Part shown: piece by piece, positions 1 through 41,327 of the stretch
Numbering within the stretch: the first letter of the stretch is position 1
Layout: each line of letters starts with the position of its first letter
Source of the DNA: an uncultured Gammaproteobacteria bacterium
GTDB lineage: Bacteria; Patescibacteriota; Patescibacteriia; UBA9934
Assembly: GCA_964425965.1 (NCBI GenBank)
Contig: CAYROW010000001.1
Coordinates: forward strand, 9,082 to 50,408
Length of the DNA: 41,327 nucleotides
Direction: 5' to 3'
The notes under the pieces: model-generated
What the model saw: only the letters and a program-made list of their open reading frames with translations
What the model was told of the DNA's origin: nothing
The model's database searches: none
Program-made: the position numbers and the translations under genes

Positions 1-1553
1 ACTGACGCAACCAATTGTTCGCCATATACCTGTGCTTTGCATTGCGTTTCTGGATATTTCAATACCCAATCTGGATCAATCAAATGACACCATGGATGGC
101 TATCATCTAATTCACCCTGGTCGTTACAATCGGTAAATGCGTTCACCACTTCACCAAGCGTCACTGGACTATTTTCTGTGTTCGCCTTTGACTCCGCAGC
201 CAATTCCCAACCTGTTGAAATAATACGTGCCTTGCGCAACTTCACGAGGTTGCCGTGACAATATCCGTAGCTGTAGCAGAACGGATCCTGATCTCGAGCA
301 GCGTCTGATGACGGAATAAGTGGCCATGAACTCTTTAAGAGCCCTTGTTCGATTGCATCAGCAATGGTAAGCGCAGAGCCAGAATCAGCTCGAGAAACCG
401 CCGTCACGAGCGACGAATCCGCAACACAGTTGTATAACGATTTTCCTGACGATGGACACGCGCTGAACTCTTGCAACTGACTGTAGTTTTCGACGGAAAG
501 TGGAACTGCGGTTAAAAAACTCCGGAACGATTGTCGAGCGTCTTCTGCATTCGTACTTGCAACGCCATCGATGTTAAATGGATCAATCGCAGACTGATCA
601 AGTCCGCCAAACAAACCGTCGTACACCTTTTCGGTAATCTTTGAGAGGAGCGTGTTCGTGAATACTGATCCGGCGTGTTTCGCAATTTGCAACAACACCT
701 CTTTGTCTCCAAGCGCCTGAACGGCGATTTGATTTCGGATGCTATCAGACGCTGACATTGTTGCATCAAGTCGCTTTTGAATAATTTCTGCAGGCGTCTC
801 TACCCGACCAGTAATGAAATCGGTTTGTGGCTTAAAGAAGCCTGAAAACATTTCGCGAAGCGTGCTATTTGCTGCATCAGTCTGCGCCTTGTTGAGCACA
901 TCGCTGTACAGCTGAATACCAACAGAAAGGTCGTTCGACTTTGGGTTGTATGCTTCGGCGAGTTTGGTAATGACTAACGAGTTTTTTCCAAACGGATCCG
1001 TTGCCATTGACGCGACGTCGCTCAAAAATCCATTCCAGTTATCTTGCACCGCGTTCCATTCACAAGCAGGCTTTGGTCGATGAAACGCACTTTGAATACC
1101 GAACTTAAACGCGAGCGTCACGCCTGATGCGTTCGGTTCACACAAACTGAAATTTCCCAAAATTCCCGTGTCGTCAATTGCACCGAGCGCCTCACCGGCG
1201 ACTGACGCACCGTAATCTGAGAAATATTCTTCAGCGGAACGGTTATCAAAAAGCGGATCGCCACCGTTTCCGCCGGAAGCAATAAACACCGCAGCGTCAT
1301 ACGCCAAACGATCGGTTGCGTACGTTACCGTGTTAATAAGTGCCGTAGAAACCGAGGCGACAAGCGCAGTTTGGCCAAGATACTTTAACGCATTCAAAAT
1401 CCACTCCATGACACGTGGACCGTCGCCAATGGCAGTGGATTCCACTGGAACCGCATACGCTGTTTTCGGAACAAACAATGTTGCCGATGAAAACGCGAAC
1501 ATCGCGAGCATCAGCAACACCGTGGCACCAAATTTTCGGAGGCGGTCCGTCAT
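1..1553 (-). CDS. Large secreted protein of unknown function; N-terminal part only, ORF runs off the left edge
   Basis: My own minus-strand translation from the ATG at 1553-1551 stays open to position 1 (over 515 codons). It is absent from the ORF track because it has no stop in the window. The N-terminus MTDRLRKFGATVLLMLAMFAFSSATLFVPKTAYA looks like a Sec signal peptide. I see no catalytic motif. Confidence 0.6.
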   Translation of the reverse strand, partial: MTDRLRKFGATVLLMLAMFAFSSATLFVPKTAYAVPVESTAIGDGPRVMEWILNALKYLGQTALVASVSTALINTVTYATDRLAYDAAVFIASGGNGGDPLFDNRSAEEYFSDYGASVAGEALGAIDDTGILGNFSLCEPNASGVTLAFKFGIQSAFHRPKPACEWNAVQDNWNGFLSDVASMATDPFGKNSLVITKLAEAYNPKSNDLSVGIQLYSDVLNKAQTDAANSTLREMFSGFFKPQTDFITGRVETPAEIIQKRLDATMSASDSIRNQIAVQALGDKEVLLQIAKHAGSVFTNTLLSKITEKVYDGLFGGLDQSAIDPFNIDGVASTNAEDARQSFRSFLTAVPLSVENYSQLQEFSACPSSGKSLYNCVADSSLVTAVSRADSGSALTIADAIEQGLLKSSWPLIPSSDAARDQDPFCYSYGYCHGNLVKLRKARIISTGWELAAESKANTENSPVTLGEVVNAFTDCNDQGELDDSHPWCHLIDPDWVLKYPETQCKAQVYGEQLVAS

Positions 1554-1559
1554 ACGCGA

Positions 1560-2276
1560 TTACTGGGTGGTTTGAGGAGACGACGTGGTGTCCGTCGTTG
1601 AAGCAGAGGCTGAGGCGTCTGCCGTTGTGGCATCTTCTACTTGCATTTGGGTAATAGCCTGGGAGAGGGCGGCACGGAGTTGATCATCGGTTAAGGCATT
1701 AATTGCCGTTGCGTCACCACCGGATTCAATCAACAACGTTCGAATTTGATCCGTTGTCATTGCTGCGAGCGTTGCGCCAATATCAACCGTCGTCGGCGTT
1801 GCATCAGGAGCAGGAGTCGACCCAGCGCTATCGGCGACCTCTTCAATGAATGTTCCCTGAAGCGTTGTCGGGTTCACGACATCAGCAACCGCGGTTGCAC
1901 ACGGCATGGTTGGAGCGCAATTCGGATCCTGGCCCTGGATAACCTCAGTTTTATCCTCGGCACCGTCGCTATCAGAATCTTTCAGATACGGACTCGTCTT
2001 ATACACGTACAGCTCAGTGTAGTCGTCGATACCATCAGCATCGGTATCCTTTTGCTTTAATGCCTCCATTTCCTGCTGCTGTTTCTCGTCGCCCGTTAAA
2101 AATTTCGGTCCAACGTACGAAACCACAAATGGAGCAGCGACATGCTTCCACAAAAAGAACACACCAAAAATTAACGCGAGCGACCCAAAACTGACCACCA
2201 TGCCTAAGCCGGTTTTTTGTTCGCGGCTGAGCACTGGTTTTTTTCGCGTGATAATGATTCGTTCTCCCTCCGCCAT
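1560..2276 (-). CDS. Membrane-anchored protein with Asp-rich calcium-binding (thrombospondin type 3-like) repeats and a Thr/Ala/Ser-rich tail
   Basis: ORF 1560..2336. The likely start is the internal ATG at 2276 (MAEGERIII). It has one TM segment (LGMVVSFGSLALIFGVFFLW) and DxDxDG motifs DTDADGIDD and DSDSDGAED. Confidence 0.6.
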   Translation of the reverse strand: MAEGERIIITRKKPVLSREQKTGLGMVVSFGSLALIFGVFFLWKHVAAPFVVSYVGPKFLTGDEKQQQEMEALKQKDTDADGIDDYTELYVYKTSPYLKDSDSDGAEDKTEVIQGQDPNCAPTMPCATAVADVVNPTTLQGTFIEEVADSAGSTPAPDATPTTVDIGATLAAMTTDQIRTLLIESGGDATAINALTDDQLRAALSQAITQMQVEDATTADASASASTTDTTSSPQTTQ

Positions 2277-2352
2277 ACGCAATATCGTAGGGCAAGTATA
2301 ACACTGAGAGGGGGTGAACACTTCCCGTGTATGCACAGGAACGGACAGGTGT

Positions 2353-3120
2353 TCAGGACGGATTCAGTATTGAAAAAAGCTTTACCCAATCTTGGGTACT
2401 CAACTCCTGCGGGCGAACGGTTTTTGAGCGACCGATGAACCCTATCGCAGCATCGATCGCGGAAAGATCCGCAGCGCTCGCTTGAGCAAGCGTCTGGCGA
2501 AGCTGTTTGCGACGATGCGCAAAGCCGATTTTTGCAAGAGCAATAATCTCCTCACGTTCGCCTCCCCCAGCCTTCGTCGTTAAACGAAGCACTATCGAAT
2601 CAACTTTCGGTGGAGGAATAAATGCGCCAGGCTTCACGATACAGATCCGTTCAACGTCACAATACAGCTGCGTCGCAACAGAAAGCACACTCATCTCACC
2701 GGCTTTTGCCATCATGCGCTCCCCCACTTCTTTCTGAACCATAACGACGAGCTGACGTGGCGGATTTTTGGACGTGAAGATTTTCTCGAGAATGGCGTTC
2801 CCAGCGTTATACGGAAGGTTGCTCACAAACACCCACGGCCGACCTTGAGTAATAGCATCGTAGTCCACCATTGCGGCGTCGGCCTGAACAATCTCGGCCT
2901 GAGGGAATCGATCGCGAAGGGATGGAACAAGGTCGCGATCGGCCTCGATCAAGGTACACCTCCCCCCAGCCCCCTCCTTCGTAAGGAGGGGGAGCGTAAG
3001 CGCCCCAGCACCAGGACCGACTTCAATCAAAAGCTCACCAGGCTCAACCAAAACCGCATCAACGATTTTCGCGATGATGTTCTTGTCATGAAGGAAATGC
3101 TGCCCGTAGGATTTTTTCAT
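2353..3120 (-). CDS. rsmA: 16S rRNA (adenine1518/1519-N6)-dimethyltransferase RsmA/KsgA
   Basis: KKSYGQHFLHDKNIIAKIV plus the SAM motif EVGPGAGALT are typical of KsgA. I place the start at the ATG at 3120, which overlaps the TGA of the upstream epimerase gene (ATGA). Confidence 0.9.
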   Translation of the reverse strand: MKKSYGQHFLHDKNIIAKIVDAVLVEPGELLIEVGPGAGALTLPLLTKEGAGGRCTLIEADRDLVPSLRDRFPQAEIVQADAAMVDYDAITQGRPWVFVSNLPYNAGNAILEKIFTSKNPPRQLVVMVQKEVGERMMAKAGEMSVLSVATQLYCDVERICIVKPGAFIPPPKVDSIVLRLTTKAGGGEREEIIALAKIGFAHRRKQLRQTLAQASAADLSAIDAAIGFIGRSKTVRPQELSTQDWVKLFSILNPS

Positions 3121-4043
3121 GAAATCTGTAAAAACTTTCGATACCATGCGATCGTCTCTCGAATACCGTCCTCAATGAGGACGGTCGATTGCCAGAACAT
3201 CGCTTTTTGCGCTGCGGACGTATCTAGGCTCATTCGCGCTACCGCATCAACAACTTCAGGCCGTGGCGTTGGACGAATATCGGTGCCAACTTCACCGGCA
3301 ACCATGTCGAACAGCGCTTTCGTCGAAACTTCACGTCCAGTCCCCACGTTATACACACCAGACATCGTGCTTGCAGACGCTGCAATAAGCGCAGCGACAA
3401 CATCATGGACGAACACGTAATCTCGAGTTGTTGTTCCGTCTCCGTTCAAAAATGGCGATTCCCCACGAAGCAATTTTTCCGCAAAGATCGCAATAGCTCC
3501 CGCTTCTTTGTTTCCATACTGCCGCGGACCATAAACGTTCGCAAATCGGAGAGAAACTACATGCATGTTGTAACGCGTGCCGTAAGAATCAAGATACGTC
3601 TCCGCAGCGAATTTCGAAATTCCGTACGGCGTCTGTGGTCGAGCCTTTGCCGACTCGCGAATTGGTAAAACGTCCTGCAACCCGTAGGCCGCGCAGCTCG
3701 ACGCGAAAACAATAGACTGTACTCCGGCGCGCTTTGATGCCTCGAACACGTTGATTGAACCGAGCTCGTTGTGATCAGCATTCATTATCGGGTCGAGGAC
3801 CGATGCACGGTCGTCGATATGCGCTGCAAGGTGAAAAACGACATTTGGCGCGATATCAGCAATACGTTGTGCAAGCGTTTTATCGCGAATATCGCAATTA
3901 ATGTACGTCGCCTTTGCATTTCTGCGGTCTGGCGTTGGATCAGCAAAATCAATGACCGTAACGATGTCACCGCGATCGACAAGAGCGTCAACAAGATGAG
4001 ATCCAATAAATCCTGACCCGCCGGTGACAAGTGATTTTGCCAT
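3117..4043 (-). CDS. NAD-dependent epimerase/dehydratase (UDP-glucose 4-epimerase-like SDR)
   Basis: N-terminal Rossmann motif VTGGSGFIGSHL and the catalytic YxxxK (YGISKFAAE). Length is 308 aa. Confidence 0.85.
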   Translation of the reverse strand: MAKSLVTGGSGFIGSHLVDALVDRGDIVTVIDFADPTPDRRNAKATYINCDIRDKTLAQRIADIAPNVVFHLAAHIDDRASVLDPIMNADHNELGSINVFEASKRAGVQSIVFASSCAAYGLQDVLPIRESAKARPQTPYGISKFAAETYLDSYGTRYNMHVVSLRFANVYGPRQYGNKEAGAIAIFAEKLLRGESPFLNGDGTTTRDYVFVHDVVAALIAASASTMSGVYNVGTGREVSTKALFDMVAGEVGTDIRPTPRPEVVDAVARMSLDTSAAQKAMFWQSTVLIEDGIRETIAWYRKFLQIS

Positions 4044-4076
4044 ATCTCATTATTCAAGATTCAAGACCTGACCCCG

Positions 4077-5189
4077 TTACTGATTTCGCTTCTCTGCATC
4101 AGACCGAAGATACGCCTCGATGTACGGAAGGAGCTCACCGTCGAGCACGCCATCAGTATCCGACGTTTCCACATCCGTCCGATGGTCCTTCACCATTTTA
4201 TACGGGTGGAGGACGTAGCTGCGAATTTGGTTGCCCCAGGCGGCAGTTTTGTGTTCGCCCTTAATATCCGACAGCTTCTCGGCACGCGCGGTCACCATGA
4301 GCTGGAAAAGCTTCGCTTTCAGGACGTTTAACGCGGTTTCTTTGTTTTGTAACTGCGAACGCTCGTTCTGACAGCTCACCGAAATCCCGGTTGGCAAATG
4401 CGTCACACGAACCGCGCTATACGTCGTGTTCACTGACTGTCCGCCCTTCCCAGACGACAAGAATGTATCAATACGCACGTCGTCCATATCAAGTTCGACA
4501 GACGCTGCATCCATCGCATCAAACTCTGGAAGTACTTCAACAAGAGCGAAGGTAGTATGTCGCATCTTCTCACCATCAAACGGCGAAATTCGCACCAGAC
4601 GATGCACGCCAGCTTCTGACCGAAGGAATCCGTACCCGTATCGGCCGCGTACTGCAATCGTGACGCTCTTGTAACCCGCTTCTTCACCACGAGATTCATC
4701 AAGAATATCGACGGCAAATCCTTTCCGCTCCGCAAAACGCATGAACATGCGCAGCAACATTGCTACCCAATCATTCGCATCAGTTCCGCCGGCACCAGCA
4801 TGAATAGAAAGAATTGCGTTGCGCTTGTCGTACTCACCAGAAAATAACATCTGGAATTCCATGGCAGTAAAGCGCTGTTCGATATCGGCAACCAGACCGT
4901 CTGCCTCGTGTTTGTCCTCCGCCGATCCTTCTCCCTCCGCCATTGCGACAATTTCACGAGCTTCAGCGATCTGTTTCCCGATTGTGTCCCAAGCCTCAAC
5001 CTCTTTCTTGAGATCTGACGCTTCTTGCGCAACGATCCGCGCCTTTTCCTGATTACTCCAAAATCCAGGGTCACTCATGTCGGCCTCGAGCTCAATAGCC
5101 CGAGCTCGAGACGCCTCAAGCCCAAGCGCCACAACCGCAAGGCCATGGCGCTCTTCAAGATTCTTCAATTTGTCATCCAGAATCGACAT
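4077..5189 (-). CDS. prfB: Peptide chain release factor 2
   Basis: It carries the SPF tripeptide (RISPFD) and the GGQ motif (SGKGGQSVNTT), and resembles RF2 along its full length. The 370-aa ORF is uninterrupted. Confidence 0.93.
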   Translation of the reverse strand: MSILDDKLKNLEERHGLAVVALGLEASRARAIELEADMSDPGFWSNQEKARIVAQEASDLKKEVEAWDTIGKQIAEAREIVAMAEGEGSAEDKHEADGLVADIEQRFTAMEFQMLFSGEYDKRNAILSIHAGAGGTDANDWVAMLLRMFMRFAERKGFAVDILDESRGEEAGYKSVTIAVRGRYGYGFLRSEAGVHRLVRISPFDGEKMRHTTFALVEVLPEFDAMDAASVELDMDDVRIDTFLSSGKGGQSVNTTYSAVRVTHLPTGISVSCQNERSQLQNKETALNVLKAKLFQLMVTARAEKLSDIKGEHKTAAWGNQIRSYVLHPYKMVKDHRTDVETSDTDGVLDGELLPYIEAYLRSDAEKRNQ

Positions 5190-5197
5190 GGCGAATC

Positions 5198-5587
5198 TTA
5201 GAAGTGAATTTTCCGTGCCCAGTCGCTCACGTATGGAATGTCGAAGCGCTCGCCCTGTAACGCCTTAATAAAGCCCATCACTGCCGCAACAAAAACCGCA
5301 AACCCGGCAATCGTCGTCAGAAATCCTCCAAACGGAATCCGCCACAACCCAGACGAGAATACTTTCATGACCACCGCGATAAGCGAAAGTACCAATCCCT
5401 GTTTTGCGTGCTCCTGGGCAAATGCCGAGTGACGAGCAAAGATCAGCGGAATAAGGCACAACGCACCAACATATCCAATCGCCGCAATGAATCGATCGTT
5501 TGACGGATTTTTCTCTGGCGAAACCATCTCTGCCTGTTTTGCCGAACCCTGTCCGTTGTTATCATTCATATTGTCCATACGATGCAA
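5198..5587 (-). CDS. Small integral membrane protein (DUF4870-like)
   Basis: A hydrophilic N-terminus is followed by three hydrophobic segments. The stretch IAAIGYVGALCLIPLIF...AQEHAKQGLVLSL resembles the DUF4870 family. Confidence 0.55.
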   Translation of the reverse strand: MHRMDNMNDNNGQGSAKQAEMVSPEKNPSNDRFIAAIGYVGALCLIPLIFARHSAFAQEHAKQGLVLSLIAVVMKVFSSGLWRIPFGGFLTTIAGFAVFVAAVMGFIKALQGERFDIPYVSDWARKIHF

Positions 5588-5631
5588 TCAAGAATGTCCA
5601 CACAATACCAAACCGCGCTGAGAATAGCTAT

Positions 5632-7254
5632 TTAGTACATATCTCCCATACCTCCCCCTGCGCCACCAGCGTTCTCTTTCTCAATCTTTGGCACCTCGGT
5701 AATAGCTGCTTCAGTCGTGAGAATCATTACGGCAACTGACGCCGCGTTCTGCAGCGCCGATCGCGTGACTTTCGCAGGGTCGATGATGCCGACCGCAACC
5801 ATATCTACGTCTTTATCTTCTGCAGCATCCCATCCGTTATTTCCGGTCATTCCCTTTACTCGCTCAACAACAACGGCGCCTTCGTGACCAGCGTTCTCGG
5901 CAATCTGACGAAGCGGCGATTCAACAGCTCGACTCAAAATATCGACACCGATCTTTTCCTCTGCGCTCACGACGAGACCGGCGAGCACCGCCTTCGCACG
6001 AATCAACGCCACGCCACCACCGGCAACGATTCCCTCTTCAATAGCCGCTTTTGTTGCAGCAACTGCATCTTCGATGCGATGCTTCTTCTCTTTCATCTCA
6101 ACCTCACTTGCAGCACCAACCTTAATAACAGCAACACCGCCAGAAATCTTTGCCATGCGCTCACGGAACTTTTCTTTATCGAAGTCGGAGTCAGAATTTT
6201 CGAGCTGTGCCTTAATATTGACGACGCGATCCGCGATCGCCGCAGCATCGCCAGCGCCTTCGACGATTGTCGTTGTGTCTTTCGTTGAGATAACGCGGCG
6301 CGCATGACCAAGATCAGCCAATTCGAGTGTTTCGAATTTCATTCCGGTTTCTGGAGCAATGAACTTCGCACCAGTCACAATCGCAATGTCTTCAAGCATC
6401 GCCTTACGACGATCGCCGTATGCAGGCGCTTTAATTGCAAGCACATTCAACGCGCCACGAAGCTTGTTCAACACAAGCGCCGTCATCGCCTCACCATCGA
6501 CGTCTTCTGCGATGATGACGAGATCCTTACGGCCTGTTCCAAGAAGCTTTTCCAAAATGGGCATGAGCGTCTGCATGCTGCTGATTTTCTCGCTTGTTAC
6601 AAGAACAGGAACATCGTTATAGACAGCCTCCATGCGCTCGGAATTCGTCACCATGTATGGAGAAACGTATCCCTTGTCGAATTGCATTCCTTCAACAACA
6701 TCAACCTCAATACCGAAGGACTGGCCTTCTTCAACAGTAATGACCCCGTTCTCACTTACTTTCTTCATCGCTTCCGCGATCATCTTTCCGATCTCTGGAT
6801 CATTCGCGGAAATGGACGCAACCTGTTCGATAGCGTTCCCGTGAACCGGCGTTGAAATCTCTGCAATCTTTTTTACAATCGCTTCAACACCTTTTTCGAT
6901 TCCCCGACGAAGCGCTTGAGAATTCACACCAGAGGAAACCACACGCAAACCTTCAGAAATAATCGACTGCGCAAGAACCACAGCTGTCGTTGTTCCATCG
7001 CCGGCAACGTCGTTTGTTTTGCTTGCAGCCTCTTTCACCAAGGTTGCGCCAAGATTCTCAAGTTTGTCGGCGAGTTCGACTTCCTTTGCAACAGAAACGC
7101 CATCTTTCGTTACCATCGGTGAACCAAAGCCACGATCGATGATTACCGTTCGTCCGCGGGGGCCCATCGTCACTTTCACGGCGTTTGCTAACTGATCTGC
7201 GCCATCTTTCATTTTCTTTCGTGCGTCATCACTGAAAACAATGTTCTTTGCCAT
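5632..7254 (-). CDS. groEL: Chaperonin GroEL
   Basis: MAKNIVFSDDARKKM..., AGDGTTTA and the C-terminal GGAGGGMGDMY tail. The start is set at the ATG at 7254, just after the groES stop; the track's 7296 start overlaps groES. Confidence 0.97.
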   Translation of the reverse strand: MAKNIVFSDDARKKMKDGADQLANAVKVTMGPRGRTVIIDRGFGSPMVTKDGVSVAKEVELADKLENLGATLVKEAASKTNDVAGDGTTTAVVLAQSIISEGLRVVSSGVNSQALRRGIEKGVEAIVKKIAEISTPVHGNAIEQVASISANDPEIGKMIAEAMKKVSENGVITVEEGQSFGIEVDVVEGMQFDKGYVSPYMVTNSERMEAVYNDVPVLVTSEKISSMQTLMPILEKLLGTGRKDLVIIAEDVDGEAMTALVLNKLRGALNVLAIKAPAYGDRRKAMLEDIAIVTGAKFIAPETGMKFETLELADLGHARRVISTKDTTTIVEGAGDAAAIADRVVNIKAQLENSDSDFDKEKFRERMAKISGGVAVIKVGAASEVEMKEKKHRIEDAVAATKAAIEEGIVAGGGVALIRAKAVLAGLVVSAEEKIGVDILSRAVESPLRQIAENAGHEGAVVVERVKGMTGNNGWDAAEDKDVDMVAVGIIDPAKVTRSALQNAASVAVMILTTEAAITEVPKIEKENAGGAGGGMGDMY

Positions 7255-7258
7255 AGAG

Positions 7259-7543
7259 TTATTCGATAACCGCAGTAATGTCGTCAACTGAAACAATCAA
7301 GTATGGTTTATTTTCAAGCGTAACCTCGTCTGGTGCGTACTGTTTGAATACCACAACATCACCAACCTTCACTTCGACCGGCTGGCGTTCTCCCTTTTCA
7401 AGTTTTCCTGGTCCGACGGCAATAACCACACCGCGACCCTGACGCTTTTCACCCGCGTCAGGAAGATAAATTCCTGATGCTGTTTTTGTTTCTCTTTCCT
7501 GTGGCTCAACAATGATATGACCTCCAAGTGGGCGAAGTTTCAT
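7259..7543 (-). CDS. groES: Co-chaperonin GroES
   Basis: 94 aa, MKLRPLGGHIIVEP...GIYLPD...GDVVVFKQY, a classic Cpn10 located directly upstream of groEL. Confidence 0.95.
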   Translation of the reverse strand: MKLRPLGGHIIVEPQERETKTASGIYLPDAGEKRQGRGVVIAVGPGKLEKGERQPVEVKVGDVVVFKQYAPDEVTLENKPYLIVSVDDITAVIE

Positions 7544-7590
7544 AGAGAAAAATGTGAAATCTTAACGAGCGCTAGCTTACCTTAATACCC

Positions 7591-7680
7591 TCCCCCTTTC
7601 AAAGGGGGAAATGAAACTGATTCTTTGATGGGTTGTGACGGGAATCGGAAACTAAGACTCTCCCCCTTACGAAGGGGGAG
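7591..7680. repeat. Two related C5/G5 hairpins upstream of groES
   Basis: TCCCCCTTTCAAAGGGGGA (7591-7609) and CTCCCCCTT-acg-AAGGGGGAG (7660-7680). Confidence 0.5.
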
Positions 7681-7771
7681 TCGGAGGGGGTGGAGATCCT
7701 CGTTTTTGAAGAGGACATGTCGTTTTTTGACCTTTTTAAACTTCGCGCCACGTTGCGATCTGAATCGGAAA
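7632..7771. repeat. 20-nt direct repeat pair GTTGYGAYNNGAATCGGAAA
   Basis: The copies at 7632-7651 and 7752-7771 match at 16 of 20 positions and lie 120 nt apart. Confidence 0.45.
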
Positions 7772-7866
7772 TTTGGAAATAATCGCTTGAAACTCGAAAA
7801 TACATCATCGTCAATTGTGTACAGCGCTATCGCCCACCTCGCAGATCGCCAAAACCGACCAGCGGT

Positions 7867-7895
7867 TTCTTAATGCAAATGAGTTGCGTTAAGAA
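7867..7895 (-). terminator. Hairpin downstream of the O-antigen-ligase-like gene
   Basis: TTCTTAATGCAA-atgag-TTGCGTTAAGAA forms a 12-bp stem with one T:G wobble, about 70 nt past the stop at 7966. There is no clear U-tract. Confidence 0.35.
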
Positions 7896-7965
7896 AACCC
7901 CCTGTTTCAAATCGAGTACCCCTACTCTCCGACTTTCCGTTTCCCGTCCCAACCTTTTCCAAGAA

Positions 7966-9306
7966 TCAGGCCGAATTCTCCCCCATTCTCACCATCATCG
8001 CCAACACAAATGCAATCAGCGCTAGGCCCGACCACGACGACCACAGATAGTGATCAAAGAAACAGACCATAAATATAACGTTGCCCATTCCAAATGCATA
8101 CAAGGCGTCATGGCGTGGGAATCGTGAAAAATTTATCCGCACAACACTCGCTGCAACACAAAGTGCCGTAATCAAACCAAGTACACCAATCTCAGCAAGA
8201 ATCAGGAGAAACACGTTGTGAATCGGCTGATAGTCAAATGCATTTTTCCCAGGTTGATTGTCAGAGATCGATAGAACGTACGAACCAATACCATGACCGA
8301 CGATCATGTTCGTCGACGCCATAAACGGTACAAAATCTTCGTACAGTGAAACGCGCTGAATGAGGGAGCGCTCTTCGTTCACGCCTCCGCCACGAATACT
8401 TGAAGCAAGATCGGTAAAGAAAAACGATCCAAAGAGCGATCCAAGAACCGCGAGCGTCGCAAGGACCGCCGACACCGGACGTGCAACGTTCATCGATGGA
8501 ATTGATTTCACTACAAACACCAGGACGAGACCGACGAGTACGCCAAGGAATGCCGATCGTGAACCGGTAAACAGCAGTCCCGCTACGAGTAACGCCGTAC
8601 CAACTGCTGTCACCGCCAAACGTTTTCGCTTCGACCACTCCTGACGAACAGTCGCCATCGCACCCCACCATGCAAAAAGTCCAACACCGAGGAATCCTCC
8701 AAAAACATTTGGATGCGAAAAGCTGCCGTATGCCCGAAGTACACGTTCACCGTCGACGGTGAAGACCGCATCCCCAAGTTGGGCGGCGTTACGGAATGCG
8801 AGTCCAAGCCAAGAATTCGCAGGTGAGAACCCGCCAAGCACCTGGCTAACGCCAAGCGCCAAGGGAATAATCAACGAAAAAACAAAGGCAAAAAGTATAT
8901 GTTTCACGCTCACACGATCAAACAAGAGCGCAAGAAAGAGCGCGCAAGCGAACAGGAAATGCGTTGCCATTGCAAGCGAAAAAAGCGAGCGATCCGCAAA
9001 CACAGTTCCAAGAACAACAACAATACCTAATAGCGCAACCAAACGAATCGGAAGCTGGCGCTTTCGGTCAATCGCGAAACGTTTTCGGTTAAAGAGACTC
9101 CCGACAATAAGCGCAACGGCAAGAAGAAGCTCTGTGCCGTACACGCTCATGACACCAAATTCTGTATGGCCTCCAGCGATAGCGACTTCGCTATACATCC
9201 ATCGCGTTTGCCATGGCAGGAGCACAATCACGATCGACAGAAACAGCGTCATCCAGTTGGGAAAGCAACGATTCATACGCCTGAAGAATTTCGGAACGAC
9301 GATCAT
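7966..9306 (-). CDS. O-antigen ligase / O-antigen polymerase family membrane protein
   Basis: Polytopic membrane protein of about 10-12 TM segments, with a LFTGSRSAFLGVLVG segment typical of the Wzy_C family. The start is uncertain (ATG at 9306, 9276 or 9252), and every choice overlaps the upstream ORF's 3' end. Confidence 0.7.
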   Translation of the reverse strand: MIVVPKFFRRMNRCFPNWMTLFLSIVIVLLPWQTRWMYSEVAIAGGHTEFGVMSVYGTELLLAVALIVGSLFNRKRFAIDRKRQLPIRLVALLGIVVVLGTVFADRSLFSLAMATHFLFACALFLALLFDRVSVKHILFAFVFSLIIPLALGVSQVLGGFSPANSWLGLAFRNAAQLGDAVFTVDGERVLRAYGSFSHPNVFGGFLGVGLFAWWGAMATVRQEWSKRKRLAVTAVGTALLVAGLLFTGSRSAFLGVLVGLVLVFVVKSIPSMNVARPVSAVLATLAVLGSLFGSFFFTDLASSIRGGGVNEERSLIQRVSLYEDFVPFMASTNMIVGHGIGSYVLSISDNQPGKNAFDYQPIHNVFLLILAEIGVLGLITALCVAASVVRINFSRFPRHDALYAFGMGNVIFMVCFFDHYLWSSWSGLALIAFVLAMMVRMGENSA

Positions 9307-10144
9307 TATGATGAAATTTTAGCATGCCGTCCGTCACAACAACGCGTGTATCTGTATTCATCATCGTACGAAGGTTTGCTGGGAATCGAGCACGCTGCAT
9401 ACGCTCAGCAATACGCTCAATTCCTCCAATATTCGGCAACATCCATCTTCCATTAACGCGATACGCCTGAGCACGAACCACTCGGCGTGCATGCGGAAGC
9501 GACGGACGCATCCAGCCATTTGCCGCACGAAGCTTTGAAAGAATGTTTCCCCGATCAAGTATTGGCGACAGCGTCGCAAGCCAAAACAAGAAATATGGGT
9601 CATCAGAACCAATCTTCACTGACGACAAATCGAGCCGATCGTCAGCAACAAAAAAACTTAAACACATTGGATCTTTTCCGCGCTCGCCAGGACGCGCATG
9701 AAGGAGCGCAAGCGCGCCAGCAAGAAGAAGACGCGTCGACCAAATCCCTCCACGCGACGTCACAATGAATACATCAATGTCGCTCTCCTCATTCGTAAAC
9801 GAAAACGCAAGTGAGTTGCAGACCGCAACCATTTTTACCCACGGAAGCCACGACGCTACACGCACAAACCACTGCGCGCGTCGAGACTTTCGAAGCGCAT
9901 CCGCAACACGCGAAATGCGCTCTGTTCTCCACGCGCGCGTATCTCCAAGCGCAAAGAAGCCCTGTTCTTGAACGCATCCGTGCTTCCGAAGCCATACTGA
10001 TGACGTGAGCACGTCTTCAATGTCAACAAGCGTCGCCTGAGAAAGATCGCACCATTTCCAAATCTCGTACGCCGTCAACGGAAACTGAAAAAACGCGAAA
10101 TATGCCAACACGCGAAACGCTGACTGTTCGATTGGTGTCGGCAT
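9191..10144 (-). CDS. Hypothetical protein with a possible nucleotidyltransferase-fold core
   Basis: 317-aa ORF. The segment CNSLAFSFTNEESDIDVFIV resembles the G-S...D-x-D strand of minimal nucleotidyltransferases. I recognise nothing else. Confidence 0.45.
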   Translation of the reverse strand: MPTPIEQSAFRVLAYFAFFQFPLTAYEIWKWCDLSQATLVDIEDVLTSSVWLRKHGCVQEQGFFALGDTRAWRTERISRVADALRKSRRAQWFVRVASWLPWVKMVAVCNSLAFSFTNEESDIDVFIVTSRGGIWSTRLLLAGALALLHARPGERGKDPMCLSFFVADDRLDLSSVKIGSDDPYFLFWLATLSPILDRGNILSKLRAANGWMRPSLPHARRVVRAQAYRVNGRWMLPNIGGIERIAERMQRARFPANLRTMMNTDTRVVVTDGMLKFHHNDRRSEILQAYESLLSQLDDAVSVDRDCAPAMANAMDV

Positions 10145-10147
10145 ACA

Positions 10148-11161
10148 TTACTTCACCTTTTTCAGCACCCAACCCGATCCCGTACGAATCATGTGGAATA
10201 CTCCAAAGAGAATAAATACCGCATCGCGAAGTCGAATCATCAACGCGAATGCAAGCGCATCCATTGGAACACCGAGCGCAGCGAACACCGCAGTAAACCC
10301 ACCTTCGAAAATACCCAATCCACCAGGAACTGGAAGAATTAACGCGAGCCCCGGTAACGAACTCGCTAAAAATGCCTGCGCAAAATTCAACGTCACGCCA
10401 AAGCCCCAAGCAATATATAACGTCTCCACAACACGGAACGCCACCATCGCCATCGACAGCGCAGAGATGCCGAACACCACCCAACCGCCGCCTGCAAAAA
10501 ACCCTCGCATTAAATCTTCCGTATCTTCAAGCCAGTGCTCTACGCCACGGAATCGTTTCACGCGATCGAGCCGCAAACGGTGAAATAACGGTTTTGCCAT
10601 TGGCTTTCCCCGTCCAAGTGCCGCAAAAAACGACAATAATAAACCAAATGCGATCGCCAGACCCACGGCCATAATCCACAACGTTCCAGCACCGCCTTGA
10701 TGTTCAACGAGCGCAAAAATAACACCGAGCGCAATAAACACCACGTAGGAACAAAGCTCGAAAGCAATATCAAGCGTTGCCGACGCGACCGCGCTTCTAC
10801 TTGGAACGCCATCAGCCATCAATAACGCGACGCGCACAGGCTCTCCTCCCGCCTGATTCAGTGGCGTGAGATACCCCACGGCATACCCCGTCATGCGATG
10901 CCAGTACATTCTCCAAATGGAAAGTTTATGCTTCTTCTCTGTTACCTGTCTGTGAAGAATAATTGTCCACCGGAGACTATACAGCGTGAAGTTCAACATT
11001 GAGATACCTACAAGACCAACAAACGGCCATGCGCCAAACGTACTCATGTTTTGCAAAACATTCGTCCAGCCTTCTTTTGCAAGAAGAGTGTACAAAAGTC
11101 CAACGCCAAGCAAACCACTCGCAAGAATACCGAGAATGCGCCACGGAGCACGTTTGGCCAT
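10148..11161 (-). CDS. Flippase-like (lysylphosphatidylglycerol-synthase TM-region, UPF0104) membrane protein
   Basis: About 8 TM segments; size and hydrophobicity pattern fit the family. The start is either the ATG at 11161 (MAKRAPWRILG) or the GTG at 11182, which overlaps the yidC stop. Confidence 0.55.
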   Translation of the reverse strand: MAKRAPWRILGILASGLLGVGLLYTLLAKEGWTNVLQNMSTFGAWPFVGLVGISMLNFTLYSLRWTIILHRQVTEKKHKLSIWRMYWHRMTGYAVGYLTPLNQAGGEPVRVALLMADGVPSRSAVASATLDIAFELCSYVVFIALGVIFALVEHQGGAGTLWIMAVGLAIAFGLLLSFFAALGRGKPMAKPLFHRLRLDRVKRFRGVEHWLEDTEDLMRGFFAGGGWVVFGISALSMAMVAFRVVETLYIAWGFGVTLNFAQAFLASSLPGLALILPVPGGLGIFEGGFTAVFAALGVPMDALAFALMIRLRDAVFILFGVFHMIRTGSGWVLKKVK

Positions 11162-11178
11162 AATGCTGGCATTGTACC

Positions 11179-11910
11179 TCACTTTGTCGCGCTCTTCTTT
11201 GGACTCAAGAACAAGGCGTACATCACGTAGGTAAATGCGGTGCTCACAAAAATATAGAGCGTAACGCCGCCAACAAGCGTCGTAACACCGAGAATGAGCA
11301 TCATGACCGGCAACAAATACACTATCATCTTGTTCATCGTTGCGGTCATGTCTTCGTCAAGCGCTGGGCTTGAACCACGAACCGCAGCAGGCGGACGACG
11401 AGTAATCATTTGCTTTGCCTGGAAGTACTGACAAACCGCGGAAAGAATCGCAAGAGGGATCGAAACCTTTCCGAGATCGATACCGAGGAAGATCGGCGAC
11501 ATTGTTCCAGGATTGGAAACAAAGTCATACAAGATTGATGGATCAATCGTATGAATGCCAGCCGCAAGCGCGCGATACAACGCAATGAAGACGAAGAGCT
11601 GCACGATGGTTGGCAAACATGACGCGAACGGATTCACGTTGTGGACCTTGTAGACACTCATGAGTTCCTTTGCCATGGTCTCTTTGTCGTCTTTGTACTT
11701 TTCCTTGATCTCCGCAATCTTTGGCTGGATGTCTTGAAGCTCCTTCTGCGCCTTCATCGACTTGTACGTCAGCGGCAACACGGCTCCTTTCACAAGAATC
11801 GTCATGGCGATGATCGAAAGGCCGAGGCCACCCCATGGTGCGATGTCGTAAATGAACACGAGCAAGTTATAGAGTGGCTGGTAAAGAATGGTGAAAAAGA
11901 AAGATGCCAT
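11179..11910 (-). CDS. yidC: Membrane protein insertase YidC (short, Oxa1-like form)
   Basis: ILVKGAVLPLTYKSMKAQKELQDIQPKIAEIKEKYKDDKE...NPFASCLPTIVQLFVFIALY matches the conserved YidC core. Confidence 0.9.
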   Translation of the reverse strand: MASFFFTILYQPLYNLLVFIYDIAPWGGLGLSIIAMTILVKGAVLPLTYKSMKAQKELQDIQPKIAEIKEKYKDDKETMAKELMSVYKVHNVNPFASCLPTIVQLFVFIALYRALAAGIHTIDPSILYDFVSNPGTMSPIFLGIDLGKVSIPLAILSAVCQYFQAKQMITRRPPAAVRGSSPALDEDMTATMNKMIVYLLPVMMLILGVTTLVGGVTLYIFVSTAFTYVMYALFLSPKKSATK

Positions 11911-11912
11911 AA

Positions 11913-13127
11913 TTACTCGGCAATAACTGCATCGTCGGCAGGAACCTCAACTGGAGCAACAGCGCCGTCCGCCTGCCGTTCCTGAATGTTCACCTTCCAT
12001 CCGGTCAGCTTTGCAGCCAAACGTACGTTCTGACCTCCGCGACCAATCGCAAGCGAAAGCTGATCACTTGGAACAACAACGATTGCCGCGTGTTCTGTCT
12101 CGTCAAGGTTTACTTCAAGAACTTTTGCTGGAGAAAGCGCGTGGGTAATAAGCTCACGAGCATTTTCGCTCCACTGAATGATATCGATTTTCTCACCAGA
12201 AAGTTCGCTAGTAATGGTCTGAATACGGCTTCCACGCTGACCAATACACGCGCCGATCGGATCAATTCCTGCATCAGTCGATGCAACCGCAATCTTCGTA
12301 CGCGCACCGGCCTCACGTGCGATTGCTTTAATAACAACCGTTCCCTCAGCAACTTCCGGAATTTCAACCATGAACAACTTGCGGACAAGTTCTTCGCTCG
12401 TTCGTGAAAGCAAAATCTGTGCGCCACGAGCGCCAAGAGACACTTCGCGAACGTAAAACTTCAAACGATCACCGGATCGATAGCGCTCTGTTGGCATTGC
12501 ATCTTCCGGCTTCACAATTCCTGCAGTACGACCAATATCAACGAGAATAATGCGACCTTCACGGCGCTGAACCGTTCCCACAATCACGTCGCCCTCAACA
12601 CCCTTAAACTCGTTAAAAATAATTTCGCGCTCTGCTTCACGAAGCTTCTGGGTAATAACCTGCTTCGCAGTCATCGCTGCCATTCTGCCGAACTCCACAG
12701 CTTGTGGAAGCTCTGTACGCAAAACATCACCAACCTTCGCTCCCATCTTCATGAGCTGCGCGTCAGAAAGCATAATGTCAGTCTTCGGATTGAACTTTGG
12801 CGCAATTTCTTCTGGGGAGGTTTCTGCAGGAGGCATAAAGTCTCCCAACGCTTTCATTGCCTCACGACGAGCAGACTCCTCGGCTTCAAGTTTCTTCACT
12901 TCTTCCATTTCTTCTGGAGTAATGTCTGCAACCACCGTTTTTACATCGAAAATACGAGCGAGACCTGTTTCTGTATCAAATTTTGCCTCAAGGTTGTGAT
13001 ACTTATCGCCAAAATCCTTACGGTACGCTGCCGCCAACGCGGACTCGATTGTCGCCATGACGCTTTCGTAGCTCAAACCCTTCTCGTCACAAATCTGACG
13101 CATTGCTAACTCGATTGCACTTGCCAT
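11913..13127 (-). CDS. nusA: Transcription termination/antitermination factor NusA
   Basis: An N-terminal domain, an S1 domain (GDVIVGTVQRREGRIILVDIG) and two KH domains (GACIGQRGSRIQTITSELSGEKIDII, AIGRGGQNVRLAAKLTGWKVNI). Confidence 0.93.
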   Translation of the reverse strand: MASAIELAMRQICDEKGLSYESVMATIESALAAAYRKDFGDKYHNLEAKFDTETGLARIFDVKTVVADITPEEMEEVKKLEAEESARREAMKALGDFMPPAETSPEEIAPKFNPKTDIMLSDAQLMKMGAKVGDVLRTELPQAVEFGRMAAMTAKQVITQKLREAEREIIFNEFKGVEGDVIVGTVQRREGRIILVDIGRTAGIVKPEDAMPTERYRSGDRLKFYVREVSLGARGAQILLSRTSEELVRKLFMVEIPEVAEGTVVIKAIAREAGARTKIAVASTDAGIDPIGACIGQRGSRIQTITSELSGEKIDIIQWSENARELITHALSPAKVLEVNLDETEHAAIVVVPSDQLSLAIGRGGQNVRLAAKLTGWKVNIQERQADGAVAPVEVPADDAVIAE

Positions 13128-13214
13128 ATTCGATTGTTCTTCAATTTTTTAGCAGTGAAACCTGGCATTGCGGCCAGGTTTCAACATGAGAATAGGATAG
13201 CACAGCGCGATAGA

Positions 13215-13448
13215 CTACGCAATATTCGTGACGATCTTCAATTGAACGATGTCGCGTTGGCATTCATCAATTTGTGGGAGGATTTGGCCCCCAATGAACT
13301 CAGTCACTTCCGAGATAATCTTCTTTTCAGTAACGACTAACAATGCACGCATCTCATCGCGAATCTCGCGTTTGAGTACATGGTTATTCGCCCCCAACAC
13401 TTCACCAAACATACCACGAAGCACTCGAACATCTTCTTTGTTCAGCAT
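13215..13448 (-). CDS. Small hypothetical protein (77 aa, helical/coiled-coil-like)
   Basis: This is an ORF-only call. The composition looks plausible and I see no motif. Confidence 0.3.
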   Translation of the reverse strand: MLNKEDVRVLRGMFGEVLGANNHVLKREIRDEMRALLVVTEKKIISEVTEFIGGQILPQIDECQRDIVQLKIVTNIA

Positions 13449-13628
13449 AGAAACAAAAAATGAAGAATGAAATTCGTGGGGACTCCTTGTATCATATCAA
13501 GATTTTTTTCCACTGTCATTTCATTTCTCCACAATATCTCGGACTATAATTATATGCACAAGAAATACGCTACAATCAAAGATGTAACCTCTAATAAGTT
13601 CATCGACACCATTAAAAAATGAAACCGT

Positions 13629-13967
13629 ATGTCCCTCCACTATATTCTTTTTTGTTTCGGAGCCGGGTTAGTACAGGGCACATGGCTAAAATCAAACGAG
13701 CTAAATCCACTTAACACCCCCATATGGTGGGAGACGGAAAATAGAAAAGTTTTTGTTTTTATTTTGGCTATAATTTCTTTTCTTCTTGAACTTGGGATCG
13801 GTTTTCTATTCGTCTCATGGTGGGCGGGGCTATTCCTCTGGTTGCCGGCGCTACTACTTTCAGTCTTATTTGTTCCGGGTGGTCCCTTTGGAACAAAAAA
13901 TCCGATGATTCAACTCTCGCTTGGAATAATTATTATGATTGCTGAGCTGATAACATTTAAATTTTAA
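13629..13967 (+). CDS. Small membrane protein in an AT-rich patch
   Basis: 112 aa with 3-4 hydrophobic segments. The local sequence is clearly more AT-rich than its neighbours. Confidence 0.45.
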   Translation: MSLHYILFCFGAGLVQGTWLKSNELNPLNTPIWWETENRKVFVFILAIISFLLELGIGFLFVSWWAGLFLWLPALLLSVLFVPGGPFGTKNPMIQLSLGIIIMIAELITFKF

Positions 13968-13977
13968 ATCCGGCAAT

Positions 13978-14328
13978 CTACCCCACCCCAATAATGTGCG
14001 TGATCCGGGGAGGAGATTGATCGTATTCAATCGCAACGACGTCAATGCGCCATTCGGATTGAGGGTGATCGCTCATGAAATGTTCGGCGACGATGGCGAT
14101 TTTACGGAGTTTCGATTTTGTCACGGATTCTTCAGGATACCCGAACTCGTGATCATTCCTCGCCTTTACCTCGACCATCACAAATTCCTCGCCATCTTTT
14201 GCAATAATGTCGATTTCGCCAAAGCGATTTCGGTATTGCGTGTCGATAATCTTCATCGTTTTCGATTTCAAAAACGCAGCGGCGTCGGCCTCCGCTGCGT
14301 TTCCAAAAATCCTCCTCTTATCGACCAT
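13978..14328 (-). CDS. yraN: YraN family (UPF0102) endonuclease-like protein
   Basis: GNAAEADAAAFL...FGEIDIIAKDGEEFVMVEVKAR matches the YraN signature. The start is set at the ATG at 14328 (MVDKRRIFG), right after the upstream ORF's stop. The Cys/Arg-rich extension in the track looks spurious. Confidence 0.8.
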   Translation of the reverse strand: MVDKRRIFGNAAEADAAAFLKSKTMKIIDTQYRNRFGEIDIIAKDGEEFVMVEVKARNDHEFGYPEESVTKSKLRKIAIVAEHFMSDHPQSEWRIDVVAIEYDQSPPRITHIIGVG

Positions 14329-14333
14329 AGCGA

Positions 14334-14750
14334 CTATCGAGAGCGCTTTGGAAGGTACTTGTTCACGTCTGCACGAGACTGCTCGCGGTACTGCAACGCT
14401 GGAACCTCTTTCTTGACGTATCGGACAATTGCAACAACCGCAGCAACGACAGCAAGAATCCACACAAGGAACCAGAAGCGAGAGCCAAAAAATTGAATTT
14501 CCTCAAAGGTGAAGAAGAACCATACCAATCCCACGACACCAGAAACCGAACACAACGACGCGATCTTCTTGAGGGTTATTGCGCGATATCGATCGTATGT
14601 TCCGTTACGAACCACCATGCGGATCACTGAACCCGCAATAACCGTAAGTGCAAAGAATCCGAAAAATCCTGCCTCAAACGCCGCGGACATGCGTGTCGGC
14701 GTCAGATCGAACCAAAAGCTCAAATTCCACAGTGGAGAGAGAAAATTCAT
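14334..14750 (-). CDS. Membrane protein, unknown function
   Basis: Four hydrophobic segments. The start is either the ATG at 14750 (MNFLSPLW) or the TTG at 14789. Confidence 0.45.
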   Translation of the reverse strand: MNFLSPLWNLSFWFDLTPTRMSAAFEAGFFGFFALTVIAGSVIRMVVRNGTYDRYRAITLKKIASLCSVSGVVGLVWFFFTFEEIQFFGSRFWFLVWILAVVAAVVAIVRYVKKEVPALQYREQSRADVNKYLPKRSR

Positions 14751-14785
14751 ATGGGCTGGATGGTACGGGATTTTACCGGCGCTGG

Positions 14786-15331
14786 TCAATGAGAATAAAC
14801 ACGCCCCCAGTGATCACGGCTTGCACGGAACTTCCCGCATTCCCGACATCCCCCTTCAGCAAAAAGCCGGCTCATTGCATGCGGAGCAACGCGGTTTGCA
14901 GCATTTGGCGCAAGAACGTGACGCGAATGAGGTTCCCAATCAACGACAATAATCTGCCCGTCTGGTGCAAGCAATCGACGAGCCTCGGCAACAATAGACG
15001 CGCGACGCCGCGCGGACCACAAGGTGTTAATAAGAAAAATGCGATCAAGCGACCCTTGTTCAATATCAGCGACTCCACCGAGGCGCTCAATGTCACCGCG
15101 AACTGGATAAAGATTAATAAGTGAATGAAGGGATCGATGACCGCGCAACATTGACAACGCTTCTGGATGAATGTCTACCGCGAATACCAAGCCGCCATCC
15201 GCGAGCATTCGTGCAGCTGAGAGCACAAGATGCCCTGTTCCTCCAGCACCAAAATCCGCCACACGATGTTCGGGGCGAAGATTTGCGATCTCAAGGATCA
15301 CGCGTGCATCAAGAAGCGCAGAGCCAGCCAT
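14786..15331 (-). CDS. Class I SAM-dependent methyltransferase
   Basis: Motif I VADFGAGGTGHL followed by the acidic-loop strand LVFAVDIHPEAL. Length is 181 aa. Confidence 0.75.
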   Translation of the reverse strand: MAGSALLDARVILEIANLRPEHRVADFGAGGTGHLVLSAARMLADGGLVFAVDIHPEALSMLRGHRSLHSLINLYPVRGDIERLGGVADIEQGSLDRIFLINTLWSARRRASIVAEARRLLAPDGQIIVVDWEPHSRHVLAPNAANRVAPHAMSRLFAEGGCRECGKFRASRDHWGRVYSH

Positions 15332-15334
15332 GGT

Positions 15335-15568
15335 TTAGAACAACGAACGAATAAAGCTTCCAATGATGATATCGAACAAATCAAGCGTCACGATAAATCC
15401 GAGAATGACAATCGCCGTTCCAAGAAGTTTGTAAAAAAATGCCGTGGTCCCCAAATGTTGCTCTGCCCACATAACCGGGCCAAGCATGTCCTCGAACCAC
15501 CGCGTTTTCCATACCATCATCCACCCCATTGCGGTAATGAAGAGGCCAATAAGAATTCGCTGCAACAT
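15335..15568 (-). CDS. Small membrane protein (77 aa, 2-3 TM)
   Basis: ORF with hydrophobic segments, packed tightly against the methyltransferase gene. Confidence 0.45.
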   Translation of the reverse strand: MLQRILIGLFITAMGWMMVWKTRWFEDMLGPVMWAEQHLGTTAFFYKLLGTAIVILGFIVTLDLFDIIIGSFIRSLF

Positions 15569-15594
15569 ATGCTCTATTTTATCATAAACAAAAA

Positions 15595-15614
15595 CGAAGC
15601 CCGGTTAGGCTTCG
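15595..15614. terminator. Bidirectional hairpin terminator
   Basis: aaaaaCGAAGCC-cggtta-GGCTTCGatttt is flanked by an A-tract and a T-tract. It lies between tRNA-Leu and the next minus-strand gene. Confidence 0.6.
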
Positions 15615-15621
15615 ATTTTGA

Positions 15622-15707
15622 TGGTGCGCGGAAGAGGACTCGAACCTCCACGACCTTGCGGCCACCAGCCCCTCAAGCTGGCGTGTCTACCATTTCACCA
15701 TCCGCGC
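15622..15707 (-). tRNA. tRNA-Leu (anticodon GAG), type II with long variable arm, CCA encoded
   Basis: Minus strand: GCGCGGA-TG-GTG..CAC-G-CCAGC-TTGAGGG-GCTGG-long arm-GGAGG-TTCGAGT-CCTCT-TCCGCGC-A-CCA, folded by hand. Confidence 0.85.
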
Positions 15708-15795
15708 AGGTACACCAAAGGAACGGGCAGAAGCATAACCTCAAGATTGAAAAGATTCAAGCCTTCAGGTACGATTCCCCGGCGATGCCCCTTTT

Positions 15796-15872
15796 GGACG
15801 CCTAGCTCAGCTGGTTAGAGCATCTCGTTTACACCGAGAGGGTCGAGGGTTCGAATCCCCCGGCGTCCACCA
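15796..15872 (+). tRNA. tRNA-Val (anticodon TAC), CCA encoded
   Basis: GGACGCC-TA-GCTC-AGCTGGTTA-GAGC-A-TCTCG-TTTACAC-CGAGA-GGGTC-GAGGG-TTCGAAT-CCCCC-GGCGTCC-A-CCA. There is one A:C mismatch in the T stem. Confidence 0.85.
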
Positions 15873-15878
15873 TCGATG

Positions 15879-15903
15879 AAGAAGCCATGAAGGGCTTCTT
15901 TTT
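15879..15903 (+). terminator. Rho-independent terminator after tRNA-Val
   Basis: AAGAAGCC-atgaag-GGCTTCTT followed by TTT. Confidence 0.65.
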
Positions 15904-15936
15904 CGTTTCCCGGTTCTTTGATACCCTTATTGCACT

Positions 15937-16620
15937 ATGGCAAATATGAAATTCGGGCTTGTTGGGCGCATCGCCACCATTCTTGCGGGAATCGTGGTTG
16001 TGGTTGCAGGAATGGCATGGATCGGCAATGCACAGGATCACGCAAATGATCCACAAACGCTCAGCATTCCCGTCAACGACAGCGATTGGTACGTCGGTGG
16101 CAAAGACGCTGCGGTAACCCTCGTTGAGTACAGCGATTTCCAGTGCCCGGCTTGCGGCGCATATTTCCCGGTGATGAAAGGACTGCAAGAGGCATACGGC
16201 GACAAGCTCAAGATTGTGTACCGCAACTATCCTCTCGTTACCCTTCATGCGAATGCGCAAATTGCTGCACAAGCCGCAGAAGCCGCAGGTATCCAAGGAA
16301 AGTTCTTCGAAATGCACGACGCGCTATTCCAGAATCAGCAGTCGTGGAGCACCGAGACTGATCCAACAAACACCTTCTTGAACTACGCAACCGTCATTGG
16401 ACTTGATGTGGAGAAATTCCGAACCGATCTCACGAGTAACGCGGTTATCAACGAGATCAAAAACGATATTAACGGTGGAAACGCATCGAGGCTCAGCGGA
16501 ACGCCAACATTCTTCTTGAACGGAGTACAAATCACAAAAAATCCTCAGGGACTCGAACCATTCAAGACCATCATCGATGCCGCAATGAATCCAGCGCCAA
16601 GTCCAGAATCGAATCAGTAA
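15937..16620 (+). CDS. DsbA-family thiol:disulfide oxidoreductase, membrane-anchored
   Basis: An N-terminal TM anchor and the thioredoxin-fold active site YSDFQCPACGAYFP (CPAC). Confidence 0.85.
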   Translation: MANMKFGLVGRIATILAGIVVVVAGMAWIGNAQDHANDPQTLSIPVNDSDWYVGGKDAAVTLVEYSDFQCPACGAYFPVMKGLQEAYGDKLKIVYRNYPLVTLHANAQIAAQAAEAAGIQGKFFEMHDALFQNQQSWSTETDPTNTFLNYATVIGLDVEKFRTDLTSNAVINEIKNDINGGNASRLSGTPTFFLNGVQITKNPQGLEPFKTIIDAAMNPAPSPESNQ

Positions 16621-16623
16621 TCT

Positions 16624-17079
16624 ATGTCAGCCTCTCGCTGGTATCCATTCACCATTCTTGGCGTGAGCATCGTTGGATTCTTTGACGCTGCGTATTTAGC
16701 CATTCAGCACTACACGCAGTTCACCCTTCCCTGCACCATTACCCACGGCTGCGATCTCGTTACCAAAAGCGAATATTCACAAATCATGGGCGTTCCGGTT
16801 TCCCTCCTCGGCGCCATCTACTACCTCGCAATCTTCCTCGCCGTGTACATCATTCTCGAAACAAAAAAAACGGAATACCTCCGTTTCATTGCCATCGCCA
16901 CAACCTTCGGATTCCTCTTTTCCGCTTGGTTCGTCTATCTCCAATTCTTCGTGATTCACGCCATCTGCCAGTACTGCATGCTCTCCGCAATTACCTCAAC
17001 CACAATGTTTGCTGCATCGATTGTGTATTTTTCAAAGGAGTACGTAAAAAACATTAAAACTTCCTCGCCTTCCCTGTAA
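16624..17079 (+). CDS. Vitamin K epoxide reductase (VKOR) family protein
   Basis: Four TM segments, a loop Cys pair (PCTITHGC) and CQYC in the last TM helix. The gene sits 3 nt after dsbA. Confidence 0.85.
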   Translation: MSASRWYPFTILGVSIVGFFDAAYLAIQHYTQFTLPCTITHGCDLVTKSEYSQIMGVPVSLLGAIYYLAIFLAVYIILETKKTEYLRFIAIATTFGFLFSAWFVYLQFFVIHAICQYCMLSAITSTTMFAASIVYFSKEYVKNIKTSSPSL

Positions 17080-17788
17080 CCATTCGGAGTGCCCTGGGGA
17101 TTACACGGAAGGAGAAATCTTTGCCTTGAAGTTGATCACCGTCCACGGTGGCGGTGATTTGCTTTTCGCAGGCAATGAACATTTCTTCAAAAGGGATAAT
17201 TCCGATGTCAGCCTTGCCTTTGAAGAGTGAAAACTTTGGAAGACGGATGATAAGAGAAAGCCGACCGTCGACAGGACTAATCATGCCAGCGTCGTCAGGC
17301 GCGGCGAAGTTTCGGACTTCGAGAGAGGCCTTTCGAAGTGGAGTAACGACGTATTGTTTTCCGTGATGGATTGAAAAGTCCGTACCGTCAATGTGAACCG
17401 ATTGCACGAATCGCTTTCCGTTCACCTCACCAACATCGAGCTCCTCAACATTTCGAGCGCTCAACACGTCGCATGCCGCAACGCCGCTTGGCATGCCCAA
17501 TAAATCTGCCATACCGCCCTGTGGACCAACTGGGAGCAACGCGACGACGGTTTTTCTGTCTTGCACCGCGTCGATCACGCGACGAAGCGTCATGTCATTC
17601 CCCACCGCGACCACCGTCGTTACTCCAGAGCGAATTTCGTCGCGAATCAATTCGATTGGTTCACGAAACAAGGCCAAGCGAGCAATCTTGCCGGCAATGC
17701 CCAAGTCCGTTACGCGCGTTTCGATTTGAGCGAGCTCTCGCTCAAATCGTCGGTCTTGCAGCGCTTCGTCGTAAACGTAGCAATACAC
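17054..17788 (-). CDS. Diacylglycerol kinase catalytic-domain (YegS/LCB5-like) family protein
   Basis: The fold-level pattern ...VVAVGNDMTLRRVIDAV... sits where GGDGT is normally found (here GNDMT). The 3' end is convergent with and overlaps the VKOR gene. Confidence 0.6.
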   Translation of the reverse strand: MYCYVYDEALQDRRFERELAQIETRVTDLGIAGKIARLALFREPIELIRDEIRSGVTTVVAVGNDMTLRRVIDAVQDRKTVVALLPVGPQGGMADLLGMPSGVAACDVLSARNVEELDVGEVNGKRFVQSVHIDGTDFSIHHGKQYVVTPLRKASLEVRNFAAPDDAGMISPVDGRLSLIIRLPKFSLFKGKADIGIIPFEEMFIACEKQITATVDGDQLQGKDFSFRVIPRALRMVTGKARKF

Positions 17789-17790
17789 AA

Positions 17791-18165
17791 TTATTCTTCA
17801 AGAGCAGCTTCAGCGCGTTTCTTTCCCTTTGGTGCCTCTGCACCCATGCTGATGTTGCCATTTACCTGTGCACCAGGGCCAATTGCCAACACTTCCGTGA
17901 CAACATCGCCGGTCATTTTCGACGAAGGGAAAAGCTCAAACTTTCCATGTACCACAATGTTTCCTCGAATTTCCCCGCTGACAACAGCATTGCTTGCCTC
18001 AATATTCGCCTCAACAAATGCTTGATCACCAATGCGTAAGTCGCCCTTCGTTTTTACTGTTCCGTGAACTTCGCCTTCAATGACGATGTCGCCTTCAGCA
18101 TGCAAATCACCCTCGAGTCGAACGCCGTGCGCGATAATCGTTTCTGGACCTGTTCCTTTTGCCAT
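17791..18165 (-). CDS. Bactofilin (polymer-forming cytoskeletal protein)
   Basis: Repetitive beta-helix pattern: G.V..G....GDL.I. (GDIVIEGEVHGTVKTKGDLRIG..., GEIRGNIVVHGKFEL). Confidence 0.8.
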   Translation of the reverse strand: MAKGTGPETIIAHGVRLEGDLHAEGDIVIEGEVHGTVKTKGDLRIGDQAFVEANIEASNAVVSGEIRGNIVVHGKFELFPSSKMTGDVVTEVLAIGPGAQVNGNISMGAEAPKGKKRAEAALEE

Positions 18166-18329
18166 AAGAGAAATATTAGTCGTCTTTGCCCTTTGGCCGA
18201 TTTTGGGCTTGCATCATCGGAAACTCGCTCAACGTACACATGAAGTACGTCTCGCGAGCTTTCCTCGACGCGCACCCAAACTCGTCACAAATGGCGAAAT
18301 CCGAATAGGTTCATTATTTCGTACCACGA

Positions 18330-20036
18330 TTACATCGACTTCACAACGGAGATATTCAGAAGCTCCATCGCATTCGTTAACGTTGAGCTCACAGCATCGG
18401 CGAGTCCGAGACGCGCCGCAGTAAGCGACGGCTGTTCTTCGTCGATCATGTGCACCTCGGCGTAGTACCGAGAAAACATCTGCGCAAGTTCAAAGGCATA
18501 CAAACACACGAGCGACGGACGCATTTCTGTTCCAGCCTGCGCCACAACATCCGGATACTCCGACACTTTTCGCAAGAGCTGAACCTCTTGCGGATCGATA
18601 AGCGCCGATGCCAACGGAAACGAGGCGATTTTCGTCTTCTCATGCAAACTGTTAATACGCGCAATCGTGTACAGAATGTACGGACCAGTAAATCCATCCG
18701 TTGCCATTGCTTCTTCCATGTCAAACACCATAAGGCGTTCCGGATCATGACGAAGCATCACAAATTTTACCGCAGCCATTACCAACGCTTTCGCATTCGC
18801 TGCAACAACCTTTGGTTTCCATTCCGGATGACGCAATACTGTCGCATCGGTGATGCGCTTCTCCATTGCGTCACGCAAATCAGACCATCGAACAATGTTT
18901 CCCTTTCGCGAACTCATTGCGCCCTCAGGAAGCGTAACAAACTCGAAGCCGAGATGAATAAGTTCTCGTGAAAACTCCATGCGCTTTAATGTTGCTGCAA
19001 GCTGCTTCATGGCAAGCGACTGACGAACATCGACAACGATCATTGAACGATCTGCGTGATAATCGTCTTCCTTATGGAGTGCGAGCGCGAGGTCTTTTGC
19101 GTTATACAAGAGCGACCCGTCAGACTTTCGCAACAAATTTACTCCAAGTTTTTCCGCCTCAAGATCAACAATCACTGCGCCCTGACTAACCTTTGCAATT
19201 CCCTCAACTAAAAGCTTATTCACGATTTGGTGCGTTTCATCAATCATCTCGTGCTCCAAATAGATCCGGTCAAACGACAATCCAAATTCATCAAACGCTT
19301 CCTTCAAGTTATCCATCGACCATTTCTGGGTTTTCTTCCACAGCGTAAACCACTCCCCTTCGCCAGATTCCAGTTCGTTTTGAATTGCAGAAACTTCTTG
19401 TTTTGCTTCGTCATTCCCTTCGAGCGCTGCAGTTGCTTCCGTGTACACGCTCCCCAAAAAATTCAAACGGCTTGCCGCCTCAGGCTCTTCGCCGTCGTGG
19501 AACTTTTTAATTCCCCACAAACATTTCGCGACGTTGCTTCCCAGGTCATTAATGTATGACACGGGAATTGCTGAGTATCCATTTGCTGCAAAAATATTCA
19601 CTGCCGCTGCGCCAAGCGCGAAATTTCGCAAATGCCCAACGTGGACTTCTTTATGCGTGTTTAAGTTTGCGTACTCCACCAGTACTTTCTTTCCTGCACC
19701 GGTTTTTCCCCTGCCGTAACGCTTTTTTGATTTTGTAACGTCGTCAATCACGTGAGCGCCAAACGCTTCGTTATCAAACGTAAAGTTTACGTATGGTCCA
19801 GCCGACGTAATTTTCTTAATCATTTTCGACGGGCCAATCTTTGCCGCAAGTTCTGTGGCAATCTCCGCCGGGTTCCGGCTTAAACCTTTTGCCAAGGTAA
19901 AACATGGAAAGCTTAAGTCGCCAAAGCCGGGCTTTGGTGGCGTCACAATCATGTCAGCCGTAAGCGTAAATGTTTTCCCAAGCGCCTTTTTTAAGGCGGT
20001 ATAGACCTCCTTCTTCGCAGTACTTCGTGCAGTCAT
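18330..20036 (-). CDS. argS: Arginyl-tRNA synthetase
   Basis: Class I HIGH-type motif (HVGHLRN) and an overall ArgRS layout including the C-terminal anticodon-binding DALR-type domain. Length is 568 aa. Confidence 0.95.
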   Translation of the reverse strand: MTARSTAKKEVYTALKKALGKTFTLTADMIVTPPKPGFGDLSFPCFTLAKGLSRNPAEIATELAAKIGPSKMIKKITSAGPYVNFTFDNEAFGAHVIDDVTKSKKRYGRGKTGAGKKVLVEYANLNTHKEVHVGHLRNFALGAAAVNIFAANGYSAIPVSYINDLGSNVAKCLWGIKKFHDGEEPEAASRLNFLGSVYTEATAALEGNDEAKQEVSAIQNELESGEGEWFTLWKKTQKWSMDNLKEAFDEFGLSFDRIYLEHEMIDETHQIVNKLLVEGIAKVSQGAVIVDLEAEKLGVNLLRKSDGSLLYNAKDLALALHKEDDYHADRSMIVVDVRQSLAMKQLAATLKRMEFSRELIHLGFEFVTLPEGAMSSRKGNIVRWSDLRDAMEKRITDATVLRHPEWKPKVVAANAKALVMAAVKFVMLRHDPERLMVFDMEEAMATDGFTGPYILYTIARINSLHEKTKIASFPLASALIDPQEVQLLRKVSEYPDVVAQAGTEMRPSLVCLYAFELAQMFSRYYAEVHMIDEEQPSLTAARLGLADAVSSTLTNAMELLNISVVKSM

Positions 20037-20037
20037 A

Positions 20038-21249
20038 TTATGGAAGAAGTTTTACAAAGAATCGCTTGCCCTTCTGAACAATAACCTCATTCGTACGAGG
20101 AGAAACGTTCAACATTGGATCAGATACAACTTCAGATCCAATCTTGACGCCACCCTGCTCAATGAGTCGCTTTGCCTCGCCTTTTGACGGCGCGAATCCA
20201 GCCTCAACGAGCACCTCAACGATGGTCAACGTTCGACCGCCCAGAGAAAGCTCCGGAATAACATCAGGCATTTCTTTCTTGCTAAACACCTGCAAGAAAT
20301 GCTTCTTTGCTGCCTTTGCTTTGCTCTTGTTGTAGTACATCTCAACGACAGTCTCGGCTAAGTGCATCTTTGCATCGCGCGGGTTCATGCCACCGGCAAT
20401 CGCAGATTCCACAGCAGCGATTTCATCGTCATTGAGGTCAGTTGCGAGCGTGAAATACGGAATAATCATGCTGTCGTCCATCGCCATGATTTTACCGAAC
20501 ATATCTTCCGGAGAATCCGTCAGCGCAATAACTCCCCCCTCGCTCTTACTCATCTTCTTTCCTTCGCTGTTGGTGAGAAGCGAAATTGCAAGCACGAACT
20601 TCTCTTTTTGCTTCATTTCTCGCATCAACGTTCGGCCCGCAAGCATGTTGAACGTTTGATCGTTTCCTCCGACCTCCAAATCTACATCCATCGCGACGGA
20701 ATCGTACCCCTGCATTAACGGATAAAAGAATTCGTGAAGATAGATTGGCTTCTGTTCCGCTGATCGCTTCTCAAACATGTCGCGTTCCATCATTTGCTGC
20801 ACCGTAAAATGGCTCGCGAGTTCGACGACATCAGCAAAGCTCATCTTTGCCAACCATTTATCGTTAAACATGATCTTCGCAGCGTTGTCGCCAGAAAACT
20901 TCAAAATCTTCGACGCTTGTTTTTTGTACGTCGCTGCATTCGCAAGCACCTCAGCTTTGGTGAGTTGCTTTCGCGTCGCAAGTTTATCTGTCGGGTCACC
21001 AATCATTGCCGTGAACGAACCAATTAACATAATCACTTCGTGGCCAAGATCTTGGAATTCACGAAGTTTTCGCAGCTGCATTGCGTGACCAATATGCAAG
21101 AACGGCGCAGTTGGATCGATGCCGTTGTACAGCCGCAATCGCTTGCCGCTCATCAAGAGTTCACGCAACTTTTCCGCGGTTGGATACACGGCAGCAACAC
21201 CACGCGTGAGCAATCGATTAATTTTGTGTTCATCAGTAATAACGTTCAT
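20038..21249 (-). CDS. tyrS: Tyrosyl-tRNA synthetase
   Basis: HIGH motif (LHIGHAMQ), KMSKS and a C-terminal S4-like domain. The start is set at the ATG at 21249 (MNVITDEHK), downstream of the valS stop. Confidence 0.93.
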   Translation of the reverse strand: MNVITDEHKINRLLTRGVAAVYPTAEKLRELLMSGKRLRLYNGIDPTAPFLHIGHAMQLRKLREFQDLGHEVIMLIGSFTAMIGDPTDKLATRKQLTKAEVLANAATYKKQASKILKFSGDNAAKIMFNDKWLAKMSFADVVELASHFTVQQMMERDMFEKRSAEQKPIYLHEFFYPLMQGYDSVAMDVDLEVGGNDQTFNMLAGRTLMREMKQKEKFVLAISLLTNSEGKKMSKSEGGVIALTDSPEDMFGKIMAMDDSMIIPYFTLATDLNDDEIAAVESAIAGGMNPRDAKMHLAETVVEMYYNKSKAKAAKKHFLQVFSKKEMPDVIPELSLGGRTLTIVEVLVEAGFAPSKGEAKRLIEQGGVKIGSEVVSDPMLNVSPRTNEVIVQKGKRFFVKLLP

Positions 21250-21259
21250 ATGGAAACCA

Positions 21260-23884
21260 TTATGACACAAGCGCTGCGTGCTCTTTTTGAAGCGCAGCAA
21301 GTTTTTCCTGAAGATCGGCAAGTTTTTGCCGTTCTCCCGCAATCACCTTCTCCGGCGCACGCTTCACAAAATCCTCATTCGCGAGCTTTGATTCTTGAGC
21401 TGCGATGAACGTTGTTGCATTAGCAATCTCGGATTCGATTCGAATCTTTTCCGAAGCAGCATCGACGGCCGGTAATTGTACGAAGATCTGCGCCGCACCA
21501 ACCACAATCGGCGTTACTGATTCCGGACGCTCATCACTCGATTGCACGTTCTTCACTTTCGTGAGGCCGCCGATGATTGACGTCATATCACCAAGAACAC
21601 CAGCATTCACAAGCACAATCGACTCAACGTCCTTCGGTAATGTTTTATGTTCCGAGAGATAATTACGGATCGCAATTACCGAAGAACATACCTGCTCAAA
21701 CGCAACCCGATCCTCCGACGACAATTCGTGTTCGACGACCGGCCACGTTGCGACGATGATCATTCCGGAGTTGAAGTTCTTGTAAATTTCTTCCGTCACG
21801 AATGGTGCGAATGGGTGCCAAAGAATGAGTAAGCGTTCGAGAATATAAAGAAGAACGTCGCTCTTCTCGCCTTCGATCTTCGCGATTTCCAAATACCAAT
21901 CCGCGAAGTCATTCCAGGTAAAGTCGCGCAACACTTCGATCGCGAGCGAGAAGTCGTAACGATCGATGAGTGAGCTCACCTTCTTTGCCGTCTCACTAAA
22001 CCGCGCAAGGATCCATTTGTCGGCGAGCGTCTTTGGCTCCACAGAGTCGATGCGATGAGCACCGTTCGCATTCGTAAAGATGAATCGCGAAATGTTCCAC
22101 AACTTGTTCACAAGGTTGCGCGATGCTTCAACTTTCTCAATGTAATATCGCGAATCATTTCCTGGCGTGTTGCCGGAAAGCACAGAAATACGGAGCGCAT
22201 CGCAACCGTATTCATTAATCACTTCGATAGGATCGATTCCGTTCCCAGACGACTTTGAGAATTTCTTTCCGTCTTTATCACGAAGAATCCCGTGAATGTA
22301 TGCGTCTTTGAATGGAATTTCATTCAGCGCATACGTGCTCATGAGAATCATGCGCATTAACCACAAGTACAAAATTTCATATCCCATCTGAATCCAATTC
22401 GTTGGATGGAAATTCTTGAGATCTGGAGTTTGCTCCGGCCAACCAAGCGTCGAGAACGTCCATGATCCGCTCGAGAACCATGTATCGAGCGTATCTTCGT
22501 CTTGAACCCAATCATCGCCTTCCGGCTTTGCGCCGACAACAACGTCTTCCCCTCGATACCACGCCGGAATGCGGTGACCCCACCAAAGCTGGCGCGAAAG
22601 ACACCAATCGCGGAGATTTTCGACGCGATCGAGATAGAGTTTTGTGAATCGATCTGGCGTAATCGATACTTTCTGATTCAAATCTCCCCCAAGGCCAGTT
22701 GTCACGGCTTCACGCATCAAATCGCGCAACGTTTTTCCGCGACCTGGAATTTCTTTGTTCACGTTCAGCCACCACTGCGTCATGGGAATAGCCTCAATAA
22801 CATCGCCATACCGATCAGATGTTCCGACGTTCTGAACAACCTTCTCTTCTTTTTCGAGAAGTCCTTGTTCATTCAGCCACGTCGCCACAGATTCGCGCGC
22901 CGCCTCAACATTCATGCCGGCAAGCATTCCTGCTTCTGCAGTCATCTTCCCGTCCATGCCAATCACCTGTTTGATTTCAATAGGATCCTGCTTTGCCTTC
23001 TGCGCTTCGTACATACCGAAGTCGATCGCGCTATGCGCAGGAGTCACGCCAAGTGCGCCAGTACCAAAAGAAGGATCAACTGCATCGCTTGCGATCACTT
23101 TAATCGAGAGCTTTGCCCCCGCAAATTCAACATCAAACGTCTTTCCAACAAACGCTGCGTATCGATCATCAGTCGGGTGAACGGCAACGGCAGTGTCGCC
23201 AACCTTCGTTTCCGGTCGTGTTGTCGAAATCGTGATCGGAAAATCTTTACTGTACTTGAACGTGTATAAAACGGATTCGCGTTCGATGGTTTCAATCTCA
23301 TCGTCAGAACACGTGGACTGGCCTTTCACCGACCAATTCACTACGCGGAATCCGCGATAGATGAGTCCATCGGTATACATTCGTGTAAAAAGTTCGTTCA
23401 CCGCAGCGCTCCGCTTGTCGTCGAACGTGTATGCCAAACGGCTCCAATCTGCACTGGTTCCTAATTTCTTTACCTGTGTAAGAATCGTGGATTTTGAGCT
23501 TTCAGCAAACTCGCGAATTTTCTCAAGCAATCCTTCGCGGCCAAGTTCCTGCCGAGGATTCTTCATTCCACCAGCCATGAGATTTTTCTCAACGCGCGCC
23601 TGTGTGGCGATTGCGGCGTGATCGGTTCCTGGCACGAGAAGCACTTTCTTTCCCAACAAACGCTGGTACCGAACCATCGCGTCCATGAGGGAGTTTTCAA
23701 GCGCATGGCCAAGGTGAAGCACACCCGTCACGTTCGGCGGAGGCATCACCACAGTGAACGCTTCGGTGGAATCGGTAATGTTTGGCAAGCCCTCTGGCGA
23801 AAAATAGCCTGAGCTTAGCCAAGATTCATAAATTCCATCCTCCACGAGCTTCGCCTCGTATGCCTTTGCCATTTCGTTTGCCAT
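21260..23884 (-). CDS. valS: Valyl-tRNA synthetase
   Basis: PPPNVTGVLHLGHAL, KFSKSSGN (KMSKS-type), an editing domain and a C-terminal coiled coil. The start is set at the ATG at 23884 (MANEMAKAYEAKLVED) or at 23872. The 38-codon extension to 23998 looks non-coding. Confidence 0.95.
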   Translation of the reverse strand: MANEMAKAYEAKLVEDGIYESWLSSGYFSPEGLPNITDSTEAFTVVMPPPNVTGVLHLGHALENSLMDAMVRYQRLLGKKVLLVPGTDHAAIATQARVEKNLMAGGMKNPRQELGREGLLEKIREFAESSKSTILTQVKKLGTSADWSRLAYTFDDKRSAAVNELFTRMYTDGLIYRGFRVVNWSVKGQSTCSDDEIETIERESVLYTFKYSKDFPITISTTRPETKVGDTAVAVHPTDDRYAAFVGKTFDVEFAGAKLSIKVIASDAVDPSFGTGALGVTPAHSAIDFGMYEAQKAKQDPIEIKQVIGMDGKMTAEAGMLAGMNVEAARESVATWLNEQGLLEKEEKVVQNVGTSDRYGDVIEAIPMTQWWLNVNKEIPGRGKTLRDLMREAVTTGLGGDLNQKVSITPDRFTKLYLDRVENLRDWCLSRQLWWGHRIPAWYRGEDVVVGAKPEGDDWVQDEDTLDTWFSSGSWTFSTLGWPEQTPDLKNFHPTNWIQMGYEILYLWLMRMILMSTYALNEIPFKDAYIHGILRDKDGKKFSKSSGNGIDPIEVINEYGCDALRISVLSGNTPGNDSRYYIEKVEASRNLVNKLWNISRFIFTNANGAHRIDSVEPKTLADKWILARFSETAKKVSSLIDRYDFSLAIEVLRDFTWNDFADWYLEIAKIEGEKSDVLLYILERLLILWHPFAPFVTEEIYKNFNSGMIIVATWPVVEHELSSEDRVAFEQVCSSVIAIRNYLSEHKTLPKDVESIVLVNAGVLGDMTSIIGGLTKVKNVQSSDERPESVTPIVVGAAQIFVQLPAVDAASEKIRIESEIANATTFIAAQESKLANEDFVKRAPEKVIAGERQKLADLQEKLAALQKEHAALVS

Positions 23885-23965
23885 AGATAGAGGCAAGTTT
23901 ATAGGAAACGAAGGAATCTTTAAAGTTGAGGTAATAGAAGAGGACGGGCGTGATCTGGAGTGCAT

Positions 23966-24094
23966 CTCACCCGGAGACTTCTCATGAAACCGAATCACGG
24001 CCTTCAGCGGCGCCGGTCAGACGCAAGCTGGGTCGAAAAGTCTGGTCGTGGGTTGTTTTCCGAAAATATTGAAAAAAATGACGTTCTCGGCTAA
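23966..24094 (+). pseudogene. Decayed stub of a fifth P-type cassette (leader, start and terminator tail only)
   Basis: ctcacccggagacttctcATGaaac closely matches the P1 leader ctcacctggagacttcgtcGTGaaac. The segment cgtgggttgtttt at 24047-24059 is identical to the P1 terminator tail at 24743-24755. Only a 36-codon ORF remains. Confidence 0.4.
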
Positions 24095-24097
24095 TCT
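24069..24097 (+). promoter_or_regulatory. Sigma70-type promoter of P1 (TTGAAA-N17-TAATCT)
   Basis: The hexamers and spacing were read directly. It lies 34 nt upstream of the GTG at 24131. Confidence 0.55.
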
Positions 24098-24130
24098 TTG
24101 GCGGGACAACCCTCACCTGGAGACTTCGTC

Positions 24131-24685
24131 GTGAAACTTCCCTCGCACACAATCCTCCTCTGCTATATCGCCGCCGTCGGCCGTATCCAGAAAATGATCG
24201 AGGCAGAACCGACCGACAGCCAACACGCCATGTCCTGGCTCCAAGCGATGATCAACATCAACACCGTGTACGAAAGCATGACGGGAATTCCGTACCACGT
24301 GATCGACCCCAGCATGCATTGTCTGGGCATCGGCAGGCAGGTCTGGCGCCTCTACCACGCCGTGCAGCTCCTCGCCGAATGGCGATTCGTATCCGGCACC
24401 GATGTGACGGAACGCGCGGTCATGACGGCATTCAACGAAATCGGGGATGAAGGCTTCGGCAACGACACCATCTTCACGTGCGACAACGTGTCGCCGGCCG
24501 CACAGCGCGCAATGCTCAACACGCCCTTCTTCGACGACGGGCTGCCCGGATGGATCGTCGAAGGAGTCGGGACCGAATCGCCTACCATGTTCGTAATCAC
24601 CGGAAGCGTCGGCGTGACCGCAGAACGCCTCCCGGAGAACGTTCGGTTCAACCAGGAACTGCAGATCTGGGACGTCGTTCGCTGA
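24131..24685 (+). CDS. P-family protein 1 (unknown function, cytoplasmic, about 184 aa)
   Basis: GTG start preceded by GGAGA at 24119-24123. It is a paralog of the next three ORFs, sharing the blocks VQLLAEWRF, IFTCDNVSPAAQRAML and PENVRFNQELQIWDV. There is no signal peptide or TM segment. Confidence 0.7.
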   Translation: MKLPSHTILLCYIAAVGRIQKMIEAEPTDSQHAMSWLQAMININTVYESMTGIPYHVIDPSMHCLGIGRQVWRLYHAVQLLAEWRFVSGTDVTERAVMTAFNEIGDEGFGNDTIFTCDNVSPAAQRAMLNTPFFDDGLPGWIVEGVGTESPTMFVITGSVGVTAERLPENVRFNQELQIWDVVR

Positions 24686-24715
24686 AAGGCTCAGCACACC
24701 GCAACACAACGCACG

Positions 24716-24756
24716 CCACGGCCCGCTCTTCGAGAGTCGGGCCGTGGGTTGTTTTT
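24716..24756 (+). terminator. Rho-independent terminator of P1
   Basis: CCACGGCCCG-ctcttcgagagt-CGGGCCGTGG followed by GTTGTTTTT. Confidence 0.75.
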
Positions 24757-24757
24757 A

Positions 24758-24787
24758 TTGACTTTTTTGCATTTTTCGGCTTACTAT
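24758..24787 (+). promoter_or_regulatory. Sigma70-type promoter of P2 (TTGACT-N17/18-TACTAT)
   Basis: Read directly. It begins 2 nt after the P1 terminator T-tract. Confidence 0.6.
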
Positions 24788-24814
24788 AGCGACGGCACAA
24801 CGCCCGGAGACATC

Positions 24815-25402
24815 ATGACCCTGCAGCTCATTCCCGAATCGCAGACCCCGACCGACAACCTCTTTCGCGCCCAGGAACGTGCGTTCGAAAGCCTCATCGT
24901 CACCATGAATGCCCCCGGAGGCGGAAGGGCGCCGAGGCATCGCATGATCCAAAACACGCTCACCGGACTCGAGGTGCTCTCCAGGAATCTGAAGGGGATT
25001 CCGTACTTCCCTCCCATTCGGCAGGTCGAATCTGACGGAATCGGACGGAAGGTTCATCACCTCTTCGCCGCCATGCAGCTCTTCGCGGAGTGGCGCTACA
25101 AACTGACGCGCGAAACGACCGAAGCGGACGTCATCGCTGCGTTCGATCTCGCGATGGCGTCGAGCACCAACGACGCCGCGATCTTCCCCGACGGCAACGT
25201 CCATCCGGCCGTGAAGCGCCTCGTTCTTCAAGGGCAGACGTATCGGCCGGAAGGAACGAGCAAGATGTCGATCCGCCTCGTTCATCCGAACCCGCGAATC
25301 GAGATCGATCTCCCGGGAAACGCATCGCCAATCATCGACACGGTTCCGCCGACCGTTCGGTTCAATCCTCAGACGTTCGTGTGGGAGATCTTCCTGCACT
25401 GA
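24815..25402 (+). CDS. P-family protein 2 (195 aa)
   Basis: The ATG at 24815 is preceded by cccGGAGAcatc. Paralog blocks are MQLFAEWRY, IFPDGNVHPAVKRLVL and PPTVRFNPQTFVWEI. Confidence 0.75.
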   Translation: MTLQLIPESQTPTDNLFRAQERAFESLIVTMNAPGGGRAPRHRMIQNTLTGLEVLSRNLKGIPYFPPIRQVESDGIGRKVHHLFAAMQLFAEWRYKLTRETTEADVIAAFDLAMASSTNDAAIFPDGNVHPAVKRLVLQGQTYRPEGTSKMSIRLVHPNPRIEIDLPGNASPIIDTVPPTVRFNPQTFVWEIFLH

Positions 25403-25408
25403 AGCCTT

Positions 25409-25449
25409 GCGGCTCGATTCCTTCGGGAGTCGAGCCGCGCTCTGTTTTT
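25409..25449 (+). terminator. Rho-independent terminator of P2
   Basis: GCGGCTCGA-ttc-cTTCGg-gag-TCGAGCCGC, with a cUUCGg tetraloop at the tip, followed by GCTCTGTTTTT. Confidence 0.75.
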
Positions 25450-25450
25450 C

Positions 25451-25478
25451 TTGACGAAACTTCGGAACACTTTACTAT
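25451..25478 (+). promoter_or_regulatory. Sigma70-type promoter of the P3-P4 bicistron (TTGACG-N16-TACTAT)
   Basis: Read directly. It begins immediately after the P2 terminator. Confidence 0.55.
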
Positions 25479-25503
25479 TTCTTCGCCACTCATTGGAGGC
25501 AAT

Positions 25504-26088
25504 GTGCATCGTTTACAAAATGTGCTCATCGCGCAATGCGTTGACGCCGCGTTCAATCGAGTACGGGAACACCTCGGAGACGTTCATCATCATGACGGGC
25601 ATGCATTGCGTGCGACCGCGCTTCACCAGCTTGATCGACTCTGGCAAACGATCGCAATGGGCCATGTCGAGTGCGTATCGTATCAAACGATCGCAATCAG
25701 CGGGCTCAACACCGTCACCGCACGCGGAGTCATCGCTTTGTACCAGGCGCTACAATCACTCGCGGCATGGCGACTTAGTCATCCGACTCGCAATGACATC
25801 CCGCCGGAGATTCACGAACTCTTCGAACACGTCGGCTCGCCTCCAGGAGGCGAGATCATCTTCCCTCGCGGCAACGTCTCACCTGACGCGCGGCAGGCAA
25901 TCCTGCAGGCCGATGATCGCCTCAAAAACGGCAACAGCGGATGGAACGTCTCCGTCGACACCATCCGATCTCGGATATACGTCGAAAACGCCAACGAGTC
26001 GTTCACCATCGAAATTCCACCAACCGTCGTCTTCAACCCGAATTCTGGGGTTTGGGGCATCCAAATCCCAAAAAAGGAGAATCCATGA
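25504..26088 (+). CDS. P-family protein 3 (194 aa)
   Basis: GTG at 25504 after GGAGGcaat. It is in frame with track ORF 25090..26088, whose upstream part overlaps P2 and is not coding. Paralog blocks are LQSLAAWRL, IFPRGNVSPDARQAIL and PPTVVFNPNSGVWGI. Confidence 0.7.
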   Translation: MHRLQNVLIAQCVDAAFNRVREHLGDVHHHDGHALRATALHQLDRLWQTIAMGHVECVSYQTIAISGLNTVTARGVIALYQALQSLAAWRLSHPTRNDIPPEIHELFEHVGSPPGGEIIFPRGNVSPDARQAILQADDRLKNGNSGWNVSVDTIRSRIYVENANESFTIEIPPTVVFNPNSGVWGIQIPKKENP

Positions 26089-26654
26089 GCCGCGAACTCG
26101 CGTCAGCAACCACCTTGAAGCTTCACGGAGCAGTCAGCCGGACAAAAGCCGCGCTCGTGCTACCAACGGCTCCAGACGTCATCGGGAAACATCATCCGCA
26201 ACACCAGGCGCTCGCCGCCCTCAAGGAATATGCGGCACAGGATGAGCCGCTGGTCCGATACAAACTCCTCGATGCCGCCGTCCTCCTGAAATACCCAGGA
26301 AGCTGGGCGCTGTTCCAACTCTTCGAGGCCATCCAGCTTCGGAATGCGTGGCAACTGGGGCTCATCGACACCCTTGATGACGACGGCATCGCGAATGCCT
26401 TTGACCGCGTCAGTCGGCCTCGCGACATGCTCCCCTTCTTCCCAGGGGGGAATGTCGCACCGCAGCTTCGACTGAAACTCCTCGCGTACGGACCGCTCAG
26501 GCCAAAGATCGGCTACGCCGTGTACTTGGAAGAAGGTTCGAACGGGCAGCATGTCGCGAAACTCACGCACAACGAGGTCGAGCCGTTCCGCATTCTTCTT
26601 CCGAAAGGAATTCACCACAACTCGGAAAGGGATGTGTGGGAAACGGTTCCGTAA
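26085..26654 (+). CDS. P-family protein 4 (189 aa), translationally coupled to P3
   Basis: The ATG at 26085 overlaps the P3 TGA (ATGA) and is preceded by AAGGAGA. Paralog blocks are IQLRNAWQL, FFPGGNVAPQLRLKLL and PKGIHHNSERDVWET. Confidence 0.7.
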   Translation: MSRELASATTLKLHGAVSRTKAALVLPTAPDVIGKHHPQHQALAALKEYAAQDEPLVRYKLLDAAVLLKYPGSWALFQLFEAIQLRNAWQLGLIDTLDDDGIANAFDRVSRPRDMLPFFPGGNVAPQLRLKLLAYGPLRPKIGYAVYLEEGSNGQHVAKLTHNEVEPFRILLPKGIHHNSERDVWETVP

Positions 26655-26663
26655 CTCTCGCTC

Positions 26664-26703
26664 ACGGCTCGGCCTCCCAGGAGGTCGAGCCGTTCGTCGT
26701 TTC
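26664..26703 (+). terminator. Terminator of the P3-P4 unit
   Basis: ACGGCTCGGCCTCC-ca-GGAGGTCGAGCCGT (one G:T pair) followed by TCGTCGTTTC. Confidence 0.65.
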
Positions 26704-26704
26704 A

Positions 26705-26735
26705 TAACAGAAACGAGCGGCCCGTGGGCCGCCCG
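26705..26735 (-). terminator. Terminator of Q1
   Basis: Minus strand: GCGGCCCACGGGCCGC followed by TCGTTTCTGTT. The core is identical to the Q2 terminator. Confidence 0.65.
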
Positions 26736-26747
26736 TCGTGTCGTCGT

Positions 26748-27533
26748 TCAGATACTGAAGACCCTCAGCGGAGGGATGCAGAGTGCCCGCAGCGTCTCCT
26801 CGCGGAGTCGCGAATTCGCTGCACTGTGGAGGAGCTCTCGACTAGCTCGCGTTTCCCGCATCTCATCCGTCACACTGGCCAGGTAGAGCGCGAGTTCCCC
26901 CATGGTCATGGTCGGAACGAGCACCGCCGACGGCAGTTCACGCGTGAGCACCTCGGCAACAGTAAGCGCCATGAACGCCGCAATCTCCTCCGCCACCGTG
27001 AGTGCCTTCGGCACAACCGGCACCGCGAGCGACGGATCGTAGATGAACAGCTCATCGAGCGGCATGAGCATGCGCAGGCCACACCTTTCCAGAGTCCCGT
27101 TCACCGTAGCCCTGAGGTCCGAGTGAGGGAGCTCCGAAACGAGATACTTCGACATCTTCCCAGGATTGACCCCTTGTGTCGAAGGCTCGCGCCCCATGGC
27201 GATCACTTCCCGGTTCACGTCCATGGTCGCGAAGACCAGGACGCGATTGAGATCGCTGAACATACCGAACGTGCATCCAGCCCACCGCAGCATCTCCTCT
27301 GCGAGATTCACCATCTTTGGACCGACGCCATCCAGGGCACCGAGATTCGAACGGTTGAAGCAGGCGAGCATCCAAGCCATCTCGATCCGGTTCTCGAGGC
27401 ACACGTTTTTGAAACGCGTCACGAGCGCAGACGACCACTCTTCATGCCGGGCACGCTCGAGGAGCGTATCGATCGGCATGCCGAGGACATCGAGCGGAAC
27501 CGGGGACGGGATCGGGAGCGTGAGCTTGGCCAA
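26748..27533 (-). CDS. Q-family protein 1 (261 aa); possible tandem helix-hairpin-helix (RNAP alpha-CTD-like) protein
   Basis: TTG start preceded by AAGGAGG. It is a paralog of Q2, sharing SPVPLDVLGMPIDTLLER, DELF and the C-terminal L.YLA...D.M...R..LL.S. The HhH call rests only on pattern resemblance. Confidence 0.7.
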   Translation of the reverse strand: MAKLTLPIPSPVPLDVLGMPIDTLLERARHEEWSSALVTRFKNVCLENRIEMAWMLACFNRSNLGALDGVGPKMVNLAEEMLRWAGCTFGMFSDLNRVLVFATMDVNREVIAMGREPSTQGVNPGKMSKYLVSELPHSDLRATVNGTLERCGLRMLMPLDELFIYDPSLAVPVVPKALTVAEEIAAFMALTVAEVLTRELPSAVLVPTMTMGELALYLASVTDEMRETRASRELLHSAANSRLREETLRALCIPPLRVFSI

Positions 27534-27604
27534 GAGACCTCCTTGCCTCGCACGAGAGTGTGCGGAGGACGAGGAACCTTAGCAAATATTTATAAAAATG
27601 TCCA
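27534..27604 (-). promoter_or_regulatory. Q1 promoter (TGGACA-N17-TAAGGT) plus conserved structured leader
   Basis: It is about 87 percent identical over 67 nt to the Q2 upstream region. The hairpin CCTC-C-GCAC/GTGC-GAGG contains a CCTCC anti-SD just upstream of the AAGGAGG SD. Confidence 0.55.
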
Positions 27605-27627
27605 TCACGACTCTCTCTGCCTTACTC

Positions 27628-27662
27628 CAAATGTGAAACGAGCGGCCCGTGGGCCGCTCGTC
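27628..27662 (-). terminator. Terminator of Q2
   Basis: Minus strand: CGAGCGGCCCACGGGCCGCTCG followed by TTTCACATTT. It shares 29 of 30 nt with the Q1 terminator. Confidence 0.65.
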
Positions 27663-27683
27663 GTCGTGAGTCGCGCGTGATTA

Positions 27684-28427
27684 TCAGTCTACGAGGATGC
27701 TGATCCCCATCTGCCTAAGCACGTCACGGTTAAAATTCCATTTCACCGAAGCGAGCAGATCGTTTCGCGCCCGTACCATGGCAGGAGACATGGGGTCCTT
27801 CGCGGTCGCAAGATAGAAGAGGATCTCCACAACATGTGCGTCCGAGTCGAGACCGAACGGACGAGGATCCGTCTGCACCTCCCCAACCTTCAGCGCAGCG
27901 AAGCGCGCAATTTCTCCAGCCGGCGTGCCTTTCTTCACCCGCTTCAGGTCGAAGCAGAACAGCTCGTCGGGTGACATACGGGAACGAAGACCGTACCGGG
28001 CAAGAGTAGCGACGAAGCGCCTATCCTTCACTCGGTCATCAGTTCCCGCGATCGCCATACGAACCTCGATATCAGAGGGCCAGTCCTGATTCGACGTCTT
28101 CCTTACCTCAGCCGCGCAAAATTCGGTGGCCGCACGAAGCTGCGGGAACATGTCGAGATGGCACTCAACCAACGCGAGAGCCTCTTCGGCGAGATCCGCG
28201 ATGAGAGCACCGCAACCATCGCACTCGAGAAGGCGTTTCCGTGAATTGATCGCGAGGGTCCAAACGGAATTGAAACCGTTTTTCCGACAGAAGTTCCCAA
28301 TCAGAGTGATTTTTTTGCGCGGATGGCGTTTTTCCGCCGAGAGGCGATCGAGAAGCGTATCGATCGGCAGCAGAAGCGTCTCGAGCGGAACGGGAGACAG
28401 AACGGGAAGAATGAGCGGGTTGGCCAA
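27684..28427 (-). CDS. Q-family protein 2 (247 aa)
   Basis: The start is set at the TTG at 28427, by analogy with Q1 (caaaGGAGGccttTTGGCCAAC). The track's start at 28448 has no SD. Confidence 0.7.
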   Translation of the reverse strand: MANPLILPVLSPVPLETLLLPIDTLLDRLSAEKRHPRKKITLIGNFCRKNGFNSVWTLAINSRKRLLECDGCGALIADLAEEALALVECHLDMFPQLRAATEFCAAEVRKTSNQDWPSDIEVRMAIAGTDDRVKDRRFVATLARYGLRSRMSPDELFCFDLKRVKKGTPAGEIARFAALKVGEVQTDPRPFGLDSDAHVVEILFYLATAKDPMSPAMVRARNDLLASVKWNFNRDVLRQMGISILVD

Positions 28428-28499
28428 AAGGCCTCCTTTGTCTTGCACGAGAGTGTGCAGAGGACAAGGAATCTTAGCGAAGATTTACAAAAATGTCCA
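28428..28499 (-). promoter_or_regulatory. Q2 promoter (TGGACA-N17-TAAGAT) plus conserved structured leader
   Basis: This is the second copy of the Q1 element. Its hairpin shows a compensatory C-G to U-A change. Confidence 0.55.
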
Positions 28500-28574
28500 C
28501 ATGCAAAATAGTGCATCCTTGACCGAGCCTCACGCAGCCGATAGGCTTGCTCCTCACCCAAGCATAGATTCTGC

Positions 28575-29708
28575 ATGTCTCTCGCGTTGTTCCAGCAATT
28601 CCACGAAGCACTCAAGCGCGCAAAGCGTCCGGTTGTTATACTTCGACAAAACCCAACGGTCGATGACTTTACCGCAGCGTTTAGCATTGCTGCATTGTGC
28701 AAAACACTTGGCCTTCCATGTCCGATTGTCACCAGCGGCGGACGAGCGCCCGATGCCCTCAAATTTCTTTCCACATTCCACGATGTCGCAGGCGATCTTG
28801 GAAACATCAACGCGCTTACTCTTCGTGTGAATCTTGACCACGCAAAAGTTGACGGTCTCACCTACGCCGTTGACGGCAATGCGCTTGTTGTTACCATCAC
28901 GCCAAAAACCGGCGCATGGCAACCAGCCGACGTTCGCATTGCAAGCAACGACTACCGGTTCGATCTCGTCATCGCAATTGGAACGCCGGATCGATCAAGC
29001 TTTGGCACACTTTTCTCAACCTACGCCGATTTCTTTCTAAAAACTCCAACCGTCGTTATCGACCACGGTCCAGAAAATGAACATTTCGGCACCATCAACA
29101 TCGTCGACTTAACCGCAACGAGCGTGTCCGAGGTTTGCTTTAACCTTTTCACACACATCGACGCGACCATCGTCACCCCTGACGTTGCCACAACGCTTCT
29201 TGCGGGCATGATGAGTAAAACAAAGAGCTTCCGCGCACCAAACGTTTCACCAAAGACGCTCGAAATTGCACAAAAACTTATTGAGAAAAAAGCTGACCGC
29301 GAGATGATCGTTGAGCATCTGTACCGAACACGATCCGTGGAAACGCTCCGCCTTTGGGGCAGAGCACTTGCTCGCCTGAAGGCCGACGAATCGATCGGCC
29401 TTGTGTGGACGCTCATCACAACACAGGATTTTGCTGCCGCCGGAGCGAATGCCGACGCACTTCGTGATATCGCCGACGAGCTCCTCATGACATCTCCTGC
29501 CGCAAAAGTCGCCCTCATCCTTTTTGAAACACATGAGGGCGCGATTGCCGGACAGCTTTCCGCGCAACGCCCATTCGACGCCCTCGTTCTTGGCGCCCCA
29601 TTCCGCGCCACCGGCACCCGAGAATTCGCCCATCTCTCCCCCACGCAAGCCAATATCGTCGACGCCGAACGTGGTGTTGTCTCGCATCTGAAGACAAGCT
29701 TGCGGTAA
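28575..29708 (+). CDS. DHH-family phosphoesterase (NrnA-like) with degenerate motifs
   Basis: Length, layout and the DHHA1-like C-terminus fit NrnA/bifunctional oligoribonuclease. However, motif I reads NPTVDDFTAA (usually H.nPDgDa.GS) and motif III reads VIDHGPENEHFG (DHG instead of DHH). Confidence 0.65.
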   Translation: MSLALFQQFHEALKRAKRPVVILRQNPTVDDFTAAFSIAALCKTLGLPCPIVTSGGRAPDALKFLSTFHDVAGDLGNINALTLRVNLDHAKVDGLTYAVDGNALVVTITPKTGAWQPADVRIASNDYRFDLVIAIGTPDRSSFGTLFSTYADFFLKTPTVVIDHGPENEHFGTINIVDLTATSVSEVCFNLFTHIDATIVTPDVATTLLAGMMSKTKSFRAPNVSPKTLEIAQKLIEKKADREMIVEHLYRTRSVETLRLWGRALARLKADESIGLVWTLITTQDFAAAGANADALRDIADELLMTSPAAKVALILFETHEGAIAGQLSAQRPFDALVLGAPFRATGTREFAHLSPTQANIVDAERGVVSHLKTSLR

Positions 29709-29800
29709 CAATAGCTTTACTTTTCGGTGATTTCCCCGTATTTTCATTCTCGTCTTCCCTACGCAATAGACAGCGCACCAACCCAACGGGAGATCACAGA

Positions 29801-30025
29801 ATGAATACAGACGACAATGAACGAGTCCGAGTTCAAATCGACGCCACGCAGTTAGTCGTCGCTAAGCTTGATGAAACTGGAGAGCTCATCGGCGCGAGTT
29901 CCCGATCGGAAACCGTACGCCGCGCCATCGGCCTTCTCCATGCCGTCACCAATGGAACACGCGAAGGCAGAACGCTCTGCTTCAGGAATCGAGATGGGAC
30001 ATACACGGAAATCATCCTCTGCTGA
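29801..30025 (+). CDS. Small ribbon-helix-helix (CopG/Arc-like) DNA-binding protein
   Basis: GGGAGA lies 7 nt before the ATG. The beta-strand RVRVQIDATQL followed by SRSETVRRAIGLL resembles the RHH signature. Confidence 0.5.
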   Translation: MNTDDNERVRVQIDATQLVVAKLDETGELIGASSRSETVRRAIGLLHAVTNGTREGRTLCFRNRDGTYTEIILC

Positions 30026-30070
30026 CCGCGTCGAGTTCGAGCCCGAGAAGGGATCGCTCGCGCGGTCTCT

Positions 30071-30244
30071 TCAATTTCCCTCCCACTCTTTCTTCCACTC
30101 AAATCCCACCGATCCGCAGTCGGTGCATTTCATTTCACGATACGTTTGATCACCCCGCTGTTCTGTTCCACCGGTCCACACTTCCTTCCCGCCACACAAC
30201 GGACATTCAGATTCAATCGTTTGCATATGCACGAATCGTATCAT
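30071..30244 (-). CDS. Small zinc-ribbon protein (about 57 aa)
   Basis: CPLCGG...(24 aa)...CTDCGS is a four-Cys zinc-ribbon pattern. The start is uncertain (ATG at 30244 or 30226). The longer track ORF overlaps the CCA-like gene start. Confidence 0.4.
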   Translation of the reverse strand: MIRFVHMQTIESECPLCGGKEVWTGGTEQRGDQTYREMKCTDCGSVGFEWKKEWEGN

Positions 30245-30285
30245 GCGTCTTCGGCGTTCCGAATTGCCCATGTTACAATATCGGC

Positions 30286-31713
30286 ATGGACTCTCTTTGG
30301 TATTCAACCAGGGCAATGCCGGCGCACCGTAGAGTTGGTGCGTATATCGCAGATACCGCTCCACTCGGACTGTTATTTAAGCTCGTTCGCGACATCCCCG
30401 CTGCAGACCCGTATCTTGTGGGCGGCACGGTTCGCGACGCCGTTCTTGGCGTTGTTCCGCATCGTGCCCATGTGTTAGTTCGCGATGTTGCTCCACCGGT
30501 TCTCAACAAATTCCTCAACGCAAACGGAACCGTCACACAACACACGAACGGCCACTGGCACATCACCCCTCGCGGCACACACGAAACGATTTCCGTTTCT
30601 GTCCCTCATATTCGCACGCTCGATCATTCCGGAACCGCAACGCGAATTCCCGCGCACGAACGATCGCTCCACGACGATCTTGCCGCTCGCGATTTCTCCG
30701 TGAATTCAATGGCGTATTCGCTGAAAGACGGAATTCTTCATGATCCTCACGGCGGACTCCACGACCTCATCAATCGCAAAACTCTTCGCACGCTCCATCA
30801 TCCAGAACTGCACCTTTCACAGGAACCAGCGCTCGTTTCTCGTGCAATCCGCTTAGCAAGTCAATACGGACTCACGTTTGACGAAGCGTTGTGGAATGCG
30901 ATTCCTCGCCATCACGCATCCCTCCACCGAACCGATCACGATGATGACGGGAATAACCGCTACGTCATTCCTCGTGTTCGCCTTGGTCATGATGTTCTCA
31001 TGGCACTTGCGCACAATCCGAAATACGCACTTACGCTTCTCAAAGATAGCGGTGCCTTGAAGTCTCTTGCTCCAGAATTATTACAACACGGCGCTACCGT
31101 GCATGACGACGGTGAAACCGGCTGGCAAAAGACACATCGCCTCTTCGATATTCTCGAGCATCACGACATTGCTCGCGCATACGGCACCGCAAAAAAGAGC
31201 GCAACGCTATACCTTGCCGGTCTTCTCACGCTTCTCGACGATCGCGCCATGGGCACACTTCGAGACATCGTTGCCCGCCTGCATTTACACGCCGTCGATG
31301 ATCACCGCTTACATTTCGATCATACTGACGCCGGTTGGATGCTGAATAAAACCGTAACCCTCACCCAAGGCCACGCAAAAGAACTCTCTCCCGCCGAACG
31401 CGAGCGTCTTGTTCGTGGAGCGCGCGGCGCCGAGCTTCTCGCACTCCTTGACGCCACTGCGAGCGCAAAACACGAACACGGTATTGCGCGCGAAAATCTT
31501 GTCGATCTTCGAAACGAACGTGAACGTTGGTTAAATAACCCCGCGCCAGATGAACTCGTTCGCGGCCGTGACTTACTTGCGCTCAATATTGCTCCTGGGG
31601 CACATCTCCGAGGAATCCTCGACAAAATCCGCAGCGCCCAGCTCGACGGCCATCTCTCCTCCCGCGCCGCAGCCCTCGACTTTGCTCGATACCTCGCTGC
31701 ACAGAATGGATAA
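30286..31713 (+). CDS. CCA-adding enzyme / poly(A) polymerase family (class II nucleotidyltransferase) homolog lacking the catalytic DxD
   Basis: YLVGGTVRDAVLG, DDLAARDFSVNSMAY and HDPHGGLHDLINRKTLR match the PolyA_pol head domain. The expected D-x-D after LGxxxx reads R-A-H. The start could be the ATG at 30286 or at 30316. Confidence 0.75.
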   Translation: MDSLWYSTRAMPAHRRVGAYIADTAPLGLLFKLVRDIPAADPYLVGGTVRDAVLGVVPHRAHVLVRDVAPPVLNKFLNANGTVTQHTNGHWHITPRGTHETISVSVPHIRTLDHSGTATRIPAHERSLHDDLAARDFSVNSMAYSLKDGILHDPHGGLHDLINRKTLRTLHHPELHLSQEPALVSRAIRLASQYGLTFDEALWNAIPRHHASLHRTDHDDDGNNRYVIPRVRLGHDVLMALAHNPKYALTLLKDSGALKSLAPELLQHGATVHDDGETGWQKTHRLFDILEHHDIARAYGTAKKSATLYLAGLLTLLDDRAMGTLRDIVARLHLHAVDDHRLHFDHTDAGWMLNKTVTLTQGHAKELSPAERERLVRGARGAELLALLDATASAKHEHGIARENLVDLRNERERWLNNPAPDELVRGRDLLALNIAPGAHLRGILDKIRSAQLDGHLSSRAAALDFARYLAAQNG

Positions 31714-31725
31714 TCGATTCATAAC

Positions 31726-31754
31726 AAAATACCGTCCGCAATGGACGGTATTTT
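31726..31754. terminator. Bidirectional hairpin terminator
   Basis: AAAATACCGTCC-gcaat-GGACGGTATTTT. Confidence 0.7.
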
Positions 31755-31755
31755 G

Positions 31756-31832
31756 TGGTGCGCGCACGTGGACTCGAACCACGGACCTTCACAATGTCAA
31801 TGTGACGCTCTAACCAACTGAGCTATGCGCGC
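31756..31832 (-). tRNA. tRNA-Val (anticodon GAC), CCA encoded
   Basis: Minus strand: GCGCGCA-TA-GCTC-AGTTGGTTA-GAGC-G-TCACA-TTGACAT-TGTGA-AGGTC-CGTGG-TTCGAGT-CCACG-TGCGCGC-A-CCA. Confidence 0.9.
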
Positions 31833-32014
31833 TAACGTAGAACTGCCTAATTTTGTCCATTTTCGACTCACTCGTCAGAAATCTCCTCAACGTACATCTG
31901 CGCACGTCTCGTCGATTTCTTCCTCCTTCATCGAAACTGGCCGAAAATTAGACAGTTCTACAATCTCGGTCGATCAAAAGGATACGATTCGCGACGAACA
32001 ATGTCAATCCTCGT

Positions 32015-32392
32015 CTACTTCACCTTTTCAATCCGAGAAAACAGCAACGCAATCATTCCGGCAGTGAGAAGAAGGGCGAAGAACATGCCTCCAGCAACGA
32101 GAATTGCCGAAATATTGCAAGAGAGCAACTGGCCAAATGCATGAAACGCCTCCGGACTTGGCGCCGGACAACGGACGCCACGGTTATTTGCCGCAAGTAA
32201 CACACCCGTCGTTCCTGCACCGTATGCCGCAGCAATACTGCCGAGCGTGAACAGACAGCTAAACCGTGCCTTTCGCATATTCATAGCGCTTGTCGCAACC
32301 ACGAGCGAAAAAAAGACACCGCCAATAATCCAATACACGATGAACCACATCGTGAAGAGCATCCAGACCATGGCGTGAGGAGTTGTCTGCAT
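32015..32392 (-). CDS. Membrane protein (125 aa, 4 TM), unknown function
   Basis: ORF with four clear hydrophobic segments. Confidence 0.5.
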   Translation of the reverse strand: MQTTPHAMVWMLFTMWFIVYWIIGGVFFSLVVATSAMNMRKARFSCLFTLGSIAAAYGAGTTGVLLAANNRGVRCPAPSPEAFHAFGQLLSCNISAILVAGGMFFALLLTAGMIALLFSRIEKVK

Positions 32393-32403
32393 AATGCAAA
32401 TTC

Positions 32404-32562
32404 CTAGAGCGCACCAAGCGCAAGAAAGAGAACCGCGCCTGCACCGAATGCCGCAAGGAGAAAGACGTAGCTCAATCCAACGAATTCGTGGTTATGGTGC
32501 TGACGACCAAGTATACCAAAAACAATACCGAGAAAGAGAAGGAGTGGAGGAATGAAATACAT
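32404..32562 (-). CDS. Very small membrane protein (52 aa), below the track cut-off
   Basis: My own translation gives MYFIPPLLLFLGIVFGILGRQHHNHEFVGLSYVFLLAAFGAGAVLFLALGAL, with two TM segments. It lies 12 nt upstream of the next membrane-protein gene. Confidence 0.4.
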   Translation of the reverse strand: MYFIPPLLLFLGIVFGILGRQHHNHEFVGLSYVFLLAAFGAGAVLFLALGAL

Positions 32563-32569
32563 AGAATTC

Positions 32570-32646
32570 TGGTAGGCTCACCTGGACTCGAACCAGGGAC
32601 CACCGAGGTATAAGCTCGGCGCTCTAACCAACTGAGCTATGAGCCC
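32570..32646 (-). tRNA. tRNA-Ile (anticodon TAT), CCA encoded
   Basis: Minus strand: GGGCTCA-TA-GCTC-AGTTGGTTA-GAGC-G-CCGAG-CTTATAC-CTCGG-TGGTC-CCTGG-TTCGAGT-CCAGG-TGAGCCT-A-CCA. Positions 34-36 read TAT. Confidence 0.85.
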
Positions 32647-32659
32647 AGAAAAACTATCC

Positions 32660-32758
32660 AAGTTTGTCGGCTGCGTTGTCGTGCCTCCGGTCCTCGCTCG
32701 ACGTACCATGACGTACGCCTCGCTTTGGTCCTCGGCACTCCTAGCATCCGGCAAACTT
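32660..32758. ncRNA. Candidate structured element closed by an 11-bp stem
   Basis: AAGTTTGTCGG (32660-32670) pairs with CCGGCAAACTT (32748-32758), with one T:G position. An inner GTGCC/GGCAC stem is also present, along with internal direct repeats GGTCCTCG, CCTCGCT and ACGTAC. The strand is unknown. Confidence 0.25.
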
Positions 32759-32860
32759 AATAGTTTTTCATCGATTCGATGTCGGTGATTCTACTCTGGT
32801 TAAAGCTTTCCCTCAAGTATAACGCTTTCAAAAAAGCGCGATCCATGCCATACTCCGCCC

Positions 32861-33793
32861 ATGAAAACCATCGAAATTCCAGGCATTGAACCAAAACGTC
32901 TCGACATCGCACTCGCGGAAGTCCTTGAATTGAGCCGTTCAAAGGCACAAAAGATCATTGCCGATGGCCGCGTCCTCGTTGACGGCAAAGAGGCAAACGC
33001 CCACGAACTCGTCTCTTCGGCCTCAAACGTCGAGATTGCCGACCCTGCACCGTTAGCAATCGATCCAAACGCAAAACCACTCGCGCCCCTCGCAATTCTT
33101 TACGAAGACGCCGACGTACTCGTCGTTAATAAACCGGCAGGTCTTCTTGTGCATCCAACCACTACAAGCACCGAACCAACACTACTTGACCTCCTTCGCG
33201 CACACATTCCGGGCCTCGATGCTATCGGCGACGACAAAGCACGTGCTGGAATTGTCCATCGCCTCGACAAACTCGCGTCCGGCGTTGTTATTGTCGCAAA
33301 AACTCCGGACGCTTTCGTGCACCTGAAAGCTCAATTCGCACAACGACTGACCGAAAAGCGCTATACAACGCTTGTGATGGGAAACGTCACTGATGATTCT
33401 GGAACCATCACCTTCCCTATCGCTCGTTCCCAATCAAATGCTCGCATGGCAGCACGACCAAACTCGCAAGAAGGCAAGGAGGCTATTACTCATTTTGACG
33501 TTATCCACCGTTACGCAAACGCGACACTCCTCGATGTTCGCATCGAAACCGGCCGAACGCATCAAATTCGCGTACACTTCTTTGCACTTGGTCATCCTGT
33601 CGCAGGAGACGATCTCTACGTCATTCGCGGCGTAAAACAAATCCCACTCGATCGATTATTCCTTCATGCTCGAGCGTTAACGATCGATCTTCCGAATGGA
33701 GAGCGCAACACGTTCGAAGCTCCGTTGCCACCTGAACTCGAACTCGCGCTTACTAAACTCTCTGAGCCACACCTCCAACGTCATTCTCGATAA
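32861..33793 (+). CDS. rluD: RluA-family 23S rRNA pseudouridine synthase (RluD-like)
   Basis: An N-terminal S4 domain, the catalytic HRLDKLASGVVIVAKT motif and the conserved GRTHQIRVH. Confidence 0.9.
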   Translation: MKTIEIPGIEPKRLDIALAEVLELSRSKAQKIIADGRVLVDGKEANAHELVSSASNVEIADPAPLAIDPNAKPLAPLAILYEDADVLVVNKPAGLLVHPTTTSTEPTLLDLLRAHIPGLDAIGDDKARAGIVHRLDKLASGVVIVAKTPDAFVHLKAQFAQRLTEKRYTTLVMGNVTDDSGTITFPIARSQSNARMAARPNSQEGKEAITHFDVIHRYANATLLDVRIETGRTHQIRVHFFALGHPVAGDDLYVIRGVKQIPLDRLFLHARALTIDLPNGERNTFEAPLPPELELALTKLSEPHLQRHSR

Positions 33794-33804
33794 CGTCATC
33801 GCTT

Positions 33805-34371
33805 ATGATCATCGCGCTCTCCGGTTTTTCTGGCACTGGAAAGACCACCATTAAGAATCTTCTTGCGGCGCAACTTGGCCTCAAGTCATATTCCATGGGG
33901 GATCTCCGGGGAAGGATGGCGATGGAGCGTGGGATTACCATCGACGAATTAAATGCGCTTGGCATGGAGGACGCCTCGACAGATCGCGAGGTTGATGAAT
34001 TCCAGACAACACTAGGCAATACCGAGGACAATTTCATCATCGATGGGTGGCTTTCGTGGCATTTCATTCCCCGCGCCTTTAAAATACAGCTCACCGTTGA
34101 TCCGAGGATCGCGGCAGAGCGGATTTACCACGCCAAGAAAAACGAGCCGGGAAGGGACGATGAACCGGAGTTTTCTTCTGTGGCTGAAACGGAACGTATT
34201 TTGGCCGATCGCCTGCAACAAAGCGAGGAAAGATACAAGAAATGGTACGGTTTTTCCTTGAAAAACGACGGAAAGTACGATCTTGTCGTCGATACCACCC
34301 ACCGAACGCCAAACGAGATTGTCGAGATTATCCTTGCGGCCATCCCCAAAAATCTTGACCCTCAGCCATAA
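33805..34371 (+). CDS. Cytidylate kinase-like / AAA-family nucleotide kinase
   Basis: P-loop GFSGTGKTT, and the size and layout of the archaeal-type (d)CMP kinase family. Confidence 0.7.
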   Translation: MIIALSGFSGTGKTTIKNLLAAQLGLKSYSMGDLRGRMAMERGITIDELNALGMEDASTDREVDEFQTTLGNTEDNFIIDGWLSWHFIPRAFKIQLTVDPRIAAERIYHAKKNEPGRDDEPEFSSVAETERILADRLQQSEERYKKWYGFSLKNDGKYDLVVDTTHRTPNEIVEIILAAIPKNLDPQP

Positions 34372-34412
34372 TTCCGCTATCCTTTCGCAATCTTTAGGAA
34401 CCCAACAGAACT

Positions 34413-34754
34413 ATGACCGACGCAATCGAAACCACCGACATCATGCCAACCGTCGAAACCGGCATGGTGATCCGTATTCACGAAAAAATCCAAGACGTCA
34501 ACGCGAAGGGCGAACCACGCGAACGTATCCAGATCTTTGAGGGTCTCGTCACCGCAACCCGCGGCGCTGGCGCATCAAAGTCGTTCGTTGTCCGCAAGGA
34601 GAGCAACGGATTCGGCGTTGAGAAGATTTTCCCAACCACTTCGCCGGTCATCACCAAGATCGAAGTCGTGAAGCGCTACAAGGTCCGCAAGCGCAAGTTG
34701 AACTTCATGAAAGACTTCGGCCGCAAGCTCCGCGAACTCGTCGTGAAGAAATAA
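34413..34754 (+). CDS. rplS: 50S ribosomal protein L19
   Basis: RIQIFEGLVTATRGAGASKSFVVRKESNGFGVEKIFPTTSPVITKIEVV matches the L19 core. Confidence 0.93.
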   Translation: MTDAIETTDIMPTVETGMVIRIHEKIQDVNAKGEPRERIQIFEGLVTATRGAGASKSFVVRKESNGFGVEKIFPTTSPVITKIEVVKRYKVRKRKLNFMKDFGRKLRELVVKK

Positions 34755-34767
34755 TGACGGTCCCTTC

Positions 34768-34798
34768 AAAAACACCTCCGATTGTCGGAGGTGTTTTT
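34768..34798. terminator. Bidirectional terminator between rplS and the Cys-rich protein gene
   Basis: AAAAACACCTCCGA-ttg-TCGGAGGTGTTTTT. Confidence 0.8.
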
Positions 34799-34814
34799 GT
34801 GTAATGAACACATG

Positions 34815-36191
34815 TTATATCGCTGGCTCGCAACCGAACTCCGCGCTCTTATACTCACATCGAACCGGAGCGTCAGGATCAGACGTCAACACGTCCTTAC
34901 CAATAAGACACTTGTCTTGATTACAAATTTTCTCAAGTAAGGCCGCGCCTTCTGTCGACAGAATCGATGACGTCGTCCCGCTATATCCAAACTGTAAATC
35001 ATCGTAAACATCACAGCCAACCATCGTATCGCTTCCGTCACGCGACTCCGCAGCCTTTGTTCGAAGACCGCTACAATTGAATCCTTGATAGTCGCTTGAA
35101 AGTGATCCGAGCCCGGATCCTGCAGTTATACAGGACTGAATTGTCGCATCATATTCACAATACGTCTGATGTTCGCCGTTTGATCCTCCATCAAACTCTT
35201 GCATTGCACCACAAACAGAATCTGAGGCCAGTGAACTCGGAATATCGAAGCATGACGTGCATGTTTTCGTCCCCTCCACTGACACACACGATCTTCCGTC
35301 GTCACAATAGATATAACTACAAACATTTCCATCTTTCCACGAGCCAACAACCCCGTCTTTTAAGTGCTCCGAGTCCGTGATCGTTCCAGTTCCCCCACAG
35401 ACTGTTGTTCCTGGAGGAGTATTCACCGTAATGCCGTATCCTGCTTCGTCGTGAAGCGTTTCACATGACGACGCAGCGTCAAGAAGCATCACTTCGCGAA
35501 TCATTGGTACTTTCAGCGAATTAAAGACAGTTAAGCGCGGATCAATAAGGTTAAGAATAACGAAGATGCTCAGGAGGATCACAATGCCGGTAATAGCATT
35601 CGTGATACGTGTCTTTGCCTTTTCAATATATTTACTCTTTCCGCGAGAAAGGACGTACTGCAGGCCACCAATCATCATCATGACCACCGCAACCAATGAC
35701 GCTGCCGGAAGAAGCCAGGTGTAAATAACATTAATGTACGTTGGAAGATTTTCAATTTCAGTAATGTTGCCAATAGGAACATTCAGCGTGTACGGCGTTT
35801 CGCCAGCATAACAATATTTCCGTTCTTTCAGGCCAGTCTTCGTCTTTGTACAGTCGTACGGCATGCCTTCTGACGTGTCCCACGTTGCGTGAATTGTTGA
35901 CCCATGGCTCTCTCCTGTCCACGCCTTACACTGTTCTTCAGTCCAGCATTTTGGATTTTCATCCGGGTAAAACGCTTTGTCTGTAAAACACCCAACGAAC
36001 TGAGTATTTGTATCAGCGCACGTCTGCTGACACTGTTGCCTCGTCATCGCATCTGCATCAACCGCGCCACTACCTTGTGATCCACAAAAACATTCACATG
36101 TCGACGTCGACGCAAAAGACACCTTTGGAGAAAAGGTGAAGAGCGCCACCAAGGCAGCGACCACACAAAGGCTACGTTTTACGCATGGCAT
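34815..36191 (-). CDS. Cys-rich surface protein with a central T4SS-pilin-like (TrbC/VirB2-type) two-TM hairpin
   Basis: The likely start is the ATG at 36191 (MPCVKRSLCVVAALVALFTFSPKVSFA, a signal peptide). The central YTWLLPAASLVAVVMMMIGGLQYVLSRGKSKYIEKAKTRITNAITGIVILLSIFVILNLI resembles CPR T4SS pilin modules. It is flanked by domains with 10 and 16 cysteines. Confidence 0.7.
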   Translation of the reverse strand: MPCVKRSLCVVAALVALFTFSPKVSFASTSTCECFCGSQGSGAVDADAMTRQQCQQTCADTNTQFVGCFTDKAFYPDENPKCWTEEQCKAWTGESHGSTIHATWDTSEGMPYDCTKTKTGLKERKYCYAGETPYTLNVPIGNITEIENLPTYINVIYTWLLPAASLVAVVMMMIGGLQYVLSRGKSKYIEKAKTRITNAITGIVILLSIFVILNLIDPRLTVFNSLKVPMIREVMLLDAASSCETLHDEAGYGITVNTPPGTTVCGGTGTITDSEHLKDGVVGSWKDGNVCSYIYCDDGRSCVSVEGTKTCTSCFDIPSSLASDSVCGAMQEFDGGSNGEHQTYCEYDATIQSCITAGSGLGSLSSDYQGFNCSGLRTKAAESRDGSDTMVGCDVYDDLQFGYSGTTSSILSTEGAALLEKICNQDKCLIGKDVLTSDPDAPVRCEYKSAEFGCEPAI

Positions 36192-36963
36192 CGAGAATTT
36201 GGGTAAAAATAGTGAATGGGATTGATCCTTCAACTTTTTCTCCGTTAAAGAAGAATGTCGGCGTACCAACAACGCCAGCCTCAACACCGTCTGCGCCGTC
36301 GGCGGTTACGTCGTTCGCATAATAGTCGCCATCCAAGCATCGACCGAATGCTTTCATATCAAGGCCAATGGATTCTGCAACCGCATTCACTGTTTCGACG
36401 CCCAGGACGTCACTCGTCGCGAACACTGCATCATGATACTCCCAAAACTTCCCCTGCTCTGCGGCACAACCCCCAGCCTCAGCAGCAATTGTTGCGCCAG
36501 GATGCAAATCTTCTAACGGGAAATTTCGGAAAATCACCCGAACGTCGTCGCGATATTGCTGCGCAATAGCACGGACAATTGGCGCAACTTCTTTTGAGTA
36601 TGGGCACCCGAAGTCGCCAAACTCCACGATGGTGATTTTTGCACCTTTTGTCCCCAATGATGGATCGCTTGCTCCAATAAGTGCCGCGGTGTCGGTATTT
36701 GTAGCCGCCTTTGTAGCAAACGCTGCAACCTTTCGGGTGAAGCTCGTTGTTGTATACGCAAGTGCCGGATTAATACTGCCGTCACGAATGTCGCGATAAA
36801 ACCCGAACACGCGCCAAGAAAACCCCAAAACAATGCCAATGACCAAAACAAAGCCAACGAGCCCAAGAATGCGGCTCGCGGACCACCAAGAACGCCTTGG
36901 AGGTTCTGGCGGAACCGGAAGCAAGCTGATTTCCTCGATCTCCTCCATATCTGCACGAATCAT
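36172..36963 (-). CDS. DsbA-like thioredoxin-fold protein with monothiol CPYS active site, membrane-anchored
   Basis: It is a paralog of the 15937 DsbA (VEFGDFGCPYSKEVAP against VEYSDFQCPACGAYFP). I verified the Ser codon TCA in the DNA. It has an N-terminal TM anchor. Confidence 0.8.
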   Translation of the reverse strand: MIRADMEEIEEISLLPVPPEPPRRSWWSASRILGLVGFVLVIGIVLGFSWRVFGFYRDIRDGSINPALAYTTTSFTRKVAAFATKAATNTDTAALIGASDPSLGTKGAKITIVEFGDFGCPYSKEVAPIVRAIAQQYRDDVRVIFRNFPLEDLHPGATIAAEAGGCAAEQGKFWEYHDAVFATSDVLGVETVNAVAESIGLDMKAFGRCLDGDYYANDVTADGADGVEAGVVGTPTFFFNGEKVEGSIPFTIFTQILDAMRKT

Positions 36964-37023
36964 AGCATAATTTCATGACCTGATCTTTACGGGCCATCCC
37001 CAATTTGATATGCTTTACGCACT

Positions 37024-37239
37024 ATGATTCTCGATATTCTCCAGGTGGTTCTTGCCCTTCTTTTAACCGGAGCGATCCTGCTTCAGGCTCGCGGAACAAA
37101 CGTCGGTCTCGCATTTGGCGGAGACGGCAGCTTCTACCGCACGCGCCGCGGCATTGAGAAAAAGTTGCACATTGCAACAATTGTTGTCGCTGTCCTCTTC
37201 TTTGCGACCGCATTGGCAAACAGCCTTTTCACGTTCTAG
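37024..37239 (+). CDS. secG: Preprotein translocase subunit SecG
   Basis: 71 aa with two TM segments. LLQARGTNVGLAFGGDGSFYRTRRGIEKKL is the SecG signature loop. Confidence 0.85.
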   Translation: MILDILQVVLALLLTGAILLQARGTNVGLAFGGDGSFYRTRRGIEKKLHIATIVVAVLFFATALANSLFTF

Positions 37240-37317
37240 ATTCTCCTTCATATTTCGCACTCTTTTTCCTCTATCCGTGCGCGGTGCTCTCGTTGGATCG
37301 CTTCGATCCGCTCTTTT

Positions 37318-39069
37318 GTGCAAAAAAAAGAACGCGCATCCGCTCGTACGGTTGCGGTTCGACAGATCGTTAGCCTTCGCGGAAGTCGATTCCCGACGTG
37401 GAAACAGTGGAAAGAGCTCCCCCGATTTCTCTCTCCAAAAGAACGGCAAACATTCGGCATAGCATTACTGCTCTGTATTCTTTCTGGCGCAACCCTCGGC
37501 GTACGATTGTGGCTTTCGCATGAAACATTGCTCGCGGCCGTTGGAGGATCGTATACCGAAGGTGCGCTCGGTACTCCGCAATATATTAACCCGCTTTATG
37601 CAACCGGGAGCGACGTCGATAGCGACTTAACTCGCCTTATTTTCTCCGGATTAATGCGATACGACGAGCACCATGCTCTTGTTCCAGACCTTGCCGAGAG
37701 TTACGCCGTTTCCGACGATCAAAAAACATACACGTTCACTTTGCGAAACAATGCGTATTGGCACGACAACGAGCCTGTCACAAGCGCAGACGTGCTCTTC
37801 ACTATCAGCGCTATTCAAAATCCGGAATATCACAGCCCACTTTCTGTCAGTTTCGCGGGCTCGAGCGTTGAAACACCAGACAACCGTACCGTCGTTTTCA
37901 CGCTCGAAGAACCGTTCGCGCCATTTCTTGCAGCACTTACCGTCGGCATTCTTCCTGCGCACCTCTGGGAAGAGATCTCCCCGCAAAGCGCTCCCCTTGC
38001 GCAATTCAACATCAAGCCCGTCGGCAGCGGCCCATTCATGTTCTCGAAACTCGCAAAAGACAACAAAGGCTCTCTTCGAAGCTACACCGTTGAACGTAAT
38101 CCGTCGTTCTATCGCGGAACCGTATACCTCAACGACATCACCTTAAAGTTCTACAGCTCCCTTCAAGAATTAACGGACGCAGTTCGAAACAAGAATGTTG
38201 AAGGCGCCTCGGTTCTTGCGGCGGGAGATGCGCAAAGTCTTTCACACGACGGAGTCATTGCGCTCGGAGCTCCACAGCTCTCACAATTCACTGCCGCATT
38301 CTTTAACCAGAAGCAGTCTGCTGCACTTGCCGATGACAATGTTCGTCAAGCGCTCGTCCTCGCAACAGATCGCACACTTGTTGCTCAAGCATCAGCAGGG
38401 GCGTACGCAACGCCTATCGTCTCTCCTCTTCTTCCTGACATGCCAGGGTACTCGGCCACTGCAATTCCAAACGGAGACACCGAGGGCGCAAAAGGCCTCC
38501 TCGAAAGCAAGGGGTGGACTATTGCCGACGGCGCAACGGTACGAGCGAAATCTGGAACAACACTTGATCTGACCATTACGACGCTCGACTCTCCTGATCT
38601 GATCGCTGCTGCAACAGAATTACAGCGCGAGTGGAACGCTATTGGCGCCAACGTCTCTATTGAGCCTATTGATCAGACAACCCTTCAGAACGACGTCCTT
38701 AAAAACCACACATTCGACATTCTCCTTGCCGGTGAACGCTACGGCGCATATCCCGATCTCTATCCGTTCTGGCATTCATCACAAATGACATACCCAGGCC
38801 TCAACTTAAGCGGTCTGGCAAACCGAAAACTCGATACCGCCATTGAAGCGGCACGAACGAGCACTGATCCTTCAAAGGCGGCCGAGGCCGGAACGCTTCT
38901 CACAGAAGCATTCACCGAAGAACAGCCAGCAATCATGCTCTATCAGCCAAAGTACCTCTACGCGCTCAGTCCAAAACTCTTTGGCACAACCGTCAGCGCC
39001 GTCTCGGTTCCCTCTGACCGCTTCGCGAATGTCGAAGGGTGGTACCGGAAGACAAAAATATCACTCTAA
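37318..39069 (+). CDS. ABC transporter substrate-binding protein, family 5 (peptide/nickel type), no cognate permease in window
   Basis: YTFTLRNNAYWHDNEPVTSADVLFTI and the overall length fit SBP_bac_5. It has an N-terminal TM anchor. The start is uncertain; the track start is a GTG. Confidence 0.8.
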   Translation: MQKKERASARTVAVRQIVSLRGSRFPTWKQWKELPRFLSPKERQTFGIALLLCILSGATLGVRLWLSHETLLAAVGGSYTEGALGTPQYINPLYATGSDVDSDLTRLIFSGLMRYDEHHALVPDLAESYAVSDDQKTYTFTLRNNAYWHDNEPVTSADVLFTISAIQNPEYHSPLSVSFAGSSVETPDNRTVVFTLEEPFAPFLAALTVGILPAHLWEEISPQSAPLAQFNIKPVGSGPFMFSKLAKDNKGSLRSYTVERNPSFYRGTVYLNDITLKFYSSLQELTDAVRNKNVEGASVLAAGDAQSLSHDGVIALGAPQLSQFTAAFFNQKQSAALADDNVRQALVLATDRTLVAQASAGAYATPIVSPLLPDMPGYSATAIPNGDTEGAKGLLESKGWTIADGATVRAKSGTTLDLTITTLDSPDLIAAATELQREWNAIGANVSIEPIDQTTLQNDVLKNHTFDILLAGERYGAYPDLYPFWHSSQMTYPGLNLSGLANRKLDTAIEAARTSTDPSKAAEAGTLLTEAFTEEQPAIMLYQPKYLYALSPKLFGTTVSAVSVPSDRFANVEGWYRKTKISL

Positions 39070-39071
39070 AC

Positions 39072-39101
39072 AAAAAACCATCGCAAACGCGATGGTTTTT
39101 T
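39072..39101. terminator. Bidirectional terminator
   Basis: AAAAAACCATCGC-aaac-GCGATGGTTTTTT. Confidence 0.8.
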
Positions 39102-39102
39102 G

Positions 39103-39189
39103 TGGTGCGGATGGGGAGACTCGAACTCCCAAGTCGGTGAAGACATAGGCTTCTGAGACCTACGCGTATACCAATTCCGCCACATCCGC
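39103..39189 (-). tRNA. tRNA-Leu (anticodon CAG), type II, CCA encoded
   Basis: Minus strand: GCGGATG-TG-GCGGAATTGGTATACGC-G-TAGGT-CTCAGAA-GCCTA-long arm-GGGAG-TTCGAGT-CTCCC-CATCCGC-A-CCA. Confidence 0.85.
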
Positions 39190-39280
39190 AGGGCGAACAG
39201 GGCGCACTGTACAATATTTCACTCATTTTGCCCACCCTCAGCCTTCTTGATTTCACACGCCTTTGCTACACTGCCCCCAT

Positions 39281-40261
39281 ATGCGAGCACTTACTGGAAT
39301 TCAACCAACAAACACTTTGCACATCGGAAACCTCTTCGGCGCACTCCTTCCAGCCGTTGAAATGCAGAAAACGTATGACTTAACGATGATGATCGTCGAT
39401 TTACACGCGATCACCGTTCCGCAAGACCCAACACAACTCCGAAAGAATATTCTCTTTCTTGCAGCCGCGTACCTCGCAGCCGGAATCGATCCAGAGAAAA
39501 CTGTACTTTTCCAACAGTCGCAGGTTCCTGCGCACGCCGAACTTGGCTGGTTACTCCAAACCGTCGGCCGCATGAGTGAGCTTGAACGCATGACGCAGTA
39601 TAAGGACAAAGCAACGGCAAAAAAAGAAAACGTCTCTGTCGGACTTTTTACGTATCCAATCCTGATGGCGGCAGATATTCTTTTGCATGACGCGGACGTT
39701 GTGCCAGTTGGCGAAGATCAAAAGCAACACGTCGAACTGACGCGCGATCTTGCTGAACGATTTAATCGCGACTTCGGCGAAACATTCATTGTGCCAAAAC
39801 CAGTAATCCGATCCGAAGGCGCACGAATTCTCGGGCTTGATAATCCAGAAAAGAAAATGAGCAAGAGTGCGGCAAGTGCAAAGAACTATATTTCGATTAC
39901 GGACGACGCTGACACTATTGCGAAGAAGATCCGCTCTGCTGTTACCGATTCCCTTCCAGGCATTACGGTCGACGATTCTCGACCAGGGCTGAAAAACTTG
40001 CTCACCATTCACTCTCTCGCGACAGGTCGATCAATCACCGATATCGCCGCAGAATTCGATAGCCAAGGAAACAAAGCATTTAAAGACGCGACCGCAACGG
40101 CGCTTATTACCTTCTTGTTGCCAATGCAGCAAAAAATGTCCGAACTTCTTGCGGACGAACCTTCGCTTGTTGCTCTTTTAGCCAAGGGCGCAGAAAAAGC
40201 GGCGGCCCAAGCAAACACCAAAATTCACCTCGCAAAGACACGAATGGGCCTTGTCTTATAA
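39281..40261 (+). CDS. trpS: Tryptophanyl-tRNA synthetase
   Basis: MRALTGIQPTNTLHIGNLFGA (HIGH-type), GEDQKQHVELTRD and KMSKS. The start is set at the ATG at 39281. Confidence 0.93.
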   Translation: MRALTGIQPTNTLHIGNLFGALLPAVEMQKTYDLTMMIVDLHAITVPQDPTQLRKNILFLAAAYLAAGIDPEKTVLFQQSQVPAHAELGWLLQTVGRMSELERMTQYKDKATAKKENVSVGLFTYPILMAADILLHDADVVPVGEDQKQHVELTRDLAERFNRDFGETFIVPKPVIRSEGARILGLDNPEKKMSKSAASAKNYISITDDADTIAKKIRSAVTDSLPGITVDDSRPGLKNLLTIHSLATGRSITDIAAEFDSQGNKAFKDATATALITFLLPMQQKMSELLADEPSLVALLAKGAEKAAAQANTKIHLAKTRMGLVL

Positions 40262-40306
40262 ACAACAAAGTTGGCGAATATTAGCCAAGAAAAGCGCTCT
40301 TTTGCA

Positions 40307-40335
40307 TTGACAAAAGGGCGTTTTTCTGCTATGAT
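40307..40335 (+). promoter_or_regulatory. Consensus sigma70 promoter TTGACA-N17-TATGAT
   Basis: Read directly. It lies 52 nt upstream of the ATG at 40388. Confidence 0.65.
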
Positions 40336-40387
40336 GGTTGTGCGAAGTTGTTCCCCGCGTCTCCCTTCCCAACCCCCGGAGCCCCTC

Positions 40388-40654
40388 ATGCTCAGTCTTC
40401 TCGCGATCGTCGTCGATGGAAAGTGGCGGTTCTTCACCGCCGTCATGACCGTGATCTCGATCATCACGCTCCTCCCGATCTGGGCGTACAACACCCGGCA
40501 CCCCGGGATGCACGTCCTCACCACCCTGGACATGAACAACGCGATGATTGCCGGGTGCCAAACGGCATTCGTCGTCGCCGCCGCGTGGCTCCTTCAGGAG
40601 CCCATCGAGGAATTCCGGCTCAAGCTCATGAGCGAGGCCGAGAACAACGCTTGA
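40388..40654 (+). CDS. Small membrane protein (88 aa, 2 TM), GC-rich cassette
   Basis: The ATG at 40388 is preceded by ccGGAGcccctc. The protein begins MLSLLAIVVDGKWRFFTAVMTVISIITLLPIW. Confidence 0.55.
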   Translation: MLSLLAIVVDGKWRFFTAVMTVISIITLLPIWAYNTRHPGMHVLTTLDMNNAMIAGCQTAFVVAAAWLLQEPIEEFRLKLMSEAENNA

Positions 40655-40775
40655 GTTCAGCAACGCCGGTTGGCTGATGCTTCCACGCGGAGCATCAGCC
40701 AGACACCAGAAGGCGCAACCCTGTTGCACAATCTGGAGCCTTCACATCAACTCTCTTTCCCCGTTCGGAGTGCCA

Positions 40776-41231
40776 ATGCTCGCGTTCGTTAAAAAGCACC
40801 AGAAGCACATCGGGATCATCCTCGCTATCTTCATCGTGAGCGCGATCTTCCGCGACCCGGCGAACCACATGGACTTCCACAAGGGGATGCAGGGATTCGT
40901 CCTGTACCTCTTCGTTGGAACGTGCAACGCCATCTACGGAATCTGGGACAGCCTCTGCTACTTCGGCAGCCAGCTCCTCGCGATCCCGGAACAGATGGAC
41001 GGATGCCCGTTCTTCGAAGCTCCCATCGGCTGGTTCATGGGCGTCGGAACGATGATCGTCGTGTCCATCGTCAACAGCCTCAAGTATTGGTTCCTCGAGC
41101 ACATCCTCACTCCGGAGTTCTGCTGGACCGTGCTCATCGCTGTCATCATCGTTGTTGCCGGAGGCGCCAAAGGCGGTGCGAAGGCTGCACCGGCCGGCGG
41201 CGGACACGGCGGTGGCGGAGGCCATCACTAG
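40776..41231 (+). CDS. Membrane protein (151 aa, about 4 TM) with Gly/His-rich C-terminal tail
   Basis: The ATG at 40776 is preceded by GGAGtgcca. The tail reads GGAKGGAKAAPAGGGHGGGGGHH. Confidence 0.55.
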   Translation: MLAFVKKHQKHIGIILAIFIVSAIFRDPANHMDFHKGMQGFVLYLFVGTCNAIYGIWDSLCYFGSQLLAIPEQMDGCPFFEAPIGWFMGVGTMIVVSIVNSLKYWFLEHILTPEFCWTVLIAVIIVVAGGAKGGAKAAPAGGGHGGGGGHH

Positions 41232-41269
41232 AAAACGGGTCGAGACACAACGCAATGCGTCTCGACCAA

Positions 41270-41310
41270 CCCCCAGAACATTCGAGATTCTCGAGTGTCC
41301 TGGGGGTTTT
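41270..41310 (+). terminator. Rho-independent terminator of the two-gene cassette
   Basis: CCCCCAG...CTGGGGG followed by TTTT. A second hairpin, GGTCGAGAC...GTCTCGACC (41238-41267), precedes it. Confidence 0.7.
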
Positions 41311-41327
41311 GAGTTTACAAAACGGAA

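Follow-up and report, generated by a model that had tools for sequence, protein, structure and literature searches.

Two fast-diverging paralog families in the valS-DHH gap of Patescibacteria, one with a predicted RNA polymerase alpha-CTD-like domain

A 41,327-nucleotide stretch of DNA from an uncultured Patescibacteria (CPR) bacterium (hereafter, the window) carries, between valS and a DHH-family gene, an array of four copies of one gene family (P1 to P4) and two copies of another (Q1 and Q2). The open reading frames and their coordinates (Table 1) match those of the original prediction, and the six genes indeed form two paralog families without a database family: nothing in Pfam, NCBIfam, PHROGs and PADLOC matched P or Q below E 0.01. 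The proteins also have no TM segment or signal peptide, as had been described for P (top Kyte-Doolittle 19-residue window, at most 1.63). The direct neighbors of the array are valS and the DHH-family gene, and genes for effectors, such as a toxin, nuclease or ATPase, were found neither inside nor adjoining it. No integrase, flanking direct repeat or adjacent tRNA gene was found at the array either, the nearest tRNA genes lying approximately 3.2 kb off its right end and 8 kb off its left end. A T4SS-pilin gene is located approximately 6 kb away, and its synteny is conserved in genomes with and without Q, indicating that it is not specifically linked to Q.

Table 1. Features of the P/Q array in the window; promoters and terminators are predicted from consensus matches (SD, Shine-Dalgarno sequence).
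Feature	Position	Strand	Description
Stub	23954..24059	+	P-cassette remnant; repeats D15, D9
P1 promoter-like site	24069..24097	+	TTGAAA, 17-nt spacer, TAATCT; read from sequence, below scan threshold
P1 gene	24131..24685	+	184 aa; GTG start; GGAG SD; GC3 0.79
P1 terminator	24716..24756	+	Hairpin CCACGGCCCG...CGGGCCGTGG and T-run; repeats D3, D9
P2 promoter	24758..24787	+	TTGACT, 18-nt spacer, TACTAT; 9/12 consensus positions
P2 gene	24815..25402	+	195 aa; P member chosen for AF2 modelling
P2 terminator	25408..25449	+	14-bp stem, then T-run
P3-P4 promoter	25451..25478	+	TTGACG, 16-nt spacer, TACTAT; 9/12 consensus positions
P3 gene	25504..26088	+	194 aa; GTG start; stop overlaps P4 start (ATGA)
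P4 gene	26085..26654	+	189 aa; predicted to be co-transcribed with P3
P4 terminator	26663..26703	+	Hairpin CACGGCTCGG...TCGAGCCG; convergent with Q1 terminator
Q1 3′ hairpin	26713..26736	-	Q-type, ACGGGCGGCC-CACG-GGCCGCTCGT; repeats D6, I1
Q1 gene	26748..27533	-	261 aa; TTG start; AAGGAGG SD
Q1 leader and promoter	27534..27604	-	-35 TGGACA 27599-27604; -10 TAAGGT 27576-27581
Q2 3′ hairpin	27638..27661	-	Q-type, ACGAGCGGCC-CACG-GGCCGCTCGT
Q2 gene	27684..28427	-	247 aa; TTG start; AAGGAGG SD
Q2 leader and promoter	28428..28499	-	TGGACA, 17-nt spacer, TAAGAT

Each transcription unit had been credited with a near-consensus promoter, a description that suits P2 and P3 but overstates the match of P1 (TTGAAA/TAATCT) and Q1 (TGGACA/TAAGGT). 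The layout of the P1 site recurs as TTGAAA-17-TAGTAT upstream of the Pb gene of a related locus (L001). Hairpin terminators follow P1, P2, P4, Q1 and Q2, and the two terminator-promoter junctions that had been pointed out, TGTTTTT-A-TTGAC and TGTTTTT-C-TTGAC, are both present. Since P3 and P4 overlap and share one unit, there are five transcription units rather than six.

The promoter/leader and 3′ hairpin of Q are nearly invariant, while the P and Q proteins diverge. The leader and promoter of Q1 is 87% identical to the Q2 copy (repeat D1; cross-species alignment A5), and the 75 nt upstream of the two genes are 78% identical, compared with 48% for the coding DNA. At the 24-nt 3′ hairpin, 25 columns are invariant across six genes, and this hairpin was seen only beside Q genes (chance expectation, 0 matches). 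According to the computed consensus fold, the Q1 leader contains a GCAC/GTGC hairpin directly upstream of the Shine-Dalgarno sequence, which is thermodynamically not unusual (z-scores -0.8 to -1.8) and shows a compensatory change in only 2 of 13 pairs.

The stub proposed upstream of P1 was confirmed: the gap between valS and P in L012 and L002 has its ortholog at positions 23885-23990, Shine-Dalgarno sequence and start codon included, and positions 23991-24101 are confined to the window lineage (alignment A10). It consists of a Shine-Dalgarno sequence, an ATG at 23984 and a few codons, followed by the 3′ half of a terminator with its T-run at 24039-24059. The repeats and the alignment also bear out the tandem duplication of whole promoter-gene-terminator modules; a single-copy P unit, comprising promoter, Shine-Dalgarno sequence, gene and terminator, was amplified into four genes and one decayed cassette. 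A further occupant, Q, is found in the gap of a subset of genomes and was duplicated in the window.

P1 to P4 are paralogs, as proposed, with 20 invariant columns in a full-length alignment, and the three shared motif blocks are real, although the computed identity of 23-26% lies at the low end of the 25-40% estimated by eye. P1 is 98% identical in a strain variant (L011) and 68% in L012, P3 is 45% identical to Pc of L001, and P4 is 44% identical to the P gene of L002. Homologs of P form 10 clusters among 5.8e9 proteins and gave 28 matches among 1.84 billion (1.84e9) representative proteins, three of which were spurious repeat proteins and three were fragments of 86-92 aa; besides these fragments, the genuine matches are stand-alone proteins, mostly of 178-240 aa. 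The 28-sequence alignment contains no conserved set of catalytic residues, and the pI of the members ranges from 4.8 to 10. The AF2 model of P2 is confident (pLDDT 79, pTM 0.79) and found no match in PDB and BFVD, and P is predicted to adopt a new alpha+beta fold.

Q1 and Q2 are likewise paralogs (35% identity, E 1e-25) and are unrelated to P by profile comparison (hhalign probability 0.1%); homologs of Q form 10 clusters among 5.8 billion proteins. The statement that no family could be assigned stands for P and is half right for Q, whose N-terminal domain appears to fold like the C-terminal domain of RNA polymerase alpha (alpha-CTD). In the AF2 model of Q1 (pLDDT 87), the N-terminal 90 aa or so form the predicted alpha-CTD-like domain, which Foldseek matched to many alpha-CTD structures with probability 1.00, TM 0.77-0.88 and rmsd 2.0-2.4 Å over 75 residues. 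The likeness comes from a model built on 10 aligned sequences and from sequence scores below threshold. An independent profile search with Q reached alpha-CTD at E 0.03, with RNAP alpha accounting for 11 of the 15 matches, and no Q member matched Pfam PF03118. Of 10 members, 8 have an equivalent of R265, 7 of N268, 7 of G296 and approximately 4 of K298; Q1 retains all four, whereas Q2 has lost those of R265 and K298. Given this loss in Q2 and the acidity of most Q proteins (pI 5.3-6.2), direct DNA binding by at least some of the copies is doubtful. The conserved N-terminus is packed into the fold in the Q1 model and is not free. Core motifs of P and of Q are kept in all members.

Of the 12 informative loci of related Patescibacteria genomes, 11 carry P and/or Q in this same gap, with 0-4 copies of P and 0-2 copies of Q per gap. 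The gap is occupied in this way in the window and in L001, L002, L003, L005, L009, L010, L012, L014, L018 and L021. P is the usual occupant, single-copy in several genomes, and an orphan gene of 168 aa occupies the gap in L003. The supposed linkage of the two families did not hold, because P-only (L001, L010, L014, L018 and L021) and Q-only (L003 and L009) loci occur, indicating that their pairing is not obligate. No copy of either was found in the phage, plasmid and viral (IMG/VR) collections.

P and Q diverge several times faster than their neighbors. Between genomes, neighboring proteins are 84-93% identical and P and Q are 26-51% identical, and dN against L012 is 0.231 for P1 compared with 0.036 for valS. 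Omega is 0.26-0.48 for P and Q and 0.04-0.08 for the neighbors, values below 1 that do not demonstrate positive selection; at the strain level, P1 and P2 have 4 nonsynonymous changes versus 1 synonymous change. A recombination tract in valS adjoins the array. The compositional deviation that had been noted by hand counting was reproduced, with GC in 1-kb windows of 0.58-0.60 over 24000-28000 against 0.47-0.50 over valS; valS has a GC3 of 0.53, and the P and Q genes range from 0.62 to 0.79. The GC excess sits at third codon positions, and the GC3 of P and Q exceeds that of the neighboring genes by approximately 0.15-0.25 in every genome, whether the overall GC is 0.46 or 0.60. The codon deviations correlate with those of the ribosomal gene rplS at 0.38, only a partial likeness, and the enrichment in G-ending and GGG/CGG codons is not explained by expression bias.

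We tentatively favor the view that P and Q are resident, clade-specific, non-enzymatic binding proteins that multiplied by tandem duplication of whole transcription units, and that Q probably acts on transcription. The array is considered to be resident in the valS-DHH gap of a narrow group of Patescibacteria rather than imported. Since the proteins are small, are predicted to be soluble and cytoplasmic, and have no conserved set of catalytic-looking residues, they most likely act by binding. With a predicted alpha-CTD fold at its N-terminus and part of the DNA-contact residues, Q would most likely bind alpha-CTD targets, that is, promoter-proximal DNA or regulators that bind alpha-CTD, and may modulate transcription, possibly its own, via the conserved promoter, leader or 3′ hairpin. 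The fast divergence would fit weakly constrained proteins as well as an arms race against a factor of phage or host origin, and P and Q may play a role in host interaction or conflict.

It is unlikely that P and Q are instead lineage-specific housekeeping or accessory proteins under relaxed constraint, with neither a conflict role nor a special role in transcription, that multiplied by neutral tandem duplication and owe their high GC3 to local mutational or gene-conversion bias. The omega values are typical of poorly constrained orphan genes, several genomes hold one P at the fixed site, and both the valS tract beside the array and the codon enrichment beyond expression bias are consistent with this account; however, the strong Shine-Dalgarno sequences, the own promoters and terminators and the near-invariant Q elements suggest maintained, regulated expression, and the core motifs are retained throughout both families.

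Quite improbable is the proposal that P and/or Q are effectors that the episymbiont exports into its host cell, where Q would imitate alpha-CTD and manipulate transcription of the host. Fast evolution, variable surface charge, the alpha-CTD-like fold and the T4SS-pilin gene would fit it, but neither family has a signal peptide or recognizable secretion motif, the pilin gene belongs to synteny conserved regardless of Q, and the model of Q places its conserved N-terminus inside the fold. It is highly improbable, too, that the array encodes orphan immunity proteins or is a locus of anti-phage defence or anti-defence, analogies drawn in the original prediction from small divergent cytoplasmic paralogs in tandem, whose copy number also varies between species. 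These analogies were not upheld, because no toxin or other effector-type gene lies in or beside the array, searches of PADLOC, Pfam Imm and PHROG gave no match, both families are absent from the phage, plasmid and IMG/VR collections, each gene has a promoter and terminator whereas immunity arrays are usually compact operons, and P-only loci occur with a single copy at the fixed core position in several genomes.

Import as a recent horizontally transferred island has very little probability. Its appeal lies in the GC of 0.58-0.60 against approximately 0.50 and a GC3 reaching 0.79, but genomes with a 76-92% identical valS carry the same families at this site, all of these genomes, one of them 46% GC, show the GC3 excess, no integrase, flanking direct repeat, adjacent tRNA gene or phage, plasmid or viral copy was found, and no homologs were found outside the clade; this reading is largely refuted. 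That the genes are chance long ORFs of GC-rich DNA is hardly credible, since, although both strands hold long ORFs across the island, the conservation pattern refutes it (proteins conserved between species with omega < 1), GC in the proposed frames is far higher at third codon positions than at first and second ones, the AF2 models of P2 and Q1 are confident, and the Shine-Dalgarno sequences are correctly spaced.

Among known systems, the array resembles genomic islands and integration hot spots in its compositional contrast with the flanks and in the variable gene content between two core genes, which sometimes includes other orphans (the 168-aa gene of L003). It differs from them in lacking mobility genes, att repeats and a flanking tRNA, in the recurrence of the same two families at the site, and in a composition that is a family trait everywhere. 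Integron gene-cassette arrays are similar in that serial cassettes end in an imperfect inverted repeat and conservation is stronger at the boundaries than in the cargo. In contrast, the P/Q cassettes have their own promoters, those of Q lie on the opposite strand, the short, GC-rich hairpins with their T-run resemble intrinsic terminators, and both an intI integrase and an attI site are missing. Orphan immunity-gene arrays of polymorphic toxin systems share the tandem, diverged, small cytoplasmic paralogs and the copy number variation among close relatives, whereas P and Q have no toxin gene or known Imm family, have their own promoters and terminators at a fixed core-genome position, and are sometimes single-copy. 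Compared with alpha-CTD itself, Q is free-standing, with no tether to the alpha N-terminal domain, bears a helical extension of approximately 170 residues without a match, stays below all sequence-family thresholds, lacks DNA-contact residues in some copies such as Q2, and is multi-copy and fast-evolving where rpoA is single-copy and slow. Nevertheless, in the model, Q residues 15-90 or so superpose on alpha-CTD (PF03118; PDB 3n97_B, 1lb2_E and 1z3e_B) with a target-normalised TM of 0.77-0.88, the helix-hairpin-helix is in the same register, the P-[IV]-D-x-L lead-in is common to both, and equivalents of R265, N268, G296 and K298 are found in the family consensus as well as in Q1.

The six ORFs of the array were found at the positions originally predicted (see the table), and their division into two families was supported by alignment. 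The four plus-strand genes, P1-P4, are paralogs that align from end to end with 20 invariant columns, and the two minus-strand genes, Q1 and Q2, are paralogs with 35% identity (E 1e-25); as expected, profile comparison found no kinship between P and Q. Identity among the P proteins had been put at 25-40% and was measured at 23-26%, although the three motif blocks quoted for them are real. None of the six proteins matched a family in Pfam, NCBIfam, PHROGs or PADLOC, in accordance with their description as orphans.

Genes of the array in the gap between valS and the DHH-family gene
Gene	Position	Strand	Remark
P1	24131-24685	+	ORF position as originally predicted
P2	24815-25402	+	ORF position as originally predicted
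P3	25504-26088	+	ORF position as originally predicted
P4	26085-26654	+	ORF position as originally predicted
Q1	26748-27533	-	TTG start behind AAGGAGG Shine-Dalgarno sequence
Q2	27684-28427	-	TTG start behind AAGGAGG Shine-Dalgarno sequence

Each transcription unit had been described as having its own near-consensus promoter and its own terminator. Inspection confirmed the modular layout, except that P3 and P4, whose ends overlap in ATGA, share a single transcription unit, and the promoter description fits P2 and P3 (9 of 12 consensus positions) but not the weaker promoters of P1 (TTGAAA/TAATCT) and Q1 (TGGACA/TAAGGT). The terminator-promoter junctions are real, reading TGTTTTT-A-TTGAC before P2 and TGTTTTT-C-TTGAC before P3, and these two promoters sit directly 3′ of the preceding terminator. 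The P terminators follow a common plan, CACGGCYCG...CGRGCCGTG, which varies with compensation. The stub upstream of P1 is also real: the valS-P gap of two related loci, L012 and L002, has its ortholog at 23885-23990 of the window, Shine-Dalgarno sequence and start codon included, and in the window this stretch is followed by the 3′ half of a terminator and then a fresh promoter, both confined to the window lineage. The stub is thus a true remnant of a P cassette. The array has grown by tandem duplication of complete transcription units, one copy of which decayed.

Two further observations concern the terminators. The 15-nt sequence GAGGTCGAGCCGTTC occurs exactly at 26574-26588, in the 3′ coding end of P4, and at 26681-26695, in the stem of the P4 terminator, and may record an earlier terminator that the P4 coding sequence has taken in. 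In L002, a hairpin of the P-terminator type (GCCCGGATTCCTTCGGGAGTCCGGG) precedes the P promoter at 9880-9960 and has no P gene ahead of it, possibly marking a further remnant of a cassette. The P and Q genes are overlain by long ORFs that run antisense or out of frame (24113-24709, 24755-25399 and 26160-26705 on the minus strand, 26724-27680 on the plus strand); these arise as a side effect of GC3-rich coding and mislead gene callers that take the longest ORF. A public gene call for L001, another related locus, sets a 110-aa minus-strand gene over a real P gene.

The array is flanked by core genes, argS, tyrS and valS on one side and the DHH-family gene, CCA-adding enzyme, rluD, cmk and rplS on the other, in an order common to related Patescibacteria MAGs and metagenome contigs. 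The valS-DHH gap of the window holds the stub, four P and two Q genes. Ten further distinct loci carry the same families in this gap, with different contents: two P and at least one Q (L012); a P fragment, one Q and at least one P (L002); three P and no Q (L001); two P (L014 and L021); one P (L018 and L010); one Q with an unrelated 168-aa orphan gene (L003); one Q (L009); and one Q on a contig cut on the far side (L005). The most divergent P, in L017, is the sole P found outside this gap; L020 was too short for judging position. Strain-level copies of the window (L006-L008 and L011) have the arrangement unchanged. The genome scan and the metagenome scan for P loci were keyed on a short exact pattern and gave one locus each. 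P and Q are resident at one chromosomal gap, and they are not obligate partners.

Other genes were noted at these loci. The 168-aa gene of L003 (10826-11332, minus strand; GC3 0.71) occupies the place where P sits in other loci, and a 431-aa orphan gene (1367-2662; GC3 0.90) lies upstream of the P of L017; both were considered as members and rejected, belonging to neither family. In L001 (GCA_943359525.1), a HigB-like toxin gene with a 67-aa partner is inserted between valS and tyrS (6005-6484), and is absent from the window.

The high GC content noticed earlier is real, at 0.58-0.60 across 24000-28000 against 0.47-0.50 over valS, and the signal is located at third codon positions. GC3 of the P and Q genes in the window is 0.62-0.79, compared with 0.51-0.56 for valS, the DHH-family gene and the CCA enzyme and, rplS excepted, 0.44-0.63 for the other genes of the window. 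Similar differences were observed in the relatives, with P/Q at 0.69-0.82 and their neighbours at 0.52-0.62 in L001, L002, L003 and L005, P at 0.66 and 0.56 against 0.40-0.42 in L014 (overall GC 0.46), P at 0.78 against 0.56-0.61 in L018, and P at 0.87 in L017. Because the excess travels with the P and Q families across genomes, high GC3 is a stable family trait and not the mark of a recent transfer.

Outside the array, rplS alone, which encodes ribosomal protein L19 (34413-34754), has a GC3 comparably high (0.74), and P and Q, like rplS, strongly prefer TTC and ATC. Simple expression bias was nevertheless rejected as the full explanation, since rplS orthologs in other genomes have GC3 of 0.49-0.64, with P there higher, and P and Q favour CCG, GGG, CGG and AGG, which rplS avoids; it appears to account for part of the excess only. 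One candidate cause is GC-biased gene conversion at a locus prone to recombination, and support for it comes from a 187-bp tract of valS (23513-23699): over the 777 bp of valS that were compared, the window and L011 show 15 synonymous differences, every one of them inside this tract, which looks like a recombination import adjoining the array. Elsewhere in the window, GC dips to 0.42-0.44 at 13001-14500, around a UPF0102 (YraN-like) gene and short ORFs, an outlier opposite to the array. An Rfam search of the window returned tRNAs only. The window has a tRNA-Ile gene with a UAU anticodon (32570-32646, minus strand), which is uncommon in bacteria, most of which read AUA with a lysidine-modified CAU tRNA.

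When the window was compared with L001-L003, amino-acid identity was 84-93% for the housekeeping neighbours (about 70% for argS) and 26-51% for the best matches of P and Q. Omega (Nei-Gojobori) was 0.04-0.08 for the housekeeping neighbours and 0.26-0.48 for P and Q. Against L012, the closest other species, valS gave dN 0.036 and dS 0.89, and P1 gave dN 0.231 and dS 0.52; between strains, P1 and P2 together have four nonsynonymous changes and one synonymous change. P and Q evolve fast, and these rates do not prove positive selection.

While the proteins diverge, the control elements of Q are conserved. Upstream of Q1 and Q2, 62 nt are 87% identical and 75 nt are 78% identical, compared with 48% for the coding DNA, and all five species compared share a TGTGGACATTT -35 region together with the -10 hexamer, a GTCC box and a small putative hairpin in the leader. 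The hairpin stem varies as GCAC/GTGC, GCGC/GCGC and CCGC/GCGG, its folding energy is not unusual, and it is retained as a suggestion only. A dyad in the promoter spacer was dropped, since it can be made out clearly in L005 and L003 and not in Q2 or L002. The 3′ side of every Q gene carries the hairpin ACGAGCGGCC-NNCG-GGYCGCTCGT, with 25 invariant columns in six genes; it is absent from the rest of the window and of the loci retrieved (0 matches expected by chance), and this invariance exceeds the need of a generic terminator. The locus poses a puzzle of evolution, in that divergence of the coding sequences is about six-fold faster than that of neighbouring genes, yet their GC3 excess of about 0.2 is stable in every genome and the control elements hardly change.

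P and Q are each an extremely narrow family, with homologs in 10 clusters among 5.8 billion. The AF2 model of Q1, made from 10 sequences, had a pLDDT of 87 and a pTM of 0.62, with pLDDT above 90 over most of the N-terminal domain of about 90 residues. Foldseek matched this domain to more than 25 PDB chains of the RNA polymerase alpha C-terminal domain (alpha-CTD) with a probability of about 1.0, target-normalised TM of 0.77-0.88, rmsd of 2.0-2.4 Å and 20% identity. The alpha-CTD is a compact four-helix fold with two helix-hairpin-helix motifs, and the modelled Q domain has the same compact fold. Sequence profiles point independently to the alpha-CTD, in agreement with the structure match: against PDB sequences they reached E values of 0.03-0.2, and the profile of the N-terminal domain gave E 0.03, with RNA polymerase alpha making up 11 of its 15 matches. 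The Pfam profile PF03118 did not match Q1 or Q2 at E <= 1, nor the 10 members at E <= 5. DNA binding by the alpha-CTD depends on the 265 determinant (R265, N268, G296, K298 and S299, E. coli numbering). By HMM alignment to the B. subtilis alpha-CTD (1z3e_B), the equivalents of R265, N268, G296 and K298 are present in 8, 7, 7 and about 4 of the 10 members; the family consensus and Q1 keep all four, and Q2 has Leu in place of both R265 and K298. By model and profile together, Q carries an alpha-CTD-fold domain.

The context of this domain is different, as the alpha-CTD forms the C-terminus of RpoA, where a flexible linker tethers it to the alpha-NTD (N-terminal domain), whereas in Q the domain is N-terminal, there is no alpha-NTD, and about 170 unrelated residues follow. 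Q is a new architecture on a known fold. These C-terminal residues are helical, with no PDB sequence relative detected, and no internal repeat was seen in Q. In the model, the two best-conserved segments of Q, the N-terminal LPIPSPVPL and the central MPLEELFVYDP, form strands that pair with each other. A match of Q1 to a Salmonella jumbo phage (E 4e-3) was rejected, the profile comparison giving a probability of 0.5%. As a stand-alone, multi-copy and fast-evolving alpha-CTD-fold protein, Q would act on transcription in an unusual way, as a competitor, decoy or accessory DNA binder.

For P, an exhaustive profile search of 1.84 billion representatives gave 28 matches at E <= 1e-3. Three were long proteins with chitin-binding, SLH or other repeats and were judged spurious, three were fragments of 86-92 aa, and the rest were stand-alone proteins of 178-240 aa; polyubiquitin matches were also rejected, being sums of roughly 2-bit repeat matches. 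The alignment of 28 sequences shows one conserved Pro as well as Tyr, Leu, Gln, Phe, Pro and Trp, in the motifs PY, LFEAxQLLAEW, IFPxGNVSPAAxR and PPxVxFN..W, and no catalytic-looking residue set, and the pI of members ranges from 4.8 to 10. The AF2 model of P2 (11 sequences; pLDDT 79, pTM 0.79) has five helices followed by five short strands, and Foldseek found no match in the PDB (best E 0.42, TM <= 0.26) or BFVD (best E 0.15). P lies outside every known family or fold, and we read it as a putative binding or scaffold protein of new fold. Its confident model that matches no solved or viral structure is one of three testable handles on the locus, next to the stand-alone Q protein and the evolutionary puzzle.

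We tentatively favour the reading of a resident, duplicated array of orphan genes whose products would act by binding and not by catalysis, with Q acting at the transcription machinery or on promoter-proximal DNA and possibly regulating itself through its conserved flanks. The rate pattern would reflect either weak constraint or conflict with a phage or host factor, and that P and Q are simply neutral, weakly constrained orphan genes is unlikely. It is improbable that they are exported effectors directed at the host; no P or Q protein has a transmembrane segment or signal peptide, as originally predicted for P. Slightly less probable again is an immunity or defence array. Polymorphic-toxin immunity arrays have an adjacent or upstream toxin gene and a known immunity family, whereas this array adjoins valS and the DHH-family gene, with tRNA synthetases and the CCA-adding enzyme further out, no toxin and no Pfam match. 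PADLOC-DB gave one chance-level match (P1 to DpdD, E 0.049, 10 bits) and none for the other five proteins. A phage or anti-defence origin is opposed by PHROG matches all at E > 0.07, by tblastn against phages and plasmids, empty save one noise match, and by IMG/VR, empty for P, Q and the Q hairpin.

The locus had also been called an island, and its GC content (0.58-0.60 against about 0.50) is atypical, as in genomic islands. The array has, however, no integrase, mobility gene or flanking direct repeats and no adjoining tRNA (the nearest is about 3.2 kb away), and relatives do not lack the families at the syntenic site but carry them in 10 other loci; imported DNA is not what we see, and a recent horizontally transferred island is very improbable. 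That the ORFs are not genes is scarcely credible.

A more far-reaching reading, quite unlikely as a whole, is that Q proteins are free-standing alpha-CTD decoys that intercept or sense phage or host factors, with P as a new-fold partner and the gap as a new type of CPR conflict locus. Constant recombination would then lie behind the high GC3 as well as the rapid divergence of the proteins, and the near-invariant Q promoter, leader and 3′ hairpin would be fixed control or exchange points around a variable coding cargo. Literature searches found nothing relevant. If the conflict or decoy reading is true, the locus would represent a new type of system in bacterial immunity or symbiosis; if false, it still illustrates cleanly how whole transcription units undergo birth-and-death evolution in a reduced genome. 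Since CPR genomes are small and roughly half of their genes have no assigned function, multi-copy genes in them deserve attention.

An integron cassette array needs intI, attI and promoterless cassettes ending in attC, and the present array departs from this, as no integrase-like ORF adjoins it and its cassettes, unlike those of integrons, have their own promoter-like site and end in a hairpin followed by a T-run. The locus fits none of the toxin-immunity, defence, island and integron types considered, and is a lineage-specific tandem paralog array that includes a predicted alpha-CTD-fold protein.

Follow-up and report, generated by a model that had tools for sequence, protein, structure and literature searches.

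Organization of the Q Cassettes

The locus comprises two adjacent genes, Q1 and Q2, on the minus strand of the window (the whole stretch of 41,327 nt that was analyzed) and four P paralogs on the plus strand. The features are as follows.

24131..26654, plus strand: four divergent P paralogs (24131-24685, 24815-25402, 25504-26088, and 26085-26654), which converge on Q1
26713..26736, minus strand: Q1 terminator hairpin, ACGGGCGGCC-CACG-GGCCGCTCGT, -23.8 kcal/mol, z -4.4, flagged as terminator-like
26748..27533, minus strand: Q1 coding sequence, 261 aa
27538..27544, minus strand: Q1 Shine-Dalgarno sequence (SD) AAGGAGG, 4 nt ahead of the TTG start at 27531-27533
27545..27570, minus strand: Q1 leader hairpin, GUCCUCCGCAC[ACUCUC]GUGCGAGGC, minimum-free-energy fold of -11.5 kcal/mol, its first G being the predicted transcription start
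27576..27581, minus strand: Q1 promoter -10 hexamer TAAGGT, with TG before it
27599..27604, minus strand: Q1 promoter -35 hexamer TGGACA, followed by a 17-nt A/T-rich spacer and then the -10 hexamer
27638..27661, minus strand: Q2 terminator hairpin, ACGAGCGGCC-CACG-GGCCGCTCGT, -23.2 kcal/mol, z -5.6
27684..28427, minus strand: Q2 coding sequence, 247 aa
28432..28438, minus strand: Q2 SD AAGGAGG, ahead of the TTG start at 28425-28427
28440..28465, minus strand: Q2 leader hairpin, GUCCUCUGCAC[ACUCUC]GUGCAAGAC, minimum-free-energy fold of -9.2 kcal/mol
28471..28476, minus strand: Q2 promoter -10 hexamer TAAGAT
28494..28499, minus strand: Q2 promoter -35 hexamer TGGACA
28500..28574, plus strand: divergent, back-to-back promoter of a DHH-like gene (TTGACC, 17 nt, TAGGCT), conserved in L001, L003, L006, L008, and L010

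Each Q gene appears to form a self-contained expression cassette of promoter, leader hairpin, SD, body, and terminator hairpin. No further copy of the promoter/leader block or of the terminator block was found in the window, and the number of chance matches expected from shuffles was 0 for the 27-nt promoter pattern and 0 for the 25-nt terminator pattern. Besides the two Q copies in the window, tandem Q-like pairs were present in L014 and L015, and those neighbors of Q cassettes that could be identified were housekeeping genes. The P paralogs were 23–26% identical to P4, which headed the alignment, and had promoters and terminators of their own, which were non-conserved.

The non-coding ends of the cassettes had been described as far better conserved than the proteins, and this was borne out. 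The identity of the Q1 and Q2 proteins, put at about 30%, was 35% over 237 aligned residues (BLASTP) and 33% in a global alignment. The upstream 67 nt, spanning TGGACA through AAGGAGG (minus strand, 27538-27604 vs. 28432-28499), differed by eight substitutions and one 1-nt indel, and the terminators agreed at 29 of 30 nt (26710-26739 vs. 27635-27664). Across 10 core-family loci, the mean identity of the leaders was 71.5%, compared with 57% (nucleotide) and 39% (amino acid) for the bodies. The Q1 and Q2 leaders were each other's closest relatives (85%), while the Q1 protein was nearest to that of L001; GGCC in the terminator was common to Q1, Q2, and L005, and GGTC was found in all other lineages. 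In total, 13 distinct leaders were recovered from family members, some of which were ~20–25% identical as proteins. Protein-guided scans of metagenome and genome collections gained only the L009 lineage, which is present in Hainich H41 groundwater, and a third, word-indexed protein search yielded few of the distant members. Roughly 15 more full-length members of the family were detected at the protein level.

The 3′ hairpins can be regarded as probable intrinsic terminators, being GC-rich stem-loops with 11-pair stems directly past the stop codon. The stem was almost invariant in all core-family loci with the 3′ flank read (11 of 11), and the few changes preserved pairing via G-U, which argues for a function at the RNA level. 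At the position of a U-run, directly 3′ of the stem, the Q1 tail (TCTGTTATGA) passed a simple scan, the Q2 tail (UUUCACAUUUGG) failed it, and relatives had UUCGCGUUUU. The 3′ hairpin, a perfect stem of 10–11 bp followed by GTTTCTG or GTTTCAC, was also considered as the attC site of an integron gene cassette. This was rejected because there was no core site (GTTRRRY; RRR was lacking) and every cassette had its own promoter.

Searches of Pfam, PADLOC, PHROGs, and NCBIfam gave no match for P or Q, the Q proteins falling below the Pfam thresholds. In the AlphaFold2 model of Q1 (mean pLDDT 87), the N-terminal half resembled the C-terminal domain of the RNA polymerase alpha subunit (alpha-CTD), and a high-confidence strand lay at residues 8–10. 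The top 17 Foldseek matches in the PDB were alpha-CTD or full-length alpha chains, with probabilities of 0.97–1.0 and E-values of only 0.18–0.68. Q residues ~20–95 superposed on isolated alpha-CTD chains with TM-scores, normalized to the target, of 0.77–0.88 and an rmsd of about 2 Å. A profile search against the PDB returned weak alpha-CTD matches over Q residues 40–87 (E 0.18), and hhalign of Q against alpha-CTD gave an E-value of 0.0015 at a probability of 17%. Residues R40, N43, G71, and K73 of Q1 aligned to the DNA-binding residues R265, N268, G296, and K298 of alpha-CTD; the G and K positions varied among Q members, and Q2 had neither the R nor the K. Judged by the fold of the model, the Q proteins carry an alpha-CTD-like domain. 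Unlike alpha-CTD (PF03118) in RNA polymerase, the domain in Q is free-standing, without the alpha N-terminal domain, and is followed by an extra C-terminal helical domain. The Q N-terminus (MAKLTLPIPSPVPLDVL), read from the sequence, showed no hydrophobic core and no lipobox of a signal peptide. For P, the structure model was of low quality (pLDDT 65), and the fold search based on it was not informative.

Promoter and Leader Hairpin

The block upstream of Q1 and Q2 reads as a sigma-70-type promoter (TGGACA, 17 nt, TAAGGT or TAAGAT). Of the 11 core-family leaders that were read, 10 had the -35 hexamer unchanged, and in relatives the positions homologous to the -10 hexamer were TAAGGT, TAAGAT, TAGGAT, CAATAT, or TATCTT. 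Base conservation ahead of the Q2 -35 hexamer is explained by the adjoining promoter of the divergent DHH-like gene. All 13 leaders had the same order: the -10 hexamer, five variable nucleotides, GTCC, and a hairpin beginning at that G. The most likely start of transcription is the invariant G of GTCC, 6 nt past the -10 hexamer, as suggested by the promoter geometry and the conserved pyrimidine-G step, which was found in 13 of 13 leaders. With this predicted 5′ end, G1 was paired in 12 of the 13 minimum-free-energy folds. The leader hairpin thus probably sits at the 5′ end of the Q mRNA, the start being predicted from promoter geometry. In the core family, a strong SD came 0–3 nt after the hairpin, and the start codon was TTG, GTG, or ATG; the N-terminal peptide of Q1 read from TTG was conserved, with synonymous changes.

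The fold originally proposed for the leader, CCUC-C-GCAC[ACUCUC]GUGC-GAGG, was indeed the minimum-free-energy structure of an RNA beginning at the G of GTCC, and the compensatory stem change was located at pair 7-22 (C7-G22 in Q1, U7-A22 in Q2). A hairpin was kept at the same position in all 13 homologous leaders, with compensatory changes and fold energies from -7.2 to -12.9 kcal/mol. Its topology comprised a G1-C closing pair, a bulged or paired U2, three to four pairs, a bulge, four to five pairs, and a loop of 5–6 nt, in 23–26 nt overall. At least seven stem sequences occupied the same place (GCAC/GUGC, ACAC/GUGU, CCGC/GCGG, UGCAC/GUGCA, GCCG/CGGC, GCCGG/UCGGC, and GUCG/CGAC). All 13 leaders had the same G1, U2, C3, and C4 and the same G-rich base of the stem, and the upper stem and loop varied.

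Core leaders fell into two types, A and B. When all nine core leaders were aligned jointly with MAFFT, RNAalifold predicted no structure, owing to misalignment of the 23-nt type B hairpins; with the types handled separately, a single topology was obtained for both. A manual leader alignment displayed G-C, A-U, and C-G at pair 8-21, C-G and G-C at pair 9-20, and A-U and C-G at pair 10-19. In a six-sequence alignment, 90.7% of cells were paired, a value that was reached by 1 of 500 shuffles, while slid controls gave 18–44%; three pairs were changed on both sides. The sample was small and the sequences related; several of the compensatory changes may stem from a few events, and the swap from the type A to the type B stem may have been a single one. 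L001 and L006, whose leaders are of type B, were detected by the type A covariance model (E 0.003–0.005), and no other convincing match was found over 96 kb.

The energy of the hairpin segment was better than that of mononucleotide shuffles (P 0.004–0.11 per leader), and the combined test over eight stem variants, which were not fully independent, gave about 1e-6. This test used the energy statistic only. The requirement that nucleotide 1 be paired was dropped, since the observed folds often left G1 unpaired, a consequence of cutting the segment at the closing C. Compared with dinucleotide shuffles, the energy of the whole 5′ UTR did not stand out (z -0.5 to -1.4). Taken together, mainly comparative evidence indicates that the leader hairpin is a real, conserved, and covarying structure. 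Rfam 15 covariance models gave no non-tRNA match in the window at gathering thresholds, and a search of 26650-28600 at E up to 1 likewise gave none. The loops were not conserved among leaders; this and the lack of an Rfam match fit with a generic structural element.

Three other structures or roles were considered at the leader and rejected. An SD-sequestering UCCU/AGGA helix appeared if folding started further upstream. However, the bases between the -10 hexamer and GTCC were unconserved (CCTC, CCTT, TACC, GGGC, GAGT, CATC, CTTC, CGTT, and others) and probably precede the transcription start. A second hairpin across the start codon (GGUCUCUUGGCC / GGCCUUUUGGCC) was not kept in relatives. Attenuation was dismissed because no U-tract follows the leader hairpin.

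Possible Roles of the Leader Hairpin

In E. coli and B. subtilis, mRNA is stabilized by 5′ hairpins and by ribosome-binding sites close to the 5′ end, as summarized in PMC3997798 (with reference to Emory 1992, Bricker 1999, and Hambraeus 2002). By analogy, we are inclined, with some reserve, to regard the leader hairpin as an mRNA-stabilizing 5′ stem-loop next to a strong ribosome-binding site, within a full explanation that combines expression cassettes with recombination. The 5′-terminal hairpin would shield the mRNA from 5′-end-dependent RNases and leave the adjacent SD free, and the 5′ and 3′ hairpins together would make the monocistronic Q mRNA stable and well translated. The SD was unpaired when the RNA was folded from the predicted start up to and including the SD, and in the core family it lay 2–4 nt past the stem. 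Among the scanned ORFs of the window, none was identified as an RNase gene. The invariant GUCC and stem base were not accounted for by a purely structural role.

The original prediction had pointed to a stretch in the 5′ arm that is complementary to the SD.

27564..27568, minus strand: CCUCC in the Q1 5′ arm, the proposed anti-SD, whose alternative pairing with GGAGG lies at +0.8 kcal/mol

From this, a translational switch can be conceived, in which the 5′ arm (CCUCC or CCUCU) alternates between the pseudo-SD of the 3′ arm and the real SD and thereby gates ribosomes in response to a signal. We consider such a switch unlikely. The SD-pairing alternatives were costed by enumeration of suboptimal structures, and the competitive pairing stood in Q1, Q2, and L009. 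In these leaders the SD-sequestering fold was only 0.8, 0.6, and 0.3 kcal/mol, respectively, above the hairpin, and a sizeable share of molecules could therefore occlude the SD; in addition, L015g2 had a separate CUCC directly upstream of the SD, which was paired with the SD in the minimum-free-energy fold. However, the pairing was missing or much weaker in the other 10 of the 13 leaders: the alternative cost 2.4 kcal/mol in L016, 3.8 in L003, and 6–13 in six leaders, and it was not found within 14 kcal/mol in two. CCUCC or CCUCU was absent from 10 of 13 leaders, in which the 5′ arm was CCGUC, CCCUC, CCGCC, or CCGUU, and the pseudo-SD in the 3′ arm varied freely (GAGG, AAGA, CGGG, AGGG, and CGG). 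A ligand-binding or sensor element was not found, the loop was variable, and Rfam gave no match.

On the comparison of the leaders, what is conserved is the hairpin and not its complementarity to the SD. The match of CCUCC or CCUCU to the SD in Q1 and Q2 reads as a lineage-specific feature rather than the conserved role of the hairpin, and it would at most trim translation modestly in these two genes. The Q1, Q2, and L009 leaders resemble known SD-sequestering leaders (ROSE and fourU thermometers and riboswitch platforms) in that a C/U-rich stretch rivals the main fold by pairing the SD. They differ in that the dominant fold leaves the SD free, the anti-SD is unconserved, and there is neither an aptamer, nor a temperature-sensitive design, nor an Rfam family.

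Quite improbable, in our judgment, is a trans-acting RNA-binding factor or RNase that recognizes the hairpin together with the invariant GUCC and co-regulates all Q-family mRNAs post-transcriptionally. It would explain why the four bases of GUCC and the G-rich foot of the stem were fixed across the 13 leaders while the upper stem and loop varied, since a plain stabilizer has no need of a fixed sequence. Yet the invariance is equally explicable by start-site selection and initial transcription, the variable loop offers no sequence-specific handle, and no candidate factor is known.

It is still less probable that the hairpin reflects a DNA-level inverted repeat, namely, an operator over the start that is bound by a dimeric regulator, possibly Q itself in autoregulation, with the covariation amounting to a kept palindrome. 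The placement from +1 to +26 is where repressor operators lie, the predicted DNA-binding fold of Q keeps R265 and N268 of alpha-CTD (Q1 also G296 and K298), and GTCC was invariant even in distant members, the leader of the L001 P gene likewise starting with GTCC. However, the arms were not symmetric, bulges lying at positions 2 and 6/7 and loops being 5 or 6 nt long, and one closing pair was G-U (L003). G-to-A changes were absorbed by register slips onto a nearby U, which is RNA-like behavior. Moreover, the inner palindromes of Q1 and Q2 were identical although the proteins share 35% identity, and the site therefore does not track the protein.

Exchange of Coding Bodies and Comparison with Known Systems

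The original prediction had offered recombination or gene conversion at the cassette boundaries, or diversifying selection on the proteins, as explanations for the conserved ends. Recombination was strongly supported by an allele replacement in L005 and by mosaic alleles. Two regions of Q1 were involved.

26737..27471, minus strand: Q1 segment swapped for an unrelated allele in the near-identical strain L005
26985..27080, minus strand: internal island with conservation in the DNA itself, which encodes GLR..MP.(D/E)ELF.YDP and coincides with the mosaic crossover point

Positions 1-247 of L005 matched 27703-27457 of the window at 98%, positions 906-1412 matched 26737-26231 at 98.8%, and the middle was unalignable. 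One junction of the replacement fell at codon 22, the other within the 5′ arm of the terminator. BLASTN of the Q1 body against L003, L004, L006, L008, and L009 gave matches only in the internal island. Between Q1 and L001, nucleotide identity was 25–57% up to column 150 and 78–90% thereafter, and the pattern was reversed between L001 and L008. The dS within shared modules was ~0.5, compared with 1.2–2.0 for housekeeping genes of the same two genomes. Diversifying selection was not shown: dN/dS was ~0.3 within shared modules, dS was saturated between divergent modules, and the ratio for whole Q1 and Q2 was uninformative because of this saturation. A diversity-generating retroelement was rejected because the divergence covers the whole gene body.

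These patterns are consistent with flanks that are conserved by ordinary purifying selection for expression and with Q bodies that are exchanged by homologous recombination, for which the promoter with the leader and the first ~21 codons, the internal island, and the terminator would serve as arms. Through such exchange, the resident flanks would stay similar while old, divergent protein modules shuffle; the flanks may also be homogenized within a genome. That the flanks are instead unremarkable, left by a recent tandem duplication with subsequent fast protein divergence under positive selection, agrees with the adjacency of Q1 and Q2 and their common lineage-specific leader and terminator states, but it is extremely improbable and largely refuted, since the leader and terminator were also kept between genomes with a housekeeping dS of 1.2–2.0, L005 represents a replacement and not gradual change, dN/dS was ~0.3 in shared modules, and bodies with a dN of ~0.85 and saturated dS are old alleles, not recently diverged ones.

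A further reading joins the flanks and the exchange: the GUCC-hairpin leader and the terminator might form a portable module that provides both common control, via a GUCC-recognizing factor (maybe Q, acting on RNA or on DNA at +1), and homology arms for cassette exchange at the population level. We hold this to be quite improbable, much as the trans-acting factor above. If it were true, strains could swap whole alleles of a protein that might imitate, or compete against, the part of their RNA polymerase alpha subunit that binds DNA.

For the uncultivated Patescibacteria (CPR), knowledge of promoters, 5′ UTRs, and mRNA turnover is scant. The Q locus adds a comparatively supported sigma-70-like promoter with a predicted start and a structured leader. 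It also documents whole-allele replacement between conserved non-coding flanks in a near-identical strain pair with a streamlined genome, and it draws attention to free-standing alpha-CTD-like proteins that form a small, rapidly shuffling family. Current ideas are not overturned, the case being ordinary in kind and new in detail; the riboregulatory switch was the most exciting proposal, and it was unsupported by relatives.

With respect to the favored role as a 5′ stabilizer, the closest known counterparts are E. coli ompA and papA and B. subtilis aprE. Like these, the Q leader opens, at its predicted 5′ end, with a short and stable hairpin ahead of a strong ribosome-binding site; the sequence of the loop does not matter, and the Q gene is monocistronic and ends in a stable hairpin too. 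Unlike in aprE, the Q hairpin is closer to the SD (0–3 nt). The known stabilizers do not require a fixed start, whereas the Q leaders have an invariant GUCC at a 5′ end that is predicted, and their host is a Patescibacteria bacterium.

With respect to the exchange of bodies, the Q family resembles the erp genes of Borrelia burgdorferi (OspE/F/Elp, with the "upstream homology box"). The erp genes reside on cp32 prophages and encode surface lipoproteins, the conserved N-terminus of which is a signal peptide. In contrast, Q is predicted to be cytoplasmic, its genes are chromosomal and lie between housekeeping genes, and the 3′ terminator is conserved as well. Both systems have several paralogs per genome and frequent recombination between alleles, and the erp pattern of a conserved promoter/operator and first codons ahead of divergent, mosaic bodies is matched in the Q family, whose paralogs have a conserved 5′ region and first codons, a divergent remainder, and mosaic alleles.

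Organization of the Q cassettes and their relatives

The proteins of the neighboring paralogs Q1 and Q2 shared 35% identity in BLASTP, which aligned 237 residues, and 33% in a global alignment. In contrast, their 67-nt upstream blocks, from TGGACA to the Shine-Dalgarno sequence (SD) AAGGAGG, differed by eight substitutions and one inserted A, and their 30-nt terminator blocks (26710–26739 and 27635–27664) were a single base apart. The original prediction had described exactly this disparity between ends and proteins, which was confirmed as written. No further copy of either block was found in the 41-kb window, and the expected number of matches in shuffles was 0.

28427 to 27684, minus strand: Q2 gene, TTG start
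27533 to 26748, minus strand: Q1 gene, TTG start, in tandem with Q2
Q2 promoter, minus strand: sigma-70-type, TGGACA, 17-nt A/T-rich spacer, TAAGAT
Q1 promoter, minus strand: sigma-70-type, TGGACA, 17-nt A/T-rich spacer, TAAGGT preceded by TG
28500–28574, plus strand: promoter serving the divergent DHH-like gene; lies upstream of the Q2 -35 hexamer and is conserved in at least five lineages
28575–29708, plus strand: DHH-like gene, divergent from Q2
24131–26654, plus strand: four tandem P paralogs (P1–P4) converging on Q1, 23–26% identical to P4 (first alignment row)
15622–15872, 31756–31832, 32570–32646, and 39103–39189: five tRNA genes (Leu-GAG, Val-TAC, Val-GAC, Ile-TAT, and Leu-CAG)

Downstream of the -10 hexamer, both Q genes showed five variable bases, GTCC, a 26-nt hairpin beginning at that G, AAGGAGG, four bases, and TTG. 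Support for this start codon came from the encoded N-terminal peptide MAKLTLPIPSPVPLDVL, which was kept across the Q family with synonymous changes; the internal ATG chosen by the gene caller showed no conservation in the family. Conserved bases farther upstream of Q2 (GGTCAAG and AGCCTATCGG) read TTGACC, 17 nt, TAGGCT on the plus strand, and form the promoter of the DHH-like gene, back-to-back with that of Q2. The tRNA-Ile anticodon in the window was TAT rather than CAT, which reads AUA when lysidine-modified.

The host is a Patescibacteria (CPR) bacterium, and the nearest named homologue came from MAG GCA_038064675.1, whose contig was syntenic with the window. The Q family is very small, with 43 proteins (~25 of them full length) at E-values up to 1e-3 in an exhaustive profile search of 1.84 billion representatives. 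DNA loci of the core family were L001, L003, L004, L005, L006, L008, L009, L010, and L017; L011–L013 belonged to the same lineage as L009, and L018 and L019 carried the same protein as L017. The interval from the DHH-like gene to ValRS was a variable island with one or two Q genes and zero to four P genes. A distant Q-like subfamily (L014, L015, and L016) adjoined a peroxiredoxin (AhpC) gene instead of this interval (L014 1–1200; L015 760–1101; L016 4357–5630), with tandem pairs in L014 and L015. It kept the GTCC-hairpin leader, and its terminators were unrelated, ordinary, and U-rich.

The leader hairpin and the proposed anti-SD pairing

All 13 distinct leaders shared one layout: the -10 hexamer, five non-conserved bases, an invariant GTCC, a hairpin from that G, and the SD. 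When folded from this G, they had stabilities of -7.2 to -12.9 kcal/mol, with G1 paired in 12 of 13. The stems differed among lineages.

Leader stems, and cost of pairing the SD relative to the hairpin fold (6.2–13.0 is the joint range of L006, L004, L008, L001, L010, and L014)
Leaders; stem (5′ arm/3′ arm); cost (kcal/mol)
Q1, Q2, L003, L004, L010; GCAC/GUGC; 0.8 (Q1), 0.6 (Q2), 3.8 (L003), 6.2–13.0 (L004, L010)
L009; ACAC/GUGU; 0.3
L017; UGCAC/GUGCA; none within 14
L001, L006, L008; CCGC/GCGG; 6.2–13.0
L014; GCCG/CGGC; 6.2–13.0
L016; GCCGG/UCGGC; 2.4
L015, second gene; GUCG/CGAC; none within 14

RNAalifold gave a single topology, (.(((.(((((loop))))))))), for both core leader types (A, and B with its 23-nt hairpin). 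When six type A sequences were aligned, 90.7% of cells were paired, a value matched by one of 500 column shuffles, and sliding the partners by 1–3 columns gave 18–44%. Both-sided changes occurred at three type A pairs (5-23, U-A/C-G/G-C; 7-22, C-G/U-A; 8-21, G-C/A-U), and type B added C-G at 8-21, G-C at 9-20, and C-G at 10-19 in a structure-guided alignment. In Q2, L004, L006, and L008, several 3′-arm substitutions of G by A were absorbed by a slip onto the adjacent 5′-arm U. A covariance model built from type A alone picked up two type B leaders, those of L001 and L006 (E 0.003–0.005), and gave no other convincing hit across the 96 kb of window and loci. The whole 5′ UTR was not unusually stable compared with dinucleotide shuffles (z -0.5 to -1.4). 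The hairpin segment alone gave P 0.004–0.11 per leader against mononucleotide shuffles, and about 1e-6 combined over eight stem variants that are not fully independent. Because the leaders sampled are few and related, the compensatory changes represent perhaps only a handful of events. The predicted covariation was borne out by the differing stems and the both-sided changes, and sequence comparison thus supports the hairpin as a real structure.

In L001, at about 11340–11410 on the minus strand, the single P gene also carried TAGGAT, 5 nt, GTCC, and a hairpin from that G (GUCC..GGGG....CCCU..GGGC). The P genes of the window and L017 had no such leader. This leader could have been acquired through recombination; alternatively, GTCC could mark start sites in general.

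It had also been proposed that an anti-SD in the 5′ arm pairs either with a pseudo-SD in the 3′ arm or with the real SD. The SD-paired alternative was taken, for each leader, as the best suboptimal fold from G1 through the SD with at least four SD bases pairing upstream. This alternative was competitive in Q1, Q2, and L009 (0.3–0.8 kcal/mol), but cost from 2.4 to more than 14 kcal/mol in the other ten leaders. CCUCC or CCUCU was limited to the same three; the remaining leaders had CCCUC, CCGUC, CCGUU, or CCGCC, and the pseudo-SD varied as well. The complementarity is therefore real in the window but lineage-specific, which does not fit a conserved switch, and its effect would be at most partial occlusion of the SD. 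No sensor element was found in the leader, nor any Rfam match to it.

A UCCU/AGGA helix, which formed when upstream bases were included in the fold, was rejected, as its bases were not conserved and probably lie 5′ of the start site. The conserved Q codons 4–14 (L-P-I-P-S-P-V-P-L; 27490–27533) were rich in CUCC and UCCC. When the leader was folded together with the coding start, they paired with the SD in several of the minimum-free-energy structures, which may simply result from composition.

Terminators and mosaic gene bodies

In all 11 core-family loci with a 3′ flank available, ACGAGCGGCC was followed by a 4-nt loop of variable sequence and GG(C/T)CGCTCGT. The stem changed only from A to G in its 5′ arm and from C to T in its 3′ arm; because both changes retain pairing through G-U, they argue for selection on the stem at the RNA level. 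The U-tract was mediocre, and the Q1 terminator passed a simple scan that the Q2 terminator failed. GGCC was common to Q1, Q2, and L005, and GGTC was found in all other lineages; GGCC is a derived state shared by both cassettes of the window lineage.

Locus L005, a contig from run SRR31968665, matched the window on either side of Q1. Its positions 1–247, which run from the 3′ end of Q2 through the Q2 terminator and the promoter and leader of Q1 into the first Q1 codons, were 98% identical to 27703–27457; positions 906–1412, from the Q1 terminator into P4, were 98.8% identical to 26737–26231. The intervening ~660 nt did not align with the window, and encoded a protein 33% identical to Q1. The junctions fell at codon 22 and in the terminator 5′ arm.

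Sliding identity profiles revealed mosaics. Q1 and L001 shared 25–57% nucleotide identity up to alignment column 150 and 78–90% thereafter; L001 and L008 shared 70–88% up to column 170 and 42–60% thereafter; similar and dissimilar blocks alternated between L003 and L004. The main switch coincided with a DNA-conserved island (26985–27080) encoding GLR..MP.(D/E)ELF.YDP. Shared modules had dS ~0.5 and dN/dS ~0.3, whereas dS in housekeeping genes was 1.2–2.0 between the window genome and that of L001; therefore, the modules passed from one lineage to another later than the split of the genomes. The leader and protein trees also conflicted: the Q1 and Q2 leaders were mutually nearest (85%), while the Q1 protein was nearest to L001 (51%). 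There were also signs that flanks are homogenized within a genome. The allele replacement in L005 and the mosaics showed that bodies and modules were exchanged between conserved stretches, in agreement with the suggested recombination at cassette boundaries. Diversifying selection, the other suggestion, was not demonstrable: dissimilar modules, which are old alleles, had dN ~0.85 with saturated dS, and the shared modules gave the low ratio noted.

Protein families and comparison with known systems

The Q1 structure model was confident (mean pLDDT 87), and its N-terminal half matched the RNA polymerase alpha-CTD (target-normalized TM-score 0.77–0.88, rmsd ~2 Å). The top PDB matches were alpha-CTDs, with weak Foldseek E-values (~0.2), and sequence profiles agreed weakly. 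Q1 residues R40, N43, G71, and K73 aligned with the DNA-binding residues R265, N268, G296, and K298 of alpha. The arginine was nearly invariant in the 25-member alignment; Q2 had lost the R and K equivalents. Remoter database matches covered the alpha-CTD-like domain only, and some long proteins held several copies. The model suggests that Q proteins are free-standing alpha-CTD-like proteins. The P proteins had no family or fold match, and their model was poor; P3 and P4 overlapped by ATGA. Q was accompanied by one P homologue in L001 and by two in L017, a P4-like gene flanked Q in L005, and L009 and L010 contained none.

In the favored reading, the conserved ends are the working parts of a monocistronic cassette: promoter, predicted 5′-terminal stem-loop, strong ribosome-binding site, and 3′ hairpin. 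By analogy with the 5′ hairpins of ompA, papA, and aprE, which protect their mRNAs (reviewed in PMC3997798), the Q hairpin most likely shields the mRNA 5′ end. The contrast between ends and proteins arises because homologous recombination, anchored in the conserved stretches, swaps bodies and modules, as L005 and the mosaics show. In evolutionary terms the closest analogue is the Borrelia erp family with its "upstream homology box" (PMC10016077), although product type and genomic setting differ. The Q cassettes are ordinary in kind, combining a structured leader with a mosaic gene family whose flanks are conserved, and new in detail, in a poorly known phylum.
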